NCBI RefSeq assembly: GCF_003790525.1 | Contig: NZ_CP033635.1 | Reading direction: 5' to 3' (one strand) | From: Escherichia coli | Lineage (GTDB): Bacteria > Pseudomonadota > Gammaproteobacteria > Enterobacterales > Enterobacteriaceae | Length of the DNA: 64,000 bases | Shown here: piece after piece, positions 1 through 64,000 of the stretch | How positions within the stretch are numbered: the stretch's first letter is position 1 | Layout: every line of letters starts with the position of its first letter | Translations under genes and position numbers: made by a program | Notes under the pieces: model-generated | Databases searched by the model: none | What the model was told of the DNA's origin: nothing | What the model saw: only the letters and a program-made list of their open reading frames with translations

Positions 1-498
1 AAAGCGTATGTGGTGGGCGAAGGCGCACTGATTCATGAACTGTACAAAGCCGGTTTCACTATTACCGATGTGAACCCTGATTTTGTGATTGTTGGCGAAA
101 CGCGTTCCTACAACTGGGACATGATGCATAAAGCAGCCTATTTCGTCGCTAACGGTGCACGCTTTATCGCCACCAACCCGGACACCCACGGGCGCGGTTT
201 TTATCCGGCCTGTGGCGCGTTGTGTGCAGGCATCGAAAAAATCTCCGGACGTAAACCGTTCTATGTTGGTAAGCCGAGTCCGTGGATCATCCGCGCAGCA
301 TTAAACAAAATGCAGGCGCATTCGGAAGAAACGGTGATTGTCGGCGATAACTTGCGCACCGACATTCTGGCGGGCTTCCAGGCGGGTCTGGAGACGATTC
401 TGGTGCTTTCTGGTGTTTCATCGCTCGACGATATCGACAGTATGCCGTTCCGCCCAAGCTGGATTTACCCGTCGGTCGCTGAAATCGACGTTATCTGA
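1..498 (+). CDS. umpH: UMP phosphatase, HAD superfamily (5'-truncated by window edge; C-terminal ~165 aa)
   Basis: ORF in frame from nt 1 to stop at 496-498; translation matches recalled NagD/UmpH C-terminus and sits upstream of asnB as in E. coli. Confidence 0.85.
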   Translation, partial: KAYVVGEGALIHELYKAGFTITDVNPDFVIVGETRSYNWDMMHKAAYFVANGARFIATNPDTHGRGFYPACGALCAGIEKISGRKPFYVGKPSPWIIRAALNKMQAHSEETVIVGDNLRTDILAGFQAGLETILVLSGVSSLDDIDSMPFRPSWIYPSVAEIDVI

Positions 499-754
499 AT
501 AGCAACCACGCCTCAGGGCGTGGTTTCTTATTTTTAGCCATCATTAAAATCATCCTATTCAATAAAACCCGCCCAAAATTATCGATCCATCAATAAATAC
601 GTCACCACACCCTATCCTTTTTCACAAATCAGCAATCGCCATTACGTTTTTTATTTTTCCACCGCCAAATCGCTTGCGCACAGTGCTGCTTTGCGGCATT
701 TTTTTAAACAAGCAAACACAACAAGCAACAAATACCAGGTTAACGGAGAAGGTT

Positions 755-2419
755 ATGTGTTCAATTTTTGGCGTATTCGATATCAAAACAGACGCAGTTG
801 AGCTGCGGAAGAAAGCCCTCGAGCTGTCACGCCTGATGCGTCATCGTGGCCCGGACTGGTCCGGTATTTATGCCAGCGATAACGCCATTCTCGCTCACGA
901 ACGTCTGTCAATTGTTGACGTTAACGCAGGGGCGCAACCTCTCTACAACCAACAAAAAACCCACGTACTGGCGGTAAACGGTGAAATCTACAACCACCAG
1001 GCACTGCGCGCCGAATATGGCGATCGTTATCAGTTCCAGACCGGATCTGACTGCGAAGTGATCCTCGCGCTGTATCAGGAAAAAGGGCCGGAATTTCTTG
1101 ACGACTTGCAGGGCATGTTTGCCTTTGCCCTGTACGACAGCGAAAAAGATGCCTACCTGATTGGTCGCGACCATCTGGGGATCATCCCACTGTATATGGG
1201 CTATGACGAACATGGTCAGCTGTATGTGGCCTCAGAAATGAAAGCCCTGGTGCCGGTATGCCGCACGATTAAAGAGTTCCCGGCGGGGAGCTATTTGTGG
1301 AGTCAGGACGGCGAAATCCGTTCTTATTATCATCGCGACTGGTTCGACTACGATGCGGTGAAAGATAACGTGACCGACAAAAACGAGCTGCGTCAGGCAC
1401 TGGAAGATTCCGTTAAAAGCCATCTGATGTCTGATGTGCCTTACGGTGTGCTGCTATCTGGTGGCCTGGATTCCTCAATCATTTCCGCTATCACCAAGAA
1501 ATACGCCGCCCGTCGCGTGGAAGATCAGGAACGCTCTGAAGCCTGGTGGCCGCAGCTGCACTCCTTTGCTGTAGGTCTGCCGGGTTCACCGGATCTGAAG
1601 GCAGCCCAGGAAGTGGCAAACCATCTGGGCACTGTGCATCATGAAATTCACTTCACTGTACAGGAAGGTCTGGACGCCATCCGCGACGTGATTTACCACA
1701 TCGAAACCTATGACGTGACGACAATCCGCGCTTCAACACCGATGTATTTAATGTCGCGTAAGATCAAGGCGATGGGCATTAAAATGGTGCTGTCCGGTGA
1801 AGGATCTGATGAAGTGTTTGGCGGTTATCTTTACTTCCACAAAGCGCCGAATGCCAAAGAACTGCATGAAGAGACGGTGCGTAAACTGCTGGCCCTGCAT
1901 ATGTATGACTGCGCGCGTGCCAACAAAGCGATGTCAGCCTGGGGCGTGGAAGCACGCGTTCCGTTCCTCGACAAAAAATTCCTCGACGTGGCGATGCGCA
2001 TTAACCCACAGGATAAAATGTGCGGTAACGGCAAAATGGAAAAACACATCCTGCGTGAATGTTTTGAAGCGTATCTGCCCGCAAGCGTGGCCTGGCGGCA
2101 GAAAGAGCAGTTCTCCGATGGCGTCGGTTACAGTTGGATCGACACCCTGAAAGAAGTGGCGGCGCAGCAGGTTTCTGATCAACAGCTGGAAACTGCCCGC
2201 TTCCGCTTCCCGTACAACACACCGACCTCAAAAGAAGCGTATCTGTACCGGGAGATCTTTGAAGAACTGTTCCCGCTTCCGAGCGCCGCTGAGTGCGTGC
2301 CGGGCGGTCCTTCCGTCGCGTGTTCTTCCGCTAAAGCGATTGAGTGGGATGAAGCGTTCAAGAAAATGGACGATCCGTCTGGTCGCGCGGTTGGTGTTCA
2401 CCAGTCGGCATATAAATAA
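755..2419 (+). CDS. asnB: asparagine synthetase B (glutamine-hydrolysing), 554 aa
   Basis: ATG at 755 preceded by GGAGAA (745-750); N-terminus MCSIFGVFDIK with catalytic Cys2; the ORF-track start at 674 is an upstream in-frame extension. Confidence 0.95.
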   Translation: MCSIFGVFDIKTDAVELRKKALELSRLMRHRGPDWSGIYASDNAILAHERLSIVDVNAGAQPLYNQQKTHVLAVNGEIYNHQALRAEYGDRYQFQTGSDCEVILALYQEKGPEFLDDLQGMFAFALYDSEKDAYLIGRDHLGIIPLYMGYDEHGQLYVASEMKALVPVCRTIKEFPAGSYLWSQDGEIRSYYHRDWFDYDAVKDNVTDKNELRQALEDSVKSHLMSDVPYGVLLSGGLDSSIISAITKKYAARRVEDQERSEAWWPQLHSFAVGLPGSPDLKAAQEVANHLGTVHHEIHFTVQEGLDAIRDVIYHIETYDVTTIRASTPMYLMSRKIKAMGIKMVLSGEGSDEVFGGYLYFHKAPNAKELHEETVRKLLALHMYDCARANKAMSAWGVEARVPFLDKKFLDVAMRINPQDKMCGNGKMEKHILRECFEAYLPASVAWRQKEQFSDGVGYSWIDTLKEVAAQQVSDQQLETARFRFPYNTPTSKEAYLYREIFEELFPLPSAAECVPGGPSVACSSAKAIEWDEAFKKMDDPSGRAVGVHQSAYK

Positions 2420-2432
2420 GACGTATAATATT

Positions 2433-2460
2433 GCCCCGGAGAAATCCGGGGCAATTTCAG
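2433..2460 (+). terminator. hairpin downstream of asnB (gccccgg-agaaat-ccggggc) followed by a weak T-run
   Basis: inverted repeat 2433-2452 read directly; T-tract is weak. Confidence 0.4.
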
Positions 2461-2730
2461 TTACTGGGGCGCTTGTTGATTCTGATATGCAGTAAGGAAA
2501 TGTTCCGGGTTTGCCACATCGCTGTTTGACAACTCATTACTGTAGGCCAGTATTTCATAGATTAATTTCCCACCACTATTGTTGAATTCCGAATTTCATC
2601 CTGTATGACAAAAGAATGGCTGTAGGGTGGGGAAAAAACACAAAGTAAACAATAATTGACGAATATAGCGCCACGCTGTTCGCAACCTAACCAAACAGTC
2701 ACTTTCGAGCAATTTTCCTTGAAAAAGAGG

Positions 2731-2760
2731 TTGACGCTGCAAGGCTCTATACGCATAATG
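2731..2760 (+). promoter_or_regulatory. candidate sigma70 promoter of the tRNA operon (TTGACG -35, 17-bp spacer, CATAAT -10, GC-rich discriminator gcgccccgc)
   Basis: motifs read in sequence ~40 bp upstream of the first tRNA; GC-rich discriminator is typical of stringently controlled stable-RNA promoters. Confidence 0.55.
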
Positions 2761-2799
2761 CGCCCCGCAACGCCGATAAGGTATCGCGAAAAAAAAGAT

Positions 2800-2876
2800 G
2801 GCTACGTAGCTCAGTTGGTTAGAGCACATCACTCATAATGATGGGGTCACAGGTTCGAATCCCGTCGTAGCCACCA
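2800..2876 (+). tRNA. metT: tRNA-Met (elongator, anticodon CAT)
   Basis: 77-nt sequence GGCTACGTAGCTCAGTTGGTTAGAGCACATCACTCATAATGATGG...GTAGCCACCA with encoded CCA. Confidence 0.97.
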
Positions 2877-2884
2877 TCTTTTTT

Positions 2885-2969
2885 GCGGGAGTGGCGAAAT
2901 TGGTAGACGCACCAGATTTAGGTTCTGGCGCCGCAAGGTGTGCGAGTTCAAGTCTCGCCTCCCGCACCA
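2885..2969 (+). tRNA. leuW: tRNA-Leu (anticodon TAG), long variable arm
   Basis: 85-nt sequence GCGGGAGTGGCGAAATTGGTAGACGCACCAGATTTAGGTTCTGG...CCCGCACCA. Confidence 0.96.
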
Positions 2970-2992
2970 TTCACCAGAAAGCGTTGTACGGA

Positions 2993-3067
2993 TGGGGTAT
3001 CGCCAAGCGGTAAGGCACCGGTTTTTGATACCGGCATTCCCTGGTTCGAATCCAGGTACCCCAGCCA
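2993..3067 (+). tRNA. glnU: tRNA-Gln (anticodon TTG)
   Basis: 75-nt TGGGGTATCGCCAAGCGGTAAGGCACCGGTTTTTGATACCGG...CCCCAGCCA. Confidence 0.96.
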
Positions 3068-3101
3068 TCTTCTTCGAGTAAGCGGTTCACCGCCCGGTTA
3101 T

Positions 3102-3176
3102 TGGGGTATCGCCAAGCGGTAAGGCACCGGTTTTTGATACCGGCATTCCCTGGTTCGAATCCAGGTACCCCAGCCA
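3102..3176 (+). tRNA. glnW: tRNA-Gln (anticodon TTG), second copy
   Basis: same 75-nt sequence as 2993-3067. Confidence 0.96.
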
Positions 3177-3191
3177 TCGAAGAAACAATCT

Positions 3192-3268
3192 GGCTACGTA
3201 GCTCAGTTGGTTAGAGCACATCACTCATAATGATGGGGTCACAGGTTCGAATCCCGTCGTAGCCACCA
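3192..3268 (+). tRNA. metU: tRNA-Met (elongator, anticodon CAT), second copy
   Basis: same 77-nt sequence as 2800-2876. Confidence 0.96.
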
Positions 3269-3316
3269 AATTCTGAATGTGTCGAATATGTTCGGCAAAT
3301 TCAAAAACCAATTTGT

Positions 3317-3391
3317 TGGGGTATCGCCAAGCGGTAAGGCACCGGATTCTGATTCCGGCATTCCGAGGTTCGAATCCTCGTACCCCAGCCA
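3317..3391 (+). tRNA. glnV: tRNA-Gln (anticodon CTG)
   Basis: 75-nt TGGGGTATCGCCAAGCGGTAAGGCACCGGATTCTGATTCCGG...CCCCAGCCA; anticodon is wild-type CTG (not the supE amber-suppressor CTA). Confidence 0.96.
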
Positions 3392-3428
3392 ATTTATTCA
3401 AGACACTTACCTTGTAAGTGCACCCAGT

Positions 3429-3503
3429 TGGGGTATCGCCAAGCGGTAAGGCACCGGATTCTGATTCCGGCATTCCGAGGTTCGAATCCTCGTACCCCAG
3501 CCA
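3429..3503 (+). tRNA. glnX: tRNA-Gln (anticodon CTG), second copy
   Basis: same 75-nt sequence as 3317-3391. Confidence 0.96.
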
Positions 3504-3507
3504 CATT

Positions 3508-3540
3508 AAAAAAGCTCGCTTCGGCGAGCTTTTTGCTTTT
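3508..3540 (+). terminator. rho-independent terminator of the tRNA operon (agctcgc-ttcg-gcgagct + TTTTTGCTTTT)
   Basis: perfect 7-bp stem with tetraloop directly followed by T-run, 5 nt after the last tRNA. Confidence 0.85.
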
Positions 3541-3718
3541 CTGCGTATATTCAATGTCGAATGCGATGTTGATACAGCTAATTTGAATTTGGCCCACGGT
3601 TCAGGGCAAACCAGCCTGGAAGCACACTCAGGCGCGGTTTTCCCCCTCACCCTAACCCTCACCCGAGGGGCGAGGGGACCGTCCGCACGCTTTTGTAGCT
3701 TTGGTATCAACCGTTACG

Positions 3719-4894
3719 CTACAACCCTAACGCATATTTCAGCGCCTGACGTTTCAACACGCCAGCACGCTCCGCCGCCATTAATCCGAGATTACGCATA
3801 AAACGCAGTGGTGGCAGATTATTGCTGAATCCGGCATAAAACAGATCCATACCGCTTTGCATAATGAAGTTATCCGCCATGCGCCGCATCTGGTAACGCT
3901 TGAGCACAGGATAACTGGCCCACGCTTCGCCGTAGCTGCGGGCGTTCACCAGAACGTCAATCAGGGCATCGACATCACGATAACCAAGATTCACCCCCTG
4001 CCCCGCCAGCGGATGGATGGTATGCGCGGCATCTCCCACCAGTGCCAATCCCGGCTGAACATACTGCAACGCATGGCGACGTGTCAGCGGAAACGCCCCC
4101 GCGGCAAGCGGTGTCACGTAACCCAGACGCGACGGGAAATGCTTCGCGATTTCCGCCTGTAGCTGCGCCATATTCATATTCTGCAACTGGCGAATGCGCG
4201 CCGGAGAGTCATACCACACCAGCGATGCCCAGTTATCAAACAACGGCAGAAACGCACGCGGTCCGTCCGGGGTAAATTGCTGCCAGGTGCTATCGCCGGG
4301 ATCGTTCTCGCACTGTACGCTAATCAACATACACGACTGTGCATACTGCCAGGCATGAACGCCAATTCCCGCCATCTGCCGCACCTGCGAATTTGCGCCG
4401 TCGGCACCAATCACCAGCTTCGCGCGGATCGTTTCACCGCCCTTCAGTTCCAGCTCCTGAAGATCATTATGGCGATGCAGCGCAATCAGCGAGCCTGGCA
4501 CACGTAACGTTACTTTCGGATGCGCTTCCAGCGCCTGCCACAGCGCCTGTTGCAGGACAGTGTTTTCCACCATGTAGCCAAGCAACGGTAGCTTAAGTTC
4601 AGCGGCGTCAAACACCACATGCGCCGTTTCCCACTCCCACGTTTCCAGTCTGCGGTAAGGATGGCAACGCATAGCCTGTACTGCATCCCAGACCCCTAAC
4701 CCTTTAAGCAATGATACCGAAGCCGCACTAATCGCCGAGATCCGCACGTCCGGCTGGCTGTCAGCGACAAACGGTGCAGGTTGGGCATGTTCGATAACCA
4801 TTACCGAAAATCCGTGCTGAGCCAGTCCCAGCGCCAGTGCGCCGCCGACCATTCCTCCGCCGACAATGGCAATTTCCGTTGGTTGATTTGTCAT
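3719..4894 (-). CDS. ubiF: 2-octaprenyl-3-methyl-6-methoxy-1,4-benzoquinol hydroxylase (FAD monooxygenase), 391 aa
   Basis: N-terminal Rossmann motif IAIVGGGMVGGALALGL; ORF may start two codons upstream at 4900 (ATGACCATG). Confidence 0.93.
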   Translation of the reverse strand: MTNQPTEIAIVGGGMVGGALALGLAQHGFSVMVIEHAQPAPFVADSQPDVRISAISAASVSLLKGLGVWDAVQAMRCHPYRRLETWEWETAHVVFDAAELKLPLLGYMVENTVLQQALWQALEAHPKVTLRVPGSLIALHRHNDLQELELKGGETIRAKLVIGADGANSQVRQMAGIGVHAWQYAQSCMLISVQCENDPGDSTWQQFTPDGPRAFLPLFDNWASLVWYDSPARIRQLQNMNMAQLQAEIAKHFPSRLGYVTPLAAGAFPLTRRHALQYVQPGLALVGDAAHTIHPLAGQGVNLGYRDVDALIDVLVNARSYGEAWASYPVLKRYQMRRMADNFIMQSGMDLFYAGFSNNLPPLRFMRNLGLMAAERAGVLKRQALKYALGL

Positions 4895-5039
4895 GGTCAA
4901 TCATCCTGTTAGCAATATGCTTTAAGTTTACAGGATTTTTACCCCCAAGGGCTGATAACGCTCATACTGGTCACAACGGCAGCAAAGCATTACACTATGC
5001 GCCCTGCATTCCTGGCTACTATTTCGCAAGAGCAAGTCG

Positions 5040-6464
5040 ATGACCAAAAAACTCCATATTAAAACCTGGGGCTGTCAGATGAACGAGTACGATTCATCGA
5101 AGATGGCCGATCTGCTGGATGCCACCCACGGCTATCAACTGACCGATGTGGCGGAAGAAGCGGATGTGCTGCTGCTGAACACCTGCTCAATCCGCGAGAA
5201 GGCTCAGGAAAAAGTCTTCCATCAGTTGGGTCGCTGGAAACTGTTAAAAGAGAAGAATCCAGACCTGATTATCGGCGTCGGCGGCTGCGTGGCATCGCAA
5301 GAAGGCGAGCACATTCGCCAGCGCGCCCACTATGTCGATATTATTTTTGGGCCGCAAACGCTGCACCGTCTGCCGGAGATGATCAACTCCGTGCGCGGCG
5401 ACCGCAGCCCGGTTGTAGATATCAGCTTCCCGGAAATCGAGAAGTTTGACCGTCTGCCGGAACCGCGCGCCGAAGGGCCGACCGCGTTTGTCTCCATCAT
5501 GGAAGGCTGCAATAAATATTGCACCTACTGCGTAGTGCCTTACACCCGTGGTGAAGAGGTAAGCCGTCCGTCCGACGATATTCTGTTTGAAATTGCCCAG
5601 CTTGCGGCTCAGGGCGTGCGTGAAGTCAACCTGCTCGGTCAGAACGTGAACGCCTGGCGTGGTGAGAACTACGACGGCACCACCGGATCGTTTGCCGACC
5701 TGCTGCGTCTGGTTGCGGCGATCGACGGGATCGATCGTATTCGCTTTACCACCAGCCATCCGATCGAATTCACCGACGATATCATCGAAGTGTACCGCGA
5801 CACGCCGGAGCTGGTGAGTTTCCTGCATCTGCCGGTACAGAGCGGTTCCGATCGCATTCTGAACCTGATGGGACGTACCCATACAGCGCTGGAGTACAAA
5901 GCGATCATCCGTAAACTGCGTGCGGCGCGTCCGGATATTCAGATCAGTTCTGACTTCATCGTTGGCTTCCCTGGCGAAACCACCGAAGACTTCGAGAAAA
6001 CGATGAAGCTGATTGCCGACGTCAATTTCGACATGAGCTACAGCTTTATCTTCTCTGCACGTCCGGGTACGCCAGCCGCCGATATGGTTGATGATGTTCC
6101 GGAAGAAGAGAAGAAGCAGCGTCTGTATATTCTGCAAGAACGTATTAATCAGCAAGCGATGGCATGGAGCCGCCGGATGCTCGGCACCACCCAGCGTATT
6201 CTGGTAGAAGGTACATCGCGTAAGAGCATCATGGAGCTTTCCGGTCGCACTGAAAATAACCGCGTGGTCAACTTTGAAGGCACGCCAGATATGATCGGTA
6301 AATTCGTCGATGTAGAAATTACCGACGTCTACCCGAACTCTCTGCGCGGTAAAGTGGTGCGTACTGAAGATGAAATGGGTCTGCGCGTGGCAGAAACGCC
6401 GGAATCGGTGATTGCCCGTACCCGCAAAGAAAACGACCTTGGCGTGGGTTATTATCAGCCGTAA
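5040..6464 (+). CDS. miaB: tRNA-i6A37 methylthiotransferase (radical SAM), 474 aa
   Basis: N-terminus [19 protein letters not shown] plus radical-SAM CNKYCTYC motif. Confidence 0.95.
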
Positions 6465-6616
6465 TTCTCAGGCCCGCCGTTCCGGTGGGCCTTGTTTTTT
6501 CTCTCTTTATCCCCATCTTTATCGCAATGCTTGCGCCTTTTTCCTGTGGCGTGAATAATTTCCTTATAGGCCGGTGAATGTTCAGCTTCCGGCGGCATAC
6601 AGATAAGAGGAACGGT

Positions 6617-7657
6617 TTGAACATAGACACTCGCGAAATCACCCTGGAGCCAGCAGACAATGCGCGTCTGTTGAGCCTGTGCGGCCCGTTTGATGACAAC
6701 ATCAAGCAGCTCGAACGCCGTCTCGGCATCGAGATCAATCGCCGCGATAACCACTTTAAACTGACCGGCCGTCCGATTTGCGTCACCGCTGCGGCAGACA
6801 TTCTGCGTAGCCTGTATGTCGATACTGCCCCGATGCGTGGTCAGATTCAGGATATCGAACCGGAACAGATCCACCTTGCGATTAAAGAAGCGCGGGTACT
6901 GGAGCAAAGCGCGGAGAGCGTGCCGGAGTACGGCAAAGCGGTCAATATCAAAACCAAACGCGGCGTAATCAAGCCGCGTACGCCAAACCAGGCGCAGTAC
7001 ATCGCCAATATTCTCGACCATGACATCACCTTCGGCGTTGGCCCGGCGGGTACGGGTAAAACCTACCTGGCAGTGGCTGCGGCAGTTGATGCCCTGGAGC
7101 GTCAGGAAATTCGCCGTATTCTGCTGACTCGTCCGGCGGTAGAAGCCGGTGAGAAACTGGGCTTCCTGCCTGGCGATTTAAGCCAGAAAGTAGACCCGTA
7201 TTTGCGCCCACTGTACGACGCGCTGTTTGAAATGCTGGGCTTTGAGAAAGTCGAGAAACTGATTGAGCGCAACGTTATTGAAGTCGCGCCGCTGGCCTAT
7301 ATGCGTGGTCGTACGCTGAACGACGCGTTTATCATTCTCGATGAGAGCCAGAACACTACCATCGAACAGATGAAGATGTTCCTGACCCGTATCGGTTTTA
7401 ACTCAAAAGCGGTTATCACCGGCGACGTCACGCAGATCGACTTGCCGCGTAATACTAAATCAGGCTTACGTCACGCTATCGAAGTGTTAGCCGATGTCGA
7501 AGAGATCAGCTTTAACTTCTTCCACAGCGAAGACGTGGTTCGTCACCCGGTGGTGGCGCGTATCGTTAACGCTTATGAAGCCTGGGAAGAAGCAGAACAA
7601 AAACGTAAAGCGGCGCTGGCAGCAGAACGCAAGCGCGAAGAACAGGAACAAAAATGA
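6617..7657 (+). CDS. ybeZ: PhoH-like ATPase, 346 aa, TTG start
   Basis: TTG at 6617 with AAGAGG 6 nt upstream; Walker [11 protein letters not shown]; ORF-track start at 6578 is an upstream extension. Confidence 0.9.
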
Positions 7658-8121
7658 GTCAGGTGATCCTCGATTTACAACTGGCATGTGAAGATAATTC
7701 CGGGTTACCGGAAGAGAGCCAGTTTCAGACATGGCTGAATGCGGTGATCCCGCAGTTTCAGGAAGAATCGGAAGTGACTATTCGCGTGGTCGATACCGCC
7801 GAAAGCCACAGTCTGAATCTGACCTATCGCGGTAAGGATAAGCCGACCAACGTGCTCTCCTTCCCGTTTGAAGTGCCGCCTGGCATGGAAATGTCGCTAC
7901 TGGGCGATCTGGTTATCTGCCGTCAGGTGGTTGAGAAGGAAGCTCAGGAGCAAGGCAAACCACTGGAGGCGCACTGGGCGCATATGGTGGTGCACGGCAG
8001 TCTGCATTTGTTAGGTTACGATCACATCGAAGATGACGAAGCAGAAGAAATGGAAGCCATCGAAACAGAGATTATGCTTGCTCTGGGCTATGAGGATCCG
8101 TACATTGCCGAGAAAGAATAA
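7654..8121 (+). CDS. ybeY: endoribonuclease YbeY (16S rRNA 3'-end maturation), 155 aa
   Basis: ATGA overlap with ybeZ stop; metal-binding [11 protein letters not shown] motif. Confidence 0.95.
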
Positions 8122-8210
8122 TTTGCCAGGCATTTGACTGGCAGACGTCCCCGCCGTTGGTGATTAACGACGGCGTTTTGATTAACTAACATGAGAACCC
8201 ATACGACGCC

Positions 8211-9089
8211 ATGAGCGACGACAATTCACACAGTAGTGACACGATAAGCAACAAGAAGGGATTTTTCTCCCTGTTACTCAGCCAACTTTTCCACGGTGAA
8301 CCGAAAAACCGTGACGAACTGCTGGCGCTGATCCGTGATTCCGGGCAGAACGACCTTATCGACGAAGATACGCGCGATATGCTCGAAGGGGTGATGGACA
8401 TCGCAGACCAACGCGTCCGCGACATCATGATCCCCCGCTCCCAGATGATTACCCTGAAACGCAACCAGACGCTGGACGAATGCCTTGATGTCATCATTGA
8501 GTCCGCCCACTCACGTTTCCCGGTGATTAGCGAAGACAAAGATCACATTGAAGGGATTCTGATGGCGAAAGACTTGCTGCCGTTTATGCGCAGCGATGCT
8601 GAAGCCTTCAGCATGGACAAAGTGTTACGTCAGGCGGTTGTCGTTCCTGAAAGTAAGCGCGTAGACCGGATGCTGAAAGAGTTTCGCTCTCAGCGTTACC
8701 ACATGGCGATCGTCATTGACGAATTCGGTGGAGTTTCCGGTCTGGTGACCATTGAAGACATCCTGGAACTGATTGTTGGTGAGATTGAAGACGAGTATGA
8801 CGAAGAAGATGATATCGACTTCCGTCAGCTGAGTCGTCATACCTGGACCGTGCGCGCACTGGCTTCTATTGAAGACTTCAACGAAGCGTTCGGCACCCAC
8901 TTTAGCGATGAAGAGGTTGACACTATCGGTGGTCTGGTGATGCAGGCATTTGGGCATCTTCCGGCGCGTGGCGAAACCATCGACATCGACGGTTACCAGT
9001 TCAAAGTGGCGATGGCCGACAGTCGGCGTATTATTCAGGTTCATGTCAAAATCCCGGATGACTCACCCCAGCCGAAGCTGGATGAATAA
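8211..9089 (+). CDS. corC: CorC/YbeX magnesium-cobalt efflux accessory protein (CBS-pair + CorC_HlyC), 292 aa
   Basis: translation matches recalled CorC; conserved position after ybeY. Confidence 0.93.
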
Positions 9090-9113
9090 AACCGAAACTG
9101 GATAGATAACTAC

Positions 9114-10652
9114 ATGGCTTTTGCCTCATTAATTGAACGCCAGCGCATTCGCCTGCTGCTGGCGTTATTATTCGGTGCCTGCGGAACGCTGGCCTTCTCT
9201 CCTTACGACGTCTGGCCTGCGGCGATTATTTCGCTGATGGGGCTTCAGGCGTTGACCTTTAACCGCCGTCCACTCCAGTCTGCCGCTATTGGCTTTTGCT
9301 GGGGATTTGGCCTCTTTGGCAGCGGTATTAACTGGGTCTATGTCAGCATCGCGACCTTTGGCGGAATGCCTGGCCCGGTTAACATCTTCCTGGTGGTACT
9401 GCTGGCGGCGTATTTGTCGCTGTATACCGGACTGTTTGCTGGCGTGCTGTCGCGTCTGTGGCCGAAAACCACCTGGCTGCGCGTGGCGATTGCCGCCCCT
9501 GCTCTCTGGCAAGTGACCGAGTTTCTGCGCGGTTGGGTACTAACAGGCTTCCCGTGGTTACAGTTCGGCTATAGCCAGATTGATGGCCCGTTAAAAGGGC
9601 TGGCACCGCTAATGGGCGTGGAAGCCATTAACTTCCTGCTTATGATGGTTAGCGGCCTGCTGGCACTGGCGTTAGTCAAACGCAACTGGCGTCCGCTGGT
9701 GGTGGCCGTCGTGCTGTTTGCCCTACCCTTCCCGCTGCGTTACATCCAGTGGTTTACCCCGCAACCGGAGAAAACCATTCAGGTTTCGATGGTTCAGGGC
9801 GATATTCCGCAATCGCTGAAATGGGACGGAGACCAGCTACTTAATACGCTGAAGATTTACTACAACGCAACGGCACCGCTGATGGGCAAATCATCGTTGA
9901 TTATCTGGCCGGAGTCGGCGATAACCGATCTGGAAATTAATCAGCAACCGTTCCTCAAAGCACTGGACGGTGAGTTGCGCGATAAAGGTAGCTCGCTGGT
10001 AACCGGGATTGTCGACGCGCGTCTCAATAAGCAGAACCGCTACGATACCTACAACACCATCATCACACTGGGTAAAGGTGCACCGTACAGCTACGAATCA
10101 GCCGATCGCTATAACAAAAACCATCTGGTGCCGTTTGGCGAGTTTGTCCCGCTCGAGTCGATTCTGCGTCCGTTAGCACCGTTCTTTGATCTGCCGATGT
10201 CGTCGTTCAGCCGTGGGCCATATATCCAGCCGCCGCTGTCGGTAAATGGTATTGAGCTTACTGCGGCTATTTGCTACGAGATCATTCTCGGCGAGCAAGT
10301 GCGCGATAACTTCCGCCCGGATACCGACTATCTGCTGACTATCTCCAACGATGCGTGGTTTGGTAAGTCTATTGGTCCATGGCAGCACTTCCAGATGGCG
10401 CGAATGCGTGCGTTGGAGCTGGCGCGCCCACTGTTGCGCAGCACCAACAACGGCATTACGGCGGTGATTGGCCCGCAGGGTGAGATTCAGGCGATGATCC
10501 CGCAGTTCACCCGCGAGGTGTTAACCACTAATGTGACGCCGACCACCGGACTCACACCGTATGCACGTACCGGCAACTGGCCGCTGTGGGTACTGACGGC
10601 ATTGTTTGGTTTTGCCGCTGTGTTGATGAGTCTGCGTCAACGACGTAAATAA
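9114..10652 (+). CDS. lnt: apolipoprotein N-acyltransferase, 512 aa
   Basis: multi-TM N-terminus plus CN-hydrolase domain; matches recalled Lnt. Confidence 0.95.
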
Positions 10653-11048
10653 TCCCTTCTTATCGTGCCGGAATACATCCCGTATTTCGGCACGCTCGCC
10701 GGATGTGGCATCAGTGCGTTATCCGGATGACAAAATTCCCCTATCCAACTTTGGCACATCTATTGCTTTGTTATACAAGGCAAAGCTTGAACCCGCATCA
10801 GTACAACCCGGTTGCACCACAGCAATCCACCGGTAGCACCAAAAGAGTGCATTTTAAGAATTTTGCTTCGGAATGGTGCGGCGCATCTCGCAAAAACAAA
10901 CAATAAAACATCAATATCTTTACATTTAGCCAAACTAAATGTTACCTAACAAACACAACACTGCACAATAAAGTTGCAGATGATAACAACACAAACACTC
11001 ACAACGGGTATCCATGCGTTCTTAACGCAGAAGATAAAGGAGTTGGAT

Positions 11049-11957
11049 ATGCAATTACGTAAACCTGCCACAGCAATCCTGGCCCTGGCGCTTTCCGCAG
11101 GACTGGCACAGGCAGATGACGCCGCCCCGGCAGCAGGCAGTACGCTGGACAAAATCGCCAAAAACGGTGTGATTGTCGTCGGTCACCGTGAATCTTCAGT
11201 ACCTTTCTCTTATTACGACAATCAGCAAAAAGTGGTGGGTTACTCGCAGGATTACTCCAACGCCATTGTTGAAGCAGTGAAAAAGAAACTCAACAAACCG
11301 GACTTGCAGGTGAAATTGATTCCGATCACCTCACAAAACCGTATTCCGCTGCTGCAAAACGGCACTTTCGATTTTGAATGTGGTTCTACCACCAACAACG
11401 TCGAACGCCAAAAACAGGCGGCTTTCTCCGACACTATTTTCGTGGTCGGTACGCGCCTGCTGACAAAAAAAGGCGGCGATATTAAAGATTTTGCCGATCT
11501 GAAAGACAAAGCCGTCGTAGTCACTTCCGGCACCACCTCTGAAGTTTTGCTCAACAAACTGAATGAAGAGCAAAAAATGAACATGCGCATCATCAGCGCC
11601 AAAGATCACGGTGACTCTTTCCGTACCCTGGAAAGCGGTCGTGCCGTTGCCTTTATGATGGATGATGCTCTGCTGGCTGGTGAACGTGCGAAAGCGAAGA
11701 AACCAGACAACTGGGAAATCGTCGGCAAGCCGCAGTCTCAGGAAGCCTACGGTTGCATGTTGCGTAAAGACGATCCGCAGTTCAAAAAGCTGATGGATGA
11801 CACTATCGCTCAGGTGCAGACCTCCGGTGAAGCGGAAAAATGGTTTGATAAATGGTTCAAAAACCCAATTCCGCCGAAAAACCTGAACATGAATTTCGAA
11901 CTGTCGGACGAAATGAAAGCACTGTTCAAAGAACCGAATGACAAGGCACTGAACTAA
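11049..11957 (+). CDS. gltI: glutamate/aspartate ABC transporter periplasmic binding protein, 302 aa
   Basis: ATG at 11049 preceded by AAGGAG; signal peptide MQLRKPATAILALALSAGLAQA; ORF-track start at 10974 is an upstream extension. Confidence 0.93.
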   Translation: MQLRKPATAILALALSAGLAQADDAAPAAGSTLDKIAKNGVIVVGHRESSVPFSYYDNQQKVVGYSQDYSNAIVEAVKKKLNKPDLQVKLIPITSQNRIPLLQNGTFDFECGSTTNNVERQKQAAFSDTIFVVGTRLLTKKGGDIKDFADLKDKAVVVTSGTTSEVLLNKLNEEQKMNMRIISAKDHGDSFRTLESGRAVAFMMDDALLAGERAKAKKPDNWEIVGKPQSQEAYGCMLRKDDPQFKKLMDDTIAQVQTSGEAEKWFDKWFKNPIPPKNLNMNFELSDEMKALFKEPNDKALN

Positions 11958-12114
11958 TTACAAGAACCAGGGGCGGAAATTCCAGCCCTCTCGATTGTTA
12001 CGTAGCACGGACAGACTATACGCCTGATGGTCGTTCCCCATCGGGCCTGAAAACCGCAATACGCTGGGTAACAATCTTCGAGGGTAGCAGTTAACGCTGC
12101 TACCCTCTTTTTTC
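11958..12114 (+). ncRNA. sroC: SroC-type sRNA region (gltI-gltJ spacer ending at an intrinsic terminator)
   Basis: location between gltI stop and gltJ start with terminator hairpin 12080-12107 and T-run; SroC is known to derive from this spacer; exact 5' end not determinable here. Confidence 0.55.
12080..12114 (+). terminator. intrinsic terminator/attenuator within the glt operon (gagggtagcag-ttaa-cgctgctaccctc + TTTTTT)
   Basis: 11-bp perfect stem plus T-run read directly. Confidence 0.8.
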
Positions 12115-12126
12115 TGGAGTAGATTT

Positions 12127-12867
12127 ATGTCTATAGACTGGAACTGGGGTATTTTTTTACAACAAGCCCCGTTCGGCAACACCACCTATCTTGGTTGGAT
12201 CTGGAGTGGTTTTCAGGTGACGATCGCTTTGTCGATCTGCGCCTGGATTATCGCTTTCCTCGTCGGTTCATTTTTCGGCATTTTACGTACCGTTCCAAAC
12301 CGTTTTCTCTCCGGTCTGGGTACGTTGTATGTCGAACTGTTCCGCAACGTGCCGTTGATTGTGCAATTCTTTACCTGGTATCTGGTGATCCCGGAGCTGT
12401 TGCCGGAGAAAATCGGCATGTGGTTTAAGGCCGAGCTGGATCCCAATATTCAGTTTTTCCTTTCATCCATGCTCTGCCTGGGGCTGTTTACCGCCGCCCG
12501 TGTTTGCGAACAGGTACGCGCCGCGATTCAGTCGTTGCCGCGTGGGCAAAAGAATGCCGCGCTGGCAATGGGTCTGACGCTACCGCAGGCTTACCGCTAT
12601 GTACTGCTGCCTAATGCTTATCGCGTTATCGTCCCGCCGATGACCTCCGAGATGATGAACCTGGTGAAAAACTCCGCCATCGCCTCGACTATCGGTCTGG
12701 TAGATATGGCGGCGCAGGCGGGTAAATTGCTCGATTACTCAGCTCATGCCTGGGAGTCGTTTACCGCCATTACGCTTGCGTATGTGTTGATTAACGCGGT
12801 TATCATGCTGGTAATGACGCTGGTTGAACGTAAAGTTCGCCTGCCCGGCAACATGGGGGGCAAATAA
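12127..12867 (+). CDS. gltJ: glutamate/aspartate ABC transporter permease, 246 aa
   Basis: ATG 12127 with GGAG upstream; polytopic membrane protein. Confidence 0.93.
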
Positions 12868-13541
12868 TGTACGAGTTTGACTGGAGTTCCATAGTTCCTT
12901 CCCTGCCATATCTGCTCGACGGGCTGGTGATCACCCTGAAAATCACCGTCACGGCAGTCGTGATTGGTATTTTGTGGGGCACCATGCTGGCGGTGATGCG
13001 CTTGTCCAGCTTTGCGCCCGTAGCGTGGTTTGCCAAAGCCTACGTTAACGTATTCCGCTCGATTCCTTTAGTTATGGTTTTGCTGTGGTTTTACCTGATT
13101 GTGCCGGGTTTTCTGCAAAACGTGCTGGGATTATCGCCAAAAAATGATATCCGTTTAATCTCGGCGATGGTGGCGTTTTCGATGTTTGAAGCGGCCTACT
13201 ATTCAGAGATTATCCGTGCCGGTATTCAAAGTATTTCCCGTGGTCAGTCGAGCGCCGCGCTGGCGTTGGGGATGAATCACTGGCAGTCGATGAAACTGAT
13301 TATTCTGCCGCAGGCGTTCCGCGCGATGGTGCCGCTGCTGCTCACTCAGGGCATCGTACTGTTCCAGGATACCTCACTGGTGTATGTGTTATCTCTGGCC
13401 GATTTCTTCCGTACCGCCTCAACCATTGGTGAGCGTGATGGTACGCAGGTCGAGATGATCCTGTTTGCCGGGTTTGTTTATTTCGTTATTAGCCTTAGCG
13501 CATCGTTGTTGGTCAGCTACTTGAAAAGAAGGACAGCATAA
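12867..13541 (+). CDS. gltK: glutamate/aspartate ABC transporter permease, 224 aa
   Basis: TAATG overlap with gltJ; permease fold. Confidence 0.93.
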
Positions 13542-14266
13542 TGATTACCCTGAAAAATGTTTCAAAATGGTATGGTCACTTTCAGGTGCTGACCGACTGC
13601 TCAACCGAAGTGAAAAAAGGCGAAGTGGTGGTGGTTTGCGGCCCGTCTGGTTCCGGCAAATCAACGCTGATTAAAACCGTCAACGGCCTCGAACCGGTGC
13701 AGCAAGGTGAAATCACCGTCGATGGCATCGTGGTTAATGATAAGAAAACCGATCTGGCAAAGCTGCGTTCCCGCGTCGGGATGGTGTTTCAGCATTTCGA
13801 GCTGTTCCCCCATCTGTCGATTATCGAAAACCTGACCCTGGCGCAGGTGAAAGTGCTTAAACGCAATAAAGCGCCGGCTCGTGAAAAAGCATTGAAATTG
13901 CTGGAGCGCGTCGGGCTTTCCGCACATGCCAATAAGTTTCCGGCGCAGCTTTCCGGCGGCCAGCAGCAGCGAGTGGCGATCGCTCGCGCATTGTGCATGG
14001 ATCCTATTGCCATGCTGTTCGACGAACCAACGTCGGCGCTGGATCCGGAGATGATCAACGAAGTGCTGGACGTGATGGTCGAACTGGCGAACGAAGGAAT
14101 GACGATGATGGTGGTGACCCACGAAATGGGCTTTGCCCGTAAAGTGGCGAATCGGGTGATCTTTATGGACGAGGGTAAAATTGTCGAAGACTCGCCGAAA
14201 GACGCTTTCTTCGATGATCCGAAATCGGACCGCGCAAAAGACTTCCTCGCGAAAATCCTGCATTAA
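13541..14266 (+). CDS. gltL: glutamate/aspartate ABC transporter ATP-binding protein, 241 aa
   Basis: TAATG overlap with gltK; Walker [10 protein letters not shown], signature [15 protein letters not shown]. Confidence 0.95.
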
Positions 14267-14273
14267 TCACTCT

Positions 14274-14297
14274 GGCGCGCATACCCAAGTGCGCGCC
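14274..14297 (+). terminator. GC-rich hairpin downstream of gltL (ggcgcgc...gcgcgcc), weak T-tract
   Basis: inverted repeat read directly; no strong U-run. Confidence 0.3.
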
Positions 14298-14383
14298 ATC
14301 TCACGCTTTATCGTTTCGCTCCTCGTATCTGTTACATCCTGGCGGTACCCTTGTCGCAAAGAAGCACACAACAAGGAGCAACA

Positions 14384-15319
14384 ATGGCACTGCCAATTCT
14401 GTTAGATTGCGACCCAGGTCATGACGACGCTATCGCAATCGTTCTCGCCCTCGCCTCACCAGAGCTTGATGTCAAAGCAATTACGTCTTCCGCCGGAAAC
14501 CAGACACCAGAAAAAACCTTACGCAATGTTCTGTGTATGCTGACCTTGCTTAATCGCACCGATATTCCGGTAGCAAGCGGTGCGGTAAAACCATTAATGC
14601 GTGATTTGATTATCGCGGACAATGTGCACGGCGAAAGCGGTCTCGACGGCCCGGCATTACCGGAACCGACGTTCGCACCGCAAAACTGTACGGCGGTGGA
14701 GCTGATGGCGAAAACGCTGTGTGAAAGTGAGGAACCTGTCACCATTGTTTCTACCGGACCGCAAACTAACGTTGCCTTGCTGCTCAATAGCCACCCGGAA
14801 CTGCATAGCAAAATTGCCCGTATCGTGATTATGGGCGGCGCAATGGGGCTTGGTAACTGGACGCCTGCGGCTGAATTTAATATTTACGTTGACCCGGAAG
14901 CGGCAGAAATTGTCTTCCAGTCAGGGATCCCGGTGGTGATGGCCGGTCTGGATGTTACTCACAAAGCACAAATTCACGTTGAGGACACCGAGCGTTTCCG
15001 CGCCATTGGCAACCCTGTTTCAACCATTGTTGCCGAACTGCTGGATTTCTTCCTCGAATATCATAAAGACGAAAAATGGGGCTTTGTCGGCGCACCGCTG
15101 CATGACCCATGCACCATCGCCTGGCTGTTAAAACCGGAGTTGTTTACCACTGTTGAGCGCTGGGTTGGCGTGGAAACACAAGGGAAATATACCCAAGGTA
15201 TGACGGTTGTTGATTATTATTATCTGACTGGCAATAAACCGAATGCCACTGTAATGGTCGATGTTGATCGTCAGGGCTTTGTTGATTTACTGGCCGATCG
15301 TCTGAAATTTTACGCTTAA
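14384..15319 (+). CDS. rihA: pyrimidine-specific ribonucleoside hydrolase, 311 aa
   Basis: ATG 14384 with AAGGAG upstream; nucleoside hydrolase DCDPGHDD motif. Confidence 0.93.
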
Positions 15320-15402
15320 CACACGTCATTGATTAAGATCACCACGCGTTACCTGGGTGGTCTTAATCTGTTTATCTCTTTTTCTTTCAAGATATAAATG
15401 CA

Positions 15403-17073
15403 ATGGATAATGCAGAACTCGCCATTGGTATCGATCTCGGTACTACCAATAGTTTAATTGCCGTCTGGAAAGACGGTGCCGCGCAATTAATTCCAAATAA
15501 GTTCGGTGAATATTTAACACCATCCATAATTAGCATGGATGAAAATAATCATATTTTAGTCGGAAAACCGGCTGTATCACGGCGTACTTCGCATCCGGAT
15601 AAAACGGCAGCGTTATTTAAACGTGCAATGGGCAGTAATACCAACTGGCGGTTAGGCAGCGACACATTTAACGCGCCAGAACTGTCCTCTTTGGTATTAC
15701 GCTCATTAAAAGAAGATGCCGAAGAATTTCTGCAACGTCCGATTAAAGATGTGGTGATCTCCGTTCCGGCTTATTTCAGCGATGAACAACGCAAGCATAC
15801 CCGTTTAGCAGCGGAGTTAGCCGGGTTAAATGCGGTACGCTTAATTAATGAACCCACAGCAGCTGCGATGGCATATGGCCTGCATACGCAACAAAATACC
15901 CGCTCGCTGGTTTTTGATCTCGGTGGCGGCACGTTTGACGTCACGGTGCTCGAATACGCCACGCCGGTGATTGAAGTTCACGCCTCCGCTGGCGACAACT
16001 TTCTTGGCGGCGAAGATTTTACTCATATGCTGGTGGATGAAGTTTTAAAACGCGCCGCAGTGGCTAAAAACATGCTCAACGAAAGTGAGCTGGCAGCCCT
16101 GTACACCAGCGTGGAAGCGGCAAAATGTAGCAATCAATTACCGCTGCAAATTAGCTGGCAGTATCAGGAAGAAACGCGTGAGTGCGAATTTTACGAGAAC
16201 GAACTGGAAGATTTGTGGTTGCCGCTGCTCAATCGCTTGCGAGTGCCGATTGAACAGGCGTTGCGCGATGCACGTCTGAAGCCAAGTCAAATCGACAGTC
16301 TGGTGCTGGTTGGCGGCGCATCACAAATGCCGCTGGTGCAGCGAATCGCCGTGCGTCTGTTTGGCAAATTACCGTATCAAAGTTACGATCCGAGCACCAT
16401 TGTCGCGCTGGGCGCAGCAATCCAGGCCGCCTGCCGCTTACGCAGTGAAGATATTGAAGAAGTGATCCTCACTGATATTTGCCCCTACTCCTTAGGTGTT
16501 GAAGTTAACCGCCAGGGCGTTTCCGGCATTTTCTCACCGATTATTGAACGAAATACCACTGTGCCGGTGTCGCGAGTAGAAACTTACTCGACCATGCACC
16601 CGGAGCAGGATTCAATAACGATTAATGTTTATCAGGGAGAAAATCACAAAGTTAAGAATAATATACTGGTTGAATCCTTTGATGTTCCGCTGAAGAAAAC
16701 CGGGGCTTATCAGTCTATTGATATTCGCTTTAGTTATGATATTAACGGATTGCTTGAAGTTGACGTGCTTCTGGAAGACGGCAGCGTTAAGTCCAGAGTC
16801 ATTAACCACAGCCCGGTAACGTTAAGTACCCAGCAAATTGAAGAGAGTCGGGCACGGTTATCCGCATTAAAAATTTATCCGCGCGATATGCTCATCAACC
16901 GTACCTTTAAAGCCAAACTGGAAGAGTTATGGGCGCGGGCGCTGGGTGACGAGCGAGAAGAGATTGGCCGGGTAATCACCGATTTTGATGCGGCGCTGCA
17001 ATCAAACGATATGGCCCGCGTCGATGAAGTTCGTCGACGGGCGAGCGATTATTTGGCCATTGAGATCCCTTAA
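15403..17073 (+). CDS. hscC: Hsp70-family chaperone HscC, 556 aa
   Basis: Hsp70 ATPase motifs IGIDLGTTNS and DLGGGTFD. Confidence 0.93.
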   Translation: MDNAELAIGIDLGTTNSLIAVWKDGAAQLIPNKFGEYLTPSIISMDENNHILVGKPAVSRRTSHPDKTAALFKRAMGSNTNWRLGSDTFNAPELSSLVLRSLKEDAEEFLQRPIKDVVISVPAYFSDEQRKHTRLAAELAGLNAVRLINEPTAAAMAYGLHTQQNTRSLVFDLGGGTFDVTVLEYATPVIEVHASAGDNFLGGEDFTHMLVDEVLKRAAVAKNMLNESELAALYTSVEAAKCSNQLPLQISWQYQEETRECEFYENELEDLWLPLLNRLRVPIEQALRDARLKPSQIDSLVLVGGASQMPLVQRIAVRLFGKLPYQSYDPSTIVALGAAIQAACRLRSEDIEEVILTDICPYSLGVEVNRQGVSGIFSPIIERNTTVPVSRVETYSTMHPEQDSITINVYQGENHKVKNNILVESFDVPLKKTGAYQSIDIRFSYDINGLLEVDVLLEDGSVKSRVINHSPVTLSTQQIEESRARLSALKIYPRDMLINRTFKAKLEELWARALGDEREEIGRVITDFDAALQSNDMARVDEVRRRASDYLAIEIP

Positions 17074-17075
17074 AC

Positions 17076-17183
<108 letters not shown>

Positions 17184-18635
17184 CTAACTGAACAACATCG
17201 CGATTTTACCGATCGCGTAACCTATCACCAGCACCGTTAAGCTGATTTTGATAATGCTGGTAATGCTCTGTGGTTTTTCATCCTCATCATTTTTTTCTTC
17301 GTGGTTTTCAGGTGTTGGCTCATCGACATCTTCATCCTCCGGCTCGAGTTTCACTTTCGTCAACAGCATCCGCGTGATAATGGCCTCTAATGGATGAGCA
17401 TCTCCACCTTCCAGCCTTGTATTAAGACGGGCCAGCATCTCTTGTTTCGGGAACGCTTCCAGCACAACCTGTTCCGCTACCCGATACAAATCCAGTAACG
17501 GTGAATCTTGTTCTGTCTCGCTACCGACTCTCGATTTCCACCATGCCCATGCTTTGCGCTTGAAGAATAACGACTCAATAAACGATTGACCTAACGGCGA
17601 TAATTTTCCGCTATGTAAAATTTCCGCCCATAACAGCCGCGTCCGGGCGCTCTCACCAGGAACATATTTCAACGGTTGACCTTGCGCATCTATCATGCTT
17701 CGCGCTTCGATAACCATCACTAATAACGCGAAATAATCCGGGCAATGACGCTTGCTCCACTGCAACAACAAATTATCAGCTTGTGTAGATGGGTAACTCT
17801 CCCGGTATGCGCAGAGATCGGCAAGCAGGCTTTCCCCCTCGCCACAGTACAACCGTTGCGCACACTGGTAATAACGGGCATCTTCGCTTTCTGGATTTTC
17901 TGCTTGCCACTGTTGGGCAACAGGAATAAGTTCCGCCATACCTGTTTTCACCGAGCTGTACCAGCGCAACAGTTTGCGATGTAACTTGACATCATCAGGA
18001 ATGAACCACGGACCTTCCATTGCCATAAACGCAGTGACATAGTCAGGATGGTAACGGCAGCAGCGTTCCAGCGCGAAGTAATACTCAACAGTCTGGTTCT
18101 GCAACGCGACGGGATATTCCAGAAGGCTAAGGAAATCGAAACAATCACCAGCCTGAATGGCCTCAAGAAAAGCCTCCCTTTCTTCCTCATCCATTCCTTC
18201 GCTGTCATTAAACGAATGCCAGTTCAAACGCTCTGCCAGCAAAGAAGCACAATTTAATGAAAGATATCGCGCTTCTATAGCGACTGCACACAGCGGCCAG
18301 CGTAATTGATCGACATCCTCCATGTTCCAGGTATTTAATTGCTGAATAAATTTCTGCCAGGCGGAGGGCTGAAAACGATCACTTTCAGAATCCAGTAATG
18401 CCCTGAATGCACGTAGTATTTCATGTTCAGCGGCGGCATCTTTTTCTTCATCATCTGCTTCCTCGACAGGATTTACCGCCAGTCGCAGCGCCTCTTCATA
18501 GGCCTGGCGTAATGCTTTAAACCCCTGCGGATCGGTTTCGGGATGACACAACGGTAAGCGAGCAAGATAAGCCTGGCGGATAATGTCTATTTGCGTCGTG
18601 CTTTCAATTTCGAGGATTTGCCAACATGTTTTCAT
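17184..18635 (-). CDS. djlC: J-domain-like co-chaperone of HscC, C-terminal membrane anchor, 483 aa
   Basis: N-terminal J-like segment with HPE at the HPD position; hydrophobic C-tail; start overlaps ybeU stop by 4 nt. Confidence 0.9.
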
Positions 18636-19339
18636 AGGTCGCTCACATCCTTAAGCGTTACCGGGCATTCAGGCTGGACAGTTAATGGCTGCCAGGGAAG
18701 CGTGGCATAGAAACGGTCGCTTCCCGCTGCCAGCTCTTCGAACATCCGACTCCCGGCGCTATCGTATTTGTACAGGGTTAGCGCCTCGCGTAGCGAAGCG
18801 TTGTCTTCGCACTGAGAAGATTGCCAGTAGAGACGCCCTAACGAATAGGCGGAAAAATAGTGCATCCAGCTGTGATAGTAATGGTGTGCTCGTATATAGA
18901 CGCGCGATTGCAGCCATAAACTCTCGTCTTCCGTCAGCCACTTGTTGAGCACACCAACCCGTGATAAAAAACCCATCCGCACATAATCCCAGGCTTTGAT
19001 TCCCCCTTCCCCACAACACATAGCGGTTTGGGCAACGAATTGGGTATAAATCAACCCTCTCTCCGAGCCGCCAGCAATTAATGCTTTCCACTCTTCAGGG
19101 GAAGAGCGATGCCATGTCAGATATAAGCCAGCTAAATCATTGGCATGACCATCATCGGTCATCTGATAAATAGTCTGAATTAAATCATCACGATTATTTA
19201 TTCCCCAGGATGATGAGAGATCGAATTCTTTTATCCCGGTATACATTTTTGGCGAGTCATGCGCGGGCTTGCAACCCTGATTAAGTATTTCCATGGGCGT
19301 AGAAAGCGCAAAAAGAAGATATTGTTCTTCCTTATTCAT
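18632..19339 (-). CDS. ybeU: DUF1266-family protein, 235 aa
   Basis: translation matches recalled YbeU; paralog of the ORF at 21429-22136. Confidence 0.88.
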
Positions 19340-19440
19340 TTGTTAATAATCCCTTATGTGCATTAACTGACTACTTTTTTATTATTGATGAGTATAAACT
19401 TGACGCTTTCAAAATAAAAAGAAAATCGAAGCATTCACTC

Positions 19441-19995
19441 ATGAATAAAAAATTAATGTATATATTCGCAATATTTATAGTTGCAGCAATAACCTGTATT
19501 AGCCAACCCAAGAAAACGACGTTGCGTGATAAAGCCATGGCGAATTATGCCTTTGATTATTTAAGCTCACCGGGCAGTCTTCCATTCACCACGGCAGCCA
19601 CGGAGCTTTCCGCGATTCATGGTCACTCAACGTCGCAATATCGCCTTGGAGAATTTTATCTTCATGGTAGCGACGGTAAACCACTGGATTATACACAGGC
19701 GAGATACTGGTATGAGCAATCAGCGGAACAGGAAAATCCACGCGCGCAAAGTAAACTGGGGTGGATCTACCTCAAAGGTCTGGGGGTCAAACCCGATACC
19801 CGTAAAGCAATTCTCTGGTATAAGGAAGCAGCTGAACAAGGGTATGCTCATGCTCAATATACTTTAGGTTTGATCTACAGAAACGGCTCAGGTATTAATG
19901 TTAACCATTATGAATCTCAAAAATGGTTAAAACTGGCCGCCAAACAACATTACAAAAACGCGGAAAGATTACTTGCCGGGCTTCCCGCACATTAA
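19441..19995 (+). CDS. ybeT: Sel1-repeat (TPR-like) protein with N-terminal signal/anchor, 184 aa
   Basis: repeated ~36-aa motifs such as AQ..LG..Y..G.GV and WY..AAEQG. Confidence 0.88.
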
Positions 19996-20004
19996 CGTCG
20001 ACTG

Positions 20005-21432
20005 TCACCCGAACAGATGGAGTATTTTCCCTATCAAACCGGCAAAGATAAAAATGTAGAAAATAATTTTGATGACGCCCAGGCAGCCCGGCCCACCATC
20101 GTCAACGGGCATCGACTGCGGTTGCGGCTCCGGTTCGACGGTTTGCTTCTCGGTAAAATTTGCCGCCTGAATTAATAATCGACGAATCATTAATGCTTCC
20201 AGTGGACAACGATCTTCTGCATCAAGGCGGCTGACGATCGGCATTAATGATTCTTCTGTCGGTTGGCTGGCCTGAACTAATTGTTTAGCAACTAAATATA
20301 ATGGCCATAAGGGATGTTCTGTATCACGCGTGAGTGAGATCCGCGGCTTACGTCCTTTGTGCAAAACCATCTCGACCAGAGAACGCCCCAGCGCAGAGAG
20401 TTTTTCATCACTGAGTATTTCGTATAAATGAAAACGCGTACGAGCGCTGTCACCAGGGACATAAAGTAGCGGTTTTCCCTGATCGTTAACCAGATCACGC
20501 GCTTCAATCATCATCACCACTAACGGGTAATAATCGACCCGATGCTGACGGCACCATTGCAACATTAAAGCATCCGCCTGGGTGGAGGGATACTCGCGCC
20601 AGTAGTCACAAAGTTCTGCCAGCAGGCTTTCGCCTTCTCCACAATAGACGCGTTGCGCGTATTCATAATAACGCGCATCTTCATTATCAGGTTCAGCTTC
20701 CCGCCACGACCGGGCGTAATCCAGAAGTTCGGGGATATCCAGACGGCTTGTGCTATACCAGCGGAGTAAATTTCTGTGCAAATTTGCATCATCGGGGATA
20801 ATCACTGCGCGATGTTGCGCTAAATACAATGTCAGCCATTCTGGATGCGATGACCAAATCCGAGCGAACATTTGGTAAAAATCAATGGTGTCATTTTGTA
20901 CGGCAACGGGCAGATGCAGAATGGTCTGGAAGTTAAAAACATTCCCCTTCGCAATGGCATATAAAAAGGATTCCAGTTCTTCTTCGTCTATTTCCCCGAC
21001 GTTTTCCTCCTGCAACCACCGCAATCTTTCTGCTAATAACACCACGCACTCGAAGGATAAATGGGCAGTGTTCATGGCTATTGTGCACAGCGACCAGCGT
21101 AATTCATCAATATCTTCCATCGAGCAATAATTTAATTGCTGAATGAATCGCTGCCAGGCAGAGGGCAGAAAACGTTCGCTATCAGAGGCGAGTAACGCAC
21201 GAAAGGCGAGCAGAATTTCATGTTCTGCAACTTCATGTTCTTCTGGTTGCCAAACAGATTTAGCAGGCGACTGCGCAATCCGTAGCGCGTCCTCATACGC
21301 CTGACGAAGTTGTTTAAAACCCTGCGGATCGGTTTCTGGATGAAAGGACGGTAACAGCGCCAGATAAGCGCGGCGGATAATATCGACGTCAGTCGTTTCC
21401 TCTATTTCGAGAATCTTCCAGCAATTTTTCAT
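20005..21432 (-). CDS. djlB: J-domain-like co-chaperone paralog, C-terminal membrane anchor, 475 aa
   Basis: paralog of djlC (~75% identity over the first 50 aa, by eye); HPE at the HPD position; hydrophobic C-tail. Confidence 0.9.
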
Positions 21433-22136
21433 AGGTCGCTCATATCCTTAAGCGTTTCCGGGCATGTGGGGTAGTCAGCCAGTGGTTGCCAGGGTAAGGT
21501 CGCGTAATATGCATCGTCACTGGCAAATAATTGATAAAACATATCATTGCCGGAATCGTCGTATTCTTTACGCGCTAAGAATTCACGTAATAAAGGCAGA
21601 TCATCATCCTCGGGAGACTGCCAATATTGCCGACCAAAGGTATAACCGGCAAAGTATTGCCGCCAGTGACTATAATAACGTAGAGCCCGTAGATGAATGC
21701 GCGACTGGATCCACAGGCTTTCTTCTTCACTCAACCAGTTATTAAGTACGCCCATTCGGCTTAAAAAACCCATCCGGACATAATCCCAGGCTTTAATTCC
21801 TCCCTCACCACAGCATTCGGCGGTGCTGGCGACAAATTGCGCATAAGCCTGACCTTGCTCATTTAATTCAGCAAGATAGTCACGCCATTCACATGGCGAA
21901 TAACGAAACCAGCAGTGATAAAACCCTGCCAACCGCGCGGCATGACCGTTATCAATCATTCGGTAAATTGTGCGCAGCAGGTCATCACGGTCATCAATTC
22001 TCCAGGAGGAAGAAAGGTCAAAAAAGCGTGTACCTAAATACATTTTGGGGGATGAATGCGAAGGTAAACAGCATTCATTGCGTATTTCCATCGGAGTGGA
22101 AAGTGCAAACAATATTTTTTGCGACTCCATGTCCAT
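21429..22136 (-). CDS. ybeR: DUF1266-family protein, 235 aa
   Basis: paralog of ybeU; start chosen at the ATG at 22136 with AAGGA 9 nt upstream (ORF extends in frame to 22163). Confidence 0.85.
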
Positions 22137-22299
22137 ATAATTCATCCTTAAATATTCATTCAATGAATATTAACCACGTTGCGAGGCTCATTTATTTATA
22201 CTTTTCTGACGCAACATAATACGCATAAAATAAGGCTTACGCAAAAATGGAACACATAAAAATATAATATGTTTTATATGCAACCATAAGGAAATGATA

Positions 22300-23277
22300 A
22301 TGATTTTTACGTCAAGTTGCTGCGATAATTTATCAATAGAAAAGATTGTTAAACGTGCTGAAAAAGGCGATAGCGAGGCTCAATATATTGTTGGGTTTTA
22401 TTATAATCGCGATAGCGCAATTGACTCTCCGGACGACGAAAAAGCCTTCTACTGGCTGAAGCTTGCCGCTGAACAAGGCCATTGTGAAGCACAATATTCC
22501 TTAGGGCGGAAATACTCCGAGGATAAAAGCCGTCATAAAGATAATGAGCAAGCCATCTTTTGGCTGAAAAAAGCTGCCCTACAAGGCCATACTTTCGCTT
22601 CCAACGCCCTTGGCTGGATACTGGATCGTGGAGAAGACCCCAACTATAAAGAAGCGGTTGCCTGGTATCAGATAGCCGCGGAGAGCGGAATGCCTTATGC
22701 GCAAAATAATCTTGGATGGATGTACAGAAATGGTAACGGAGTCGCACAAGACTATGCGCTGGCATTTTTCTGGTACAAACAAGCTGCATTACAAGGCCAT
22801 AGTTACGCGCAAGACAACCTGGCCGATCTCTATAAAGACGGAGAAGGCGTTGCTCAAAACAAGACACTCGCCGCATTCTGGTATTTGAAAAGCGCACAGC
22901 AGGGTAATCGGCATGCCCAGTTTCAAATTGCATGGGATTATAACGCTGGCGAAGGGGTGGACCAGGACTATAAGCAAGCGATGTACTGGTATCTGAAGGC
23001 TGCCGCTCAGGAAAGCGTCGGCGCTTACGTCAACATCGGTTATATGTATAAACATGGACAAGGCGTTGAGAAAGATTATCAGGCCGCCTTTGAATGGTTT
23101 ATGAAAGCCGCTGAATGCAATGACGCCACTGCCTGGTATAACCTGGCCATTATGTATCACTACGGAGAAGGAAGACCTGTCGATCTCCGACAGGCTCTCG
23201 ACCTGTATCGTAAAGTTCAGGCATCCGGTACCAGGGATGTCAGTCAAGAAATCCGTGAGATTGAAGATTTACTGTAA
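22300..23277 (+). CDS. ybeQ: Sel1-repeat protein, 325 aa
   Basis: seven or more Sel1-like repeats; start at ATG 22300 with AAGGA 7 nt upstream (alternative ATG at 22294). Confidence 0.88.
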   Translation: MIFTSSCCDNLSIEKIVKRAEKGDSEAQYIVGFYYNRDSAIDSPDDEKAFYWLKLAAEQGHCEAQYSLGRKYSEDKSRHKDNEQAIFWLKKAALQGHTFASNALGWILDRGEDPNYKEAVAWYQIAAESGMPYAQNNLGWMYRNGNGVAQDYALAFFWYKQAALQGHSYAQDNLADLYKDGEGVAQNKTLAAFWYLKSAQQGNRHAQFQIAWDYNAGEGVDQDYKQAMYWYLKAAAQESVGAYVNIGYMYKHGQGVEKDYQAAFEWFMKAAECNDATAWYNLAIMYHYGEGRPVDLRQALDLYRKVQASGTRDVSQEIREIEDLL

Positions 23278-23347
23278 GAGATAAAAACAAGGGCCGGGGA
23301 ATTTTATTCGGCCCATATTCTCTTTATTGCTGTGCGAAATCAGACCA

Positions 23348-23830
23348 TTAAGGCTCGAACGGGCGTCTCTGGAACTGGTCATGACCACATTTCGGGCATA
23401 GCGTCAGCACTTCCGGTGTGTAGATTGGGAGATGGAAATGACATTTCTCGCAGACCAGATTTCCCAGCCCTACCACTTCTCCGCTGTGATAAACCCCATG
23501 ATGATTGAGGTCCTGGAAAACTTCGCGCCATTCAAGCTGCGTTTTATCGGTGATGTCTGCCAGCTCCTGCCATAAGCTTTCTTTAATCACCCGCATAAAG
23601 ACGCTGTCAGATTCTTCTTTCAGGCTCTCTTCATAGCTCATGGCGAACTCTTCCAGGTCACGTCTGACAGCTCGCGTCAGCTCATCGACCTCGGTTCGCG
23701 TTAACTCCCCTGTTTTTATTACGCGCTCGCGCGCCTGCTCCACCAGTGCGTCGATATCACGTTCCCCATTACGCAGGCGTTCGCTCAGTGACGCGACCAG
23801 TTCACGGTAATATTGAGCAACCTTGTTCAT
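23348..23830 (-). CDS. ybeL: DUF1451 protein with C-terminal CxxC...CxxC zinc-ribbon, 160 aa
   Basis: translation matches recalled YbeL; CEKCHF...CPKCGH motif. Confidence 0.88.
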   Translation of the reverse strand: MNKVAQYYRELVASLSERLRNGERDIDALVEQARERVIKTGELTRTEVDELTRAVRRDLEEFAMSYEESLKEESDSVFMRVIKESLWQELADITDKTQLEWREVFQDLNHHGVYHSGEVVGLGNLVCEKCHFHLPIYTPEVLTLCPKCGHDQFQRRPFEP

Positions 23831-24064
23831 CGTTTCATCTCCCGGGTCGTTAACTGACTATAATAATAGACGTTCTTTGTTCCTTGCTTTGCTAATACGC
23901 CCACAAACTCTGTAAATTAATGTATGAATAATCCGGGCATCATTTCAACGTCGAGTGCGCGAAAGGCTGTTTTGACGCGGACGTTTGGGCTATGCTATGC
24001 GGATCTGAAAAACCACCTCAACGCTACATTTGTAGCCGTATTGAAAACAGGACCACTGGCTGCC

Positions 24065-26647
24065 ATGCAAGAGCAATACCGCCCGGAAGAGATAGAATCC
24101 AAAGTACAGCTTCATTGGGATGAGAAGCGCACATTTGAAGTAACCGAAGACGAGAGCAAAGAGAAGTATTACTGCCTGTCTATGCTTCCCTATCCTTCTG
24201 GTCGACTACACATGGGCCACGTACGTAACTACACCATCGGTGACGTGATCGCCCGCTACCAGCGTATGCTGGGCAAAAACGTCCTGCAGCCGATCGGCTG
24301 GGACGCGTTTGGTCTGCCTGCGGAAGGCGCGGCGGTGAAAAACAACACCGCTCCGGCACCGTGGACGTACGACAACATCGCATACATGAAAAACCAGCTC
24401 AAAATGCTGGGCTTTGGTTATGACTGGAGCCGCGAGCTGGCAACCTGTACGCCGGAATACTACCGTTGGGAACAGAAATTCTTCACCGAGCTGTATAAAA
24501 AAGGCCTGGTATATAAAAAGACTTCTGCGGTCAACTGGTGCCCGAACGACCAGACCGTACTGGCGAACGAACAAGTTATCGACGGCTGCTGCTGGCGCTG
24601 CGATACCAAAGTTGAACGTAAAGAGATCCCGCAGTGGTTTATCAAAATCACCGCTTACGCTGACGAGCTGCTTAACGATCTGGATAAACTGGATCACTGG
24701 CCAGACACCGTTAAAACCATGCAGCGTAACTGGATCGGTCGTTCCGAAGGCGTGGAAATCACCTTCAACGTTAACGACTATGACAACACGCTGACCGTTT
24801 ACACTACCCGTCCGGACACCTTTATGGGTTGTAGCTACCTGGCGGTAGCGGCGGGTCATCCGCTGGCGCAGAAAGCGGCGGAAAATAATCCTGAACTGGC
24901 GGCCTTTATTGACGAATGCCGTAACACCAAAGTTGCCGAAGCTGAAATGGCAACGATGGAGAAAAAAGGCGTCGATACTGGCTTTAAAGCGGTTCACCCA
25001 TTAACGGGCGAAGAAATTCCCGTTTGGGCAGCAAACTTCGTATTGATGGAGTACGGCACGGGCGCAGTTATGGCGGTTCCGGGTCACGACCAGCGCGACT
25101 ACGAGTTTGCCTCTAAATACGGCCTGAACATCAAACCGGTTATCCTGGCAGCTGACGGCTCTGAGCCAGATCTTTCTCAGCAAGCCCTGACTGAAAAAGG
25201 CGTTCTGTTCAACTCTGGCGAGTTCAACGGTCTTGACCATGAAGCGGCCTTCAACGCCATCGCCGATAAACTGACTGCGATGGGCGTTGGCGAGCGTAAA
25301 GTGAACTACCGCCTGCGCGACTGGGGTGTTTCCCGTCAACGTTACTGGGGCGCGCCAATTCCGATGGTAACGCTGGAAGACGGCACTGTGATGCCGACCC
25401 CGGACGACCAGCTGCCGGTGATCCTGCCGGAAGATGTGGTGATGGACGGTATTACCAGCCCGATTAAAGCAGATCCGGAGTGGGCAAAAACTACCGTTAA
25501 CGGTATGCCAGCGCTGCGTGAAACCGACACTTTCGACACCTTTATGGAGTCCTCCTGGTACTATGCGCGCTACACTTGCCCGGAGTACAAAGAAGGTATG
25601 CTGGATTCCAAAGCGGCTAACTACTGGCTGCCGGTGGATATCTACATTGGTGGTATCGAACACGCCATTATGCACCTGCTCTACTTCCGCTTCTTCCACA
25701 AACTGATGCGTGATGCAGGCATGGTGAACTCTGACGAACCAGCGAAACAGTTGCTGTGTCAGGGTATGGTGCTGGCAGATGCCTTCTACTATGTTGGCGA
25801 AAACGGCGAACGTAACTGGGTTTCCCCGGTTGATGCTATCGTTGAACGTGACGAGAAAGGCCGTATCGTGAAAGCGAAAGACGCGGCAGGTCATGAACTG
25901 GTTTATACCGGCATGAGCAAAATGTCCAAGTCGAAGAACAACGGTATCGACCCGCAGGTGATGGTTGAACGTTACGGCGCGGACACCGTTCGTCTGTTTA
26001 TGATGTTTGCTTCTCCGGCGGATATGACTCTCGAATGGCAGGAATCCGGCGTGGAAGGGGCTAACCGCTTCCTGAAACGTGTCTGGAAACTGGTGTACGA
26101 GCACACAGCAAAAGGTGATGTTGCGGCACTGAACGTTGATGCGCTGACTGAAGATCAGAAAGCGCTGCGTCGCGATGTGCATAAAACTATCGCTAAAGTG
26201 ACCGATGATATCGGCCGTCGTCAGACCTTCAACACCGCTATTGCGGCGATTATGGAGCTGATGAACAAACTGGCGAAAGCACCGACCGATAGCGAGCAGG
26301 ATCGCGCCCTGATGCAGGAAGCGCTGCTGGCGGTAATCCGTATGCTTAACCCGTTCACCCCACACATCTGCTTCACGCTGTGGCAGGAACTGAAAGGCGA
26401 AGGCGATATCGACAACGCGCCGTGGCCGGTTGCTGACGAAAAAGCGATGGTGGAAGACTCCACGCTGGTCGTGGTGCAGGTTAACGGTAAAGTCCGTGCA
26501 AAAATCACCGTTCCGGTGGACGCAACGGAAGAACAGGTTCGCGAACGTGCTGGCCAGGAACATCTGGTAGCAAAATATCTTGATGGCGTTACTGTACGTA
26601 AAGTGATTTACGTACCAGGTAAACTCCTCAATCTGGTCGTTGGCTAA
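24065..26647 (+). CDS. leuS: leucyl-tRNA synthetase, 860 aa
   Basis: class I HMGH motif ([15 protein letters not shown]) and KMSKS; start [11 protein letters not shown] at 24065; ORF-track start 23924 is an upstream extension. Confidence 0.96.
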
Positions 26648-26661
26648 GCGCGGGAGGAAGC

Positions 26662-27243
26662 GTGCGATATCTGGCAACATTGTTGTTATCTCTGGCGGTG
26701 TTAATCACCGCCGGGTGTGGCTGGCATCTGCGTGATACCACGCAGGTTCCTTCCACTATGAAGGTCATGATCCTGGACTCAGGCGATCCGAACGGGCCAT
26801 TAAGCCGTGCGGTGCGTAATCAGTTACGTCTGAATGGTGTCGAGTTGCTTGATAAAGAAACCACGCGTAAGGACGTTCCATCCCTGCGTTTGGGTAAAGT
26901 GAGCATCGCGAAAGATACCGCATCGGTATTCCGTAACGGTCAAACAGCAGAGTATCAGATGATCATGACGGTGAATGCGACCGTGTTGATCCCCGGCCGT
27001 GATATCTACCCGATTAGCGCCAAAGTCTTCCGTTCGTTCTTCGATAACCCGCAAATGGCGTTAGCGAAAGATAACGAACAAGACATGATCGTAAAAGAGA
27101 TGTACGACCGTGCTGCCGAACAGCTGATTCGTAAGCTGCCAAGCATCCGTGCTGCGGATATTCGTTCCGACGAAGAACAGACGTCGACCACAACGGATAC
27201 TCCGGCAACGCCTGCACGCGTCTCCACCACGCTGGGTAACTGA
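26662..27243 (+). CDS. lptE: LPS assembly lipoprotein LptE, 193 aa, GTG start
   Basis: GTG at 26662 after GGGAGG; lipobox LITAGC. Confidence 0.93.
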
Positions 27244-28274
27244 TGATTCGGTTGTACCCGGAACAACTCCGCGCGCAGCTCAATGAAGGGCTGCGCGCGG
27301 CGTATCTTTTACTTGGTAACGATCCTCTGTTATTGCAGGAAAGCCAGGACGCTGTTCGTCAGGTCGCTGCGGCACAAGGATTCGAAGAACACCACACTTT
27401 TTCCATTGATCCCAACACTGACTGGAATGCGATCTTTTCGTTATGCCAGGCTATGAGTCTGTTTGCCAGTCGACAAACGCTATTGCTGTTGTTACCAGAA
27501 AACGGACCGAATGCGGCGATCAATGAACAACTTCTCACACTCACCGGACTTCTGCATGACGACCTGCTGTTGATCGTCCGCGGTAATAAATTAAGCAAAG
27601 CGCAAGAAAATGCCGCCTGGTTTACTGCTCTTGCGAATCGCAGCGTGCAGGTGACCTGTCAGACACCGGAGCAGGCTCAGCTTCCCCGCTGGGTTGCTGC
27701 GCGTGCAAAACAGCTCAACTTAGAACTGGATGACGCTGCAAATCAGGTGCTCTGCTACTGTTATGAAGGTAACCTGCTGGCGCTGGCCCAGGCACTGGAG
27801 CGTTTATCGCTGCTCTGGCCAGACGGCAAACTGACATTACCGCGCGTTGAACAGGCGGTGAATGATGCCGCGCATTTCACCCCTTTTCATTGGGTTGATG
27901 CTTTGTTGATGGGAAAAAGTAAGCGCGCGTTGCATATTCTTCAGCAACTGCGTCTGGAAGGCAGCGAACCGGTTATTTTGTTGCGCACATTACAACGTGA
28001 ACTGTTGTTACTGGTTAACCTGAAACGCCAGTCTGCCCATATGCCACTGCGTGCATTGTTTGATAAGCATCGGGTATGGCAGAACCGCCGGGGCATGATG
28101 GGCGAGGCGTTAAATCGCTTAAGCCAGCCGCAGTTACGTCAGGCCGTGCAACTCCTGACACGAACGGAACTCACCCTCAAACAAGATTACGGTCAGTCAG
28201 TGTGGGCAGAGCTGGAAGGGTTATCTCTTCTGTTGTGCCATAAACCCCTGGCGGACGTATTTATCGACGGTTGA
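27243..28274 (+). CDS. holA: DNA polymerase III delta subunit, 343 aa
   Basis: TGATG overlap with lptE; matches recalled HolA. Confidence 0.93.
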
Positions 28275-28275
28275 T

Positions 28276-28917
28276 ATGAAATCTTTACAGGCTCTGTTTG
28301 GCGGCACCTTTGATCCGGTGCACTATGGTCATCTTAAACCCGTGGAAACGCTGGCGAATTTGATTGGTCTGACGCGGGTCACAATCATCCCTAATAATGT
28401 TCCTCCGCATCGTCCCCAGCCGGAAGCGAACAGCGTGCAGCGTAAACACATGCTTGAACTGGCGATTGCCGACAAGCCATTATTTACTCTTGATGAACGC
28501 GAGCTAAAGCGCAATGCCCCCTCTTACACTGCGCAAACACTGAAAGAGTGGCGGCAGGAACAAGGACCGGACGTGCCGCTGGCGTTTATTATTGGTCAGG
28601 ATTCATTGCTGACCTTTCCGACCTGGTACGAATACGAAACGATACTCGACAATGCACATTTGATCGTCTGTCGGCGTCCAGGTTACCCACTTGAAATGGC
28701 GCAACCGCAATACCAGCAATGGCTGGAAGATCATTTGACACATAACCCGGAAGATCTTCACCTTCAGCCTGCCGGTAAAATTTATCTGGCTGAAACGCCG
28801 TGGTTTAACATCTCGGCGACCATCATCCGCGAACGTTTGCAAAACGGTGAATCGTGTGAGGATTTATTGCCGGAACCGGTACTGACTTACATTAACCAAC
28901 AAGGCTTGTATCGCTGA
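28276..28917 (+). CDS. nadD: nicotinate-mononucleotide adenylyltransferase, 213 aa
   Basis: nucleotidyltransferase motif [11 protein letters not shown]. Confidence 0.95.
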
Positions 28918-28940
28918 TACCTGTCGTTACGGAGGGCATG

Positions 28941-29552
28941 ATGCGACTGTGGTTAATTCGTCATGGCGAAACGCAAGCGAATGTCGATGGTCTGTACAGC
29001 GGTCATGCGCCCACTCCCCTGACCGCACGCGGTATTGAGCAAGCGCAAAATCTGCATACGCTGCTACATGATGTTTCCTTTGACCTGGTTTTATGCAGTG
29101 AACTGGAACGGGCACAGCATACCGCGCGACGGGTTCTCAGTGATCGCCAGCTCCCCGTGCAAATCATCCCTGAACTCAACGAAATGTTTTTTGGCGACTG
29201 GGAGATGCGACATCATCGCGACCTCATGCAAGAAGATGCCGAAAACTATAGCGCGTGGTGCAATGACTGGCAGCATGCTATCCCCACGAACGGTGAAGGA
29301 TTTCAGGCATTTTCACAACGTGTGGAACGGTTTATCGCAAGGCTTAGTGAATTTCAGCACTATCAGAATATTTTAGTCGTCAGCCATCAGGGTGTACTGA
29401 GTCTGTTAATCGCTCGTTTAATTGGCATGCCTGCCGAGGCTATGTGGCATTTTCGCGTTGATCAAGGGTGTTGGAGCGCCATTGATATCAACCAAAAATT
29501 CGCGACGCTACGCGTCCTCAATAGCCGTGCCATCGGGGTCGAGAATGCATGA
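28941..29552 (+). CDS. cobC: histidine-phosphatase family enzyme (alpha-ribazole phosphatase), 203 aa
   Basis: RHG catalytic motif LIRHGETQAN; an in-frame ATG also exists one codon upstream (28938). Confidence 0.9.
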   Translation: MRLWLIRHGETQANVDGLYSGHAPTPLTARGIEQAQNLHTLLHDVSFDLVLCSELERAQHTARRVLSDRQLPVQIIPELNEMFFGDWEMRHHRDLMQEDAENYSAWCNDWQHAIPTNGEGFQAFSQRVERFIARLSEFQHYQNILVVSHQGVLSLLIARLIGMPAEAMWHFRVDQGCWSAIDINQKFATLRVLNSRAIGVENA

Positions 29553-29793
29553 CTTTTCTGTTTTTTTACGGGTAAGCCGCAACGACCATTGACAGCCCCG
29601 GGCAGGCTGATATTCTCCGCAGCCAGACTTTTTCCGCCAGACACGACTTTGTAGAAATTGTTTTACAAAAATGGCGATGCAATCTGCGGCGCGGGGTGGG
29701 ATGATAGCCCACTTTCGAAAGCCGATTCGGCGACAATTGTCCCGAAATCGCCTCTGGTTCAGGTATACTGACAGACCATTTTTATCTATTTGA

Positions 29794-30129
<336 letters not shown>

Positions 30130-30132
30130 TGC

Positions 30133-30600
30133 GTGAAGCTGCAACTTGTCGCCGTGGGAACGAAAATGCCGGACTGGGTACAAACCGGTTTTACCGAGTA
30201 CCTGCGTCGTTTTCCGAAAGATATGCCCTTCGAGCTGATTGAAATTCCGGCCGGAAAACGCGGCAAGAATGCGGACATCAAGCGCATACTCGACAAAGAG
30301 GGTGAGCAGATGTTGGCGGCCGCAGGCAAAAACCGCATTGTCACCCTCGATATTCCAGGCAAGCCCTGGGATACGCCGCAGTTAGCCGCTGAGCTGGAAC
30401 GCTGGAAGCTGGATGGTCGCGACGTCAGTCTACTGATTGGCGGGCCTGAAGGGTTGTCGCCTGCCTGTAAAGCGGCGGCTGAGCAGAGCTGGTCGCTGTC
30501 GGCGCTTACCCTCCCCCATCCGCTGGTTCGCGTGCTGGTCGCAGAGAGTCTGTACCGGGCGTGGAGCATCACCACCAACCATCCTTATCACCGTGAGTGA
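30133..30600 (+). CDS. rlmH: 23S rRNA (pseudouridine1915-N3) methyltransferase, 155 aa, GTG start
   Basis: SPOUT-family sequence; matches recalled RlmH. Confidence 0.92.
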
Positions 30601-30630
30601 TAAGGGAGCCTTGAGTAGAAAACGCAGCGG

Positions 30631-32532
30631 ATGAAACTACAGAACTCTTTTCGCGACTATACGGCAGAGTCCGCGCTGTTTGTGCGCCGGGCGCTGGTCG
30701 CCTTTTTGGGGATTTTGCTGCTGACCGGCGTGCTTATCGCCAACCTGTATAATCTGCAAATTGTTCGCTTTACCGACTACCAGACCCGCTCTAATGAAAA
30801 CCGCATTAAGCTGGTGCCTATCGCACCCAGCCGCGGCATTATCTACGACCGTAACGGTATCCCTCTGGCTCTCAACCGCACTATCTACCAGATAGAAATG
30901 ATGCCGGAGAAAGTCGATAACGTGCAGCAAACGCTGGACGCTTTGCGCAGCGTGGTTGATCTGACCGATGATGATATTGCTGCATTCCGAAAAGAGCGCG
31001 CACGTTCACACCGTTTCACCTCCATTCCGGTGAAAACTAACCTGACCGAAGTACAAGTAGCTCGCTTTGCCGTCAACCAGTACCGTTTTCCGGGTGTTGA
31101 AGTTAAAGGCTATAAACGTCGTTACTATCCTTACGGTTCGGCGTTGACCCACGTCATCGGCTATGTGTCGAAAATCAACGATAAAGACGTCGAACGCCTG
31201 AATAATGACGGCAAACTGGCCAACTATGCGGCAACGCATGATATCGGTAAGCTGGGCATTGAGCGTTACTATGAAGACGTGCTGCACGGTCAGACTGGTT
31301 ATGAAGAGGTTGAAGTTAACAACCGTGGGCGTGTTATCCGCCAGTTAAAAGAAGTACCACCGCAAGCCGGACACGATATTTACCTGACGCTGGATCTCAA
31401 ACTCCAGCAATATATTGAAACGCTGCTGGCGGGTAGCCGCGCAGCTGTGGTAGTCACCGATCCGCGTACAGGTGGGGTGCTGGCGCTGGTTTCCACGCCT
31501 AGTTATGACCCAAACCTGTTTGTTGACGGTATCTCCAGCAAAGATTATTCCGCCTTGCTGAACGACCCGAATACACCGCTGGTGAACCGCGCCACACAAG
31601 GGGTTTATCCTCCCGCGTCTACAGTTAAACCCTATGTGGCGGTTTCGGCATTGAGCGCCGGAGTGATCACGCGCAATACGACGCTGTTTGACCCAGGCTG
31701 GTGGCAACTGCCAGGTTCGGAAAAACGTTATCGTGACTGGAAAAAATGGGGCCACGGGCGTCTGAATGTCACAAGATCGCTGGAAGAATCTGCGGATACC
31801 TTCTTCTATCAGGTGGCCTACGATATGGGAATCGATCGCCTCTCCGAATGGATGGGTAAATTCGGTTATGGTCATTACACCGGTATCGACCTGGCGGAAG
31901 AACGTTCCGGCAACATGCCTACCCGCGAATGGAAACAGAAACGCTTTAAAAAACCGTGGTATCAGGGTGACACCATTCCGGTTGGTATCGGTCAGGGTTA
32001 CTGGACAGCGACCCCAATCCAGATGAGTAAGGCACTGATGATCCTGATTAATGACGGTATCGTGAAGGTTCCGCATTTGCTGATGAGCACCGCCGAAGAC
32101 GGCAAACAGGTGCCATGGGTACAACCGCATGAACCGCCCGTCGGCGATATTCATTCCGGTTACTGGGAGCTGGCAAAAGACGGTATGTACGGTGTTGCTA
32201 ACCGCCCTAACGGTACGGCGCATAAATACTTTGCCAGCGCACCGTACAAAATTGCAGCAAAATCCGGTACGGCTCAGGTCTTCGGCCTGAAAGCGAACGA
32301 AACCTATAATGCGCACAAAATTGCCGAGCGTTTACGTGACCACAAACTGATGACCGCCTTTGCGCCATACAACAATCCGCAAGTGGCTGTCGCCATGATT
32401 CTGGAGAACGGTGGCGCGGGTCCGGCGGTTGGTACGCTGATGCGCCAGATCCTCGACCACATTATGCTGGGTGATAACAACACCGATCTGCCTGCGGAAA
32501 ATCCAGCGGTTGCCGCAGCGGAGGACCATTAA
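30631..32532 (+). CDS. mrdA: penicillin-binding protein 2 (elongasome transpeptidase), 633 aa
   Basis: matches recalled PBP2; transpeptidase STVK motif present. Confidence 0.95.
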
Positions 32533-32534
32533 TC

Positions 32535-33647
32535 ATGACGGATAATCCGAATAAAAAAACATTCTGGGATAAAGTCCATCTCGATCCCACAATGCTGCTG
32601 ATCTTACTGGCATTGCTGGTTTACAGCGCCCTGGTTATCTGGAGCGCCAGCGGTCAGGATATTGGCATGATGGAGCGTAAAATCGGCCAGATTGCGATGG
32701 GTCTGGTCATCATGGTGGTGATGGCGCAAATTCCTCCACGCGTTTATGAAGGCTGGGCCCCCTATCTCTATATCATCTGTATTATTTTGCTGGTGGCGGT
32801 AGATGCTTTCGGTGCCATCTCTAAAGGCGCTCAACGCTGGCTGGACCTCGGTATTGTTCGTTTTCAACCGTCGGAAATTGCCAAGATAGCCGTACCACTG
32901 ATGGTTGCACGCTTTATCAACCGCGACGTTTGCCCACCTTCATTGAAGAATACAGCTATCGCGCTGGTGCTGATATTTATGCCCACGCTGCTGGTGGCTG
33001 CACAGCCTGACCTGGGAACATCAATCCTCGTTGCGCTTTCCGGCCTGTTTGTACTGTTCCTCTCTGGCCTTAGCTGGCGTCTGATTGGCGTCGCAGTAGT
33101 GCTGGTAGCGGCGTTCATTCCGATTCTGTGGTTCTTCCTGATGCATGATTACCAGCGCCAGCGCGTAATGATGCTCCTGGACCCGGAATCAGACCCACTC
33201 GGCGCGGGCTATCATATTATTCAATCTAAAATTGCTATTGGCTCCGGCGGATTACGCGGCAAAGGCTGGCTGCACGGTACTCAGTCACAGCTTGAATTTC
33301 TCCCCGAACGCCATACCGACTTTATCTTCGCGGTACTGGCGGAAGAGCTGGGATTAGTGGGCATTTTGATTCTGCTCGCTCTTTACATTCTGCTGATCAT
33401 GCGCGGGCTGTGGATAGCCGCCAGAGCGCAAACCACCTTTGGTCGCGTCATGGCTGGCGGCTTAATGCTGATATTATTCGTTTATGTCTTCGTAAATATT
33501 GGTATGGTAAGCGGTATTCTGCCGGTTGTAGGGGTTCCGCTCCCACTGGTCAGTTATGGAGGATCGGCGCTAATTGTGCTGATGGCTGGGTTCGGGATTG
33601 TAATGTCAATCCACACCCACAGGAAAATGTTGTCGAAAAGCGTGTAA
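32535..33647 (+). CDS. mrdB: SEDS-family peptidoglycan polymerase RodA, 370 aa
   Basis: polytopic membrane protein immediately downstream of mrdA. Confidence 0.95.
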
Positions 33648-33657
33648 GAGGTGCGCA

Positions 33658-34746
33658 ATGCGTAAGCAGTGGCTCGGGATCTGCATCGCGGCAGGAATGC
33701 TCGCGGCATGTACAAGCGATGATGGTCAGCAACAGACGGTAAGTGTACCGCAGCCTGCGGTATGTAACGGCCCCATAGTTGAAATTAGCGGGGCGGACCC
33801 GCGTTTCGAACCACTGAACGCGACGGCAAATCAGGATTACCAGCGCGACGGTAAAAGCTACAAAATCGTGCAGGATCCGTCTCGATTTAGCCAGGCGGGA
33901 CTGGCGGCAATCTATGATGCCGAACCCGGCAGTAACCTGACGGCCTCTGGCGAAGCTTTCGATCCGACACAGTTGACGGCGGCCCATCCAACGCTTCCGA
34001 TCCCCAGCTACGCCAGAATCACTAACCTGGCTAACGGGCGAATGATCGTGGTGCGCATTAATGATCGCGGTCCTTACGGCAACGACCGCGTTATTTCGCT
34101 TTCTCGCGCGGCAGCTGACCGTCTTAACACGTCAAACAACACCAAAGTTCGTATCGATCCGATTATTGTCGCCCAGGATGGTTCGCTTTCTGGTCCTGGT
34201 ATGGCCTGTACCACAGTTGCCAAACAGACTTACGCCCTGCCTGCACCTCCCGATTTAAGCGGCGGCGCAGGAACAAGTTCAGTGTCTGGCCCGCAGGGTG
34301 ACATTCTTCCGGTCAGTAATTCGACGCTAAAAAGCGAAGATCCGACTGGCGCGCCGGTAACCAGCAGCGGTTTCCTCGGCGCACCAACGACCTTAGCGCC
34401 TGGTGTTCTGGAAGGCAGCGAACCAACGCCTGCACCACAGCCCGTTGTTACAGCTCCGTCGACAACGCCTGCAACCTCGCCTGCAATGGTGACACCGCAA
34501 GCCGCCTCGCAAAGCGCCAGCGGCAACTTTATGGTGCAAGTCGGGGCCGTTAGCGATCAGGCTCGTGCGCAACAGTACCAACAGCAACTGGGACAGAAGT
34601 TCGGCGTCCCCGGTCGCGTAACTCAAAATGGCGCGGTCTGGCGGATCCAGCTTGGCCCATTCGCCAGCAAAGCCGAAGCCAGTACCTTGCAGCAACGTTT
34701 GCAAACCGAAGCCCAATTACAGTCATTTATTACCACCGCGCAGTAG
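33658..34746 (+). CDS. rlpA: septal-ring lytic transglycosylase lipoprotein RlpA (DPBB + SPOR domains), 362 aa
   Basis: lipobox LAAC, Pro/Ala/Thr-rich linker, C-terminal SPOR-like region. Confidence 0.93.
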   Translation: MRKQWLGICIAAGMLAACTSDDGQQQTVSVPQPAVCNGPIVEISGADPRFEPLNATANQDYQRDGKSYKIVQDPSRFSQAGLAAIYDAEPGSNLTASGEAFDPTQLTAAHPTLPIPSYARITNLANGRMIVVRINDRGPYGNDRVISLSRAAADRLNTSNNTKVRIDPIIVAQDGSLSGPGMACTTVAKQTYALPAPPDLSGGAGTSSVSGPQGDILPVSNSTLKSEDPTGAPVTSSGFLGAPTTLAPGVLEGSEPTPAPQPVVTAPSTTPATSPAMVTPQAASQSASGNFMVQVGAVSDQARAQQYQQQLGQKFGVPGRVTQNGAVWRIQLGPFASKAEASTLQQRLQTEAQLQSFITTAQ

Positions 34747-34885
34747 CGTAAAGCAGGCATCTGATGTGTCAATTTCTGTAAATGACGTTAACAAAGTCAC
34801 GCGGAAAGTCAGATGCCTGCCGGTAGTGCATTTGCTATAGTAGGGCACTTTTTTTAATTCCATCACGGATGTCGTAGTTCAGACC

Positions 34886-36097
34886 ATGAATACCATTTTT
34901 TCCGCTCGTATCATGAAGCGCCTGGCGCTCACCACGGCTCTTTGCACAGCCTTTATCTCTGCTGCACATGCCGATGACCTGAATATCAAAACTATGATCC
35001 CGGGTGTACCGCAGATCGATGCGGAGTCCTACATCCTGATTGACTATAACTCCGGCAAAGTGCTCGCCGAACAGAACGCAGATGTCCGCCGCGATCCTGC
35101 CAGCCTGACCAAAATGATGACCAGTTACGTTATCGGCCAGGCAATGAAAGCCGGTAAATTTAAAGAAACTGATTTAGTCACTATCGGCAACGACGCATGG
35201 GCCACCGGTAACCCGGTGTTTAAAGGTTCTTCACTGATGTTCCTCAAACCGGGCATGCAGGTTCCGGTTTCTCAGCTAATCCGCGGTATTAACCTGCAAT
35301 CGGGTAACGATGCTTGTGTCGCCATGGCCGATTTTGCCGCTGGTAGCCAGGACGCTTTTGTTGGCTTGATGAACAGCTACGTTAACGCACTGGGCCTGAA
35401 AAATACCCACTTCCAGACGGTACATGGTCTGGATGCTGATGGTCAGTACAGCTCCGCGCGAGATATGGCGCTGATCGGCCAGGCGTTGATCCGTGACGTA
35501 CCGAATGAATACTCGATCTATAAAGAAAAAGAATTTACGTTTAACGGTATTCGCCAGCTGAACCGTAACGGCCTGTTATGGGATAACAGCCTGAATGTCG
35601 ACGGCATCAAAACCGGACACACTGACAAAGCAGGTTACAACCTTGTTGCTTCTGCGACTGAAGGCCAGATGCGCTTGATCTCTGCGGTGATGGGCGGACG
35701 TACTTTTAAAGGCCGTGAAGCCGAAAGTAAAAAACTGCTAACCTGGGGCTTCCGTTTCTTCGAAACCGTTAACCCACTGAAAGTAGGTAAAGAGTTCGCC
35801 TCTGAACCGGTTTGGTTTGGTGATTCTGATCGCGCTTCGTTAGGTGTTGATAAAGACGTGTATCTGACCATTCCGCGTGGCCGCATGAAAGATCTGAAAG
35901 CCAGCTATGTGCTGAACAGCAGTGAATTGCATGCGCCGCTGCAAAAGAATCAGGTCGTCGGTACTATCAACTTCCAGCTTGATGGCAAAACGATCGAACA
36001 ACGCCCGCTGGTTGTGCTGCAAGAAATCCCGGAAGGCAACTTCTTCGGCAAAATCATTGATTACATTAAATTAATGTTCCATCACTGGTTTGGTTAA
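34886..36097 (+). CDS. dacA: D-alanyl-D-alanine carboxypeptidase PBP5, 403 aa
   Basis: SxxK active site (SLTKMMT) and SGN motif. Confidence 0.95.
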
Positions 36098-36153
36098 AAA
36101 TCGAACACTTGAAAGTGTAATTTCCGTCCCCATATACTAAGCATCAGTAAAAA

Positions 36154-36183
36154 ACTCCCGCCTTCTGGCGGGAGTTGCTATTT
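36154..36183 (+). terminator. hairpin after dacA (actcccgcc-ttct-ggcgggagt) followed by T-containing tail
   Basis: 9-bp stem read directly; T-run is interrupted. Confidence 0.5.
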
Positions 36184-36206
36184 AATTACGTTACGCCGGA
36201 GCTGAC

Positions 36207-36470
36207 ATGAAAACCAAACTTAACGAACTGCTTGAATTCCCTACTCCTTTTACTTACAAAGTTATGGGGCAGGCGTTACCTGAGCTGGTTGATCAGGTGG
36301 TTGAAGTGGTACAGCGCCATGCGCCAGGTGACTACACCCCAACGGTAAAACCAAGCAGCAAAGGCAACTACCACTCGGTATCTATCACTATCAACGCGAC
36401 TCATATCGAGCAGGTTGAAACACTGTATGAAGAACTGGGCAAAATCGATATTGTCCGCATGGTTCTGTAA
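36207..36470 (+). CDS. ybeD: UPF0250 protein YbeD, 87 aa
   Basis: full-length match to recalled YbeD; upstream of lipB. Confidence 0.93.
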
Positions 36471-36570
36471 CTCGCTTCTCCGTTACCCGGCTCCTGGTCG
36501 GGTAACTCCCCTCTCCTCGCTGTGATATACTTTTCCCCCACTTTTACTCATTCTCCACGGAGATGCCGTT

Positions 36571-37212
36571 TTGTATCAGGATAAAATTCTTGTCCGCCAG
36601 CTCGGTCTTCAGCCTTACGAGCCAATCTCCCTGGCTATGCATGAATTCACCGATACCCGCGATGAAAGTACCCTTGATGAAATCTGGCTGGTCGAGCACT
36701 ATCCGGTATTTACCCAAGGGCAGGCAGGAAAAGCGGAGCACATTTTAATGCCGGGTGATATTCCGGTGATTCAGAGCGATCGCGGTGGGCAGGTGACTTA
36801 TCACGGGCCGGGGCAACAGGTGATGTATGTGTTGCTTAACCTGAAACGCCGTAAACTCGGTGTGCGTGAACTGGTGACCTTGCTTGAGCAAACAGTGGTG
36901 AATACCCTGGCTGAACTGGGTATAGAAGCGCATCCTCGGGCTGACGCGCCTGGTGTCTATGTCGGGGAAAAGAAAATTTGCTCACTGGGTTTACGTATTC
37001 GACGCGGTTGTTCATTCCACGGTCTGGCATTAAACGTCAATATGGATCTTTCACCATTTTTACGTATTAATCCTTGTGGGTATGCCGGAATGGAAATGGC
37101 TAAAATATCACAATGGAAACCCGAAGCGACGACTAATAATATTGCACCGCGTTTACTGGAAAATATTTTAGCGCTACTAAACAATCCTGACTTCGAATAT
37201 ATTACCGCTTAA
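36571..37212 (+). CDS. lipB: octanoyltransferase LipB, 213 aa, TTG start
   Basis: TTG at 36571; matches recalled LipB. Confidence 0.92.
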
Positions 37213-37471
37213 TTGCATACATCAATGGCCCAATTTACACTGGGTCATTACTCATAATACCTGCTAATGCTTTACATCTCCTTCGCGTTTGTATATTTTC
37301 TTTATCACTAGCAGAAATGCGATGCTACGCCTTGCTCCGTAACTCACCCCATTGATTAACTTATTGAAATAGTTGATTATGGTGAGCAAAAGCGTTCCGT
37401 TCCAATTAGACATAAGATTATTGTAATTTTTTTTAATATTATTTTTCCATGAATAAAATTGGAGTAAGTGC

Positions 37472-38425
37472 GTGGATAGTAATAATCAAATTGAAACCTG
37501 TTTAAGCAGAAAGTCGTCAGAAGGTAAACCACAAATATTTACAACCTTACGAAATATTGATCTTAACCTTCTGACTATTTTTGAAGCTGTATATGTACAT
37601 AAAGGGATCGTTAATGCAGCGAAAGTGCTTAATCTGACACCCTCGGCAATCAGTCAGTCTATTCAGAAACTGCGCGTTATATTCCCTGACCCATTGTTTA
37701 TTCGCAAAGGCCAGGGTGTCACTCCTACCGCATTTGCGATGCATCTACATGAGTATATCAGTCAGGGCCTTGAGTCCATTCTTGGCGCGCTGGATATCGA
37801 AGGAAGCTATGATAAGCAACGAACGATAACTATTGCGACCACCCCCTCGGTCGGAGCCCTGGTCCTTCCTGTCATCTATCGGGCGATTAAATCTCACTAT
37901 CCGCAGCTTTTACTGCGCAACCCACCCACCAGCGACGCGGAAAACCAACTCAGTCAGTTTCAAACCGATCTCATCATCGATAACATGTTTTGCACCAATC
38001 GTACGGTGCAACATCATGTTCTGTTCACCGACAATATGGTGTTAATTTGCCGTGAGGGAAATCCACTACTCTCTTTAGAAGATGACAGAGAGACTATCGA
38101 CAACGCTGCGCATATACTCCTGTTACCGGAAGGGCAAAATTTCAGCGGTCTGCGGCAGAGAGTTCAAGAGATGTTTCCGGACCGGCAAATCAGTTTCACC
38201 AGCTACAACATTTTGACAATCGCTGCACTGGTTGCCAACAGTGACATGTTAGCGATTATTCCCAGCCGTTTTTATAACCTGTTTAGCCGTTGTTGGCCGC
38301 TAGAAAAACTGCCTTTTCCGTCCTTAAATGAGGAGCAAATAGATTTCTCTATCCACTACAACAAATTCAGCCTGCGTGATCCCATCCTGCACGGGGTAAT
38401 AGATGTTATCCGGAATGCATTTTGA
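37472..38425 (+). CDS. ybeF: LysR-family transcriptional regulator, 317 aa, GTG start
   Basis: N-terminal HTH (LNLLTIFEAVYVHKGIVNAAKVLNLTPSAISQSIQKLR); AT-rich coding sequence. Confidence 0.88.
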   Translation: MDSNNQIETCLSRKSSEGKPQIFTTLRNIDLNLLTIFEAVYVHKGIVNAAKVLNLTPSAISQSIQKLRVIFPDPLFIRKGQGVTPTAFAMHLHEYISQGLESILGALDIEGSYDKQRTITIATTPSVGALVLPVIYRAIKSHYPQLLLRNPPTSDAENQLSQFQTDLIIDNMFCTNRTVQHHVLFTDNMVLICREGNPLLSLEDDRETIDNAAHILLLPEGQNFSGLRQRVQEMFPDRQISFTSYNILTIAALVANSDMLAIIPSRFYNLFSRCWPLEKLPFPSLNEEQIDFSIHYNKFSLRDPILHGVIDVIRNAF

Positions 38426-38633
38426 AAAAGTATTGTTACAGCCAGATCACAGCGAAGAACGAAAAAATGGCACAATCCAACAACAATTTTACATTTTCGC
38501 GACCGCTTTGGCTGCTTTCAGGTCCGTTTCAATGATATACTGCCAGTCGTTAATTCAAAAATAGTTGATAATTACAACAATCTATTGAATTGAAACGCTT
38601 TCCTTCGTAATTCGCAACTGGAACACGCACGCT

Positions 38634-39599
38634 ATGAGTAAACCCATTGTGATGGAACGCGGTGTTAAATACCGCGATGCCGATAAGATGGCCCTTATCC
38701 CGGTTAAAAACGTGGCAACAGAGCGCGAAGCCCTGCTGCGCAAGCCGGAATGGATGAAAATCAAGCTTCCAGCGGACTCTACACGTATCCAGGGCATCAA
38801 AGCCGCAATGCGCAAAAATGGCCTGCATTCTGTCTGCGAGGAAGCCTCCTGCCCTAACCTGGCGGAATGCTTCAACCACGGCACAGCAACTTTTATGATC
38901 CTCGGCGCTATTTGTACCCGCCGTTGTCCGTTCTGTGACGTTGCCCACGGTCGCCCGGTAGCTCCGGATGCCAATGAACCAGTGAAACTGGCGCAGACCA
39001 TTGCCGATATGGCGCTGCGTTATGTGGTTATCACCTCCGTTGACCGTGATGACCTGCGCGATGGCGGTGCCCAACACTTTGCGGATTGCATTACTGCCAT
39101 TCGGGAAAAAAGCCCGCAAATCAAAATTGAAACTCTGGTGCCGGATTTCCGCGGTCGTATGGATCGTGCTCTGGATATTCTGACCGCCACACCACCAGAT
39201 GTGTTCAACCATAACCTGGAAAACGTACCGCGTATTTACCGTCAGGTACGGCCTGGTGCAGATTACAACTGGTCGCTGAAGCTGCTGGAACGCTTTAAAG
39301 AAGCGCATCCGGAAATCCCGACCAAGTCTGGTCTGATGGTGGGTCTGGGTGAAACCAATGAAGAAATTATTGAGGTAATGCGCGACCTGCGCCGTCATGG
39401 TGTGACGATGTTAACGCTGGGGCAATATTTGCAGCCAAGCCGCCATCACCTGCCGGTTCAACGTTACGTTAGCCCGGATGAGTTCGACGAAATGAAAGCC
39501 GAAGCGCTGGCGATGGGCTTTACCCATGCTGCATGCGGTCCGTTTGTCCGCTCGTCTTACCACGCCGATTTGCAGGCGAAAGGGATGGAAGTTAAGTAA
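38634..39599 (+). CDS. lipA: lipoyl synthase (radical SAM), 321 aa
   Basis: Cys clusters [12 protein letters not shown] and CTRRCPFC. Confidence 0.96.
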
Positions 39600-39630
39600 T
39601 CCTGTAATAATTACTTACATCTGTCTGATA

Positions 39631-39660
39631 AAAAACCCGCTTTTTGAAGCGGGTTTTTTG
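39631..39660. terminator. bidirectional intrinsic terminator between convergent lipA and tatE (AAAAAACCCGCTTTTTGAAGCGGGTTTTTT)
   Basis: stem flanked by A-run and T-run, functional in both directions. Confidence 0.8.
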
Positions 39661-39699
39661 TATCGAACAAGATATTGAGGGAGCGTCCTGCTCGCCACG

Positions 39700-39903
39700 T
39701 CACTCTTTATGAGAGAGCTTTTCAGCCTGAAGATCAACGTCTGCGCCTTTTTTCGCCGCAGCATCGTCATCATTCATCGCCTTCTTGAACCCTTTAATGG
39801 CCGCTCCAAGGTCTCCGCCCAGCGTACGTAACTTCTTAGTCCCAAACAGCAGAACGACCAGCGCCGCAACTACCAGCAGTTTGGTAATACTAATCTCACC
39901 CAT
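39700..39903 (-). CDS. tatE: twin-arginine translocase subunit TatE, 67 aa
   Basis: full-length match to recalled TatE ([33 protein letters not shown]). Confidence 0.95.
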
Positions 39904-40031
39904 AGATACCTTCTTGACATATAACCGGCAACAGAACGCGCCTTAAAAACCAGAGAATATTAACGGTCATTCGACGCGCGCACACAATAGCAATCTGTAA
40001 CAAGGTGAATCAAGCGCCGAGTAAAAAAACA

Positions 40032-40826
40032 TCATAATAATTGCGGCGGCGCAAAGCGACGGTTGTTTAAGACGGGCAGTTGCGCGCGCACCTGACGCAC
40101 ACGTTCGGGCGTCACTTCCGCCATAATGAGTGCAGGCATTTCTGACGCTGCCGCAATGGTGACGCCAAAGGGATCTATAATCCGGCTTTGCCCGATATTT
40201 TTGTTCCCGCACTCCCCCGCCGCCACCATATAACAGGTGGTATCCAGCGCACGAGCGGCAAGCAACGTTGACCAGTGATGCTCTTTGAGCGGCCCACGAA
40301 CCCAGGCAGCAGGAAGTACCAGGATTTCAGCTCCCTGTAATGCCTGTGCCAGCGCCAGCTCTGGAAAGCGTAAGTCATAACAGGTCATCAGACCGACCTT
40401 CATCCCTTCCACCTCCAGTAACGGAGCTATTTCATTACCAGCATCAACATGGCGTGATTCCTGAATGGCAAATGCATCATAGAGATGAAGTTTGGCATAA
40501 CGGGCGACGATGTTTCCTGCCTGTAGCGCCACCAGCATATTCCATGCGCGCCCCGGCGTTGAAGGAACATGAATCGTCAGAATTGTCGTCATCATGTTAC
40601 GTTTACTTTCTCGACGTAAACGTCCGAGGAATTCGCCTTCCAGCAGCTGTGCTGATTTAACCGATAGATCTGCATCATGATCATCACGCGCCAACAATGC
40701 TTCCGGCAGGACAAACAGCGAAACGTCGTTTTCCGCCGCCTGCGCCATCAACGAGGCACAAATCTCAGCGTTCTTTTCCCACACAGATGTCACAGCAAAC
40801 TGTCCTGCGGCAACCAGCATTGCCAC
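40032..40826 (-). CDS. ybeM: CN-hydrolase (nitrilase-superfamily) amidase, uninterrupted ORF of 262-264 aa
   Basis: Glu/Lys/Cys catalytic context visible ([22 protein letters not shown]); no frameshift or stop. Confidence 0.85.
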
Positions 40827-40915
40827 CTCCTCCTGTCAGAGTCGTAAAATTCGCCAACGGCGATTATTCGGCGTTACACTTATCACTCATACAAATCAAA
40901 TAGCAGGATTTTGCA

Positions 40916-41299
40916 GTGTTACAACTTCTTTTAGCAGTTTTTATAGGCGGTGGTACGGGAAGCGTGGCGAGATGGCTGTTAAGTATGCGATTTAACCCGC
41001 TGCATCAGGCGATTCCGTTGGGGACGCTGGCAGCCAACCTGATTGGGGCATTCATCATAGGAATGGGATTCGCCTGGTTCAGCAGGATGACGAACATTGA
41101 TCCCGTGTGGAAAGTATTAATCACCACCGGATTTTGTGGCGGTCTAACAACCTTCTCAACATTTTCGGCAGAAGTGGTGTTTTTGTTACAAGAGGGTCGC
41201 TTTGGCTGGGCATTACTGAACGTTTTCGTCAACCTTCTGGGGTCTTTTGCCATGACCGCACTGGCTTTCTGGCTGTTTTCGGCCTCAACCGCACACTAA
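40916..41299 (+). CDS. crcB: fluoride channel CrcB/Fluc, 127 aa, GTG start
   Basis: full-length match to recalled CrcB; four TM segments. Confidence 0.93.
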
Positions 41300-41302
41300 A
41301 GA

Positions 41303-41337
41303 CCAAAAAAAACCCGCTGATTAAGCGGGTTTTGAAT
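41303..41337. terminator. bidirectional intrinsic terminator between convergent crcB and cspE (AAAAAAACCCGCTGATTAAGCGGGTTTT)
   Basis: stem with A-run and T-run on opposite sides. Confidence 0.75.
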
Positions 41338-41352
41338 TCTTGCTGACGTATC

Positions 41353-41562
41353 TTACAGAGCGATTACGTTTGCAGCAGAAGGGCCTTTGGCACCGTTAGT
41401 GATTTCGAACTCTACGCGCTGACCTTCAGCAAGAGTTTTAAAACCATTAGTCTGGATTGCAGAGAAGTGTACGAACACGTCTTTGCTGCCGTCTTCCGGA
41501 GTAATGAAACCGAATCCTTTGGACTCATTAAACCACTTAACGTTACCTTTAATCTTAGACAT
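41353..41562 (-). CDS. cspE: cold-shock-domain protein CspE, 69 aa
   Basis: [37 protein letters not shown] with RNP motifs; ORF-track upstream extension to 41646 rejected. Confidence 0.95.
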
Positions 41563-41736
41563 CAAAATTACCTTTACATGAAAAATAGACACAAATGCTG
41601 TGTCGGTTACCAGTACACCAATTGTGGTACGCTTTGTCCAGTGCAACTTTACTAAAAAGTGATAAAAGTCGCGTTATTTTTGATGTTAATTATTTTAGTG
41701 GTTGATTTTAAAGAATTTACTAAAACTTCATTTGTC

Positions 41737-42297
41737 TCAAAACTGAAAGCGCATCCAGGCAAAGTACACATTGCCATTGTTGTAGGTACCCGGAATGTAG
41801 GTCATCTGAAACGTCGCGGGGCCATACCCCACAGAGGCCAATGGCAGTAGAACCGGGAGAGGGATGTAATTCCAGTTATCGCGTGCCGTTACGCCAGCGG
41901 TGAATCCCAGGCCTAAATGAAAATTTTCATCTGCCAGCGGTCGCCAGGTACTTTCCCATCCGTATCCGGCAATCGGTTCCCATTTGTTCCACGAGTCCTT
42001 AAATGCCATGGCATACAGGCCATGCCAGTTTCCTTTTTCGTCCCAACGCGACTGACCAAAACCGCCACCCCACGGTCGCTCGTTATAGCGATCGGTTTTT
42101 TCTTTGTCATAGGCAAAACGCGCATGCCAGGTGATGGCAGGAATATATAAATCATAATGTTCTGGCTGTTGCCAGGTTTGTGCAATATTTTCTCTAAACG
42201 TTGTCATCCACTCATCAGCGTTAGCAAAAACTTTACCAACACTGATTAACTGAATAAAAACAAAGAAAAATATAGTGACATATTTACTCACGTTCAT
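41737..42297 (-). CDS. pagP: lipid A palmitoyltransferase PagP (outer-membrane beta-barrel), 186 aa
   Basis: matches recalled PagP incl. signal peptide. Confidence 0.95.
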
Positions 42298-42885
42298 TTG
42301 TGACCATTAAACATTTATCAAAAATCTACTACTAGCATAGCAAAGCTACAATTAACATAACCTTAATAGCCCCAACATAAAAAATAATCTGAATAGCTGC
42401 TCTATTTATTTCCGCTTGTTTAAGTTAAATATTTCCGCACATCGATTAAAGATGATGCGTCGTTTTCTGCGATGGGAATAGTCAAAAAAGAAAAACCAAG
42501 TCTTTTTTGATGACAAAATGCAATCAAGGAAAAATTATTTTATTTTTTAACGAGATACAACAATCATCTTAACGAAGTATATAATATATATCGTCAACCC
42601 ATGCTCATATTAGATTATTTTTTGAGCGCATGGCCGCAGCTAACACCATTGCAATTAACAAATTTGCATCAATCCACCATCAATTTACACACATTATTAT
42701 GTGATATTTGCCAACCGCTAAATATGCGTTTTGTTATCTACGTATAAAAACAGCAACTTCAATGTCTTAATGGCAGTTTTTCTTGATTTTAATCAGCATT
42801 CACCGCCAATTTATTGGGCATATTTTTTCCTTAGTTTTTAGGAATTTTTTATTATTTACTTTGGGGCCTGGAGACAGGAAAAATT
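42298..42885. promoter_or_regulatory. 588-bp AT-rich divergent control region between pagP and dcuC
   Basis: long non-coding AT-rich tract with no credible ORF; contains a tgtttaagttaaat motif (42417-42430) resembling a PhoP half-site pair (weak). Confidence 0.45.
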
Positions 42886-44271
42886 ATGCTGACATTCATT
42901 GAACTCCTTATTGGGGTTGTGGTTATTGTGGGTGTAGCTCGCTACATCATTAAAGGGTATTCCGCCACTGGCGTGTTATTTGTCGGTGGCCTGTTATTGC
43001 TGATTATCAGTGCCATTATGGGGCACAAAGTGTTACCGTCCAGCCAGGCTTCAACAGGCTACAGCGCCACGGATATCGTTGAATACGTTAAAATATTGCT
43101 AATGAGCCGCGGCGGCGACCTCGGCATGATGATTATGATGCTGTGTGGCTTTGCCGCTTACATGACCCATATCGGCGCGAATGATATGGTGGTCAAGCTG
43201 GCGTCAAAACCATTGCAGTATATTAACTCCCCTTACCTGCTGATGATTGCCGCCTATTTTGTCGCCTGTCTGATGTCTCTGGCCGTCTCTTCCGCAACCG
43301 GTCTGGGTGTTTTGCTGATGGCAACCCTGTTTCCGGTGATGGTAAACGTTGGTATCAGCCGTGGTGCAGCTGCTGCTATTTGTGCCTCCCCGGCGGCGAT
43401 TATTCTCGCACCGACTTCAGGGGATGTGGTGCTGGCGGCGCAGGCTTCCGAAATGTCGCTGATTGACTTCGCCTTCAAAACGACGCTGCCTATCTCAATT
43501 GCTGCAATTATCGGCATGGCGATCGCCCACTTCTTCTGGCAACGTTATCTGGATAAAAAAGAGCACATCTCTCATGAAATGTTAGATGTCAGTGAAATCA
43601 CCACTACTGCTCCTGCGTTTTATGCCATTTTGCCGTTCACGCCGATCATCGGAGTGCTGATTTTTGACGGCAAATGGGGTCCGCAATTACACATCATCAC
43701 TATTCTGGTGATTTGTATGCTGATTGCCTCCATTCTGGAGTTCATCCGCAGCTTTAATACCCAGAAAGTTTTCTCTGGTCTGGAAGTGGCTTATCGCGGG
43801 ATGGCCGATGCGTTTGCTAACGTGGTGATGCTGCTGGTTGCCGCTGGGGTATTCGCTCAGGGGCTTAGCACCATCGGCTTTATTCAAAGTCTGATTTCTA
43901 TCGCCACCTCGTTTGGTTCGGCGAGTATCATCCTGATGCTGGTATTAGTGATCCTGACAATGCTGGCGGCAGTCACGACCGGTTCAGGCAATGCGCCGTT
44001 TTATGCGTTTGTTGAGATGATCCCGAAACTGGCGCACTCTTCCGGCATTAACCCGGCGTATTTGACTATCCCAATGCTGCAGGCGTCAAACCTCGGCCGT
44101 ACCCTGTCACCCGTTTCTGGCGTAGTCGTTGCGGTTGCCGGGATGGCGAAAATCTCACCATTTGAAGTCGTAAAACGCACCTCGGTGCCGGTGCTTGTTG
44201 GGCTGGTGATTGTTATCGTTGCTACAGAGCTGATGGTGCCAGGAACGGCAGCCGCGGTCACAGGCAAGTAA
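42886..44271 (+). CDS. dcuC: anaerobic C4-dicarboxylate transporter DcuC, 461 aa
   Basis: polytopic membrane protein; matches recalled DcuC. Confidence 0.93.
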   Translation: MLTFIELLIGVVVIVGVARYIIKGYSATGVLFVGGLLLLIISAIMGHKVLPSSQASTGYSATDIVEYVKILLMSRGGDLGMMIMMLCGFAAYMTHIGANDMVVKLASKPLQYINSPYLLMIAAYFVACLMSLAVSSATGLGVLLMATLFPVMVNVGISRGAAAAICASPAAIILAPTSGDVVLAAQASEMSLIDFAFKTTLPISIAAIIGMAIAHFFWQRYLDKKEHISHEMLDVSEITTTAPAFYAILPFTPIIGVLIFDGKWGPQLHIITILVICMLIASILEFIRSFNTQKVFSGLEVAYRGMADAFANVVMLLVAAGVFAQGLSTIGFIQSLISIATSFGSASIILMLVLVILTMLAAVTTGSGNAPFYAFVEMIPKLAHSSGINPAYLTIPMLQASNLGRTLSPVSGVVVAVAGMAKISPFEVVKRTSVPVLVGLVIVIVATELMVPGTAAAVTGK

Positions 44272-44279
44272 ATAGTCAT

Positions 44280-44308
44280 GCCGGAGGCAAGTTTCCTCCG
44301 GCTTTATC
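44280..44308. terminator. hairpin between convergent dcuC and dpiA (gccggagg-caagttt-cctccggc)
   Basis: 8-bp stem followed by T-rich TTTATCA. Confidence 0.55.
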
Positions 44309-44311
44309 ATG

Positions 44312-44992
44312 TCACCCACTGTGGTATATGCGTTGCGGTCTGCCAACTTTGCCGTGAACAATTTCAGCAATAATCAGATGGCGGCTGGCGCAATATTCAA
44401 GATAACGTCTGGCAGTGGTGCGGCTGATAGTCAGTGCCTGCGCCACCGTTTCTGCCGTATGTTGCACACCAGGCTCTTTAAACAGTTTTCGCACTGCGTT
44501 TAGCGTCAAGGGGTCAATGCCGGTCGGCAGTTCGTCTTTGGGTTCACCGCGAGCATAGGCATTAAACATCTCATCAATTTGCTTCTGGCTGGCGCTATCA
44601 ATACTTTCCAGCATATGTTTACGCTGGCGGAAACGGGTTAGCGTTTGCCCCAGCCGTTCATAGGCAATGGGCTTAATGAGATAATCAAATACACCACAAC
44701 GTACGGCTTCAGACACCGTTTCCATATCGCTGGCTGCAGTGGTAAACACCACGTCGCCGGGATAATGCGCCTGCACCAGTTCATGCAGTAAATTAATCCC
44801 TCTACCGTCAGGAAGATAGTTATCGAGCAAGATTAGCCCCGGCTTAAAACGCTCGATCATCATTCGGGCCTGCGCCAGGTTTCCCGCCAGTAATATCTGA
44901 CTGAATCCGGGAATGTGACGAATATATTCCGCATGCATCTCTGCCAGCGGCGTTTCGTCCTCAACGATCAATAGGGTTAATGGAGCTGTCAT
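44312..44992 (-). CDS. dpiA: two-component response regulator DpiA (CitB), 226 aa
   Basis: receiver domain with phospho-acceptor context LILLDNYLPDG; C-terminal HTH. Confidence 0.93.
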   Translation of the reverse strand: MTAPLTLLIVEDETPLAEMHAEYIRHIPGFSQILLAGNLAQARMMIERFKPGLILLDNYLPDGRGINLLHELVQAHYPGDVVFTTAASDMETVSEAVRCGVFDYLIKPIAYERLGQTLTRFRQRKHMLESIDSASQKQIDEMFNAYARGEPKDELPTGIDPLTLNAVRKLFKEPGVQHTAETVAQALTISRTTARRYLEYCASRHLIIAEIVHGKVGRPQRIYHSG

Positions 44993-46619
44993 TAGGTTTC
45001 ACTTTCGGAATATAGATTGAAAATAAGGTACCGCAGGGATCATTATCTTCGAGAGTGATAACACCACCGCAGCGCGTTACGTAGCTGGCAATCAAGTACA
45101 ACCCAATGCCATGTTCGCCGGGCTCGTCAGCACGCGTACTGACACCCTGCTCAAATATTTTGTCTCGTAGAGACTCTGGAACGCCGCAGCCCTGATCGGC
45201 GACTTCAATCACCACATCATCGCCTTCATCGCTGAGGAATAATTCAACGATCTTGTTTCCTTCATCGCTACGTAGGCTGGCTTCGAAGGCGTTATCAAGT
45301 AAATTGCCAACAATGGCTGCAAACTCGGTGCTGTCCAGTCCTGGCGGCAGTTGCGAAAGCTGACTTCCGGGGACGATGACCATTTTTAGCCCCAGTTCGC
45401 GGGCGCGCTGCACTTTACCAAAAAGCAGCCCCGCCACCTGGCGATCGGCAAACGCCTCGCGCAGGCTATCAATAAGCTGTTGCTGGGCCTGAGACTCCCC
45501 CTGCACCATCGCCAGCACGCGATCATACTCTTTCATCTGCAACAGACCATTGAGCGTCGACATCCAATTGAGATGCTCGTGTCGCAATGTGCGCAGGCTC
45601 TCGACGTATTGTTTAATTTGCGTCAGTTGCGCATTGAGGGTGGATATTTCGTCTTTACTACGAAAGCTGATAATGGCCCCCAGCAAATCATCACCAGAAC
45701 GAATAGCTTCCCGGTTGGCAATAACGCTCAGACCGTTAAAGTTCGCCACCACATCCTGACGTTTTTCATCAATCTGTTCGGTAAAGAAATCGGCGGGCCT
45801 GACCACTTCAGCAATGGGTTTACCCAACCATTGCCGTCCGGGGGAACTCAGACCCAGCATCTTTCTTGCGTTACGATTGATGGCGGTAATGTAACCATGC
45901 GGATCCACCGCAATGAGCCCTTCATAAACCGAACTAAACAGCGCCTCTTGCTGACGGACCACGCGTGCGATTTGCTTTGGCTCCATGCCCATCATCTGCC
46001 GACGGATATGCGCGGCCAGGAACCACGATAGCAACATCAGAATCCCTAACAGCACGACAAACACGCCAGCCATCGGTAATAAAAACTCAGCCCGCCAGCT
46101 ATCGATTTTACTCACCAGGTAGCCAATCGACACCACGCCGATGACTTTTCCATCGTCATCAAAGATTGGCGTTTTGGCACGCATCGCCATGCCAATTGAC
46201 CCTTTCCCGGTGATGAAGTAGCTCTCCCCTTTCTCCAGCGCGCCCGGTTTGGTGAACTGCATAGGATAACCAATTTTCTCCGGATTAGGATGGTAAAGAC
46301 GAATCGAGTGCCGATCGCCAATCACCACATAATCGAAATCAGTATCTCTTTGTAATTTGTCAGCGATGGTCGCCAGCCTCTTGTAGTCACGCGTTTTCAC
46401 TGCGCTGATGATACTGTCATTAGAAGCAATAATTTTTGCCTGATTCATTGCCATGTCGCGCACATGAAGCGTTAAATAGTCCTCAAAACTGGCTGTAAAA
46501 TATTGCGCCAGGGCTGCAATGACAAATATTGAGAACACCAGAATCAGCAAAAAGATACGCAGCGGAAATGCCAGTCTTTGGAAAAATGCAAACTGTTTAT
46601 TCTCGTTAAGCTGCAACAT
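44961..46619 (-). CDS. dpiB: sensor histidine kinase DpiB (CitA family), 552 aa
   Basis: two TM segments flanking a periplasmic domain, HATPase motifs; start at MLQLNENKQFAFF; 3' end overlaps dpiA by 32 nt. Confidence 0.92.
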   Translation of the reverse strand: MLQLNENKQFAFFQRLAFPLRIFLLILVFSIFVIAALAQYFTASFEDYLTLHVRDMAMNQAKIIASNDSIISAVKTRDYKRLATIADKLQRDTDFDYVVIGDRHSIRLYHPNPEKIGYPMQFTKPGALEKGESYFITGKGSIGMAMRAKTPIFDDDGKVIGVVSIGYLVSKIDSWRAEFLLPMAGVFVVLLGILMLLSWFLAAHIRRQMMGMEPKQIARVVRQQEALFSSVYEGLIAVDPHGYITAINRNARKMLGLSSPGRQWLGKPIAEVVRPADFFTEQIDEKRQDVVANFNGLSVIANREAIRSGDDLLGAIISFRSKDEISTLNAQLTQIKQYVESLRTLRHEHLNWMSTLNGLLQMKEYDRVLAMVQGESQAQQQLIDSLREAFADRQVAGLLFGKVQRARELGLKMVIVPGSQLSQLPPGLDSTEFAAIVGNLLDNAFEASLRSDEGNKIVELFLSDEGDDVVIEVADQGCGVPESLRDKIFEQGVSTRADEPGEHGIGLYLIASYVTRCGGVITLEDNDPCGTLFSIYIPKVKPNDSSINPIDR

Positions 46620-46997
46620 TGTTTTCCTTGCGGGTTGTCCCGAGCCTCTTTGACGGATGTAATTAAAATGTTGAATCAAAATACATAGATATTAAATATG
46701 ATCGTGGCAAATTTTATTCATTAAATCAATTAAATCACTTAAACCTGCGGGTCATTTCGTAATTACATTAGTTAAAAAACTTAAAACCATTAAATAAATA
46801 AAAAACCACTAACTCTATGTGAAATAAATCAAAATTTCACGCCGAAATACTCCTTAGGATGTATAGCGAAAGGAGAAAAAGATATATCTCGATCACCCCC
46901 TTTCTCCCAAGTGAAAATAAAAGGTTATCAGTTTGCAACATCGAACAACATTCGTTGCAAATCGATAACAACATGCACCTTCAGGATACTATTTATT
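46620..46997. promoter_or_regulatory. divergent AT-rich control region of dpiBA and citCDEFXG-citT
   Basis: 378-bp AT-rich non-coding spacer between divergent operons; DpiA and CRP sites are expected from literature but were not motif-verified. Confidence 0.5.
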
Positions 46998-48056
46998 ATG
47001 TTCGGCAATGATATTTTCACCCGTGTAAAACGTTCAGAAAATAAAAAAATGGCGGAAATCGCCCAATTCCTGCATGAAAATGATTTGAGCGTTGACACCA
47101 CAGTCGAAGTATTTATTACCGTAACCCGCGATGAAAAGCTTATCGCGTGCGGTGGAATTGCCGGAAATATTATTAAATGCGTTGCTATCAGTGAATCCGT
47201 TCGCGGTGAAGGACTGACGCTGACATTAGCCACTGAATTGATAAACCTCGCCTATGAGCGGCACAGCACGCATCTGTTTATTTATACCAAAACCGAATAC
47301 GAGGCGCTGTTCCGCCAGTGCGGTTTTTCCACGCTGACCAGTGTACCCGGCGTGATGGTGCTGATGGAAAACAGCGCCACGCGACTGAAACGCTATGCCG
47401 AATCGCTGAAAAAATTTCGTCATCCAGGGAACAAGATTGGCTGCATTGTGATGAACGCCAATCCCTTTACGAATGGTCACCGTTATCTGATTCAACAGGC
47501 TGCAGCACAGTGCGACTGGTTGCATCTGTTTTTAGTTAAAGAAGATTCTTCACGCTTTCCCTATGAAGACCGGCTGGATCTGGTGTTAAAAGGCACCGCC
47601 GATATTCCACGCCTGACTGTGCATCGCGGCTCCGAATACATCATCTCCCGCGCTACGTTCCCTTGCTACTTCATTAAAGAACAGAGCGTCATTAACCATT
47701 GTTACACCGAAATTGATCTGAAGATTTTCCGTCAGTACCTCGCTCCCGCGCTGGGTGTAACTCACCGCTTTGTCGGTACTGAACCCTTTTGTCGTGTTAC
47801 CGCCCAGTACAACCAGGATATGCGCTACTGGCTGGAAACGCCGACTATCTCCGCACCGCCCATCGAACTGGTTGAAATTGAGCGGCTGCGTTACCAGGAG
47901 ATGCCGATATCCGCTTCCCGGGTACGTCAACTGCTGGCGAAAAACGATCTCACGGCTATCGCGCCGCTGGTCCCTGCAGTCACGCTGCATTATTTGCAGA
48001 ACCTGCTTGAGCACTCCCGCCAGGACGCGGCAGCTCGTCAAAAGACCCCCGCATGA
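46998..48056 (+). CDS. citC: [citrate (pro-3S)-lyase] ligase, 352 aa
   Basis: start MFGNDIFTRV at ATG 46998; ORF-track start 46911 is an upstream extension. Confidence 0.93.
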   Translation: MFGNDIFTRVKRSENKKMAEIAQFLHENDLSVDTTVEVFITVTRDEKLIACGGIAGNIIKCVAISESVRGEGLTLTLATELINLAYERHSTHLFIYTKTEYEALFRQCGFSTLTSVPGVMVLMENSATRLKRYAESLKKFRHPGNKIGCIVMNANPFTNGHRYLIQQAAAQCDWLHLFLVKEDSSRFPYEDRLDLVLKGTADIPRLTVHRGSEYIISRATFPCYFIKEQSVINHCYTEIDLKIFRQYLAPALGVTHRFVGTEPFCRVTAQYNQDMRYWLETPTISAPPIELVEIERLRYQEMPISASRVRQLLAKNDLTAIAPLVPAVTLHYLQNLLEHSRQDAAARQKTPA

Positions 48057-48070
48057 GAAACAGGTGAAAA

Positions 48071-48367
48071 ATGAAAATAAACCAGCCCGCCGTTGCAGGC
48101 ACCCTTGAGTCTGGGGATGTGATGATACGCATCGCCCCACTCGATACGCAGGATATCGACCTGCAAATCAACAGCAGCGTTGAGAAACAGTTTGGCGATG
48201 CAATTCGCACCACCATTCTGGACGTTCTCGCCCGCTACAACGTGCGCGGCGTACAGCTGAATGTCGATGACAAAGGCGCACTGGACTGCATTTTACGTGC
48301 ACGACTGGAAGCCCTGCTGGCACGCGCCAGCGGTATCCCGGCTCTGCCATGGGAGGATTGCCAATGA
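48071..48367 (+). CDS. citD: citrate lyase acyl carrier protein (gamma subunit), 98 aa
   Basis: full-length match to recalled CitD. Confidence 0.95.
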
Positions 48368-49272
48368 TTTCCGCTTCGCTGCAACAACGTAAAACTCGCA
48401 CCCGCCGCAGCATGCTGTTTGTGCCAGGTGCCAATGCCGCGATGGTCAGCAACTCATTCATCTACCCGGCTGATGCCCTGATGTTTGACCTCGAAGACTC
48501 CGTGGCATTGCGTGAAAAAGACACCGCCCGCCGCATGGTTTACCACGCGCTGCAACATCCGCTGTATCGCGATATTGAAACCATTGTGCGTGTAAACGCG
48601 CTGGATTCCGAATGGGGTGTTAACGACCTGGAAGCCGTCGTTCGCGGTGGTGCGGACGTTGTGCGTCTGCCGAAAACCGATACCGCTCAGGATGTTCTGG
48701 ATATCGAAAAAGAGATCCTGCGCATCGAAAAAGCCTGTGGTCGTGAACCCGGCAGCACCGGCCTGCTGGCAGCGATTGAATCTCCGCTGGGCATTACCCG
48801 CGCAGTGGAAATCGCTCACGCTTCCGAGCGTTTGATCGGTATCGCCCTCGGTGCAGAAGACTATGTGCGCAACCTGCGTACAGAACGCTCCCCGGAAGGA
48901 ACTGAACTGCTGTTCGCACGCTGCTCCATTTTGCAGGCCGCGCGCTCTGCGGGTATTCAGGCGTTCGATACCGTCTATTCCGACGCTAACAACGAAGCCG
49001 GATTCCTGCAAGAAGCCGCCCACATCAAACAGCTGGGCTTTGACGGCAAATCGCTGATCAACCCGCGTCAGATTGATCTGCTGCACAACCTCTACGCACC
49101 GACTCAGAAAGAAGTGGATCACGCCCGCCGCGTCGTAGAAGCCGCTGAAGCCGCCGCTCGCGAAGGCCTCGGCGTGGTTTCCCTGAACGGCAAGATGGTG
49201 GACGGTCCGGTTATCGATCGCGCCCGTCTGGTGCTCTCCCGTGCAGAACTTTCCGGCATCCGCGAAGAATAA
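48364..49272 (+). CDS. citE: citrate lyase beta subunit (citryl-ACP lyase), 302 aa
   Basis: ATGA overlap with citD; start [10 protein letters not shown]. Confidence 0.93.
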
Positions 49273-49282
49273 GGCAATCAAA

Positions 49283-50815
49283 ATGACGCAGAAAATTGAA
49301 CAATCTCAACGACAAGAACGGGTAGCGGCCTGGAATCGTCGCGCTGAATGCGATCTTGCCGCTTTCCAGAACTCGCCAAAGCAAACCTACCAGGCTGAAA
49401 AAGCGCGCGATCGCAAACTGTGCGCCAACCTGGAAGAAGCGATTCGTCGCTCTGGTTTACAGGACGGTATGACGGTTTCCTTCCATCACGCTTTCCGTGG
49501 CGGTGACCTGACCGTCAATATGGTGATGGACGTCATCGCGAAGATGGGCTTTAAAAACCTGACTCTGGCCTCCAGCTCCCTGAGTGATTGCCATGCGCCG
49601 CTGGTAGAACACATTCGCCGGGGCGTGGTTACCCGCATTTATACCTCTGGCCTGCGCGGTCCACTGGCGGAAGAAATCTCCCGTGGTCTGCTGGCGGAAC
49701 CGGTGCAAATCCACTCTCACGGCGGACGTGTGCATCTGGTACAGAGCGGCGAACTGAATATCGATGTGGCTTTCCTCGGCGTCCCGTCCTGTGATGAATT
49801 CGGTAATGCCAACGGCTACTCCGGTAAAGCCTGCTGCGGCTCCCTCGGCTATGCAATGGTTGATGCCGACAACGCAAAACAGGTCGTGATGCTTACCGAA
49901 GAACTGCTGCCTTATCCGCATAATCCGGCAAGCATTGAGCAAGATCAGGTTGATCTGATCGTCAAAGTTGATCGCGTTGGCGATGCTGCAAAAATCGGCG
50001 CTGGTGCTACCCGTATGACCACTAACCCGCGCGAACTGCTTATTGCCCGTAGCGCTGCGGATGTGATTGTTAACTCTGGCTACTTCAAAGAAGGTTTCTC
50101 CATGCAGACCGGCACCGGCGGCGCTTCGCTGGCGGTAACCCGTTTCCTGGAAGACAAAATGCGTAGCCGCGATATTCGCGCCGACTTCGCCCTCGGCGGT
50201 ATTACCGCAACGATGGTTGATCTGCACGAAAAAGGTTTGATCCGCAAACTGCTGGATGTGCAGAGCTTTGACAGCCACGCTGCGCAATCGCTGGCCCGTA
50301 ACCCCAATCACATCGAAATCAGCGCCAACCAGTACGCTAACTGGGGTTCGAAAGGTGCATCGGTTGATCGTCTCGACGTGGTGGTACTGAGCGCGCTGGA
50401 AATTGACACCCAGTTCAACGTTAACGTGCTGACCGGCTCTGACGGCGTACTGCGTGGCGCTTCCGGTGGTCACTGCGATACCGCGATTGCCTCTGCACTT
50501 TCCATCATCGTCGCACCGCTGGTACGCGGTCGTATTCCGACTCTGGTGGATAACGTGCTGACCTGCATCACCCCGGGCTCCAGTGTCGATATTCTGGTCA
50601 CAGACCACGGTATCGCAGTTAACCCGGCACGTCCGGAACTGGCAGAACGTCTGCAGGAAGCGGGCATTAAAGTGGTTTCCATTGAGTGGCTGCGTGAACG
50701 TGCGCGTCTGCTGACCGGTGAACCACAGCCGATTGAATTCACCGACCGCGTCGTTGCCGTTGTGCGTTACCGCGATGGCTCGGTGATCGATGTTGTGCAT
50801 CAGGTGAAGGAATAA
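49283..50815 (+). CDS. citF: citrate lyase alpha subunit (citrate CoA-transferase), 510 aa
   Basis: ATG 49283 with AAGG upstream; start MTQKIEQSQRQ. Confidence 0.93.
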   Translation: MTQKIEQSQRQERVAAWNRRAECDLAAFQNSPKQTYQAEKARDRKLCANLEEAIRRSGLQDGMTVSFHHAFRGGDLTVNMVMDVIAKMGFKNLTLASSSLSDCHAPLVEHIRRGVVTRIYTSGLRGPLAEEISRGLLAEPVQIHSHGGRVHLVQSGELNIDVAFLGVPSCDEFGNANGYSGKACCGSLGYAMVDADNAKQVVMLTEELLPYPHNPASIEQDQVDLIVKVDRVGDAAKIGAGATRMTTNPRELLIARSAADVIVNSGYFKEGFSMQTGTGGASLAVTRFLEDKMRSRDIRADFALGGITATMVDLHEKGLIRKLLDVQSFDSHAAQSLARNPNHIEISANQYANWGSKGASVDRLDVVVLSALEIDTQFNVNVLTGSDGVLRGASGGHCDTAIASALSIIVAPLVRGRIPTLVDNVLTCITPGSSVDILVTDHGIAVNPARPELAERLQEAGIKVVSIEWLRERARLLTGEPQPIEFTDRVVAVVRYRDGSVIDVVHQVKE

Positions 50816-50818
50816 GCC

Positions 50819-52223
<1,405 letters not shown>

Positions 52224-52272
52224 TAATTTAAGCACTTGATAAAATTGGAATATTAATTGTCGGAGAACCCGT

Positions 52273-53736
52273 ATGTCTTTAGCAAAAGATAATATATGGA
52301 AATTATTGGCGCCCCTGGTGGTGATGGGTGTCATGTTTCTTATCCCTGTACCTGACGGTATGCCGCCGCAGGCGTGGCATTACTTTGCAGTGTTTGTGGC
52401 AATGATTGTCGGCATGATCCTCGAGCCAATTCCGGCAACGGCGATCAGTTTTATTGCGGTTACTATTTGCGTTATTGGCAGTAATTACCTGCTCTTTGAT
52501 GCCAAAGAATTAGCTGACCCAGCGTTTAATGCGCAAAAACAGGCGCTGAAATGGGGGCTGGCAGGTTTCTCCAGCACCACCGTCTGGCTGGTGTTTGGCG
52601 CATTTATTTTTGCGCTGGGCTATGAAGTCACCGGTCTGGGCCGTCGTATCGCCCTTTTCCTGGTGAAATTCATGGGTAAACGCACGCTGACGCTGGGTTA
52701 CGCGATTGTCATTATCGACATTCTGCTGGCACCGTTTACACCGTCCAACACCGCGCGTACCGGGGGTACGGTTTTTCCGGTCATTAAAAACCTGCCGCCG
52801 CTGTTTAAATCATTCCCGAACGATCCGTCCGCGCGTCGTATTGGCGGCTATTTGATGTGGATGATGGTCATTAGTACCAGTCTGAGTTCGTCCATGTTTG
52901 TCACCGGTGCGGCACCAAACGTGCTGGGTCTGGAGTTCGTCAGCAAAATCGCAGGGATCCAGATTAGCTGGCTGCAATGGTTCCTGAGCTTCCTGCCGGT
53001 CGGTATTATTTTGCTGATCGTTGCTCCGTGGCTCTCCTATGTGCTGTACAAGCCGGAAGTGACTCACAGTGCCGAAGTGGCAGCATGGGCCGGTGATGAA
53101 CTGAAAACGATGGGTGCATTGAGCCGTAAAGAGTGGACCCTGATAGGTCTGGTGCTGCTGAGCTTAGGCTTATGGGTATTCGGCGGCGAAATGATCGACG
53201 CCACGGCGGTAGGTCTGCTGGCGGTTTCGCTGATGCTGGCCCTGCACGTTGTACCGTGGAAAGACATTACCCGCTACAACAGCGCCTGGAACACACTGGT
53301 CAACCTGGCAACGCTGGTTGTTATGGCGAACGGTTTGACCCGCTCTGGTTTTATCGACTGGTTCGCTAGCACCATGAGCACGCACCTGGAAGGCTTCTCA
53401 CCGAACGCAACGGTAATTGTACTGGTTCTGGTGTTCTACTTTGCACACTACCTGTTTGCCAGCCTGTCTGCGCACACCGCAACCATGCTGCCGGTTATTC
53501 TGGCCGTCGGTAAAGGTATTCCGGGCGTACCAATGGAACAACTGTGTATCCTGCTGGTGCTGTCTATCGGTATCATGGGCTGTCTGACGCCGTATGCAAC
53601 CGGTCCTGGGGTGATTATTTACGGCTGTGGCTATGTGAAATCAAAAGATTACTGGCGTCTTGGCGCAATCTTCGGGGTGATTTACATCTCTATGCTGCTG
53701 TTGGTTGGCTGGCCGATTCTCGCCATGTGGAACTAA
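52273..53736 (+). CDS. citT: citrate:succinate antiporter (DASS family), 487 aa
   Basis: matches recalled CitT; polytopic membrane protein. Confidence 0.95.
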   Translation: MSLAKDNIWKLLAPLVVMGVMFLIPVPDGMPPQAWHYFAVFVAMIVGMILEPIPATAISFIAVTICVIGSNYLLFDAKELADPAFNAQKQALKWGLAGFSSTTVWLVFGAFIFALGYEVTGLGRRIALFLVKFMGKRTLTLGYAIVIIDILLAPFTPSNTARTGGTVFPVIKNLPPLFKSFPNDPSARRIGGYLMWMMVISTSLSSSMFVTGAAPNVLGLEFVSKIAGIQISWLQWFLSFLPVGIILLIVAPWLSYVLYKPEVTHSAEVAAWAGDELKTMGALSRKEWTLIGLVLLSLGLWVFGGEMIDATAVGLLAVSLMLALHVVPWKDITRYNSAWNTLVNLATLVVMANGLTRSGFIDWFASTMSTHLEGFSPNATVIVLVLVFYFAHYLFASLSAHTATMLPVILAVGKGIPGVPMEQLCILLVLSIGIMGCLTPYATGPGVIIYGCGYVKSKDYWRLGAIFGVIYISMLLLVGWPILAMWN

Positions 53737-53767
53737 TACGTTCGCCAAACGCTGAATAAATCATCAC

Positions 53768-53803
53768 GCCCGCCAGGTAAGCCCACCTGGCGGGCTTTTT
53801 TAT
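53768..53803 (+). terminator. intrinsic terminator after citT (gcccgccaggt-aagccc-acctggcgggc + TTTTTTAT)
   Basis: 11-bp stem and T-run. Confidence 0.8.
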
Positions 53804-53849
53804 GATTTAATAGATAGTATTCAGTATATGTATGAGTTCCACACCCATT

Positions 53850-54656
53850 ATGAAAGCATTCTGGCGTAACGCCGCGTTGCTCGCGGTTTCTCTGCTTCCC
53901 TTCTCTTCTGCCAACGCCGTGGCGTTGCAGGCAAAACAGTATGGCGATTTTGATCGCTATGTCCTGGCCCTCTCCTGGCAAACCGGATTTTGCCAGAGTC
54001 AACACGATCGAAATCGTAACGAACGAGATGAATGTCGCCTGCAAACCGAAACGACCAACAAAGCTGATTTTCTGACCGTACATGGTCTGTGGCCAGGATT
54101 GCCTAAATCGGTTGCTGCCCGTGGTGTTGATGAACGCCGCTGGATGCGCTTCGGTTGCGCTACTCGCCCAATCCCGAATCTACCAGAAGCGCGCGCCAGC
54201 CGAATGTGTTCATCTCCGGAAACCGGGTTATCGCTGGAAACGGCCGCTAAACTAAGTGAAGTCATGCCAGGAGCTGGCGGACGTTCCTGCCTGGAACGCT
54301 ACGAATATGCCAAACACGGTGCCTGCTTTGGTTTTGATCCAGACGCATACTTCGGCACGATGGTACGCCTGAATCAAGAAATTAAAGAGAACGAAGCCGG
54401 AAAATTCCTTGCGGATAACTACGGTAAAACAGTGAGCCGCCGTGACTTTGATGCCGCCTTTGCCAAAAGCTGGGGAAAAGAGAACGTGAAAGCAGTTAAG
54501 CTAACGTGCCAGGGTAACCCTGCGTATTTGACTGAAATTCAGATCTCGATCAAAGCTGACGCCATCAACGCTCCGCTTTCTGCCAACTCATTCTTGCCAC
54601 AACCACACCCAGGCAACTGTGGCAAAACCTTTGTGATTGATAAAGCAGGTTATTAA
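53850..54656 (+). CDS. rna: periplasmic ribonuclease I (T2 family), 268 aa
   Basis: signal peptide MKAFWRNAALLAVSLLPFSSANA; T2 active-site motifs HGLWP and KHGAC. Confidence 0.93.
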   Translation: MKAFWRNAALLAVSLLPFSSANAVALQAKQYGDFDRYVLALSWQTGFCQSQHDRNRNERDECRLQTETTNKADFLTVHGLWPGLPKSVAARGVDERRWMRFGCATRPIPNLPEARASRMCSSPETGLSLETAAKLSEVMPGAGGRSCLERYEYAKHGACFGFDPDAYFGTMVRLNQEIKENEAGKFLADNYGKTVSRRDFDAAFAKSWGKENVKAVKLTCQGNPAYLTEIQISIKADAINAPLSANSFLPQPHPGNCGKTFVIDKAGY

Positions 54657-54885
54657 TCCTCTGATTTACAAAACACGCTAATTCGTCTTCCATAAACCAT
54701 GACGATTAAGATTTATACATAATGCGCTACATTGAGGAATTCCCTGAATGTGACGCAAATCACTTCAAAGAGTGAGCAACAGTCAGTATCATCATGTGAG
54801 TTAAACCCTCGCCGCCTGACGGTGAGGGTTTTCTTTTGGGTATGTTTATCTGCGACACTCGCAGTACCGACGACATGGAGTAAAA

Positions 54886-55296
54886 ATGTCCAGACCAACT
54901 ATCATCATTAACGACCTGGATGCCGAACGCATCGATATTCTGCTGGAGCAACCCGCCTATGCTGGTTTGCCAATCGCCGACGCGTTAAACGCAGAGTTGG
55001 ATCGCGCCCAAATGTGTTCGCCAGAAGAGATGCCACACGACGTGGTGACAATGAACAGCCGGGTTAAATTCCGCAATCTTAGCGATGGCGAAGTGCGTGT
55101 GCGCACGCTGGTGTATCCGGCAAAAATGACCGACAGCAATACTCAGCTTTCCGTTATGGCTCCGGTAGGTGCCGCACTGCTGGGGCTGCGCGTTGGCGAT
55201 TCCATTCACTGGGAACTGCCGGGCGGCGTTGCAACCCACCTTGAAGTGCTGGAACTCGAATACCAGCCAGAAGCTGCTGGCGATTACCTGCTTTAA
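54886..55296 (+). CDS. rnk: regulator of nucleoside diphosphate kinase (GreA/GreB-like C-terminal domain), 136 aa
   Basis: full-length match to recalled Rnk. Confidence 0.93.
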
Positions 55297-55330
55297 TCCC
55301 ATCTGCACAAGCGATAACTCGCTTTGCCCA

Positions 55331-55356
55331 GAGGATGCACTCGCATCCTCTTTCCG
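55331..55356 (+). terminator. hairpin after rnk (gaggatgc-actc-gcatcctc + TTTCC)
   Basis: perfect 8-bp stem, short T-run. Confidence 0.5.
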
Positions 55357-55438
55357 CTCAAATATCAACCAGATTTATCATTTTGCTCTTAAGCGCAGCA
55401 TTCTAATCTGAACTGGTTATTCATCTGCGGAACCTCAT

Positions 55439-55528
55439 ATGAGCGAAGCTCTCGGTATCACTGCATTTTATATATTCATAGCAGCAATTATTGTTGCTGC
55501 AGTGCTATACCTTGAACAACGCTGGTAG
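55439..55528 (+). CDS. candidate small hydrophobic protein, 29 aa (MSEALGITAFYIFIAAIIVAAVLYLEQRW)
   Basis: ATG...TAG ORF below the ORF-track cutoff; single predicted TM helix; weak Shine-Dalgarno (gcggaa); lies between rnk terminator and uspG promoter. Confidence 0.3.
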   Translation: MSEALGITAFYIFIAAIIVAAVLYLEQRW

Positions 55529-55651
55529 CGCCTGGTTTTATTTATTTTCCAGCTCAATAGCAAATTCAGATCAAATCAGCCTCGCAAATCATAGATTCAT
55601 AACCAATAATGTGCTGTTATGTATACATGCAAAAACAAGGAGAGAATGCTT

Positions 55652-56080
55652 ATGTACAAAACAATCATCATGCCAGTGGATGTTTTCGAAATGGAATTGA
55701 GCGACAAAGCGGTTCGCCACGCTGAATTCCTCGCCCAGGATGACGGAGTTATTCATCTACTTCACGTACTACCGGGGTCAGCCAGCCTGAGCCTGCACCG
55801 TTTTGCCGCTGATGTACGTCGTTTTGAAGAGCATCTGCAACATGAAGCAGAAGAACGTCTGCAAACGATGGTCAGCCACTTCACCATCGATCCTTCCCGC
55901 ATTAAGCAACATGTCCGTTTTGGTAGTGTGCGGGATGAAGTTAACGAGTTAGCGAAAGAACTTGATGCAGATGTAGTAGTGATTGGTTCGCGTAACCCAT
56001 CAATTTCAACTCATCTGTTGGGTTCTAACGCCTCGAGCGTGATCCGCCACGCCAATTTGCCGGTGCTGGTTGTGCGTTAA
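55652..56080 (+). CDS. uspG: universal stress protein G, 142 aa
   Basis: ATG 55652 with AAGGAGA 8 nt upstream; matches recalled UspG. Confidence 0.93.
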
Positions 56081-56099
56081 TTGCCAGAATAAGTATCCC

Positions 56100-56133
56100 G
56101 CCCTGCCCGGAGCCATCCCTGCAGGGCTTTTTA
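56100..56133 (+). terminator. uspG terminator hairpin (gccctgc...gcagggc + TTTTT)
   Basis: inverted repeat with T-run. Confidence 0.55.
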
Positions 56134-56140
56134 ATGCAAT

Positions 56141-56170
56141 AAAAAAGCCGCCAGGTTTGACCCCGGCGGC
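56141..56170 (-). terminator. ahpF terminator (minus-strand read: gccgccggggtcaaacctggcggc + TTTTTT)
   Basis: stem-loop with T-run on the minus strand. Confidence 0.65.
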
Positions 56171-56200
56171 TAAGCAATTGCAGGTGAATCTTACTTCTTC

Positions 56201-57766
56201 TTATGCAGTTTTGGTGCGAATCAGGTAGTCAAAAGCACTCAGAGAGGCTTTGGCACCTTCGCCAGTAGCGATGATGATCTGCTTGTACGGAACCGTCGTA
56301 CAGTCACCCGCTGCGAACACGCCTTTGACGTTGGTTTCGCATTTCGCATCAATGATAATCTCGCCCATGCGGTTACGTTCGACTGCGCCTTCCAGCCAGT
56401 TGGTGTTCGGCAGCAGACCAATCTGGACGAAAATACCGGCCAGTTCGATGTTGTGAATATCGCCGCTGACACGATCGCGATATTCCAGACCTACGACTTT
56501 GCTACCGTCGCCTTTCACTTCCGTGGTTTGCGCATTCAGAATAATGTCGACGTTTTTCAGGCTGCGCAGTTTGTCCTGCAGAACCTGGTCGGCTTTCATT
56601 TCTGGCGCAAATTCCAGCAGCGTTACGTGCTCAACGATACCCGCCAGGTCAATTGCCGCTTCCACGCCGGAGTTACCGCCGCCGATAACCGCTACGCGTT
56701 TGCCTTTAAACAGCGGGCCGTCGCAGTGCGGGCAGTAGGTCACGCCTTTGGTGCGATACTGATCTTCGCCAGGAACGTTCATGTTGCGCCATTTTGCACC
56801 GGTCGCCACGATAATGCTGCGTGCTTTCAGTACCGCGCCAGAAGCTGTTTCAATCTGATGCAGGCCGCCTTCAACCGCTGCCGGGATCAGTTTGCTCGCG
56901 CTCTGGCTGTCGATCACATCAACGTCGTATTCATCAACATGAACTTTCAGCGCACCTGCCAGTTTCTGGCCTTCGGTCTTCGGTACAGAAATGTAGTTTT
57001 CGATATCAACGGTATCGAGGATCTGACCACCAAAACGTTCGCCCATCAGACCGGTACGGATGCCTTTACGTGCGGAGTAAATTGCTGCCGCTGCACCCGC
57101 CGGGCCGGAACCAACGATTAATACGTCATAAGCATCACGCTTGTTCAGCTCTTCTGCCGCACGTTTTTCCGCACCCGTATCAATTTTGGCAACGATTTCA
57201 GTCAACGTCATGCGGCCCTGACCAAACTCTTTCCCGTTTACGAACACTGCCGGAACGCCCATCACGTTGCGATCGGTGATTTCGTTCTGGAAGGTGCCGC
57301 CGTCAATTGCAGTGTGCTTGATGCGCGGGTTCAGTACGCTCATCAGGTTCAGCGCCTGCACCACGTCCGGGCAGTTGTGGCAAGAGAGCGAGTAATAGGT
57401 TTCGAATTCAAAATCACCGTCAATATGGCGAATCTGCTCCAGCAGAGACTGCGCTTCTTTCGACGGATGACCACCGGTCCACAGCAACGCCAGTACCAGC
57501 GAGGTGAACTCGTGGCCCAGCGGGGAGCCTGCAAAACGTGGTCCCTGGTTGGAACCTGGGTTGGTGATCAGGAAAGACGGCTTACGCACTGGCAAGCTGT
57601 TATCTTCTTTAAAGGTGACTTTGTCTGACAGTTCTGCGATTTCAGCCAACAGTTCCTTGATTTCTGCCGATTTAGCGCTGTCATCCAGCGTGGCAATTAA
57701 CTCAACAGGCTTGGTCAATTTCTCAAGGTAAGCCTTGAGTTGAGTTTTCATATTTGTGTCGAGCAT
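56201..57766 (-). CDS. ahpF: alkyl hydroperoxide reductase subunit F (NADH:peroxiredoxin oxidoreductase), 521 aa
   Basis: start [11 protein letters not shown]; redox CxxC motifs CHNC and CPHC; FAD/NAD Rossmann motifs. Confidence 0.95.
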
Positions 57767-57846
57767 GTTTATCTCCTGGGCTTTAAACATCATCATGCAA
57801 GCGGCCTCTGCGGCTACCTGGATGCAGCTTGCATCATGGTGCGGGG

Positions 57847-57878
57847 AAGAAAATCGGGTGCCGCAGCACCCGATTAAT
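57847..57878 (-). terminator. hairpin between ahpC and ahpF (minus read: aatcgggtgctgcggcacccgatt + TTTCTTC), likely partial terminator
   Basis: stem-loop and T-rich tail seen on the minus strand. Confidence 0.5.
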
Positions 57879-57894
57879 TACGCGATTGCGGAAC

Positions 57895-58458
57895 TTAGAT
57901 TTTACCAACCAGGTCCAGAGACGGAGCCAGAGTTGCTTCACCTTCTTTCCATTTAGCCGGGCAAACTTCACCTGGGTGAGAAGCTACGTACTGTGCTGCT
58001 TTGATTTTACGCAGCAGGTCAGACGCGTCACGGCCAATGCCTTCAGCGGTAACTTCGATTGCCTGGATGATACCCTGCGGGTCAACAACGAAGGTCGCAC
58101 GGTCAGCCAGACCTTCATCTTCACGCATGTTGTCGAAGTTACGGGTCAGGGCGCCAGTCGGGTCGCCGATCATCGCATATTTGATTTTAGCGATGGTTTC
58201 AGAGCTGCTGTGCCATGCTTTGTGGGTGAAGTGAGTATCGGTAGATACTGCGTATACGTCTACGCCCAGTTTCTGCAGTTCTTCGTAATGGTCAGCAACG
58301 TCACCCAGTTCGGTCGGGCATACGAAAGTAAAGTCAGCCGGGTAGAAGAAGAAGACGCTCCAGCGGCCTTCGGTATCTTTTTCGGTGATTTCGATGAATT
58401 CGCCGTTTTTGAATGCCTGGTTTTTAAAAGGTTTAATTTTGGTGTTAATCAAGGACAT
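57895..58458 (-). CDS. ahpC: alkyl hydroperoxide reductase subunit C (2-Cys peroxiredoxin), 187 aa
   Basis: peroxidatic Cys in FTFVCPTEL and resolving Cys in EVCPAKW. Confidence 0.96.
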
Positions 58459-58829
58459 CTATACTTCCTCCGTGTTTTCGATGAGATGTAAGGTAACCAA
58501 TTTTTGCCGATTCGGCTAATGCGTTTCCATTATCAAATCGATAAGTTTTACCTTACAACCTTCGTAAGACAACTTTGTGAACTTTGCACCGCCAGCGGCG
58601 ATAAAAAGTAAAATGGCCCCCTTTCCAGGTGACCGTGTAATCTGAACTACCCTTTGGTATCTTCAGCGCCTGCCTGCAGGCTGAGGTGTTGCCCTTACAA
58701 ATGCAACAACGACGTGGATTACAACACCCTCATAAACAAAGGGCAATCACCTGATCTAAGCTCTTACCTATGACAGTGATAGGTTATGCCTTTTACCCGA
58801 CTTTTGCACTGACTGAAAAGGACAAATTA
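58459..58829. promoter_or_regulatory. divergent ahpC / dsbG control region (OxyR-regulated per literature)
   Basis: 371-bp non-coding spacer between divergent genes; OxyR site expected from established knowledge, not motif-confirmed. Confidence 0.5.
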
Positions 58830-59576
58830 ATGTTAAAAAAGATACTTTTACTGGCTCTGCTTCCTGCAATCGCCTTCGCAGAGGAACTTCCTGCCCCAGT
58901 AAAAGCGATTGAAAAACAGGGCATTACAATCATCAAAACGTTCGATGCTCCCGGAGGAATGAAAGGTTATCTCGGCAAGTATCAGGATATGGGCGTCACC
59001 ATCTACCTGACTCCAGATGGTAAGCACGCTATCTCCGGTTACATGTACAACGAGAAAGGTGAAAACCTGAGTAACACACTTATCGAAAAAGAAATTTACG
59101 CACCCGCCGGACGCGAAATGTGGCAACGGATGGAACAATCCCACTGGCTCCTCGACGGTAAAAAAGACGCGCCGGTCATTGTCTACGTCTTCGCCGATCC
59201 GTTCTGCCCATATTGTAAACAGTTCTGGCAGCAGGCTCGCCCGTGGGTAGATTCTGGCAAAGTGCAATTAAGAACATTGTTGGTTGGCGTTATCAAGCCA
59301 GAAAGCCCGGCGACAGCAGCGGCAATTCTTGCCTCCAAAGATCCCGCAAAAACCTGGCAAGAATATGAAGCCTCTGGTGGCAAGCTTAAGCTAAACGTGC
59401 CTGCAAACGTAAGTACAGAGCAAATGAAAGTGTTAAGCGATAACGAGAAACTGATGGACGATCTGGGGGCAAATGTCACGCCAGCTATCTATTACATGAG
59501 TAAGGAAAATACACTGCAACAGGCCGTGGGGTTGCCCGATCAGAAAACGCTTAATATCATTATGGGGAATAAATAA
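58830..59576 (+). CDS. dsbG: periplasmic thiol:disulfide oxidoreductase DsbG, 248 aa
   Basis: ATG 58830 with AAGGA 7 nt upstream; signal peptide [17 protein letters not shown]; CPYC active site; in-frame upstream extension to 58770 exists. Confidence 0.92.
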
Positions 59577-59581
59577 AAGAT

Positions 59582-59640
59582 AATTCATGGATGGTTGAAA
59601 TATATTCCTGCTTTTCAACCATCCTAAAAAAGCATGAATT
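59582..59640. repeat. nested inverted repeat downstream of dsbG (aattcatg / ggatggttgaaa ... tttcaaccatcc / catgaatt)
   Basis: 12-bp inner stem and 8-bp outer stem read directly; followed by A-run rather than T-run. Confidence 0.45.
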
Positions 59641-59780
59641 GCTCGTAACCCACCTGACAGCTATGCTATTTTAGAAAATCTTAATCCAAAGTTAAGCAGA
59701 AAAACATAACACATATAAATACAACAACATTATTGATCAAGTGAATGATTTATGGAAGAGACAATACAACGGAGTATGTT

Positions 59781-60683
59781 ATGGCTAATCTTTATGATCT
59801 AAAAAAATTTGACCTCAATTTACTGGTTATATTTGAATGTATTTATCAACATCTCAGCATTAGTAAAGCGGCAGAATCATTATATATAACGCCCTCTGCT
59901 GTTAGTCAGTCGTTACAACGTTTACGTGCGCAATTTAATGACCCGTTATTCATTCGCTCAGGGAAAGGTATCGCGCCGACTACAACAGGGTTAAACCTGC
60001 ATCACCATCTTGAGAAAAATCTCAGAGGCCTTGAACAAACGATCAATATCGTTAATAAGTCTGAACTAAAGAAAAATTTTATTATCTACGGTCCTCAGCT
60101 TATTTCTTGTACTAATAACAACATGCTAATCCGCTGTCTTAGACAAGATACTTCAATCGATATAGAATGCCATGACATACTGCTTTCAGCTGAAAATGCC
60201 GAAGAACTGTTGGTTCAACGCAAAACTGACCTGGCAATTACACTACAACCAGTAATTAGCCGCTCTGTCATCTGCATGCCGTTACATACTATTCGCAATT
60301 CTCTTATATGTAGCAACAGACATCCTCGTATTACCGATACCAGTAACTATGAACAAATTATCGCCGAAGAATTCACCCTGTTGATATCTAAATCAGCAGG
60401 GATTGACGAAATTCAAATGGACATAGATGAACGTTTTATGAACCGTAAAGTTTCATTTCGCAGTTCTTCTTTGATGACTATAATTAATAGTATTTCTGTT
60501 ACTGACTTATTAGGCATTGTGCCCACCGAACTGTACAATTTACATCGTGACTTTTTGAAGTTAAAAGAAATAAAACTGGAACAACCTCTTCCTGCGGTTA
60601 AACTTTATATTTCCTATAACAAGGCTTCGTTGAACAACCTTGTCTTCTCCCGATTCATAGATCGTTTAAATGATAGCTTCTGA
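59781..60683 (+). CDS. ybdO: LysR-family transcriptional regulator, 300 aa
   Basis: N-terminal HTH (LNLLVIFECIYQHLSISKAAESLYITPSAVSQSLQRLR); strongly AT-rich coding sequence. Confidence 0.88.
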   Translation: MANLYDLKKFDLNLLVIFECIYQHLSISKAAESLYITPSAVSQSLQRLRAQFNDPLFIRSGKGIAPTTTGLNLHHHLEKNLRGLEQTINIVNKSELKKNFIIYGPQLISCTNNNMLIRCLRQDTSIDIECHDILLSAENAEELLVQRKTDLAITLQPVISRSVICMPLHTIRNSLICSNRHPRITDTSNYEQIIAEEFTLLISKSAGIDEIQMDIDERFMNRKVSFRSSSLMTIINSISVTDLLGIVPTELYNLHRDFLKLKEIKLEQPLPAVKLYISYNKASLNNLVFSRFIDRLNDSF

Positions 60684-60829
60684 TTCATTACCACTGACAA
60701 ATAATATATTACGCATCAATTAATTCATTATGTGAATATAAAATAATGTGCTCTATCTTGCTTCGTTTATCCTATAATTAGCGGATTCATCTCACGAGTC
60801 ACCCCGTAACGTTCAGAGAGCGTTTTTAG

Positions 60830-62050
60830 ATGTCTATTTATAAAATCCCGCTTCCACTGAATATTCTGGAAGCTGCAAAAGAACGTATTACCTGGACACT
60901 TAATACCCTACCCCGTATCTGTGTTTCTTTTTCGGGTGGTAAAGATTCCGGATTAATGCTGCATCTGACCGCCGAAATTGCCCGACAAATGGGCAAAAAA
61001 ATCTGCGTTTTGTTTATCGACTGGGAAGCGCAGTTCTCATGCACTATTAACTATGTTCAGTCATTACGTGAGTTTTACGCCGATGTCATCGAAGAGTTTT
61101 ACTGGGTTGCGCTCCCGCTTACGACGCAAAATTCCCTTTCTCAATACCAACCCGAATGGCAGTGCTGGGAACCTGATGTCGAATGGGTACGTCAGCCCCC
61201 GCAAGATGCGATAACCGATCCTGACTTTTTCTCCTTTTACCAGCCTGGCATGACCTTCGAACAATTTGTGCGTGAGTTTGCCGAATGGTTTTCGCAAAAA
61301 CGTCCGGCGGCGATGATGATCGGCATCCGTGCGGATGAGTCCTACAACCGTTTTGTCGCCATCGCCAGTTTAAATAAACAACGTTTTGCCGATGATAAGC
61401 CCTGGACTACTGCCGCACCAGGCGGTCATAGCTGGTACATTTACCCCATCTACGACTGGAAAGTCGCTGATATCTGGACCTGGTATGCTAACCATCAACA
61501 GCTCTGTAACCCACTGTATAATATAATGTATCAGGCAGGCGTTCCTCTGCGTCATATGCGAATTTGCGAACCTTTTGGCCCGGAGCAACGGCAAGGATTA
61601 TGGCTCTATCACGTTATCGAACCGGATCGCTGGGCTGCTATGTGCGCACGAGTCAGCGGGGTAAAAAGTGGCGGCATTTACGCCGGACATGATAATCATT
61701 TTTATGGTCATCGGAAAATCCTCAAGCCAGAACATTTAGACTGGCAAGAATATGCATTATTGCTGCTCAATAGCATGCCGGAAAAAACAGCTGAGCATTA
61801 CCGCAATAAAATCGCCATTTATTTGCACTGGTATCAGAAAAAAGGCATCGAAGTTCCACAAACCCAGCAAGGGGACATTGGCGCGAAAGATATCCCCTCC
61901 TGGCGGCGAATATGCAAAGTTTTACTCAATAACGATTACTGGTGCCGGGCATTATCATTTAGTCCTACGAAAGCGAAGAACTATCAGCGTTATAACGAAC
62001 GGATAAAAGGAAAACGTCAGGAATGGGGGATACTATGCAACAACGATTAA
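60830..62050 (+). CDS. ybdN: PAPS-reductase-like / PP-loop ATP-pyrophosphatase family protein, 406 aa
   Basis: PP-loop SFSGGKDS near N-terminus; matches recalled YbdN. Confidence 0.9.
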   Translation: MSIYKIPLPLNILEAAKERITWTLNTLPRICVSFSGGKDSGLMLHLTAEIARQMGKKICVLFIDWEAQFSCTINYVQSLREFYADVIEEFYWVALPLTTQNSLSQYQPEWQCWEPDVEWVRQPPQDAITDPDFFSFYQPGMTFEQFVREFAEWFSQKRPAAMMIGIRADESYNRFVAIASLNKQRFADDKPWTTAAPGGHSWYIYPIYDWKVADIWTWYANHQQLCNPLYNIMYQAGVPLRHMRICEPFGPEQRQGLWLYHVIEPDRWAAMCARVSGVKSGGIYAGHDNHFYGHRKILKPEHLDWQEYALLLLNSMPEKTAEHYRNKIAIYLHWYQKKGIEVPQTQQGDIGAKDIPSWRRICKVLLNNDYWCRALSFSPTKAKNYQRYNERIKGKRQEWGILCNND

Positions 62051-62652
62051 CGCAGGATTTAACCCAATTTCTCGCCAGCTTGCCGGAAGATGATCGCATC
62101 AAAGCGATTAATGAAATCCGCATGGCGATCCATCAGGTTAGCCCCTTTCGTGAAGAGCCAGTGGATTGCGTTCTGTGGGTTAAAAACAGCCAACTTATGC
62201 CTAATGATTACAACCCAAACAACGTGGCACCACCCGAAAAAAAACTGCTGAAAAAATCCATTGAAATAGATGGTTTTACCCAACCCATTGTGGTCACGCA
62301 TACGGATAAAAATGCCCTGGAAATCGTGGATGGTTTTCACCGCCATGAAATTGGTAAAGGCTCATCATCGTTAAAATTACGCTTAAAAGGTTATTTGCCG
62401 GTGACCTGTCTGGAAGGTACGCGTAATCAACGCATCGCCGCAACTATTCGTCATAATCGCGCTCGTGGACGTCACCAAATCACTGCCATGTCAGAAATCG
62501 TCCGAGAACTCAGCCAGTTGGGATGGGACGATAATAAAATTGGCAAAGAGCTGGGAATGGACAGCGACGAAGTGTTGCGCCTGAAGCAAATTAACGGCCT
62601 GCAAGAGTTGTTTGCCGACCGTCAATTTTCCCGCGCCTGGACGGTTAAATAA
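62023..62652 (+). CDS. ybdM: ParB-like nuclease (ParB/Srx) domain protein, 209 aa
   Basis: DGFHRHE motif (DGxHR class); 28-nt overlap with ybdN. Confidence 0.9.
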   Translation: MGDTMQQRLTQDLTQFLASLPEDDRIKAINEIRMAIHQVSPFREEPVDCVLWVKNSQLMPNDYNPNNVAPPEKKLLKKSIEIDGFTQPIVVTHTDKNALEIVDGFHRHEIGKGSSSLKLRLKGYLPVTCLEGTRNQRIAATIRHNRARGRHQITAMSEIVRELSQLGWDDNKIGKELGMDSDEVLRLKQINGLQELFADRQFSRAWTVK

Positions 62653-63813
62653 CTAAAGCTGGCGCAGGCGTTCTGCTGCTGCCAGCAACGTCGATTCCTT
62701 CTTGGCAAAACAGAGACGAATCAGTTTATGTGGGAAGGGATCGGCGCAAAACACCGACAGCGGAATCGCCGCTACGCCGTGCTCCCGCGTCAGCCACTGG
62801 CAAAACTCAACATCATCCAGCGTAGATACGGCGCTGTAATCCACCAGCAAAAAGTATGTACCTTCGCACGGTAAAATCTCCAGCCGACTTTCATTTAAGG
62901 CATTCACCAGAATATCGCGCTTCTGGCGATAAAAGTCCGGTAACGCAAGATAATGCTCAGGTTCTGCACGTAGCATATCGGCAAGCGCCAACTGTGCCGG
63001 GGTATTCACCGAAAAGGTCAGATACTGATGCACTTTGCGGATCTCGGCGCTGATGGGCGCAGGTGCAACGCAATACCCCACTTTCCAGCCGGTCATATGA
63101 TAGGTCTTGCCAAACGATGACACCGCCACCGCTCGCTCACACAATTGCGGATGCGCCAGCACGCTGGCATGGCCCTGTTGTGAAAAATTGATGTGCTCGT
63201 AGACTTCATCGCTAATGACAAAAATCTCGTGCCCGGCAATCGCCTGCCACAGAGCGGAGAAATCAGCCTACTGCCAGACAGTTGCACTGGGGTTATGCGG
63301 GGTGTTGAGGATCACCAGTCGGGTGCGCTCGCTTAACAATGCGGCAAATTCCTGCCAGTCCACGCGAAAATGCGGTGGTTGCAGTGCAATACGTTTCACT
63401 ATTCCCCCCGAAAGCGCGATGGCGGGCGCGTAACTGTCATAGCTGGGATCAAAGCAAATCACTTCATCGCCATTGCGAACCAATGCAGTAATCGCTGCGT
63501 ATAGCGCTTCCGTCGCCCCTGCTGTTACGGTGATATCGCTGTCGGCATCTGGTTGATAGCCATACAGCCGTTCCGTTTTCTGAGCAATCGCCTCGCGTAA
63601 TGCCTGCACGCCGGTCATGGGTGCGTATTGGTTTGCCCCCTGGGCAACGTGGTACGCCAGCCGTTCCTGCAAATAGCGCGGACCATCAAAATCAGGAAAG
63701 CCTTGCGACAGGTTAATCGCCTGGTGTTGCTGCGCCAGTGCACTCATCTGGGTGAAAATAGTGGTGCCAAGTTGTGGAAGTTTGCTTTGTGGAATCAGAG
63801 GGTTATTTGTCAT
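62653..63813 (-). pseudogene. ybdL: methionine aminotransferase (PLP fold type I) interrupted by an in-frame TAG after codon 181
   Basis: N-terminal ORF 63268-63813 ends ...SATVWQ at a TAG (plus-strand CTA at 63268-63270); reading continues in the same frame ADFSALWQAIAGHEIF... into the C-terminal ORF 62653-63162 that carries the PLP-lysine motif SFGKTY. Confidence 0.85.
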
Positions 63814-63921
63814 TTTTATTGTGCCTGATGAAGTTGCGTGTTGAAGGCACTATAACACGATGCTAGTATTTGGCAATCAAGACGTTTAGATGTCTAAATA
63901 AAACAATAAGGACAACACAAC

Positions 63922-64000
63922 ATGCCTCACAATCCTATCCGCGTGGTCGTCGGCCCGGCTAACTACTTTTCACATCCCGGAAGTTTCAATCACCTGCACG
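63922..64000 (+). CDS. ybdH: iron-containing alcohol/hydroxycarboxylate dehydrogenase (3'-truncated by window edge)
   Basis: ATG 63922 with AAGGA upstream; N-terminus MPHNPIRVVVGPANYFSHPGSF; only 26 codons in window. Confidence 0.6.
   Translation, partial: MPHNPIRVVVGPANYFSHPGSFNHLH

Follow-up and report, generated by a model that had tools for sequence, protein, structure and literature searches.

The seven-tRNA metT operon of Escherichia coli and its natural variation in gene copy number

The stretch of E. coli DNA analysed here, referred to as the window (64,000 nucleotides), carries an array of seven tRNA genes on its plus strand at positions 2800-3503, in the order Met(CAU)-Leu(UAG)-Gln(UUG)x2-Met(CAU)-Gln(CUG)x2 (Table 1). 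ARAGORN, Rfam and the RefSeq annotation were concordant on this order, and ARAGORN found no tRNA gene in the 64-kb window beyond these seven. The scores against Rfam RF00005 ranged from 57.6 to 71.1 bits for all seven genes, compared with a gathering score of 29, and each gene encodes its 3' CCA. After coordinate conversion, the boundaries and isotypes of all seven tRNAs were identical to those in the RefSeq annotation of NC_010498.1. The original prediction of seven tRNAs with these boundaries and isotypes, made from the sequence without any database search, thus agreed with all three sources. A set of 17 mechanically called ORFs (40-161 aa) overlapping the tRNA genes was dismissed, as RefSeq annotates none of them.

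According to the RefSeq annotation, the array is flanked upstream by asnB on the same strand and downstream by ubiF on the opposite strand, and Klebsiella, Yersinia and further E. coli strains have the same flanks. The gene order is the one given for the metT operon in the literature (PMC2241853, PMC6265465, PMC11480407), and no observation contradicted this identification. The locus is almost certainly the E. coli metT operon, an essential unit of seven tRNAs on one transcript, which is already known and would not surprise a specialist. It shares gene order, isotypes, anticodons and the asnB/ubiF flanks with the operon described in the literature and in RefSeq, and differs from it in strain-level details alone. 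The T-run in the Met-to-Leu spacer has 6 T in the window and 7 T in some E. coli strains. A stretch of 146 nt located 3' of the terminator (3560-3705) is present in 37 of 5,426 genomes, and the other strains examined have a different sequence there. A segment of 1,101 bp containing the array has 100% identity to E. coli SMS-3-5. Among the 5,426 complete E. coli genomes the locus was matched in 5,424, with at least 80% of the query found at one place in 5,254 of them, and the array was at least 99% identical in 4,946 genomes.

Table 1. Positions of the tRNA genes, spacers and transcription signals of the metT operon in the window
Feature	Position	Strand	Basis and remarks
Sigma-70 promoter-like site: -35 TTGACG, 17-nt spacer, -10 CATAAT	2731..2759	+	Consensus scan, 10/12 matches
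GC-rich stretch GCGCCCCGC, directly 3' of the -10 CATAAT	2760-2768	+	Sequence reading
5' leader of the primary transcript (start approximate)	2767..2799	+	Inferred from promoter position
metT, elongator tRNA-Met(CAU), 77 nt, encoded CCA	2800..2876	+	ARAGORN; Rfam 71.1 bits; RefSeq tRNA-Met
Spacer 1, 8 nt	2877-2884	+	
leuW, tRNA-Leu(UAG), 85 nt, long variable arm, encoded CCA	2885..2969	+	ARAGORN; Rfam 57.6 bits; RefSeq
Spacer 2, 23 nt	2970-2992	+	
glnU, tRNA-Gln(UUG), 75 nt	2993..3067	+	ARAGORN; Rfam 62.1 bits; identical to glnW; cloverleaf fold
Spacer 3, 34 nt	3068-3101	+	
glnW, tRNA-Gln(UUG), 75 nt	3102..3176	+	ARAGORN; Rfam; identical to glnU
Spacer 4, 15 nt	3177-3191	+	
metU, elongator tRNA-Met(CAU)	3192..3268	+	ARAGORN; Rfam; identical to metT
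Spacer 5, 48 nt	3269-3316	+	
glnV, tRNA-Gln(CUG), 75 nt	3317..3391	+	ARAGORN; Rfam 62.0 bits; 7 differences from glnU/W
Spacer 6, 37 nt	3392-3428	+	
glnX, tRNA-Gln(CUG)	3429..3503	+	ARAGORN; Rfam; identical to glnV
Putative intrinsic (Rho-independent) terminator: 11-pair hairpin AAAAAGCTCGC-TTCG-GCGAGCTTTTT, then GCTTTTCTGC	3509..3544	+	Terminator scan

Direct comparison of the genes showed that metT and metU, glnU and glnW, and glnV and glnX are each 100% identical, as had been predicted for the two Met copies and for the genes within each Gln pair. The UUG and CUG types of Gln gene differ at 7 of 75 positions (30, 33, 38, 49, 50, 62 and 63). Of these, 33 is the wobble base, and the other six make up three compensated pairs, one in the anticodon stem (30:38) and two in the T-stem (49:63 and 50:62). 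Both Gln types have a cloverleaf as their minimum-free-energy structure. The prediction confined the differences between the two Gln pairs to the surroundings of the anticodon loop, which was incorrect, as four of the seven lie far from this loop, in the T-stem. Elongator tRNA-Met is told apart from the initiator by a Watson-Crick 1:72 pair and by an anticodon stem that does not end in three consecutive G:C pairs. Because the CAU tRNAs of the array (acceptor stem GGCTACG/CGTAGCC) have a G1:C72 pair and the anticodon stem CAUCA/UGAUG, they are elongators, not initiators. An identity as elongator tRNA-Met, as opposed to tRNA-Ile2 with a lysidine-modified CAU anticodon, would fit the RefSeq annotation as tRNA-Met, the description of metT and metU as identical elongator tRNA-Met genes (PMC6265465) and the ac4C reported at the wobble position (PMC5400242). 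At the distal end of the array, supE44 was reassigned to glnX, of which the classical amber suppressor is an allele (PMC4444293).

The array is bracketed by motifs for the start and the end of transcription. The TTGACG-17-CATAAT site is the sole promoter match on the plus strand within 2450-3760, in a scan that gives about as many sites in shuffled sequence. The terminator is likewise a consensus match only, and about as many sites were found when shuffled sequence was scanned for terminators. Both motifs gain their weight from where they lie, one at either end of the array, and from published work. In stable-RNA promoters, a GC-rich stretch after the -10 element serves as a stringent-control discriminator, and the presence of such a stretch here suggests that the promoter may be subject to growth-rate or stringent control.

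Northern blots in K-12 detected one full-length transcript with all seven tRNAs (PMC2241853). In the same study, RNase E removed the terminator before RNase P acted and also separated the distal tRNAs, RNase P separated the first five tRNAs and made the mature 5' ends, and RNase T, PH and D completed the 3' ends; processing intermediates that keep the 5' non-coding region were reported as well (PMC2241853). Together with the promoter-like site upstream and the hairpin and T-run (3509-3534) downstream, these blots support the view, also part of the original prediction, that the array is an operon. In the pathway that we propose for the window, transcription from one sigma-70 promoter would yield a single seven-tRNA transcript ending at the intrinsic terminator. 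RNase E would act first, taking off the terminator and separating the last tRNAs; RNase P would then free the upstream five by cleavage at their mature 5' ends, and the exonucleases RNase T, PH and D would trim the products to the genome-encoded CCA. The two distal spacers have A+T contents of 69% (48 nt) and 62% (37 nt), a composition that might bear on the action of RNase E at the distal end of the transcript.

The unit contains every gene for tRNA-Gln(UUG), tRNA-Gln(CUG), elongator tRNA-Met and tRNA-Leu(UAG). Being the sole source of both Gln isoacceptors, of elongator tRNA-Met and of tRNA-Leu(UAG), it is essential in K-12, where deletion of the transcription unit required complementation from a plasmid (PMC11480407) and a Delta7::kan strain is sustained by plasmid pT6 (PMC6265465).

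In the assembly of the clinical isolate CEA224S (GCF_051122395.1) the whole array is absent, and ...GCGAAAAAAAAGA is joined directly to CATTAAAAAAGCTCGC... at the junction. The gap corresponds to approximately positions 2799-3503 of the window and has base-precise edges with 1 nt of microhomology, and no other of the 5,426 genomes has this junction. Queries consisting of Gln genes and spacers only matched one genome fewer than queries containing the flanks. The lysT array of CEA224S is intact. Inspection of all 133,924 bp of pCEA224S found no tRNA genes, and no further CEA224S replicon is on record. Because the unit is essential in K-12, the absence is probably an artefact of assembly or of post-assembly editing. 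That the chromosome of CEA224S really is without the operon, with the tRNAs located on an element missing from the assembly, is hardly credible.

The original prediction also held that the array is a recombination hot spot and that copy-number variants are plausible between strains. We took a census of the array with synthetic junction queries against the 5,426 complete E. coli genomes, sorting variants into classes that overlap and are not additive. Arrays shortened by at least one gene, with flanks no more than 600 bp apart, were present in 185 genomes. The junction diagnostic of a single CUG gene (Met-spacer-CUG-terminator) was found in 152 genomes and that of a single UUG gene (Leu-spacer-UUG-spacer-Met) in 71. 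Three or more CUG copies were found in 29 genomes, and three or more UUG copies in 35. An uninterrupted Gln-Met-Leu junction, as produced by duplication of a module, was present in at least seven genomes, a number for which single-piece top matches alone were counted, the Met part of the query being able to join the other Met gene; overall, there are about ten module duplications. Roughly 3-5% of E. coli genomes have non-canonical arrays.

Natural E. coli arrays have between 4 and 11 genes, and all of the junctions that were inspected fall inside a repeated gene. Annotation of individual strains with ARAGORN gave six genes in E24377A (Met-Leu-UUG-UUG-Met-CUG), five in ECCTRSRTH03 (Met-Leu-UUG-Met-CUG), four in N18-04097 (Met-Leu-UUG-CUG) and eight, with three CUG copies, in F8704-2. 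Strains CT29, GF130 and Origami2-DE3 have 11 genes each, with additional Met-Leu-Gln(-Gln) modules linked via Met genes. The array of CT29 reads Met-Leu-Q-Q-Met-Leu-Q-Q-Met-Q-Q, in which the first module is cleanly duplicated by way of the identical Met genes, and in GF130 there are three modules of the form Met-Leu-Q. The spacer between glnU and glnW leads in N18-04097 straight into a CUG gene and the terminator, a join which shows a crossover between a UUG and a CUG gene within the 29-nt 5' segment common to both types. Plasmid-borne copies of the array were considered and rejected, as most matches in PLSDB were Mb-sized or chromosome-like records labelled as plasmids, and CP043024.1 was an error-ridden contig.

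It is accepted that homologous recombination adds and removes tandem tRNA genes. At the metT array, homologous recombination between identical or near-identical genes, by unequal crossing-over or slippage, would keep generating copy-number variants. The comparison of tRNA copy number across strains that had been suggested as a check did reveal variation among the 5,426 complete genomes. The prediction of copy-number variants was confirmed, and that of a recombination hot spot is supported by arrays of such different lengths, by the position of their junctions inside repeated genes and by the recombination reported in PMC5400242.

Tandem repeats of ~110 bp might be collapsed or expanded during assembly, and the differences between strains could then be mostly artefacts. 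Five assemblies of laboratory strains with neighbouring accessions (BL21(DE3) CP081489, Stbl4, XL1-Blue, XL10-Gold and TOP10) all show a third UUG copy, which would fit such an explanation, as would the indel-damaged tRNAs in some variant records (glnU in PapRG-04-4, and CP043024.1) and the CEA224S assembly without the entire essential operon. Hence, some of the variant counts may include assembly errors. However, the single-CUG array is present in E24377A and E2348/69, which we take to be finished Sanger-era reference genomes, and two independent assemblies of E2348/69 have it at the same coordinates. It is also common to relatives, namely three BH100 substrains, two O139:H1 strains, the LY180/AQ15/SL112 lineage and SY3626C1/C5. 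The single-CUG form is heritable, as it recurs in independent assemblies and in related strains. Moreover, repeats of ~110 bp are well below the length of long reads and Sanger reads, which span them easily. We therefore consider it improbable that artefacts account for most of the variation, and favour recombination between the repeated genes as its source. It is rather doubtful that copy number reflects a selected, lineage-specific tuning of the supply of Gln, Met and Leu tRNAs and not neutral churn; if it did, the recurrent loss of one glnV/glnX copy (152 genomes, including reference lineages of EPEC, ETEC and STEC) would be adaptive.

We also compared the array across genera, with seven genera sampled. 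Klebsiella has the same seven genes in the same order and pairs, and Yersinia has six genes (Met-Leu-UUG-UUG-Met-CUG); in both, the asnB/ubiF flanks are conserved. The arrays read Met-Leu-UUG-UUG-Met-UUG-Leu in Proteus, Met-Leu-UUG-UUG-Met-UUG in Providencia, Met-Leu-UUG-UUG-CUG, without a second Met gene, in Arsenophonus, and Met-UUGx3-Met-UUG-Met-Leu in Aeromonas. Hence, repeated Met/Gln arrays are common to Enterobacterales and Aeromonas. The signature of the CUG type (A30:T38 and the wobble C) is kept in E. coli, Klebsiella, Yersinia and Arsenophonus, and the CUG gene of Arsenophonus is separated by 3 differences from its E. coli counterpart and by 9 from its own UUG neighbour. The presence of the signature in four genera and these distances place the split between UUG and CUG genes before the divergence of these families.

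In Klebsiella, Yersinia, Proteus and Aeromonas, all Met genes of a given genome have the same sequence and carry the same species-specific substitutions, and this is also true for most UUG copies. Providencia is an exception, with two Met copies that differ at three positions. Homogenisation between the UUG and CUG types is absent. From the shared substitutions we infer that copies of the same type are homogenised by gene conversion; repeated loss and re-duplication gives the same pattern. The array would then consist of old, tandemly repeated genes, in which gene conversion and purifying selection hold same-type copies identical, and the spacers would have drifted past recognition while the gene copies stayed the same. 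The 100% identity of metT/metU, glnU/glnW and glnV/glnX could also be explained by a very recent duplication in E. coli. This is very improbable, given that the seven-gene order and its pairs are found in Klebsiella and a six-gene version in Yersinia with conserved asnB/ubiF flanks, that the spacers within pairs have fully diverged and vary in length between genera, and that the paralogues share species-specific substitutions.

The original prediction described the array as a diverged tandem duplication (Met-Leu-Gln-Gln, then Met-Gln-Gln). Some of the evidence fits an internal duplication: the Met-(Leu)-Gln-Gln periodicity has two occurrences in the array, a module duplication exists in CT29, and the arrays of other genera are compatible with it. 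The spacers retain no residual homology, though. Local alignment of 12 spacer pairs with 2,000 shuffles each gave scores that were all inside the shuffle range (smallest fraction 0.096), and outside the genes the only continuation of the repeat is a weak match (6 of 9) just before the two Met genes. Each Met gene is followed by a spacer of a different length (8 versus 48 nt), as had been noted, but these spacers lead to different genes, Leu and Gln, and are thus not equivalent junctions. The difference in length is in itself no evidence of a diverged duplication. Judged from this sequence, an origin by internal duplication is plausible but not provable.

The same array could have been built stepwise, by tandem duplications of single genes (Gln to Gln-Gln, twice) and a separate gain of the second Met gene, in which case the periodicity would be coincidental. 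In favour of this route, single-gene events are by far the commonest today, loss junctions being present in 152 (CUG) and 71 (UUG) genomes and gain junctions in 29 (CUG) and 35 (UUG), compared with about ten module duplications; the spacers of the two halves have no detectable homology; and Arsenophonus has Met-Leu-UUG-UUG-CUG with no second Met gene. However, a UUG x CUG crossover like that in N18-04097 could turn the seven-gene form into the array of Arsenophonus. Klebsiella, Yersinia, Proteus, Providencia and Aeromonas all retain a second Met gene with Gln after it, and the clean duplication of a module through identical Met genes in CT29 demonstrates that such events occur today. Stepwise build-up is thus possible but the less probable course, and a single ancient duplication of a module is the more likely origin of the array.

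The metT operon matters as the essential single supply point for four tRNA species and as a substrate routinely used in work on tRNA processing. What our analysis adds is only the rough census of its copy-number variants, a modest descriptive addition that opens no new question. Withers et al. 2006 reportedly treated tRNA gene gain and loss in E. coli; a literature search on strain-level variation of the metT array, in which that study was not covered, found no report of this census. The census should be useful for work on tRNA dosage and for suppressor genetics (supE in glnX), and cautions against assuming that a species has one fixed tRNA count.

The metT operon of Salmonella enterica, as carried on pUST313, consists of the same seven genes, and there spontaneous recombination between metT and metU deleted leuW-glnU-glnW to give pUST314 (PMC5400242). 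This is a repeat-mediated event of the class that we infer for the natural E. coli variants. Unlike these, it took place on a multicopy plasmid and under selection against excess tRNA-Gln(UUG); the equivalent deletion in the chromosome would remove essential genes. Within E. coli, the closest parallel is lysT-valT-lysW-valZ-lysY-lysZ-lysQ, likewise an array of seven genes with interleaved repeats and one promoter, whose deletion likewise needs plasmid complementation (PMC11480407). The lysT operon differs in its isotypes, Lys and Val, and in having a second locus with identical genes, whereas the metT unit holds all copies of its four tRNA species. In Pseudomonas fluorescens SBW25, duplication likewise changes tRNA gene dosage, which is flexible at the population level (PMC7661048, PMC10954465). 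The SBW25 duplications are described as large-scale and arose in laboratory populations after deletion of a tRNA gene, whereas the E. coli metT events involve ~110 to 390 bp, take place within one operon via its own repeated genes, and are found in natural isolates.

The assembly of the clinical isolate CEA224S (NZ_CP166080.1) lacks the tRNA array of the metT operon. All seven tRNA genes are deleted with base-precise edges, and the promoter is joined directly to the terminator (positions 4190-4215 of L002, the locus extracted from this record). The deletion corresponds to window 2799-3503, and its junction was present in only one of the 5,426 complete E. coli genomes. A search of the CEA224S chromosome and its one plasmid found no genes for tRNA-Gln or elongator tRNA-Met. 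The absence of the operon from this assembly contrasts with its essentiality in K-12, and it is probably an artefact of assembly or editing. Two other genomes in the collection, recorded as complete and as E. coli, had no match to the metT locus, including the flanks on the asnB and ubiF sides.

Enlarged metT arrays were observed in several assemblies of commercial laboratory strains, whose accession numbers lie close to one another. Three UUG copies are present in BL21(DE3) (CP081489.1), Stbl4 (CP081009.1), XL1-Blue (CP081007.1), XL10-Gold (CP081008.1) and TOP10 (CP080620.1), three CUG copies in Rosetta2-DE3 (CP083274.1), and an 11-gene array in Origami2-DE3 (CP084529.1). These expansions reflect either true variation at the metT locus or a systematic error common to these assemblies.

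Sequences within and next to the array also differ between strains. The T-run of the metT-to-leuW spacer is polymorphic; the spacer is TCTTTTTTT (9 nt; L006, another extracted locus, 479-487) in N18-04097, ECCTRSRTH03, CT29 and Origami2-DE3, and has 8 nt in the window. The stretch between the terminator and ubiF is single-copy and was found in only 37 of the 5,426 genomes, and a different, REP-like sequence occupies this site in the two other strains with sequence read here, CEA224S and N18-04097. The window also contains four further Rfam matches that scored above the gathering score.

Features of the metT locus and additional Rfam matches in the window
Feature	Window position	Strand	Detail
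metT-to-leuW spacer	2877-2884		TCTTTTTT
Terminator-to-ubiF stretch	3560-3705		contains GC-rich hairpin CCCTCACCC-GA-GGGGCGAGGG
sroC sRNA	11953-12115	+	Rfam
cspA-type thermoregulator leader	41305-41753	-	Rfam
rnk leader	54732-54840	+	Rfam
STnc70	58603-58696	-	Rfam

We also found matches on records typed as plasmids. Many of those in PLSDB (hits H31-H48) are Mb-sized or have a chromosomal housekeeping context, such as E. coli records of 4.8-4.9 Mb, Proteus records of 4.1 Mb and one Yersinia record of 502 kb in which asnB and ubiF are present. These records look like chromosomes, or pieces of chromosomes, that were wrongly labelled. Another PLSDB record, CP043024.1 (28.8 kb), carries tRNAs damaged by indels, and one plasmid-typed record in the E. 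coli genome collection has the complete metT locus with its flanks. The plasmid-typed record paIh1 of Arsenophonus nasoniae (NZ_CP123491.1, 117.6 kb) contains a Met-Leu-Gln(UUG)x2-Gln(CUG) array (4001-4496 of the extracted locus L020), which is followed by phage-like regulator genes, and also bears nagB-nagA and a ROK-family gene. If paIh1 is truly a plasmid, an extrachromosomal replicon of this symbiont holds tRNA species essential to E. coli.

Follow-up and report, generated by a model that had tools for sequence, protein, structure and literature searches.

A palindrome between glnX and ubiF of Escherichia coli matches the BoxC/PIT/TM-ECO intergenic repeat

Among the GC-rich extragenic palindromes of Escherichia coli, REPs have a dedicated RAYT transposase, and REP stem-loops stabilise upstream mRNA. 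BoxC, unlike REP, has no known dedicated transposase. A genome has hundreds of REPs; the tables of PMC2267715 give 485 to 588. The motif first called BoxC in the 1990s was renamed PIT element, for potential intrastrand triplex, in 2000, and TM-ECO in Holder et al. 2015 (PMC4666352), through which the work of Bergler 1992, Bachellier 1999 and Hoyne & Maher 2000 is cited here. Table 1 of that paper gives 23 K-12 copies, for example CCCTCGCCCCTTTGGGGAGAGGGTTAGGGTGAGGGG, a type A copy with one mismatch; the genes that neighbour TM-ECO elements share no functional class, and the elements show no strand bias (PMC4666352). As summarised by Holder et al., PIT/TM-ECO elements show neither promoter nor terminator activity and leave polymerases unaffected in vivo. 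An intrastrand purine-motif triplex of the G-rich strand was seen by CD and NMR with consensus type A and B oligonucleotides only; the triplex of the isolated G-rich oligonucleotide is stable and yields to the duplex when the complement is present, in vivo DMS treatment revealed no triplex protection, and TM loci are more variable than controls (PMC4666352). Seen from its G-rich side, the same element is the G-quadruplex motif HPG1 of Kaplan et al. 2016 (PMC5100583), who propose a switch between G-quadruplex and hairpin. Among the papers searched, none with functional work on BoxC, PIT or TM-ECO was later than these of 2015 and 2016.

The window, that is the whole 64,000-nucleotide stretch of E. 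coli DNA analysed here, carries a palindrome between glnX and ubiF, in an intergenic position. We read it, with a probability of about 0.9, as a BoxC copy in the likely 3' untranslated region of ubiF that forms a derived, lineage-restricted allele and has no dedicated regulatory role. An earlier note on this DNA had described an imperfect GC-rich palindrome between the tRNA terminator and the 3' end of ubiF, and both the palindrome and its context were confirmed: the 35-mer quoted there, cccctcaccctaaccctcacccgaggggcgagggg, lies at 3643-3677, within the interval 3641-3680 given for it. On the + strand it is made of CCCCTCACCC (3643-3652), TAA, CCCTCACCC (3656-3664), GA and GGGGCGAGGGG (3667-3677), the blocks CCCCTCACCC and CCCTCACCC lying on the same strand and GGGGCGAGGGG being near-complementary. 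An inverted-repeat finder returned arms at 3643-3652 and 3668-3677 with 90% complementarity. Read on the minus strand, 3643-3677 is CCCCTCGCCCC-TC-GGGTGAGGG-TTA-GGGTGAGGGG, a C-block followed by two G-blocks, with TTA as loop 2. RNA folding of 3630-3690 placed the core inside an extended imperfect palindrome (3632-3688, minus strand) whose outer stem is formed by the GCGCGG / CCGCACGC region, and blastn matches elsewhere indicated a whole repeat unit at 3619-3715, composed of the core and semi-conserved flanks, notably the right flank GACCGTCCGCACGCTTTTGTAGCTTTGGTATCAACCG.

The 22-mer at the centre, searched with up to 3 mismatches, had a single match in the window and no match in 100 shuffles that preserved dinucleotides; the 61 nt at 3630-3690 folded as RNA at -35.6 kcal/mol on the minus strand (z = -2.96 against shuffles) and at -27 kcal/mol on the plus strand (z = -1.87). 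Taken together, the shuffles and the better-than-shuffle fold show that the palindrome is not a product of chance, and the RNA folding that the earlier note had called for thus gave a hairpin better than shuffles on both strands (z = -3.0 and -1.9 when rounded). No further copies were found within the 64-kb window.

The reverse complement of 3643-3676 is letter for letter entry TMECO #156 (SMS-3-5, 695776-695809) of Table S8 in PMC4666352, and the same 34-mer is also TMECO #259 (IAI39, 665251-665284) of that table; its minus-strand form is CCCTCGCCCC-TC-GGGTGAGGG-TTA-GGGTGAGGGG. Since the Table S8 coordinates fall inside our own locus matches in SMS-3-5 and IAI39, this very copy had been catalogued. 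The element is thus already known, and so is the window copy itself. Judged by its sequence, its inverted arms, the Table S8 match and the core alignment, 3643-3677 (minus strand) is the core of one BoxC/PIT/TM-ECO type A copy, HPG1 being the name of its G-quadruplex motif. For equating BoxC with TM-ECO we rely on PMC4666352, which states it, and on the presence of the fabI (envM) copy in our own alignment. The earlier note had named BoxC among the repeat families to compare, and the comparison ended in this verbatim TM-ECO (= BoxC/PIT) entry.

The layout of the family was found as well: a pyrimidine block CCCTCNCCC(C), two purine blocks GGGNGAGGG, short loops, and TTA as loop 2, which is type A. 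The window copy shares with the K-12 copies this three-block layout, a near-identical core, an intergenic position and its multi-copy nature; it departs from the usual TM-ECO type A 'mm' element in being 34 instead of 36 nt long, with a middle block GGGTGAGGG of 9 nt and a shortened loop 1, and in its locus, at which K-12 and 99.3% of complete E. coli genomes have no BoxC. The HPG1 motif was recovered by a regular-expression search, which returned GGGTGAGGGTTAGGGTGAGGGG, with four G-tracts of at least 3 and loops of 1-7 nt, one substitution away from HPG1 (GGGTGAGGGTTAGGGTGAGGG here, GGGAGAGGGTTAGGGTGAGGG in HPG1; PMC5100583). A conserved C-rich tract just upstream is common to both, whereas the first loop differs by this one substitution (A to T); the HPG1 list, which is based on K-12, does not hold this locus (PMC5100583).

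The number of copies was determined by blastn at sensitive settings, with a 183-bp query (window 3536-3718) against 5426 complete E. coli genomes. There were 46,698 matching places in 5425 of the 5426 genomes (median 10 per genome), only 20 of them on plasmids. The whole query was contained in only 37 genomes, and its multi-copy part corresponded to about 3619-3715, the portion that bears the element: the flgF-flgG copy covers query positions 84-180, i.e. window 3619-3715, at 78%, the gabT-gabP copy 3630-3703 at 84%, and the fimH-gntP copy 3643-3709 at 83%. All the other copies fetched lay between annotated genes. For the alignment, ten K-12 loci were fetched from published coordinates, and the nine with a type A core were aligned together with three non-K-12 copies. 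The core CCCCTCACCCTAACCCTC(T/A)CCCC-NNN-GGGGCGAGGGGAC is essentially invariant across the window and these 12 other copies, whose flanks diverge, and this near-invariance leaves no covariation signal. The copy-number search by blastn and the alignment thus bear out the guess of a small repetitive element, one that is dispersed and multi-copy with an invariant core in intergenic copies; the earlier note would have given up that guess for a single-copy sequence with no conservation elsewhere, and neither search showed one. Where block 2 meets loop 1, the window copy is shorter than the others by 2 nt. At one further position it has A, which reads T on the G-strand, whereas T (A on the G-strand) prevails among the copies; its state recurs in K-12 copy #14 (aaeR-tldD), and the substitution turns the usual G-A hairpin mismatch into a G-T/G-U wobble. 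Five copies, those of the window, flgF-flgG, yihR-yihS, gabT-gabP and fimH-gntP, form a sub-family with a right flank of ~40 nt, GTCCGCnCGCTTTTnTAGCTTTGTCATCAAYCG.

The strict TM-ECO counts are 6-7 in IAI39, CE10 and SMS-3-5, 1-2 in B2 strains (UTI89 and S88, for example), 23 in K-12 and 29 in IAI1 (PMC4666352 supplement). The TM-ECO loci defined so far are 62, from 56 strains. With 6-7 copies in IAI39, CE10 and SMS-3-5, the lineage of the window is copy-poor, and the ubiF locus is among its few intact copies.

The extreme conservation of the 36-nt core among copies extends to the third block, which a plain hairpin does not need, and would suit a specific recognition site for a protein or an RNase, the alternative raised in the earlier note. 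High copy-to-copy identity is, however, also expected from recent amplification or gene conversion. A published scan matched no known transcription-factor motif to the element (PMC5100583), the lack of a common functional class among neighbouring genes (PMC4666352) speaks against such a site too, and an Rfam scan of 2400-5000 with E up to 10 returned only tRNAs and chance-level matches, leaving the element without a family; the best overlapping match was Antizyme_FSE, with 17.6 bits against a gathering score of 40 and E = 2.6. No evidence for a dedicated recognition site was found, and we hold it to be highly improbable.

We then considered the surroundings of the BoxC core. Seven tRNA genes, in the order Met, Leu, Gln, Gln, Met, Gln, Gln, occupy 2800-3503 and correspond to the convergent operon metT-leuW-glnU-glnW-metU-glnV-glnX on the + strand (ARAGORN, Rfam tRNA matches, K-12 annotation). 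On the other side lies ubiF, encoding 3-demethoxyubiquinol 3-hydroxylase (3719-4894, minus strand; open reading frame list, K-12 annotation, 98% identical protein matches); its stop codon is at 3719-3721, and on the ubiF sense strand the element begins 42 nt beyond it. A scan of 3400-3900 for promoters and terminators gave no promoter-like site and a sole terminator-like site at 3509-3534, AAAAAGCTCGC-TTCG-GCGAGCTTTTT; this intrinsic terminator is symmetric and bordered by an A-run and a T-run. This motif next to tRNA-Gln is kept in the 33 syntenic loci analysed in Enterobacteriaceae. It ends the tRNA operon and, its symmetry being suggestive of bidirectional use, probably the convergent ubiF transcript as well. 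Since no other terminator-like site separates ubiF from the tRNA genes, we infer that ubiF transcripts cross the element. Most likely, then, the 3' UTR of the ubiF mRNA includes the element, represented by its G-rich strand as a very stable predicted hairpin.

A GC-rich stem-loop after a gene is also what Rho-independent terminators look like, and the element might be a back-up terminator of the tRNA operon (+ strand) or the terminator of ubiF (minus strand). Indeed, the extended stem at 3632-3688 is followed on the + strand by TTTTGTAGCTTT, a T-rich right flank that recurs in semi-conserved form within a sub-family of copies. On the ubiF-sense side, however, AAAACC comes next after the hairpin, and the U-run that would adjoin the core stem of a terminator is missing, meaning that the hairpin is not itself a terminator. 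The + strand TTTT past the extended stem was not called by the scan and lies beyond the tRNA operon's own terminator. Neither strand of the element was detected by the scan, in which the canonical symmetric terminator at 3509-3534 stood alone, and the assays of PIT elements, as summarised in PMC4666352, were negative for terminator activity. We thus rejected the terminator reading, which retains a very small probability, in line with the earlier view that this is not a standard intrinsic terminator. The accompanying statement that no T-run is adjacent was only roughly true, as TTTT is found on the + strand at 3691-3694, 13 nt past the core and just behind the extended stem.

The distribution of the BoxC allele was then followed across genomes. 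The ubiF-glnX locus was found in 5424 E. coli genomes, and the BoxC allele, taken as a match over 3580-3725, in 37 of 5426, namely IAI39, SMS-3-5, CE10 and 34 others. For the query, the BoxC allele measures 401 bp, and every other full-length match sampled 339-340 bp, which is the K-12 length. The alignment of K-12 with the window holds over the terminator and a degenerate REP-like stretch; beyond these the two are wholly different, until collinearity resumes three bases past the ubiF stop codon; in place of BoxC, the K-12 allele has a REP (…GTCGGATGCGACGCTGCCGCGTCTTATCCGACCTACGG…). The K-12 alignment, the allele lengths and the 37-genome match delimit this lineage-specific segment, unlike the K-12 REP allele, to 3583-3718. 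The REP consensus GCCGGATGCGGCG...CGCCTTATCCGGCCTAC (a ~35-bp palindrome) is absent from 3619-3715 and present in the K-12 allele at this site. The degenerate REP-like palindrome ATTCAATGTCGAATGCGATG...AATTTGAAT at 3549-3588, recognised in alignments with K-12 and other Escherichia alleles, would be of REP ancestry; it has a diverged form in the K-12 allele, where two REP-like units stand in tandem.

Loci around ubiF were gathered from 79 species, and the REP form was seen in E. albertii, E. whittamii and another Escherichia species. By parsimony, BoxC is the derived state here, limited to a single lineage of E. coli, and an ancestor of the IAI39 / SMS-3-5 / CE10 group would have swapped part of the REP-bearing spacer for a BoxC segment of ~100-135 bp. 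The BoxC allele, at 37 of 5426 complete genomes, is usable as a lineage marker.

The 37 carriers have identical flanks over 200 bp and a core in three states. The window form is found in 33 of them; strain Rb-50 has a consensus-like core, CCCTCTCCCC-AA-GGGGCGAGGGG, and SCU-172 a 7-bp tandem duplication (GAGGGGC) in the G-block, these two strains having been aligned to window 3550-3755. Two more carriers were placed in the third state by matching length and identity. Identical flanks combined with three core states show that the core is the fast-changing part, and its variation is slippage within the repeat core. This instability agrees with the unusual variability claimed for TM loci (PMC4666352). 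The locus thus exemplifies a repeat core that mutates by slippage faster than its flanks.

Single strands of the BoxC core could fold back, as a hairpin or, in vitro, a triplex or G-quadruplex, which would make the core prone to slippage and local rearrangement. Taken further, a triplex or G-quadruplex of the G-rich strand might stall replication or repair and make the locus a rearrangement hotspot, so that the element would act at the DNA level. The window copy keeps the three blocks and four G3+ tracts that fit the G-quadruplex pattern, the slippage variants occur among otherwise identical alleles, and other strains have a different allele at the ubiF locus; consensus oligonucleotides form the triplex, polymerases stop in vitro and TM loci show higher variability (PMC4666352). 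Yet DMS footprinting in vivo gave no triplex protection, the duplex wins once the complementary strand is there (PMC4666352), the variability may follow from repeat turnover and not from structure, and the minimum-energy fold in ViennaRNA is the hairpin and not the G-quadruplex. Moreover, the window copy is 2 nt shorter than the consensus oligonucleotides studied, so the triplex data may not transfer to it. Altogether, we hold a DNA-level action of this kind to be possible and rather unlikely. As for the G-quadruplex as preferred fold, this candidate was dropped when the gquad option of ViennaRNA kept the hairpin, a calculation that is uninformative for DNA in vivo.

The replacement of a REP by BoxC is seen at other loci as well. 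At glnX-ubiF, flgF-flgG and gabT-gabP, strains lacking BoxC have a REP/BIME at the same intergenic position, K-12 being the REP carrier. A B2 strain carries, at zntA-tusA, a decayed BoxC next to which three REPs have inserted as a cluster, and three K-12 BoxC copies adjoin a REP. Where BoxC is absent, tauD-hemB has a short unrelated hairpin without REP and yjdP-phnP is empty, also without REP; the aaeR-tldD BoxC locus is stable. The alternation of REP and BoxC as a general rule was thus upheld in part only, with a REP alternative at 3 loci and not at tauD-hemB or yjdP-phnP, and we take it as a lead and nothing more. Holder et al. (PMC4666352) make no mention of positions shared by REP and BoxC. 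The two repeats resemble each other as GC-rich extragenic palindromes, in their common slot after ubiF and as predicted 3'-UTR stem-loops. They differ in that the sequences are unrelated, the element having no GCCGGATGCG...CTTATCCGGCCTAC consensus, and in the asymmetric third block of BoxC.

In the 33 syntenic loci (the window and 32 other genomes), a GC-rich hairpin was found without exception between the ubiF stop codon and the terminator, within 50-190 nt after the stop codon. Its sequence family changes by genus: it is REP/PU-like in Escherichia, Citrobacter and Salmonella, of CCCTC/GAGGG type in Enterobacter cloacae, Cedecea, Trabulsiella, Yokenella, Lelliottia and Pseudenterobacter, and of CCCGGC type in Raoultella. 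Enterobacter cloacae M-7 has a full TM motif in this slot, in the same orientation as in the window. The spacer after ubiF is thus a site where palindromic repeat families succeed one another. The constant hairpin may reflect selection for a stem-loop or palindromic repeats that settle beside terminators. That BoxC and REP share intergenic 'hairpin slots' in which one replaces the other is an idea we would give a low probability. If true, it would mean that selection favours a 3' stem-loop of any family, or that BoxC and REP have a shared targeting or insertion route, e.g. integration at hairpins or use of the REP-associated transposase.

The same data bear on a role of the hairpin in the ubiF message. 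BoxC could be a selected 3'-UTR stem-loop that protects ubiF mRNA from 3' exonucleases and is interchangeable with REP, whose stem-loops stabilise the mRNA upstream of them. The occupancy of the slot in 33 of 33 loci by hairpins of changing family, the TM motif of Enterobacter cloacae in the same orientation and the strong RNA hairpin predicted on the ubiF-sense strand would all agree with this. Constant occupancy could, however, equally come from palindromic repeats preferring insertion near terminators. The orientation of the family relative to genes is mixed, the hairpin z-scores across the syntenic loci were computed with mononucleotide shuffles, and the published tests of PIT elements, as summarised in PMC4666352, showed no effect on transcription. 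Selection for such a stem-loop is therefore conceivable, and we doubt it.

The best reading is that BoxC at ubiF is a self-perpetuating intergenic repeat with no dedicated role. Such a structured repeat would maintain itself and spread from one intergenic site to another, presumably by copying or recombination. Its only likely effect here would be that of a 3'-UTR stem-loop which, like the REP it replaced, could hinder 3'-to-5' exonucleases, and in this way it may stabilise the ubiF mRNA. For annotation, the appropriate label of this stretch is BoxC/PIT/TM-ECO repeat, and not candidate regulator, small RNA or terminator. To the question of the role of BoxC, which is about 30 years old, this copy adds only a natural REP-versus-BoxC allele pair.

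Another reading is a non-autonomous, MITE-like transposon of ~120 bp whose terminal inverted repeats enclose the BoxC core. It would account for the presence/absence polymorphism of the element at several loci; arm complementarity exceeds that of shuffles in the flgF-flgG copy (z = 3.1) and the yihR-yihS copy (z = 2.7), and the flgF-flgG unit folds as a single long imperfect palindrome. For the window copy, however, arm complementarity was at chance level (z = 0.4, with 91 of 200 shuffles as good), most copies have only a ~45 bp core in common, and no transposase association is known (PMC4666352). A search of the ubiF locus found no clean empty site, target-site duplication or significant terminal inverted repeats for the window copy; K-12 cannot show such a duplication, since its allele is not empty but has a REP in place of BoxC. 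We thus judge the transposon reading improbable. Compared with ERIC/IRU-type MITE-like repeats of enterobacteria, the element is likewise small, non-coding, palindromic, dispersed and polymorphic in its presence among strains; unlike them, the window copy has no significant terminal inverted repeats or shown target duplication, and its conserved unit is much shorter.

Two observations concern other copies. In the flgF-flgG copy of strain 119 and the yihR-yihS copy of K-12, arms of ~35 nt on each side of the core are complementary, giving a MITE-like unit of ~120 bp; this shape is absent from most copies and from the window copy. At yjdP-phnP of K-12, a CCCCTCACCCCAATGGGGAGAGGG hairpin and a BoxC copy form a 119-bp block that is missing as a unit in S10EC, a clean presence/absence pair that could define the ends of the element.

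Follow-up and report, generated by a model that had tools for sequence, protein, structure and literature searches.

An IS5-free lnt–gltI spacer with degenerate REP-like palindromes in an Escherichia coli strain unlike MG1655

Results

Organization of the lnt–gltI locus

The locus lies within a 64,000-nt stretch of E. coli DNA (hereafter, the window) and its features are collected in Table 1. A previous sequence-only reading of the same DNA had put the spacer between lnt and gltI at 396 bp, a length on which gene ends (lnt stop codon TAA at 10650-10652, gltI ATG at 11049), the ORF list and the RefSeq annotation of AR_0013/SMS-3-5 agree. The longest small ORF in the spacer has 67 aa in the ORF list, and the small ORFs are considered non-coding given that 1-bp indels of other strains cross them. 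A permissive E-value Rfam scan of positions 9000-15000 returned sroC only, with zero matches inside the spacer.

Table 1. Features of the lnt–gltI region, in window coordinates.
Feature	Position	Strand	Details and basis
lnt CDS (apolipoprotein N-acyltransferase)	9114..10652	+	ORF list; SMS-3-5 and AR_0013 annotation (identical sequence)
lnt–gltI spacer	10653..11048		396 bp; without IS5 and without rhomboid cassette
Polymorphic segment	10653..10803		replaced by ~2.2 kb in 3239/5426 E. coli genomes
Hairpin	10664..10694	+	13-bp stem, 5-nt loop; starts 12 nt past lnt stop; fold and repeat search
Degenerate REP unit, Y-type orientation, gccggatgtggcatcagtgcgttatccggatg	10698..10729	+	23/29 REP core match
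Predicted sigma54 -24/-12 element of gltIJKL, TGGCACATCTATTGCT	10752..10767	+	predicted start near 10778
Three NtrC-like dyads (10813-10829, 10835-10851, 10864-10880)	10813..10880		pattern matches, conserved across genera
Conserved block TTTACA...ACTAAATGT	10919..10948	+	8-bp inverted repeat 10922-10929 / 10935-10942
CTAA, empty target of K-12 IS5D	10946..10949		99 bp upstream of gltI ATG; junction comparison with MG1655
CA-rich element of gltI 5′ UTR, predicted GcvB R1 target and translational enhancer	10976..11005	+	
gltI Shine-Dalgarno AAGGAG	11037..11042	+	invariant across genera
gltI CDS (glutamate/aspartate periplasmic binding protein)	11049..11957	+	ORF list; annotation of identical sequence
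sroC sRNA (gltI 3′ UTR)	11953..12115	+	Rfam RF00369, 174.8 bits, E = 6.9e-38

To place the spacer among its relatives, GltI was scanned for in one genome per species and lnt and gltI were then located in each locus. The two genes are adjacent in 75 of the 80 species loci, with spacers of ~350-600 bp (a few up to ~1 kb), and a rhomboid insert sits between them in two further loci, both from E. coli relatives. Alignment of the spacer across Escherichia, Salmonella, Citrobacter, Silvania and Leclercia shows that the part running from the sigma54 element through the gltI ATG is conserved, whereas the ~100 bp immediately 3′ of lnt differ genus by genus, yet hold extragenic palindromes in every one of them.

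The IS5 target and the identity of the strain

In MG1655 (NC_000913.3), an ‘insertion sequence:IS5D’ feature (687851-689045) together with insH3 (b0656) is annotated between gltI (b0655) and lnt (b0657). The sequence-only reading had placed such a copy in MG1655, a statement that a reference without IS5 at this position would have refuted; the annotation bears it out. The element, 1195 bp with terminal GGAAGGTGCGAACAAG repeats and the insH ORF, is absent from the window according to the ORF list and to BLASTN of MG1655 IS5D, a search proposed by that reading, which returned no match in the whole 64 kb. Its statement that the spacer contains neither a transposase ORF nor IS terminal repeats likewise holds, with spacer ORFs of at most 67 aa and the same empty BLASTN result. 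The window and the MG1655/W3110 locus share genes, spacer backbone, the sigma54 17-mer and the CTAA target. They differ in that in K-12 the sigma54/NtrC region is separated from the gltI leader by the 1195-bp IS5 and its 4-bp duplication, whereas the window has an empty site and ~5% of its spacer positions changed. CTAA is found on both sides of IS5 in K-12 and in a single copy in the window, a configuration in which IS5 would have jumped into the single CTAA in the MG1655/W3110 branch of K-12.

A 90-bp probe spanning the K-12 left junction has full-length matches in 351 of the 5426 complete E. coli genomes. Among the junction matches listed (~115 of the 351), all but one are K-12 laboratory derivatives or K-12-sized genomes; these include MG1655, C600, DH5alpha, DH10B, BW25113 and J53, and a few bear field-type source labels. 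The K-12 derivatives LS5218 and NCM3722 have no IS5 upstream of gltIJKL (PMC5699524), so the insertion is polymorphic within K-12 stocks and a missing IS5 is not, by itself, diagnostic of a non-K-12 strain.

The existence of such IS5-free derivatives (PMC5699524) raises the question of whether the window could come from a K-12 derivative that, as NCM3722 and LS5218, never gained IS5 or lost it. We reject this origin, which we regard as next to impossible, on the divergence from MG1655: 2-3% in lnt and gltI-gltL and ~5% in the spacer, expressed as identity 97.0-97.8% for the flanking genes and 94.3-96.6% for the spacer. Moreover, the window is identical to SMS-3-5. Over positions 1-25000 it shares 100% identity with E. 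coli SMS-3-5 (NC_010498.1) and with ~20 further genomes, all others staying at ≤97.7%, and base-by-base comparison shows positions 1-42224 to match SMS-3-5 exactly, with one mismatch over 42221-62801. Whole-window alignment, the means of strain typing that the sequence-only reading had put forward, thus assigns the window to the SMS-3-5 lineage, 2-3% from MG1655; the proposal of a source unlike MG1655/W3110 is supported by this divergence and not by the missing IS5 alone. SMS-3-5 itself carries a 1.2-kb frameshifted ISKpn26 (IS5-like) at TTAG 42221-42224 beside pagP that the window does not have. This is the only structural difference between the two and, together with the one SNP, indicates that the source of the window is very closely related to SMS-3-5 but is not that exact assembly.

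The urinary isolate BH100 (NZ_CP024650.2), which is not K-12 and has the rhomboid haplotype described below, carries an ISKpn26 (IS5-like) at the equivalent CTAA in the orientation of K-12 IS5D; this independent insertion makes CTAA a recurrent target of the IS5 family. In the spacer alignment CTAA is specific to Escherichia, the other genera having GTTAACAAAC at that place. More broadly, window positions 10943-10965 read GTTACCTAACAAACAC in Escherichia versus GTTAACAAACACATAT in other genera, a difference for which two compensating 4-bp indels would account and whose Escherichia version makes CTAA (CTAG in E. albertii).

A rhomboid cassette in the same spacer

From the 5426 complete E. coli genomes, 1833 match the whole spacer, 351 have it split by IS5 and 3239 (60%) match 10804-11048 only. 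The cassette found in this last group (8157-10374 in the numbering of locus L004, with alleles differing by up to ~6%) carries a minus-strand gene for a 625-aa protein in which a beta-propeller comes after a rhomboid domain (Pfam PF01694, E = 3.6e-29). The rhomboid haplotype has its own REP relics after lnt and its own sigma54 element (TGGCATGTAAGTTGCTTT), offset from the common sequence exactly as in the short form, the replaced segment being otherwise unrelated in sequence. A minus-strand sigma54 site for the rhomboid gene was searched for, with none at ≤2 mismatches. Among the species sampled, the cassette is limited to E. coli, E. whittamii and one other Escherichia, which indicates that the short form is ancestral. 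A limited literature search found no paper linking the rhomboid gene to the lnt–gltI locus, weak evidence of novelty.

Palindromes downstream of lnt

Two palindromes had been described from sequence at the 5′ end of the spacer, and both are there. The imperfect hairpin gtgccggaata...tatttcggcac occupies 10665-10693 and goes beyond chance by folding statistics, and gccggatgtggcatcagtgcgttatccggatg occupies 10698-10729, where both core match and folding agree with the wording ‘degenerate palindromes’ and ‘REP-like’. They are extragenic, starting 12-46 nt past the lnt stop.

The arms of the first hairpin (10664-10676 and 10682-10694, 13 nt each) are 92% complementary. As + strand RNA it folds with -17.5 kcal/mol (z = -6.3), with 0 of 200 shuffles folding as well, and the hairpin of the complementary strand is weaker (-13.5) because one pair is G·U on the + strand only. 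In 11 Escherichia sequences, the hairpin and the 11-nt lnt trailer show a mean pairwise difference of 0-0.04; the stem shows few changes, one A-to-G compatible with wobble pairing and two that break end pairs, and the loop another two. A covariation test on both helices had too few changes to inform, 10 of the 13 helix 1 pairs being invariant. Compared to E. albertii, ~5 of 43 positions differ, no lower than a rough neutral expectation of our own estimation.

The second unit matches the Y-type REP core in 23 of 29 positions (10698-10726, + orientation only), scored against GCCGGATG...TTATCCGG, which we take to be the core consensus; a canonical REP copy at 17082-17111 of the window supports this choice, and 30 shuffles of the 64-kb window gave 0 matches at ≤7 mismatches. 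Its fold is weak (-13.9 kcal/mol, z = -2.05) and its sequence hypervariable, with a mean pairwise difference of 0.18 in the 11 Escherichia and pairs broken in several strains. The GTAG/CTAC tetranucleotide, the RAYT recognition/cleavage site, is missing (...TTATCCGGATGAC in the window versus ...TTATCCGGCCTAC in intact copies), which marks the window copy as decayed.

What lies at the same place in other species points to the origin of both units. Salmonella and C. braakii have one intact REP 3′ of lnt, Citrobacter amalonaticus and C. youngae have two opposite REPs, E. whittamii has a textbook intact BIME directly after lnt, and other palindromic repeats follow lnt in Silvania and Leclercia. 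In the alignment, the REP-like unit falls opposite the intact Salmonella and Citrobacter REP, and the first hairpin takes the position of the inverted REP that comes first in C. amalonaticus and C. youngae. Since its REP likeness is confined to the outer stem (GCCGGA...TTCGGC), the ancestry of this hairpin is argued mainly from that positional alignment, according to which it is probably the REP-derived arm of an old REP pair. As enterobacterial REP/BIME elements, the window palindromes are extragenic, located just 3′ of a gene and imperfect, with the 23/29 core match and with two adjacent units at the site of the inverted REP pair of Citrobacter and E. whittamii. They differ from such elements in that both units are degenerate and CTAC/GTAG is gone; the second has lost most of its inner stem and the first keeps REP-like bases in the outer stem only. 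Judging by these comparisons, we conclude that the two palindromes represent a decayed relic of a REP pair (BIME), which after lnt would be a feature found throughout the Enterobacteriaceae.

The palindromes fall inside 10653-10803, the very segment that differs between haplotypes, and could for that reason be read as the scar of an IS5 excision or of a rhomboid cassette deletion. We rejected this highly improbable origin: the palindromes resemble neither IS5 nor its inverted repeats, the IS5 target is 250 bp away, no part of the 2.2-kb cassette matches the palindromes, and the short, REP-bearing form is present in almost all Enterobacteriaceae species sampled and hence ancestral. Intact REPs at the same place in Salmonella and Citrobacter argue for decayed REP/BIME relics rather than IS scars.

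A second alternative concerns function. With a GC-rich stem of -17.5 kcal/mol 12 nt past the lnt stop, and a stronger fold on + than on - strand RNA, the hairpin at 10664-10694 could act as the intrinsic (Rho-independent) terminator of the ybeZ-ybeY-corC-lnt operon. This is improbable, as the stem runs into GCTCGCCGG (GCTCGCC) and not into a U-tract, a terminator scan finds none in the spacer, and other genera have REPs or unrelated palindromes at that place with no conserved terminator. By analogy with other REPs, the decayed units would most likely fold in the lnt transcript, protecting or delimiting its 3′ end, and their most likely role would be that of a stable structure at the 3′ end of the lnt operon mRNA.

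The gltIJKL control region

The sigma54 element TGGCACATCTATTGCT is a perfect match to TGGCAC-N5-TTGCW and the sole 0-mismatch match in the 64 kb. Its core is invariant across genera and has a mean pairwise difference of 0.01 in the 11 Escherichia sequences, flanked by variable sequence (0.13-0.21 for 10695-10751 and 10770-10803; 0.21 for 10732-10751). In MG1655, sigma54 ChIP-seq has one of its stronger intergenic peaks on the identical 17-mer, which there now faces insH3 (PMC4591121). ChIP-chip detects sigma54 at the corresponding Salmonella gltI site, TGGCACGTCTATTGCTTT (PMC3844500), and ybeJ (gltI) is rpoN-dependent, being down in rpoN mutants of CFT073 and EDL933 (PMC9017345). Positions 10752-10767 are the predicted sigma54 promoter of gltIJKL in the window strain, the published occupancy being that of K-12 and Salmonella.

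The three NtrC-like dyads have 2-3 mismatches each to TGCACC-N4-TGGTGCA and fall within 70 bp, against a background of ~0.35 per kb. All of them lie 3′ of the sigma54 element, at ~+36 to +103 relative to the predicted start, with none in lnt or the 300 bp upstream of the element; a search for a second sigma54 site downstream of the dyads found none at ≤2 mismatches. A NtrC ChIP-seq peak is published for gltIJKL at 688381-688461 (PMC4066584). With the sigma54 motif centre, known in the same coordinates, as the anchor, this peak maps to approximately 10757-10837 of the window. The experiment was reportedly done in NCM3722, and its data probably came from an IS5-free background.

In the textbook cases, glnAp2, glnHp2 and glnK, NtrC sites lie upstream of the promoter. 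The gltI region resembles these promoters in its consensus -24/-12 element, published in vivo occupancy by sigma54 and NtrC and nitrogen-limitation control, and differs from them in that all NtrC-like dyads found are downstream of the promoter element. Sequence matches conserved across genera would place the enhancer in an unusual position. We note that the downstream sites may also repress a downstream sigma70 promoter. In the gltI leader, the palindrome TGCACAATAAAGTTGCA (10962-10978), conserved in Escherichia, Salmonella and C. amalonaticus, has 2 mismatches to the NtrC dyad and may represent either a hairpin of the leader or an additional, fourth site for NtrC.

The 13-bp inverted repeat after lnt could itself be considered a DNA site for an upstream activator of the sigma54 promoter, since its centre is ~99 bp upstream of the predicted start, a typical enhancer distance, and it is a perfect-looking dyad with little variation within Escherichia. 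We find this quite improbable: the repeat does not resemble the NtrC dyad (zero matches at ≤3 mismatches there), it is absent from Salmonella and several Citrobacter that retain the sigma54 element and the downstream NtrC-like sites, and the NtrC ChIP peak is centred ~117 bp off, across the promoter. A REP-derived hairpin remains our preferred assignment for this repeat.

Both sigma70 and sigma54 promoters are known for gltIJKL (PMC9731577). A consensus promoter/terminator scan of the spacer gave no sigma70 promoter and no terminator; as the scan could not place one, the conserved block at 10919-10948 is given only as a candidate, and probably is the sigma70 promoter region. Within this TTTACA...TAAATGT block, just upstream of the IS5 target, there is a perfect 8-bp inverted repeat (ACATTTAG / CTAAATGT) that may be a regulator site or promoter spacer.

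Further downstream, the CA-rich element pairs in prediction with GcvB nt 63-91 at -31.3 kcal/mol, a value reached by 0 of 4265 background windows. The duplex was obtained by a sliding scan restricted to R1 (unrestricted RNAduplex with full-length GcvB gave a meaningless 260-nt duplex) and is in line with the GcvB site and translational enhancer described in the literature. The Salmonella gltI leader likewise has a CA-rich stretch upstream of the RBS with predicted pairing to GcvB R1. Escherichia differs from it by 7 extra CA-rich bases (the ACAAACAC block) and, further upstream, by the CCTA/CTAA-containing variant that creates the IS5 target.

Discussion

Read 5′ to 3′, the spacer would consist of a short lnt trailer, two decayed REP palindromes, the sigma54 promoter, NtrC-like sites, a conserved block with the probable sigma70 promoter, the single CTAA and a gltI leader with GcvB target and RBS. 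We hold it very probable that these 396 bp, from a non-K-12 E. coli belonging to the SMS-3-5 lineage, are the intact, ancestral-type and uninterrupted gltIJKL control region, with decayed REP palindromes. That the arrangement is functional and uninterrupted follows from what the literature reports on the gltIJKL promoters and on the effect of IS5 in K-12. SroC is induced normally in O157 and O111, which have no IS5 there, and only marginally in K-12 owing to the insertion (PMC9731577). With no IS5 between promoters and gltI, induction of gltI and SroC by nitrogen limitation should be normal in the window strain.

One might speculate further that the spacer is a long-standing structural polymorphism tuning glutamate/aspartate uptake and SroC–GcvB, an idea that we consider unlikely as it stands. 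Its three natural states would be the short REP-bearing form, the 2.2-kb rhomboid cassette and the IS5-family insertions at CTAA, all keeping the sigma54 core and the enhancer-like NtrC cluster downstream of the promoter, and the conserved hairpin between lnt read-through and the sigma54 promoter may serve as a REP-derived insulator.

That non-K-12 strains lack this IS5, and what it means for gltI/SroC induction, has been published before, and the biology here is known: a laboratory-lineage IS5 insertion absent from wild strains, a well-studied regulatory region and ordinary decayed REPs. Mildly unusual are only the 60:40 split of the population between rhomboid and short forms and the downstream NtrC-like sites. 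These two, along with the independent IS5-family insertion at CTAA, are side observations perhaps worth a short follow-up, leaving the verdict unchanged. The main value of the analysis is as a sanity check, showing the window to be wild-type, SMS-3-5-like E. coli and K-12 to be the exception at this locus. As the IS5 of MG1655 blunts the nitrogen-limitation induction of gltI and of SroC, the sponge of GcvB, results obtained in K-12 on the gltI/SroC–GcvB circuit do not transfer directly to natural isolates.

Follow-up and report, generated by a model that had tools for sequence, protein, structure and literature searches.

We identified positions 11953-12115 (+ strand) of the window, a 64,000-nucleotide stretch of Escherichia coli DNA, as the sroC locus, and we regard it as virtually certain that the RNA encoded there is SroC with its published biology. 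The identification draws on sequence identity, family membership, fold, covariation, complementarity to GcvB and terminator anatomy, all of them observed in this analysis. The Rfam sroC model (RF00369), which an earlier sequence-only reading had named as a way to check its proposal, matches 11953-12115 on the + strand with 174.8 bits against a gathering score (GA) of 45 (E = 7.4e-37), and the match covers model positions 1-163 of 163, with no truncation. Over 11930-12140 the window is identical to K-12 MG1655 in 211/211 columns, and the K-12 annotation gives the same 163 nt as the ncRNA sroC, b4763, 'small regulatory RNA SroC'. The full-length family match and the 100% identity to b4763 bear out the proposal of the sequence-only reading that the hairpin ahead of gltJ is the 3' end of the mRNA-derived SroC. 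That reading had put the locus at 11958-12114; the RNA begins 5 nt earlier, at 11953 inside gltI, and ends at around 12115. It had also described only the 3' end of SroC; the 5' end lies within the gltI coding sequence and, according to the literature, is produced by RNase E processing and not by a promoter. Nothing in this is new, as SroC is known, annotated and experimentally characterised, and the value of the finding is correct annotation only. SroC is a textbook case of a sponge derived from an mRNA: it brings about the destruction of GcvB, the global regulator of amino-acid genes, and couples the operon for glutamate/aspartate transport to the other members of the GcvB regulon. The locus and the genes around it are the following:

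11049-11957, + strand: gltI, periplasmic glutamate/aspartate-binding protein, first gene of the operon and host mRNA of SroC
11953-12115, + strand: SroC sRNA, 163 nt, with its 5' end within the last gltI codons and its 3' end in the T-run of the terminator
12127-12867, + strand: gltJ, ORF of 246 aa, RefSeq name gltJ
12867-13541, + strand: gltK, match to the GltK equivalog, 477 bits
13541-14266, + strand: gltL, ORF

All four genes lie on the + strand, and the hairpin sits inside the gltI-gltJ-gltK-gltL operon. The product of gltI matches the NCBIfam model NF008063 (glutamate/aspartate ABC transporter substrate-binding protein) over its full length with 667 bits; its K-12 counterpart is b0655, and RefSeq uses the name gltI at 100% identity. 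The gltJ, gltK and gltL genes encode the permease and ATPase components and correspond to K-12 b0654-b0652. The gene order lnt-gltI-gltJ-gltK-gltL-rihA-hscC is that of K-12 MG1655, where it runs on the opposite strand, and sroC overlaps the final 5 nt of gltI exactly as it does in K-12 (gltI ends at 11957 and gltJ starts at 12127). With an intact sroC in place, the window is an ordinary segment of the E. coli chromosome (lnt-gltIJKL-rihA-hscC). The 281 nt at 11900-12180 were found between gltI and gltJ in 5421/5426 complete E. coli genomes, and in genomes that are 100% identical over this stretch RefSeq calls the flanking genes gltI and gltJ. These two genes are also the only features listed under the stretch in PGAP-annotated RefSeq genomes, so a scan relying on such annotation would miss sroC.

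Regarding the 3' end, the hairpin that caught attention in the first place reads, at 12080-12113, GAGGGTAGCAG-TTAACG-CTGCTACCCTC-TTTTTT, followed by the start of gltJ:

12080-12113, + strand: putative intrinsic (Rho-independent) terminator, made of the hairpin at 12080-12107 and a run of six T; both SroC and the monocistronic gltI mRNA end here, with partial read-through according to published work (PMC4474525, PMC11347164)
12116-12119, + strand: GGAG, Shine-Dalgarno sequence of gltJ as read from the sequence, 2 nt past the T-run and 7 nt ahead of the ATG

The arms of the hairpin form 11 perfect Watson-Crick pairs. The terminator scan counts 12, with 7 G-C pairs among them, as it includes a T·G pair (G·U in the RNA) closing the 4-nt loop TAAC. 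Folded alone, the hairpin reaches -22.5 kcal/mol. The run of six T (12108-12113) follows it directly, and 13 nt (CTGGAGTAGATTT, 12114-12126) separate the run from the gltJ ATG at 12127. The sequence-only reading had described exactly this, a perfect 11-bp stem followed by six T located 13 nt ahead of gltJ and inside an operon, and the description stands. Such a structure is rare: on both strands of the window, just 2 sites combine a perfect stem of 11 bp or more with a run of six T after it, and even under a looser criterion (a stem of at least 8 bp and at least five T) 200 shuffled windows gave 5 hits altogether. The hairpin at 12080-12113 is therefore far beyond what chance would produce. 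Its anatomy is that of a Rho-independent terminator, which would form the 3' end of SroC upstream of gltJ, termination itself being known from the literature. The stem and the T-run are kept in 55/57 aligned loci, and the GGAG of gltJ is conserved in the enterobacterial alignment. The terminator probably serves as an Hfq-binding 3' module too, as in other sRNAs of this kind. The second site in the window (53768-53795 on the + strand, with a T-run to about 53801) reads GCCCGCCAGGT-AAGCCC-ACCTGGCGGGC TTTTTT and is presumably an ordinary gene-end terminator.

To compare the locus across species, we scanned one genome per species for AGCACGGACNNACTATA and obtained 97 loci, which split cleanly into 58 homologous ones (local alignment score of at least 57) and 39 chance matches in unrelated phyla (score of 24 or less). 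Among the matches listed, all the homologous loci are enterobacterial (Escherichia, Salmonella, Citrobacter, Kluyvera, Klebsiella, Raoultella, Enterobacter, Kosakonia, Siccibacter and others). Two truncated loci were left out, and the remaining 56 complete loci were aligned together with the window using MAFFT, giving an alignment of 57. Two loci from Siccibacter colletis and S. turicensis (L015:3553-3729 on the - strand and L050:11876-12052 on the + strand) keep the first stem-loop, both GcvB-binding sites and the second stem-loop, and diverge completely after that, with neither a conserved terminator nor a gltJ junction. They recall the truncated, non-functional SroC homologue described in Yersinia (PMC4474525).

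The 163 nt of SroC fold much more stably than expected for their composition, with a minimum free energy (MFE) of -66.3 kcal/mol compared to -40.5±4.0 in shuffled sequences (z = -6.5; 0/200 shuffles as good). The MFE structure comprises a first stem-loop, SL1 (nt 18-37), a long interrupted helix around a second stem-loop, SL2 (nt 70-94), and the terminator hairpin, with the following positions for the two stem-loops:

11970-11989, + strand: SroC SL1 in the MFE fold, GGGGCGG...CCAGCCCU
12022-12046, + strand: SroC SL2 in the MFE fold, with a stem of 9 bp and an apical loop of 7 nt

When this E. coli structure is applied to the 57-locus alignment, 90% of the cells are paired, as opposed to 39-52% when the partners are slid by 1-3 columns, although the structure derives from one member of the alignment, which favours this count. 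Compensatory counts are less affected by that choice: both partners differ in 161 cells, compared to 54±8 when the columns of the same 57 loci are shuffled. The SL2 stem (helix 5) has 97% of its cells paired and compensatory changes in 6/9 pairs across genera, and the long helix 2 shows compensatory changes at 6/13 pairs. In SL1 (helix 1), 87% of the cells are paired over the 56 distinct sequences, and both partners have changed at 2 pairs. RNAalifold, given the MAFFT alignment in its raw form, independently found SL2 and the terminator but neither the long helix 2 nor SL1; these two helices are supported by counting pairs on the MFE structure of E. coli. The REP consensus is GCCKGATG...ATCMGGCCTAC, and the SL2 arms of Escherichia (12022-12050, + strand; GCCTGATGG...CCATCGGGCCTG) superficially resemble its ends. 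This likeness is probably a coincidence, since the stem covaries to unrelated sequences in other genera.

Besides its own fold, SroC presents two sites complementary to GcvB. The gcvB gene lies outside the window, so we used the K-12 gcvB as a stand-in:

12009-12016, + strand: GcvB-binding site 1 (BS1), GGACAGAC, SroC nt 57-64, pairing with GcvB nt 156-163 (R3/SL4)
12031-12037, + strand: GcvB-binding site 2 (BS2), UCGUUCC, SroC nt 79-85, in the apical loop of SL2, pairing with GcvB nt 13-19 (SL1)

BS1 occupies an internal bulge of the fold and forms 8 Watson-Crick pairs with GcvB (-15.3 kcal/mol), with SroC C60 opposite GcvB G160. BS2 forms 7 Watson-Crick pairs, with SroC C84 opposite GcvB G14, and sits exposed in the 7-nt apical loop of SL2, within conserved structure; structure probing also places it at the tip of SL2 (PMC4474525), in agreement with the present fold. 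The two sites are 14 nt apart, as published (PMC4474525). In that work compensatory mutations validated the pairs C63/G160 and C87/G14, which correspond to C60 and C84 here with an offset of 3. The BS2 core, CGTTCCCC, is invariant in 57/57 loci and is absent from the pattern used to collect them; the first base of the BS2 loop is C instead of T in two Siccibacter loci only. The invariance of BS1 is partly forced, because the search pattern contained BS1.

Perfect complementary 7-mers between SroC and GcvB amount to 6 windows compared to a mean of 1.8 in shuffles (p≈0.04), and for 8-mers the value is p≈0.11. Pairing the whole molecules with RNAduplex gave -78.8, inside the range of the shuffles (81/300 as good), and is uninformative given that score and the fact that it ignores intramolecular structure, so we relied on site-by-site pairing instead. 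Short complementarities of this kind are not compelling alone, hence the functional assignment rests on published genetics together with sequence identity. Given its identity to the K-12 sRNA, this SroC should destabilise GcvB in trans in an Hfq-dependent manner. Its designation as a GcvB sponge in the sequence-only reading agrees with the literature (PMC4474525, PMC9299463).

GcvB also has a target at the other end of the host mRNA:

10971-11008, + strand: GcvB target in the gltI 5' UTR, C/A-rich and complementary to the GU-rich R1 of GcvB

RNAduplex pairs this stretch with nt 61-95 of K-12 GcvB at -38.2 kcal/mol. We take it to be the site known both for repression by GcvB and as a translational enhancer of gltI. 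A GcvB site in the gltI 5' UTR, at which GcvB represses gltI, has been described (PMC4474525).

The 5' end of SroC is set at 11953 by both K-12 and Rfam. The residue numbering of the Salmonella study (PMC4474525) is offset by 3 and implies an end 3 nt further upstream, so the position is uncertain by about 3 nt. We found no sigma-70-like promoter on the + strand between 9000 and 16000. In published work the 5' end carries a monophosphate and has no transcription start site (PMC4474525), generation of the correct end by RNase E requires Hfq and a 5' monophosphate substrate (PMC4474525, Salmonella), and in E. coli the RNase E site that stands out most in TIER-seq over the 3' region of gltI coincides exactly with the SroC 5' end (PMC11347164). 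Carried over by identity, these results suggest that the SroC of the window likewise owes a 5' monophosphate end to RNase E processing of the gltI mRNA and has no promoter of its own.

How often transcription terminates, the processing by RNase E, the dependence on Hfq, the decay of GcvB and the targets MgrR and fliE/flhBAE are taken from published experiments, which should apply here. Miyakoshi, Chao & Vogel 2015 (PMC4474525) described a 'leaky Rho-independent terminator' that yields a monocistronic gltI mRNA and SroC, and Northern blots from E. coli in a 2024 study showed a gltI-sroC transcript of about 1200 nt and a read-through transcript of about 2500 nt (PMC11347164). The sequence-only reading had proposed partial termination and discoordinate expression of gltI versus gltJKL, and both studies agree with it. 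In Salmonella and in E. coli, SroC has been reported to destabilise GcvB in trans in dependence on Hfq (PMC4474525, PMC9299463, PMC10250213), and RNase E carries out this decay (PMC4474525). GcvB has a half-life of 1.7 min with SroC and of more than 15 min without it (PMC4474525); the half-life of SroC in E. coli exceeds 16 min, and GcvB decay has been shown there too (PMC10250213). RIL-seq and CLASH data from E. coli list sroC as a GcvB sponge, and in stationary phase up to about 70% of the GcvB chimeric reads are with SroC (PMC9299463). MgrR and fliE/flhBAE have been reported as further targets (PMC9438474, a review). The main text of Adams et al. 2021, a 3'-end mapping study in E. coli, makes no mention of sroC, gltI or gltJ.

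In the mechanism that we propose on these grounds, transcription from a single gltI promoter would mostly stop at 12080-12113 and give the monocistronic gltI mRNA, while some polymerases would read through and give the gltIJKL mRNA, the only transcripts from which gltJKL would be expressed. With read-through limited to a fraction, more GltI would be made than membrane and ATPase subunits. RNase E, which Hfq would guide and which would require a 5' monophosphate, would degrade the gltI mRNA from its 5' side, halt at about 11953 and leave SroC as a very stable, tightly folded product of 163 nt. On Hfq, the GGACAGAC bulge and the UCGUUCC loop of SroC would pair with the distant nt 156-163 and nt 13-19 of GcvB, and this pairing would trigger RNase E cleavage of GcvB, with SroC surviving. 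Loss of GcvB would derepress its large regulon of amino-acid transport and metabolism genes, gltI included, and since the gltI 5' UTR carries a GcvB site (10971-11008), the feedback loop would be closed.

One could argue that the hairpin acts purely in cis, setting the GltI:GltJKL ratio as an intercistronic terminator or attenuator, and that the 160-nt fragment is an inert by-product of decay. The terminator anatomy and its place ahead of gltJ fit this explanation, and a contribution in cis to discoordinate expression does exist and has been reported (PMC4474525). However, the 125 nt upstream of the hairpin would then need no conservation, yet SL2 covaries and its loop core is invariant across genera. 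Furthermore, compensatory mutations, an sroC-only deletion and SroC supplied from a plasmid all alter GcvB stability in trans (PMC4474525, PMC10250213), which refutes a cis-only role as a complete explanation and leaves us considering it very improbable. We give even less credence to the ideas that the minus strand of the spacer codes for a small protein (12185-11958, 75 aa) or that SroC is an independently transcribed sRNA with its own promoter. There is indeed a GTG-initiated minus-strand ORF of 75 aa at 11958-12185, antisense to the entire spacer and the gltJ start, but between genera its frame is broken by indels of 7 nt and 9-10 nt while the RNA structure is preserved, which argues that the ORF is spurious. 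A separate promoter is made unlikely by the lack of any sigma-70-like candidate on the + strand in the 9000-16000 interval and by the monophosphate end, with no start site, reported for SroC (PMC4474525).

A different reading, which we consider unlikely, is that the hairpin works as a regulated attenuator or riboswitch-like switch, in which the conserved upstream sequence would serve as an antiterminator or factor site and tune gltJKL read-through and SroC release. Miyakoshi et al. raised this possibility explicitly, with a trans-acting factor regulating termination at the gltI-gltJ hairpin (PMC4474525), and two near-invariant stretches outside the GcvB contacts, CCCTCTCGATTG and ATCTTCGAGGGTAG, would be in line with it. 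Besides, a fold in which the 3' arm of the terminator was kept from pairing joined nt 125-133 to nt 14-16 and 38-42. This alternative pairing nevertheless gains only about 2.5 kcal/mol (from -43.6 to -46.1), compared to -22.5 for the terminator hairpin, and touches just the first few bases of the stem, while in most genera the terminator stem starts after them. The conserved stretches are also mostly accounted for as arms of the long helix 2 and of SL1. Neither folding of successive prefixes nor blocking of the 3' arm revealed an antiterminator of comparable stability over the 5' arm of the terminator. The ORF list shows no evident leader ORF in the spacer, and no other Rfam family, riboswitches included, reaches gathering score there. 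As the weak alternative fold was all that the two folding approaches brought out, a classical attenuator was rejected. The 'attenuator hairpin' of the sequence-only reading is accordingly right about a strong terminator and overstated in implying a regulated switch, as we found no credible antiterminator structure. In its specific form, the proposal would be that termination between gltI and gltJ is actively regulated through CCCUCUCGAUUG and AUCUUCGAGGGUAG, almost invariant and outside the GcvB contacts, by a factor or an alternative fold, so as to balance gltJKL read-through against SroC release, and that stem lengthening in Escherichia has reset this balance; we hold this to be improbable. 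The folding check gives regulated termination little support, and a mechanism mediated by a protein or an sRNA would be compatible with it.

Returning to the identification as sroC, the locus does not differ from K-12 b4763 in any respect: it has the same spacer, strand, 163-nt length, SL1, SL2, terminator and GcvB sites. Compared to Salmonella, Citrobacter, Klebsiella and Enterobacter, the SroC of Escherichia has some 9-10 extra nt in the loop region of the terminator, as a result of which its stem reaches 11-12 bp as opposed to 6-8 bp. The insertion lies at 12090-12098 (alignment columns 146-154), and Kluyvera has a similar one, though its loop differs in sequence. Most other Enterobacteriaceae have the stem of 6-8 bp, and the terminator reads GGGTAGC-GCT-GCTACCC in Salmonella, Citrobacter, Klebsiella, Enterobacter and Kosakonia. 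The perfect 11-bp stem is thus the long variant of the SroC-family terminator, seen in this alignment in Escherichia and Kluyvera.

SroC shares with other 3'-UTR-derived Hfq sRNAs (CpxQ, SdhX, NarS, OppZ and GlnZ) the use of the host terminator as its 3' end, a 5' monophosphate end made by RNase E, the lack of its own promoter and the dependence on Hfq (PMC9438474). It differs from them in that its terminator is operon-internal, instead of located at the end of the transcription unit, and in that its main target is an sRNA, destroyed by sponge or decoy action, and not an mRNA. Intercistronic stabiliser hairpins or REP elements of the malE-malF type likewise stand directly after a first gene encoding a periplasmic binding protein and are associated with an excess of binding-protein mRNA. 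However, these act as a barrier to 3' exonucleases in a full-length transcript, whereas the gltI-gltJ structure is a leaky intrinsic terminator made of a hairpin and six T (PMC4474525).

Upstream of the operon, the lnt-gltI intergenic region (10653-11048) contains an uninterrupted CTAA target at 10946-10949. K-12 MG1655 has IS5D (1195 bp) at this point, some 100 nt before the gltI ATG and immediately 5' of the GcvB target site, and two SNPs adjoin the CTAA target (CAGGCACAAC in K-12 versus CAAACACAAC in the window). The absence of IS5D at an intact CTAA, together with the adjoining SNPs, indicates that the strain is not K-12. The gltI promoter region of the window is in the ancestral state.

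Finally, the Rfam search returned other RNA features in the window. On the minus strand, 41305-41753 matches the cspA thermoregulator with 136 bits (GA 78); by comparison with the K-12 map, the paralogue cspE is expected here, and as much of the alignment covers coding sequence, the match may reflect homology of the cold-shock-protein gene and not a thermosensor. Also on the minus strand, 58603-58696 matches STnc70 with 44.1 bits, barely over the GA of 40, with 94 nt matched of a 149-position model. On the plus strand, we detected an rnk leader at 54732-54840 (124.9 bits) and a cluster of seven tRNA genes at 2800-3500.

What the first reader, a model, noticed from the sequence alone, without database searches (positions are those of the whole stretch)
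18480..18635. J-like domains of DjlC and DjlB carry HPE instead of the canonical HPD tripeptide
In both paralogs the position that aligns with the invariant HPD of DnaJ reads HPE ([10 protein letters not shown] in DjlC; [10 protein letters not shown] in DjlB, around nt 21334-21342). HPD is normally essential for stimulating Hsp70 ATPase, so a conserved D-to-E change in both copies suggests an altered or specialised interaction with HscC.
Basis: seen in the sequence. Interest (0 to 1): 0.4.

Follow-up and report, generated by a model that had tools for sequence, protein, structure and literature searches.

The report
Known HPE variant of J-domain motif
The two E. coli co-chaperones DjlC and DjlB do carry His-Pro-Glu where nearly all J-domains carry His-Pro-Asp, and this is a conserved hallmark of the J-proteins that partner the specialised Hsp70 HscC, but it has already been described in the literature.

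Summary
The window is E. coli SMS-3-5 (100% identity). DjlC (17184-18635, minus strand) reads [10 protein letters not shown], with HPE at aa 31-33 (nt 18537-18545). DjlB (20005-21432, minus strand) reads [10 protein letters not shown], with HPE at nt 21334-21342.

A profile of the family matches only solved J-domains (best E=1e-8). hhalign against E. coli DnaJ gives 96.7% probability with HPE placed on HPD. An AlphaFold model puts HPE in the loop between helices II and III.

HPE is present in all 113 close homologues that have an N-terminus, and in 89 of 101 non-redundant members of a much wider family. In 7 of 8 distant loci examined, an HscC-type Hsp70 lies next to the J-protein gene. The eighth locus was cut by a contig end.

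HscC keeps the DnaK residues that contact Asp35 (R167, Q378). It has lost the acidic residues D211, D477 and D481, and DjlC has lost the matching basic residues K26 and R27. Specialisation therefore shows mainly in the docking surface.

The HPE of DjlB and DjlC is stated explicitly in PMC10410713 (2023) and PMC13254874 (2026). The verdict is real, functional and ordinary: already known, low interest.

The parts
18537..18545 (-). HPE codons of DjlC (aa 31-33, CAT CCC GAA), at the position of the J-domain HPD motif
   Evidence: aligned to HPD; lies in the loop (aa 30-35) between helix II and helix III of the AF2 model
18474..18635 (-). J-like domain of DjlC, aa 1-54 (helix I 4-8, helix II 16-29, HPE loop, helix III 36-54)
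   Evidence: Pfam DnaJ 19.0 bits, below the 27.8-bit cut-off; family profile against PDB J-domains E=1e-8; AF2 pLDDT 87; Foldseek top hits are J-domains, 5nro_B TM 0.69 and rmsd 2.0 A
17184..18635 (-). djlC (ybeV), 483 aa: J-like domain, disordered acidic linker (about aa 55-70), all-helical middle domain (72-427), disordered linker (433-455), C-terminal helix
   Evidence: RefSeq 'co-chaperone DjlC'; AF2 full-length model, pLDDT 85; homologues carry PF27158 DjlB_C_2nd
17187..17261 (-). C-terminal hydrophobic helix of DjlC (about aa 459-483), the tail anchor
   Evidence: best 19-residue hydropathy window is aa 464-482; AF2 helix 458-482; membrane insertion reported in the literature (PMC8215388 citing Peschke 2018)
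21334..21342 (-). HPE codons of DjlB (aa 31-33, CAT CCA GAA)
21271..21432 (-). J-like domain of DjlB, aa 1-54; 41/54 residues identical to DjlC
   Evidence: Pfam DnaJ 21.8 bits, below the 27.8-bit cut-off
20005..21432 (-). djlB (ybeS), 475 aa, paralogue of djlC (49.7% identity over the full length)
15403..17073 (+). hscC (ybeW), 556-aa specialised Hsp70, the partner of DjlC. It keeps R146, Q341, L356 and P388 (DnaK R167, Q378, L391, P419). It lacks the DnaK loop 208-211 and has S444 and N448 in place of D477 and D481
   Evidence: Pfam HSP70 3e-117; alignment to DnaK of the same strain; RefSeq name
18632..19339 (-). ybeU, a DUF1266 protein; its stop codon overlaps the djlC start (ATGA), so the two are probably co-translated
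   Evidence: Pfam DUF1266 3.8e-45; overlap shown; the same pairing occurs in distant loci
21429..22136 (-). ybeR, a DUF1266 protein; its stop codon overlaps the djlB start (ATGA)
   Evidence: Pfam DUF1266 5.9e-45; RefSeq CDS limits; overlap shown

Best explanation
DjlC and DjlB are tail-anchored class C J-domain proteins. Their N-terminal 54 residues form a real but divergent J-domain in which the catalytic loop reads His-Pro-Glu instead of His-Pro-Asp.

HPE is not a local mutation of E. coli. It is the ancestral, selected state of a whole J-domain subfamily with the signature CWxILGIEPTxDxxxIRxAYxxxLPxxHPExDPxGFxxLRxAYE. The genes of this subfamily sit next to HscC-type Hsp70 genes in distant bacteria.

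The domain most likely works as a canonical J-domain does. Helices II and III dock on the nucleotide-binding domain / beta-subdomain interface of ATP-bound HscC, and the loop inserts there. By analogy with DnaJ, His31 would contact the interdomain linker (L356), Pro32 would contact P388, and the carboxylate of Glu33 would contact R146 and Q341, triggering ATP hydrolysis. This contact geometry is inferred, not shown.

The extra methylene of Glu is plausibly accommodated because the loop and the start of helix III are 3-6 residues shorter than in solved J-domains (6 shorter than DnaJ). The neighbourhood of R146 also differs in HscC, with D481 replaced by N and D477 by S/T.

Partner specificity appears to come mainly from the re-tuned electrostatic docking surface. 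DjlC lacks the helix II basic residues K26 and R27, and HscC lacks the D211 loop and D477. The Glu alone is less likely to decide specificity.
For: Shown here:
- The motif and its coordinates.
- J-domain homology with HPE in register with HPD.
- J-domain fold with HPE in the helix II-III loop.
- Invariance of H31, P32 and E33 in 47/47 full-length homologues down to 22% identity, and HPE in 113/113 close homologues and 89/101 non-redundant family members. This holds even though GAA to GAY is a single-base change.
- An HscC-type Hsp70 of 556-566 aa lies adjacent in 7 of 8 distant loci. For the five that I aligned, identity is 44-59% to HscC against 33-39% to DnaK, and all share the HscC-specific deletions.
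- The equivalents of R167, Q378, L391 and P419 are invariant in all 6 HscC-type proteins. The 208-211 loop is deleted, D477 is S/T and D481 is N in all 6.
- In DjlC, DnaJ K26 and R27 become L24 and A25, while R22, K48 and K51 are kept as R20, K40 and R43 (from the alignment).

From the literature:
- DjlC, but not DnaJ, CbpA or HscB, stimulates the HscC ATPase (PMC8215388 citing Kluck 2002).
- The DnaJ D35 contacts with R167 and Q378, and the charge pairs R22/K26/R27/K48/K51 with E206/D211/E217/D477 (PMC8215388 citing Kityk 2018).
- HPE 'seems the only replacement tolerated' (PMC13254874).
- About 1% of J-domains carry HPE, DjlB and DjlC among them (PMC10410713).
Against: - Single-sequence Pfam DnaJ scores (19.0 and 21.8 bits) are below the 27.8-bit gathering cut-off.
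- No canonical helix IV was detected. Profile alignments stop at helix III, and residues 58-68 are disordered in the model.
- No complex structure or mutant data for Glu33 were available to me. The Glu33 contact with R146 and Q341 is an analogy.
- Because the residues contacting D35 are unchanged in HscC, the D-to-E change may contribute little to specificity.
- Family members with RPD, NPE, KPE or PPE also sit next to HscC-type Hsp70s. The tripeptide is therefore not absolutely constrained in this pairing.
Confidence: 0.8

Rival explanations
1. The D-to-E change is a frozen, near-neutral founder substitution. Glu simply substitutes for Asp, and all specificity for HscC lies elsewhere, in the helix II charges and the HscC loop deletion.
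For: R167 and Q378 equivalents are unchanged in all HscC-type Hsp70s. Clear reciprocal changes exist in the docking surface: K26 and R27 are lost, the D211 loop is deleted and D477 is S/T. A family member with RPD is still coupled to an HscC-type Hsp70. D to E is chemically conservative.
Against: E33 is invariant over sequences that have diverged to 22-28% identity, although one base change gives Asp. In canonical J-domains the reverse bias is equally strong, with only about 1% HPE (PMC10410713). This implies that the one-carbon difference matters in each context.
Confidence: 0.3
2. The HPE domains are degenerate 'J-like' (type IV) domains that no longer activate an Hsp70 and serve only as binding or scaffold modules.
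For: Pfam DnaJ scores are below threshold. No helix IV was detected. The review PMC13254874 notes that many J-proteins with altered HPD are presumed non-functional.
Against: The literature reports that DjlC stimulates the HscC ATPase (PMC8215388), and PMC13254874 singles out HPE as the tolerated replacement. H31, P32 and E33 are strictly conserved, and so is linkage to an Hsp70 gene. This is not what a decaying motif looks like.
Confidence: 0.04
3. Alignment artefact: the true HPD lies elsewhere and HPE at aa 31-33 is coincidental.
For: DjlC does contain an HPD, at aa 196-198.
Against: That HPD is in the helical middle domain. Its columns are variable (13 H of 47; 4 D of 47), and DjlB reads HPE there. 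Three independent alignments (phmmer, profile hmmsearch, hhalign) and the AF2 and Foldseek results all put aa 31-33 on the HPD loop.
Confidence: 0.01

Closest known systems
DjlB/DjlC (YbeS/YbeV) J-domain proteins of E. coli K-12, partners of HscC (Kluck et al. 2002; reviewed in PMC8215388 and PMC13254874)
   Same: These are the same genes in another E. coli strain. RefSeq names them djlC and djlB. The cluster representative P0001 is 95% identical. They share the HPE motif, the tail anchor and the neighbourhood with hscC.
   Different: Nothing of substance. Strain SMS-3-5 differs from the cluster representative by a few residues outside the motif.
Canonical J-domain of DnaJ bound to DnaK (PDB 5NRO)
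   Same: Helix I-II-III architecture with the tripeptide in the II-III loop. Foldseek gives TM 0.69 and rmsd 2.0 A over 56 columns. His and Pro are conserved, as are R22, K48 and K51 (as R20, K40, R43) and the F47 and AYE positions.
   Different: Asp35 is replaced by Glu. There is a 6-residue deletion between the loop and helix III. K26 and R27 are replaced by Leu and Ala. No recognisable helix IV was found. Pfam scores are below threshold.
HscB (Hsc20), the dedicated J-protein of HscA
   Same: Another class C J-protein that co-evolved with a specialised Hsp70 and does not cross-react with it (PMC8215388).
   Different: According to my own knowledge of its sequence, HscB keeps HPD. I did not test this here. 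Its C-terminal domain binds IscU, and it is soluble rather than tail-anchored.
Other HPE-bearing J-domains (about 2,900, roughly 1% of all J-domains; PMC10410713)
   Same: The same D-to-E variant. About 1,700 are prokaryotic, many without another annotated domain, 'such as DjlB and DjlC'.
   Different: The eukaryotic HPE set is mostly fused to sodium/calcium-exchanger domains and is unrelated in architecture.

Membership tests
J-domain (Pfam PF00226 DnaJ) | Significant sequence match to the J-domain profile | tested here: met
   The single sequences are below Pfam's cut-off (19.0 and 21.8 bits against 27.8; E=1.5e-3 and 2.1e-4). The 83-sequence family profile hits only J-domains in the PDB (44 sequences, best E=1e-8). 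hhalign against the DnaJ J-domain gives 96.7% probability and E=3.3e-10. Some homologues carry a precomputed PF00226 hit.
J-domain (Pfam PF00226 DnaJ) | Fold: antiparallel helices II and III joined by a loop that carries the tripeptide, preceded by the short helix I | tested here: met
   The AF2 model of aa 1-60 has pLDDT 87, with H4-8, H16-29, loop 30-35 and H36-54. The same elements appear in the full-length model. Foldseek top hits are almost all J-domains (probability 0.96-1.00, TM 0.62-0.76), but E-values are weak (at least 0.06) because the domain is only 60 aa.
J-domain (Pfam PF00226 DnaJ) | Invariant His-Pro-Asp tripeptide | tested here: not met
   The tripeptide reads His-Pro-Glu in both paralogues and in 47/47 full-length homologues. 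The literature treats HPE as the one tolerated variant (PMC13254874).
J-domain (Pfam PF00226 DnaJ) | Helix IV following helix III | tested here: inconclusive
   Profile alignments end at helix III. In the full-length model, residues 58-68 are disordered (pLDDT below 50) and the next helices are a short H62-65 and then H72-82. I could not establish whether H72-82 packs as a helix IV.
J-domain (Pfam PF00226 DnaJ) | Stimulates the ATPase of a partner Hsp70 | not testable with these tools
   Reported for DjlC with HscC (PMC8215388 citing Kluck 2002). For DjlB it is assumed by homology in that review.
DjlB/DjlC family (HscC-associated, HPE-type J-proteins; Pfam PF27158 DjlB_C_2nd) | N-terminal HPE-type J-domain followed by the DjlB_C helical domain | tested here: met
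   Homologues down to about 25% identity carry a precomputed PF27158 hit. The full-length alignment A2 covers both domains. PF27158 was not in the Pfam copy I could scan directly.
DjlB/DjlC family (HscC-associated, HPE-type J-proteins; Pfam PF27158 DjlB_C_2nd) | Gene adjacent to an HscC-type Hsp70 gene | tested here: met
   In the window, hscC and djlC are convergent and 110 nt apart. An Hsp70 gene of 556-566 aa is adjacent in distant loci L002, L003, L004, L005, L008, L010 and L011. P0266 was uninformative because of a contig edge.
HscC subfamily of Hsp70 | Deletion of DnaK residues about 76-101, deletion of the 208-211 loop, and an insertion in SBD-beta loop L1,2 (as described in PMC8215388) | tested here: met
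   The alignment of HscC and five neighbour Hsp70s to DnaK of the same strain shows all three features in all six proteins.

The most novel reading that the evidence does not exclude
The HPE-type J-domain, an HscC-type Hsp70 and a DUF1266 protein may form an ancient, obligate three-component chaperone module. Their genes have overlapping stop and start codons in Proteobacteria and in loci whose neighbouring genes look typical of Firmicutes. In this reading the J-domain trigger has been re-engineered. Glu would be co-adapted with the HscC-specific D481N and D477S/T changes around R167. In one clade even the 'essential' His is replaced (NPE) while the Hsp70 linkage is kept. That would mean HscC-type Hsp70s are activated by rules different from the canonical HPD mechanism, with DUF1266 as an undescribed third partner.
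Probability: 0.2. Interest if true: 0.5.

Novelty: already known. Interest (0 to 1): 0.12.

Why it matters
HPD is the most conserved and mechanistically best understood element of Hsp70 co-chaperones. A natural, functional HPE variant tied to one Hsp70 subfamily is a useful handle on how J-domain and Hsp70 pairs achieve orthogonality in one cell. That point is already made in the chaperone literature for exactly these proteins, so this finding adds no new biology. What this analysis adds is modest. It confirms from sequence that HPE is invariant across a broad family linked to HscC. It also shows that the residues contacted by the acidic side chain are unchanged in HscC, while the electrostatic docking residues have changed on both partners.

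Tried and rejected
- Kluck et al. 2002 (JBC), the primary paper, is not held in the library. Its results are cited only through reviews.
- NCBIfam has no model for DjlB, DjlC or the DUF1266 proteins.
- PADLOC gave no defence-system assignment for any gene of the locus; the only hit was a 19-bit chance-level match of YbeQ.
- A single-sequence phmmer search of the DjlC J-region against the PDB gave only E of about 1, although the register was correct. A family profile was needed.
- A Foldseek search of the full-length DjlC model gave only weak TPR/alpha-solenoid matches (E at least 0.1, TM about 0.2). The middle domain remains unassigned beyond 'helical repeat-like'.
- The context of P0266 was uninformative. 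Its contig ends about 630 nt upstream of the gene and no DNA was returned.
- I did not scan genome contigs from the HscC side. The most conserved Hsp70 peptides would retrieve mainly DnaK and HscA, so the cost was not justified for a known feature.
- I did not attempt a fused-chain HscC-J-domain prediction. The structure tool returns no coordinates, so contacts could not be read out.
- The idea that the HPD at DjlC aa 196-198 is the real motif was rejected.

Full report
**Identity of the region.** The 8.1-kb stretch around the finding is 100% identical to E. coli SMS-3-5 (NC_010498.1) and 95-96% identical to most other complete E. coli genomes. RefSeq annotates these genes, given here in window coordinates:

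| Gene | Coordinates | Strand |
|---|---|---|
| hscC | 15403-17073 | + |
| djlC | 17184-18635 | - |
| ybeU (DUF1266) | 18632-19339 | - |
| ybeT (Sel1/TPR) | 19441-19995 | + |
| djlB | 20005-21432 | - |
| ybeR (DUF1266) | 21429-22136 | - |
| ybeQ (Sel1) | 22300-23277 | + |

**Check of the observation.** The finding's interval, 18480-18635 on the minus strand, translates to [52 protein letters not shown], the first 52 residues of DjlC. HPE is aa 31-33, nt 18537-18545, codons CAT CCC GAA. DjlB begins [38 protein letters not shown]. Both quoted strings are correct.

**Is HPE really at the HPD position?** On their own the two proteins match Pfam DnaJ only weakly: 19.0 and 21.8 bits against a cut-off of 27.8, covering aa 4-47. 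A single-sequence search of the PDB gives E of about 1, though it already pairs HPE with the HPD of DNAJB2.
- I built an alignment of 83 non-redundant N-terminal domains of the family (A1). Its profile hits 44 PDB sequences, every one a J-domain. The best is DNAJA1 at E=1e-8, and E. coli DnaJ in the DnaK complex (5nro_B) scores 7e-8, with hPE on HPD.
- hhalign of A1 against the DnaJ J-domain of the same strain gives 96.7% probability and E=3.3e-10. It pairs H31, P32 and E33 with H33, P34 and D35, and shows a 6-residue gap before helix III.
- AlphaFold2 on A1 (pLDDT 87) gives helix I at 4-8, helix II at 16-29, a loop at 30-35 (CHPETD) and helix III at 36-54.
- Foldseek returns almost only J-domains, with probability up to 1.00. 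For 5nro_B the TM-score is 0.69 and the rmsd 2.0 A. E-values are weak because the domain is so short.
DjlC does have an HPD at aa 196-198, but it lies in the helical middle domain, its columns are variable, and DjlB reads HPE there.

**Conservation.**
- Of the 120 closest proteins, 113 include the N-terminus. These come from Escherichia, Salmonella, Citrobacter, Enterobacter and Pseudocitrobacter and go down to about 40% identity. All 113 have HPE at aa 31-33.
- An exhaustive search of 1.84 billion cluster representatives found 1,582 proteins at E of 1e-3 or better. They include many 800-1,240-aa proteins that share only the N-terminal third.
- Among 101 non-redundant N-terminal domains the tripeptide is HPE in 89, NPE in 8, RPD in 2, KPE in 1 and PPE in 1.
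- In a full-length alignment of 47 proteins, down to 22% identity, H31, P32 and E33 are invariant.
- Asp is one base away from GAA, so this invariance indicates selection for Glu.
- The family signature is CWxILGIEPTxDxxxIRxAYxxxLPxxHPExDPxGFxxLRxAYExA.

**Link to HscC.** I looked up the genomic context of eight distant members.
- Seven have an Hsp70 gene of 556-566 aa directly adjacent: L002, L003, L004, L005, L008, L010 and L011. The eighth was cut by a contig end.
- The five neighbour Hsp70s I aligned are 44-59% identical to HscC and 33-39% identical to DnaK.
- They share the HscC hallmarks: deletion of DnaK 76-101, deletion of the 208-211 loop, and an insertion in loop L1,2. These hallmarks are described in PMC8215388.
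- The HPE-type J-domain is therefore a marker of HscC-type partnerships across distant bacteria.

**How it most likely works.** In the DnaK-DnaJ structure, H33 bonds to the backbone of L391, P34 packs on P419, and D35 bonds to R167 and Q378. R22, K26, R27, K48 and K51 pair with E206, D211, E217 and D477 (PMC8215388 citing Kityk 2018).
- Aligning HscC with DnaK of the same strain shows several residues conserved: R146 (= R167), Q341 (= Q378), L356 (= L391), P388 (= P419), N149, T152, E184 and E191. The D208-D211 loop is absent, D477 is S444 and D481 is N448. The same pattern holds in all six HscC-type proteins.
- On the J side, DnaJ R22, K48 and K51 are kept as R20, K40 and R43, but K26 and R27 are L24 and A25.
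- My reading is that the HPE loop acts like HPD, with the Glu carboxylate reaching R146 and Q341. The shorter loop and helix III start, and the changed surroundings of R146 (N448 in place of D481), make the longer side chain optimal. This is inference from these alignments.
- Partner discrimination would then rest largely on the reciprocal loss of charges in the docking surface.
- The published biochemistry fits this. Only DjlC, not DnaJ, CbpA or HscB, stimulates HscC (PMC8215388), and the DjlC J-domain cannot replace that of DnaJ (PMC1906734).
- No mutant data for Glu33 were available to me, so its causal role remains untested.

**Architecture of the whole protein.** The full-length AF2 model (pLDDT 85) shows these elements:
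- the J-domain at aa 1-54;
- a disordered acidic linker, with pLDDT below 50 at aa 58-68;
- an all-helical domain at aa 72-427;
- a disordered stretch at aa 433-455;
- a terminal helix at aa 458-482.

The terminal helix coincides with the hydrophobic tail and with the reported tail-anchor. The helical domain has no significant match among solved structures; the only hits are weak TPR-like ones. No canonical helix IV could be identified.

**Comparison with what is known, and novelty.**
- PMC10410713 (PNAS 2023) reports 2,921 J-domains with HPE, about 1% of all, and names DjlB and DjlC as examples.
- The deletion of the D211 loop in HscC is also described in PMC8215388.

The finding is therefore correct and its interpretation reasonable, but it is textbook-level knowledge for the chaperone field. 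I rate it already known, with low interest.

**Side observations not followed to a conclusion.** These are listed separately under 'noticed in passing':
- the DUF1266 gene is conserved next to the J-protein gene and probably translationally coupled to it;
- NPE, RPD and KPE variants remain linked to HscC-type Hsp70s;
- the whole module is duplicated in the window.

Noticed in passing
window 18632-18635 and 21429-21432; L002 7297-8001/8001-10655; L003 7306-8004/8001-10688; L008 6304-8004/8001-9365/9362-10069; L010 4228-5004/5001-7784: A DUF1266 gene is joined to the HPE-type J-protein gene by a 1-4-nt stop/start overlap in E. coli (ybeU-djlC and ybeR-djlB, both ATGA) and in four distant loci. 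In L008 the order is Hsp70, J, DUF1266, each pair overlapping by 4 nt. This suggests a conserved three-component module. Only one paper in the library mentions DUF1266 at all.
   Followed up: partly
proteins P0244, P0234, P0236, P0243, P0254, P0255, P0260, P0261 (NPE); P0212, P0241 (RPD); P0237 (KPE); P0218 (PPE); loci L005, L008, L011: Within the HPE family some members replace the 'essential' His (NPE, RPD, KPE). The three I checked (P0244, P0212, P0237) still lie next to an HscC-type Hsp70 of 563-566 aa. H33Q inactivates canonical J-domains, so either these are inactive or HscC-type Hsp70s tolerate more variation in the trigger loop.
   Followed up: partly
window 17184-19995 versus 20005-23277: The module DUF1266 + J-protein + divergently transcribed Sel1-repeat protein is present twice in tandem: ybeU-djlC/ybeT and ybeR-djlB/ybeQ. 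DjlC and DjlB are 49.7% identical and YbeU and YbeR 60.9%. Only 3,148 of the 5,425 matching E. coli genomes (5,426 searched) hold at least 80% of the 8.1-kb region. In JJ1886, for example, the match covers only 65% of the region and no djlB or ybeR is listed under it.
   Followed up: no
HscC aa 444 and 448 (window about 16732-16746) and the neighbour Hsp70s in L002-L008: DnaK D481 is described as clamping R167/I168 in the ATP state (PMC8215388). It is Asn in all six HscC-type Hsp70s. D477 is Ser or Thr, and K414 is Arg. This may be a co-variation with the HPE loop; I did not analyse it further.
   Followed up: no
window 17640-18419 (DjlC aa 72-427): The large helical middle domain of DjlC (Pfam PF27158 in homologues) is confidently modelled but has no significant match among solved structures, only weak TPR/solenoid hits. 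In distant relatives it is followed by long TPR-rich or DUF805-containing extensions.
   Followed up: partly

Follow-up and report, generated by a model that had tools for sequence, protein, structure and literature searches.

The window analysed here, a 64,000-nucleotide stretch of Escherichia coli DNA, carries an intact and very probably ancestral allele of ybeM, most likely at positions 40032-40820. This gene encodes a 262-aa protein of the nitrilase superfamily, a predicted amidase for deaminated glutathione (dGSH) belonging to the Nit1-like branch. The species normally has ybeM intact, and the genome that is atypical at this locus is that of K-12, not that of the window's strain. The window's ybeM is already known, its exact protein being present in RefSeq and the K-12 pseudogene having been described in the literature.

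The ybeM reading frame and its neighbourhood

The six-frame ORF list contained an uninterrupted ORF at 40032..40826 on the minus strand, with 264 aa when read from a GTG. An ATG lies in the same frame two codons further on, at 40820, and gives a product of 262 aa (789 nt including the stop codon); this is the start that RefSeq gives to the identical gene of strain SMS-3-5. The coding strand 5' of ybeM reads ...CAGGAGGAGGTGGCAATGCTG. Since the element AGGAGGAGG (40834-40826) overlaps the GTG and is suitably spaced from the ATG, from which 5-8 nt separate it, and since RefSeq uses the ATG, the true 5' end of ybeM is most likely 40820 and the real CDS most likely 40032-40820. The first-pass annotation had placed the gene at 40032-40826; the uninterrupted ORF is present, and the end coordinate was 6 nt too long. 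The 789 nt were free of frameshift, premature stop and IS, and formed a single 262-aa ORF. The features of the gene are as follows.

40032..40820, minus strand: ybeM CDS, 262 aa plus stop (ORF list, RefSeq start, DNA identity to SMS-3-5 ECSMS35_RS03195)
40821..40826, minus strand: two extra in-frame codons, GTG GCA, probably untranslated (GTG/AGGAGGAGG overlap; RefSeq ATG start)
40826..40834, minus strand: Shine-Dalgarno-like AGGAGGAGG, followed after 5-8 nt by the ATG (direct sequence reading)
40701..40703, minus strand: codon GAA, catalytic Glu40, aligned to NitFhit Glu54 (translation and DNA)
40620..40622, minus strand: codon CGT, Arg67; its middle base, 40621 (coding-strand G, CDS nt 200), is the base absent in MG1655
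40491..40493, minus strand: codon AAA, catalytic Lys110, aligned to NitFhit Lys127
40380..40382, minus strand: codon TGT, nucleophile Cys147 in the TCYDLRFPE motif, aligned to NitFhit Cys169
40359..40361, minus strand: codon GAG, Glu154 in the CYDxRFPE motif (motif position; conserved in the NitFhit and yeast Nit2 alignments)

The ORF list placed the following genes around ybeM.

38634-39599, plus strand: lipA
39700-39903, minus strand: tatE, flanking ybeM
40916-41299, plus strand: crcB, flanking ybeM and followed by cspE and pagP

K-12 has the same order seen from the opposite direction, pagP-cspE-crcB-ybeM-tatE-lipA. The position of ybeM between tatE and crcB was identical in MG1655, SMS-3-5, CFT073 and EC958. 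A consensus scan of the ybeM-crcB intergenic region found no sigma-70 promoter, a scan for promoters and terminators around ybeM gave nothing above shuffle expectation, and the ybeM-crcB spacer matched no Rfam family, riboswitch or other.

Some variation was observed elsewhere in the neighbourhood. SMS-3-5 carries an IS5-like element (ISKpn26 family) and a duplicated pagP fragment beside pagP (425-1628 of the extracted locus); unlike in that strain, the window's pagP-dcuC spacer (42298-42885) is a plain 588 nt, as in K-12, so that SMS-3-5 itself is not the source of the window. The LysR-type regulator gene ybeF (window 37472-38425, plus strand) is an intact 317-aa ORF, as in MG1655, and is annotated as a truncated or frameshifted pseudogene in ST131 strain EC958 (12308-12832 of the extract) and in stool isolate EcN_Sk (8248-8568). 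Judged from these sequences, ybeF is another strain-variable pseudogene, two genes from ybeM. The one Rfam match nearby was that of the cspA thermoregulator model to the cspE transcript region (window 41305-41753, minus strand) with 136 bits, as expected for a cspA paralogue and thus not unusual.

Protein family, catalytic residues and likely substrate

The protein matched the CN_hydrolase family PF00795 with an E value of 4.3e-41 and 141.4 bits, against a Pfam gathering score of 23.2, the match spanning residues 5-247 and profile positions 2-255 of 256. It also matched the NCBIfam model NF033621 (de_GSH_amidase, "deaminated glutathione amidase") over profile positions 2-260 of 260, scoring 451.5 bits where the curated cutoff is 355. 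Because of these two scores, the ORF is not a chance ORF. All other nitrilase-superfamily NCBIfam models scored far under their cutoffs. Among them, the Yersinia-type dGSH amidase equivalog NF043013 reached 82.7 bits against a cutoff of 500, and such non-membership is expected for an E. coli-type protein.

Among solved structures, sequence comparison gave as top relatives 1ems, which contains the Nit domain of C. elegans NitFhit (E 1.7e-29), and 4h5u, which is yeast Nit2 (E 1.1e-26); mouse Nit2 (2w1v), an omega-amidase, was also a significant PDB match (E 4.4e-22). In the 262-aa numbering, Glu40 (LPEA), Lys110 (AKLH) and Cys147 (TCYD) align to Glu54, Lys127 and Cys169 of NitFhit 1ems. A further conserved residue, Glu154, lies in the RFPE motif; the glutamate of the CYDxRFPE motif is the second conserved glutamate of the superfamily. 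The codons of all four residues were confirmed directly in the window DNA. Hence both the full-length domain match and the triad positions place the protein in the nitrilase superfamily, in agreement with the first-pass annotation, which had read the gene as a CN-hydrolase with a Glu/Lys/Cys catalytic context.

At the DNA level, the window's ybeM is 100% identical to the SMS-3-5 gene, whose product is WP_001305561.1, "deaminated glutathione amidase". At least 40 RefSeq genomes share a 971-base region around the gene with 100% identity. Model score, genomic position (tatE on one side, crcB on the other) and identity to members already annotated all assign the protein to the NF033621 family, from whose known E. 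coli member, YbeM, the window gene is no different; the lipA-tatE-ybeM-crcB-cspE-pagP neighbourhood is common to both. The Glu-Lys-Cys triad likewise aligned with that of the eukaryotic Nit1 family (mammalian Nit1, yeast Nit2 4h5u, NitFhit 1ems). Compared with this family, the window's YbeM is shorter (262 aa), is without the Fhit fusion and is distant (E 1e-26 to 1e-29), and it does not contain the insertion of yeast Nit2 that splits the alignment into two stretches. A ybeM homologue 85% identical in DNA, annotated as "nitrilase-related carbon-nitrogen hydrolase", was observed in UTME-9 (NZ_CP157110.1), a genome labelled E. coli that is probably divergent or of a cryptic clade.

The catalytic activity and the substrate of the window's YbeM are predictions from sequence. 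With a mechanism taken from the superfamily, YbeM would be a cytoplasmic enzyme in which Cys147 would attack the amide carbon of the substrate, with Glu40 serving as general base and Lys110 stabilising the tetrahedral intermediate; hydrolysis of the thioacyl-enzyme would follow, and ammonia would be released. dGSH, the substrate given in the annotation, is a side-product of transaminases acting on glutathione, and its conversion to 2-oxoglutarate and Cys-Gly (EC 3.5.1.128) would be a metabolite-repair reaction. The assignment of dGSH as substrate follows NCBIfam and RefSeq naming and secondary citations; Peracchi et al. in 2017 reportedly assayed the E. coli homologue itself and found dGSH amidase activity. 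In PMC5714238, mammalian Nit1 and the product of yeast NIT2 are said to be amidases that act on deaminated glutathione, itself described there as a transaminase side-product.

The ORF could instead be intact and active with a substrate other than dGSH, such as 2-oxoglutaramate or 2-oxosuccinamate (an omega-amidase activity) or another small amide. Specificity is not readable from sequence, and both the match to mouse Nit2 omega-amidase and the weak score with the Yersinia dGSH amidase equivalog would be compatible with such a substrate. We consider it decidedly unlikely, as the specific NF033621 model was exceeded by about 100 bits and the best structural relatives were of the Nit1 type, not omega-amidases. 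In addition, a table in PMC8711792 that cites Peracchi 2017 attributes the 2-oxoglutaramate amidase role in E. coli to yafV, a separate gene at another locus and with another substrate. YafV, a Nit2-like 2-oxoglutaramate/omega-amidase, has the superfamily and the metabolite-repair theme in common with YbeM, whereas YbeM matched the amidohydrolase model NF007757 only weakly (61.5 bits, far under the cutoff of 249).

The K-12 deletion and the distribution of ybeM alleles

The first-pass annotation had suggested that ybeM is a disrupted pseudogene in some K-12 annotations, and proposed an alignment with the MG1655 gene, for which an identical and intact K-12 copy would have made the window's gene unremarkable. 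In the NC_000913.3 annotation, MG1655 ybeM is indeed a pseudogene, b4581, of 788 nt. The pairwise alignment gave 98% identity and one gap (column 220), so that the K-12 copy is neither identical nor intact. MG1655 is without one G at CDS nt 200, in codon 67 (CGT, Arg; window 40621), the best insertion position being 199/200. Its frame shifts after Gly66 and reads ...EGEFLGLYGEKVNVT before a stop some 75 codons in. This splits the MG1655 frame into two ORFs, one of 77 aa in which Glu is the sole catalytic residue and one of 187 aa with the Lys and the Cys and without Glu40; in K-12 and a large related lineage, loss of the G truncates the protein at a point after the catalytic Glu and before the Lys. 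In earlier annotations, the locus stood as two genes.

Locus and synteny of b4581 are as in the window, and the two alleles differ by 15 substitutions in 789 nt. When the missing G was restored in silico, three residues of the MG1655 protein differed from those of the window (V33A, V37A, H124R). The deleted gene occupies 4032-4819 of the extracted MG1655 locus and 622-1409 of that of NCTC86, which carries the same 1-bp deletion. The MG1655 ybeM locus has been described as a pseudogene and serves as a neutral chromosomal integration site (PMC4788846).

We have then determined how the two states are distributed among complete RefSeq E. coli genomes, in 5,424 of 5,426 of which the locus was found. 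The alleles were queried with 40- and 41-nt sequences centred on the deletion site, such that every 28-nt megablast seed spans the site and the classes are disjoint. The counts below, across 5,424 genomes, concern the deletion site only.

K-12 deletion junction (40-mer): 860 genomes
Intact, window's allele (T at nt 207): 69 genomes
Intact, common allele (G at nt 207): 3,681 genomes
Intact, CFT073-type allele: 158 genomes
Intact, ST131/EC958-type allele: 567 genomes
Outside these five allele classes (by subtraction): 89 genomes

The site was undeleted in at least 4,475 of the 5,424 genomes (82%; 69 + 3,681 + 158 + 567), and the K-12 deletion was present in 860 (16%). With at least 82% of the complete genomes undeleted at the site, K-12 is the exception. 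The first-pass suggestion that this strain keeps a copy lost in K-12 therefore holds for the intactness of the gene, given the undeleted G and the 262-aa ORF. The 69 matches to the window's own 41-mer could have been taken for rarity of the intact state; this was ruled out, the low number reflecting a synonymous T/G SNP nearby at CDS nt 207, and with three more 41-mers, each specific to one allele, the intact genomes came to 4,475.

Carriers of the deletion extend beyond laboratory derivatives, and include NCTC86 (Escherich's 1885 isolate) and many human or clinical, animal, and water or environmental isolates. Intact alleles were seen in O157:H7, O26, O111, B strains, ST131, CFT073 and SMS-3-5, and this distribution makes the intact state ancestral by parsimony. 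When the whole MG1655 pseudogene was used as query, 1,736 genomes matched at 99% identity or above; among the matches listed, both 788-nt deleted and 789-nt intact sequences appeared at 99.5-99.7% identity, with intact 789-nt alleles 2-3 SNPs from that of K-12 (99.5-99.6% identity). From this coexistence of near-identical deleted and intact alleles it follows that the deletion happened recently, on an allele background of which intact copies are still in circulation.

Other observations were made at the locus in individual genomes. In EC20 (NZ_CP084900.1, 3389125-3390690), ybeM is independently disrupted by an IS1A insertion, the match being in two pieces over 1,566 nt. The stool isolate EcN_Sk (NZ_CP172017.1; Herdecke, Germany) has a K-12-type frameshifted ybeM at 5822-6609 of the extracted locus. 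Its dcuC-lipA region, about 6.4 kb around ybeM, is 99.6% identical to MG1655 and 97.8% identical to ST131 EC958; if EcN_Sk is Nissle-like (B2), its ybeM region would be an imported segment. One or two ybeM-region matches of the complete-genome set fell on records classed as plasmids, which may be F-prime-like captures or errors of assembly or classification.

Constraint on the intact alleles and possible consequences of the loss

The conservation of the intact alleles was assessed by the Nei-Gojobori method. Between the window allele and that of CFT073 or EC958 there were 11-12.5 synonymous and 2-2.5 nonsynonymous differences, with a dN/dS of 0.06; the CFT073-EC958 pair gave 0.07. Such values among intact alleles indicate purifying selection, as would be expected if the gene works. 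In the clade that carries the deletion, MG1655 and NCTC86 differ by two changes, both nonsynonymous (V33A and V37A, in MG1655), which fits relaxed constraint, the numbers being too small to weigh. That the window's ybeM is functional is thus suggested by sequence conservation.

Published work on wild strains has handled ybeM of UTI89 and CFT073 as an ordinary gene (PMC6206680, PMC5320621). ChIP identified ybeM of CFT073 as a target of NsrR, and its expression falls about 3-fold under NO stress (PMC5320621); at least one wild strain thus expresses the intact gene.

These data bear on whether the window's ORF could be intact by chance or recent descent, as an unselected copy of a dispensable gene that is decaying species-wide, the K-12 deletion being the earliest lesion to become visible. 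A lineage making up 16% of complete genomes has lost the gene with no obvious cost, there is at least one independent IS1 insertion (EC20), and MG1655 tolerates insertions at ybeM (PMC4788846). Set against this are the low dN/dS between intact alleles of distant lineages, the undeleted site in most genomes and the near-universal presence of the locus, which leave species-wide decay very improbable indeed. An annotation or sequencing artefact in K-12, by which there would be no real strain difference, is ruled out by the 1-bp gap in the MG1655 reference together with the exact 40-mer junction in 860 independently assembled genomes, and PGAP independently called the gene "frameshifted" in NCTC86 and EcN_Sk.

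An intact, selected ybeM is therefore the reading that we retain for the window. As for the deletion, which is fixed in a natural lineage that has been successful (860 of 5,426 genomes), the loss could be adaptive or compensated rather than neutral hitch-hiking, a speculative proposal that we regard as unlikely. If it were true, dGSH repair would be naturally deficient in K-12 and its relatives, and strains like that of the window would be the proper wild type for studies of glutathione damage repair.

For strain comparisons based on MG1655, the distribution of alleles means that an intact ybeM should not be flagged as a gain. K-12 derivatives are natural ybeM nulls, and work on metabolite damage derived from glutathione or on amidases of the nitrilase superfamily that is done only in K-12 misses YbeM, which most wild E. 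coli, the window's strain included, encode.
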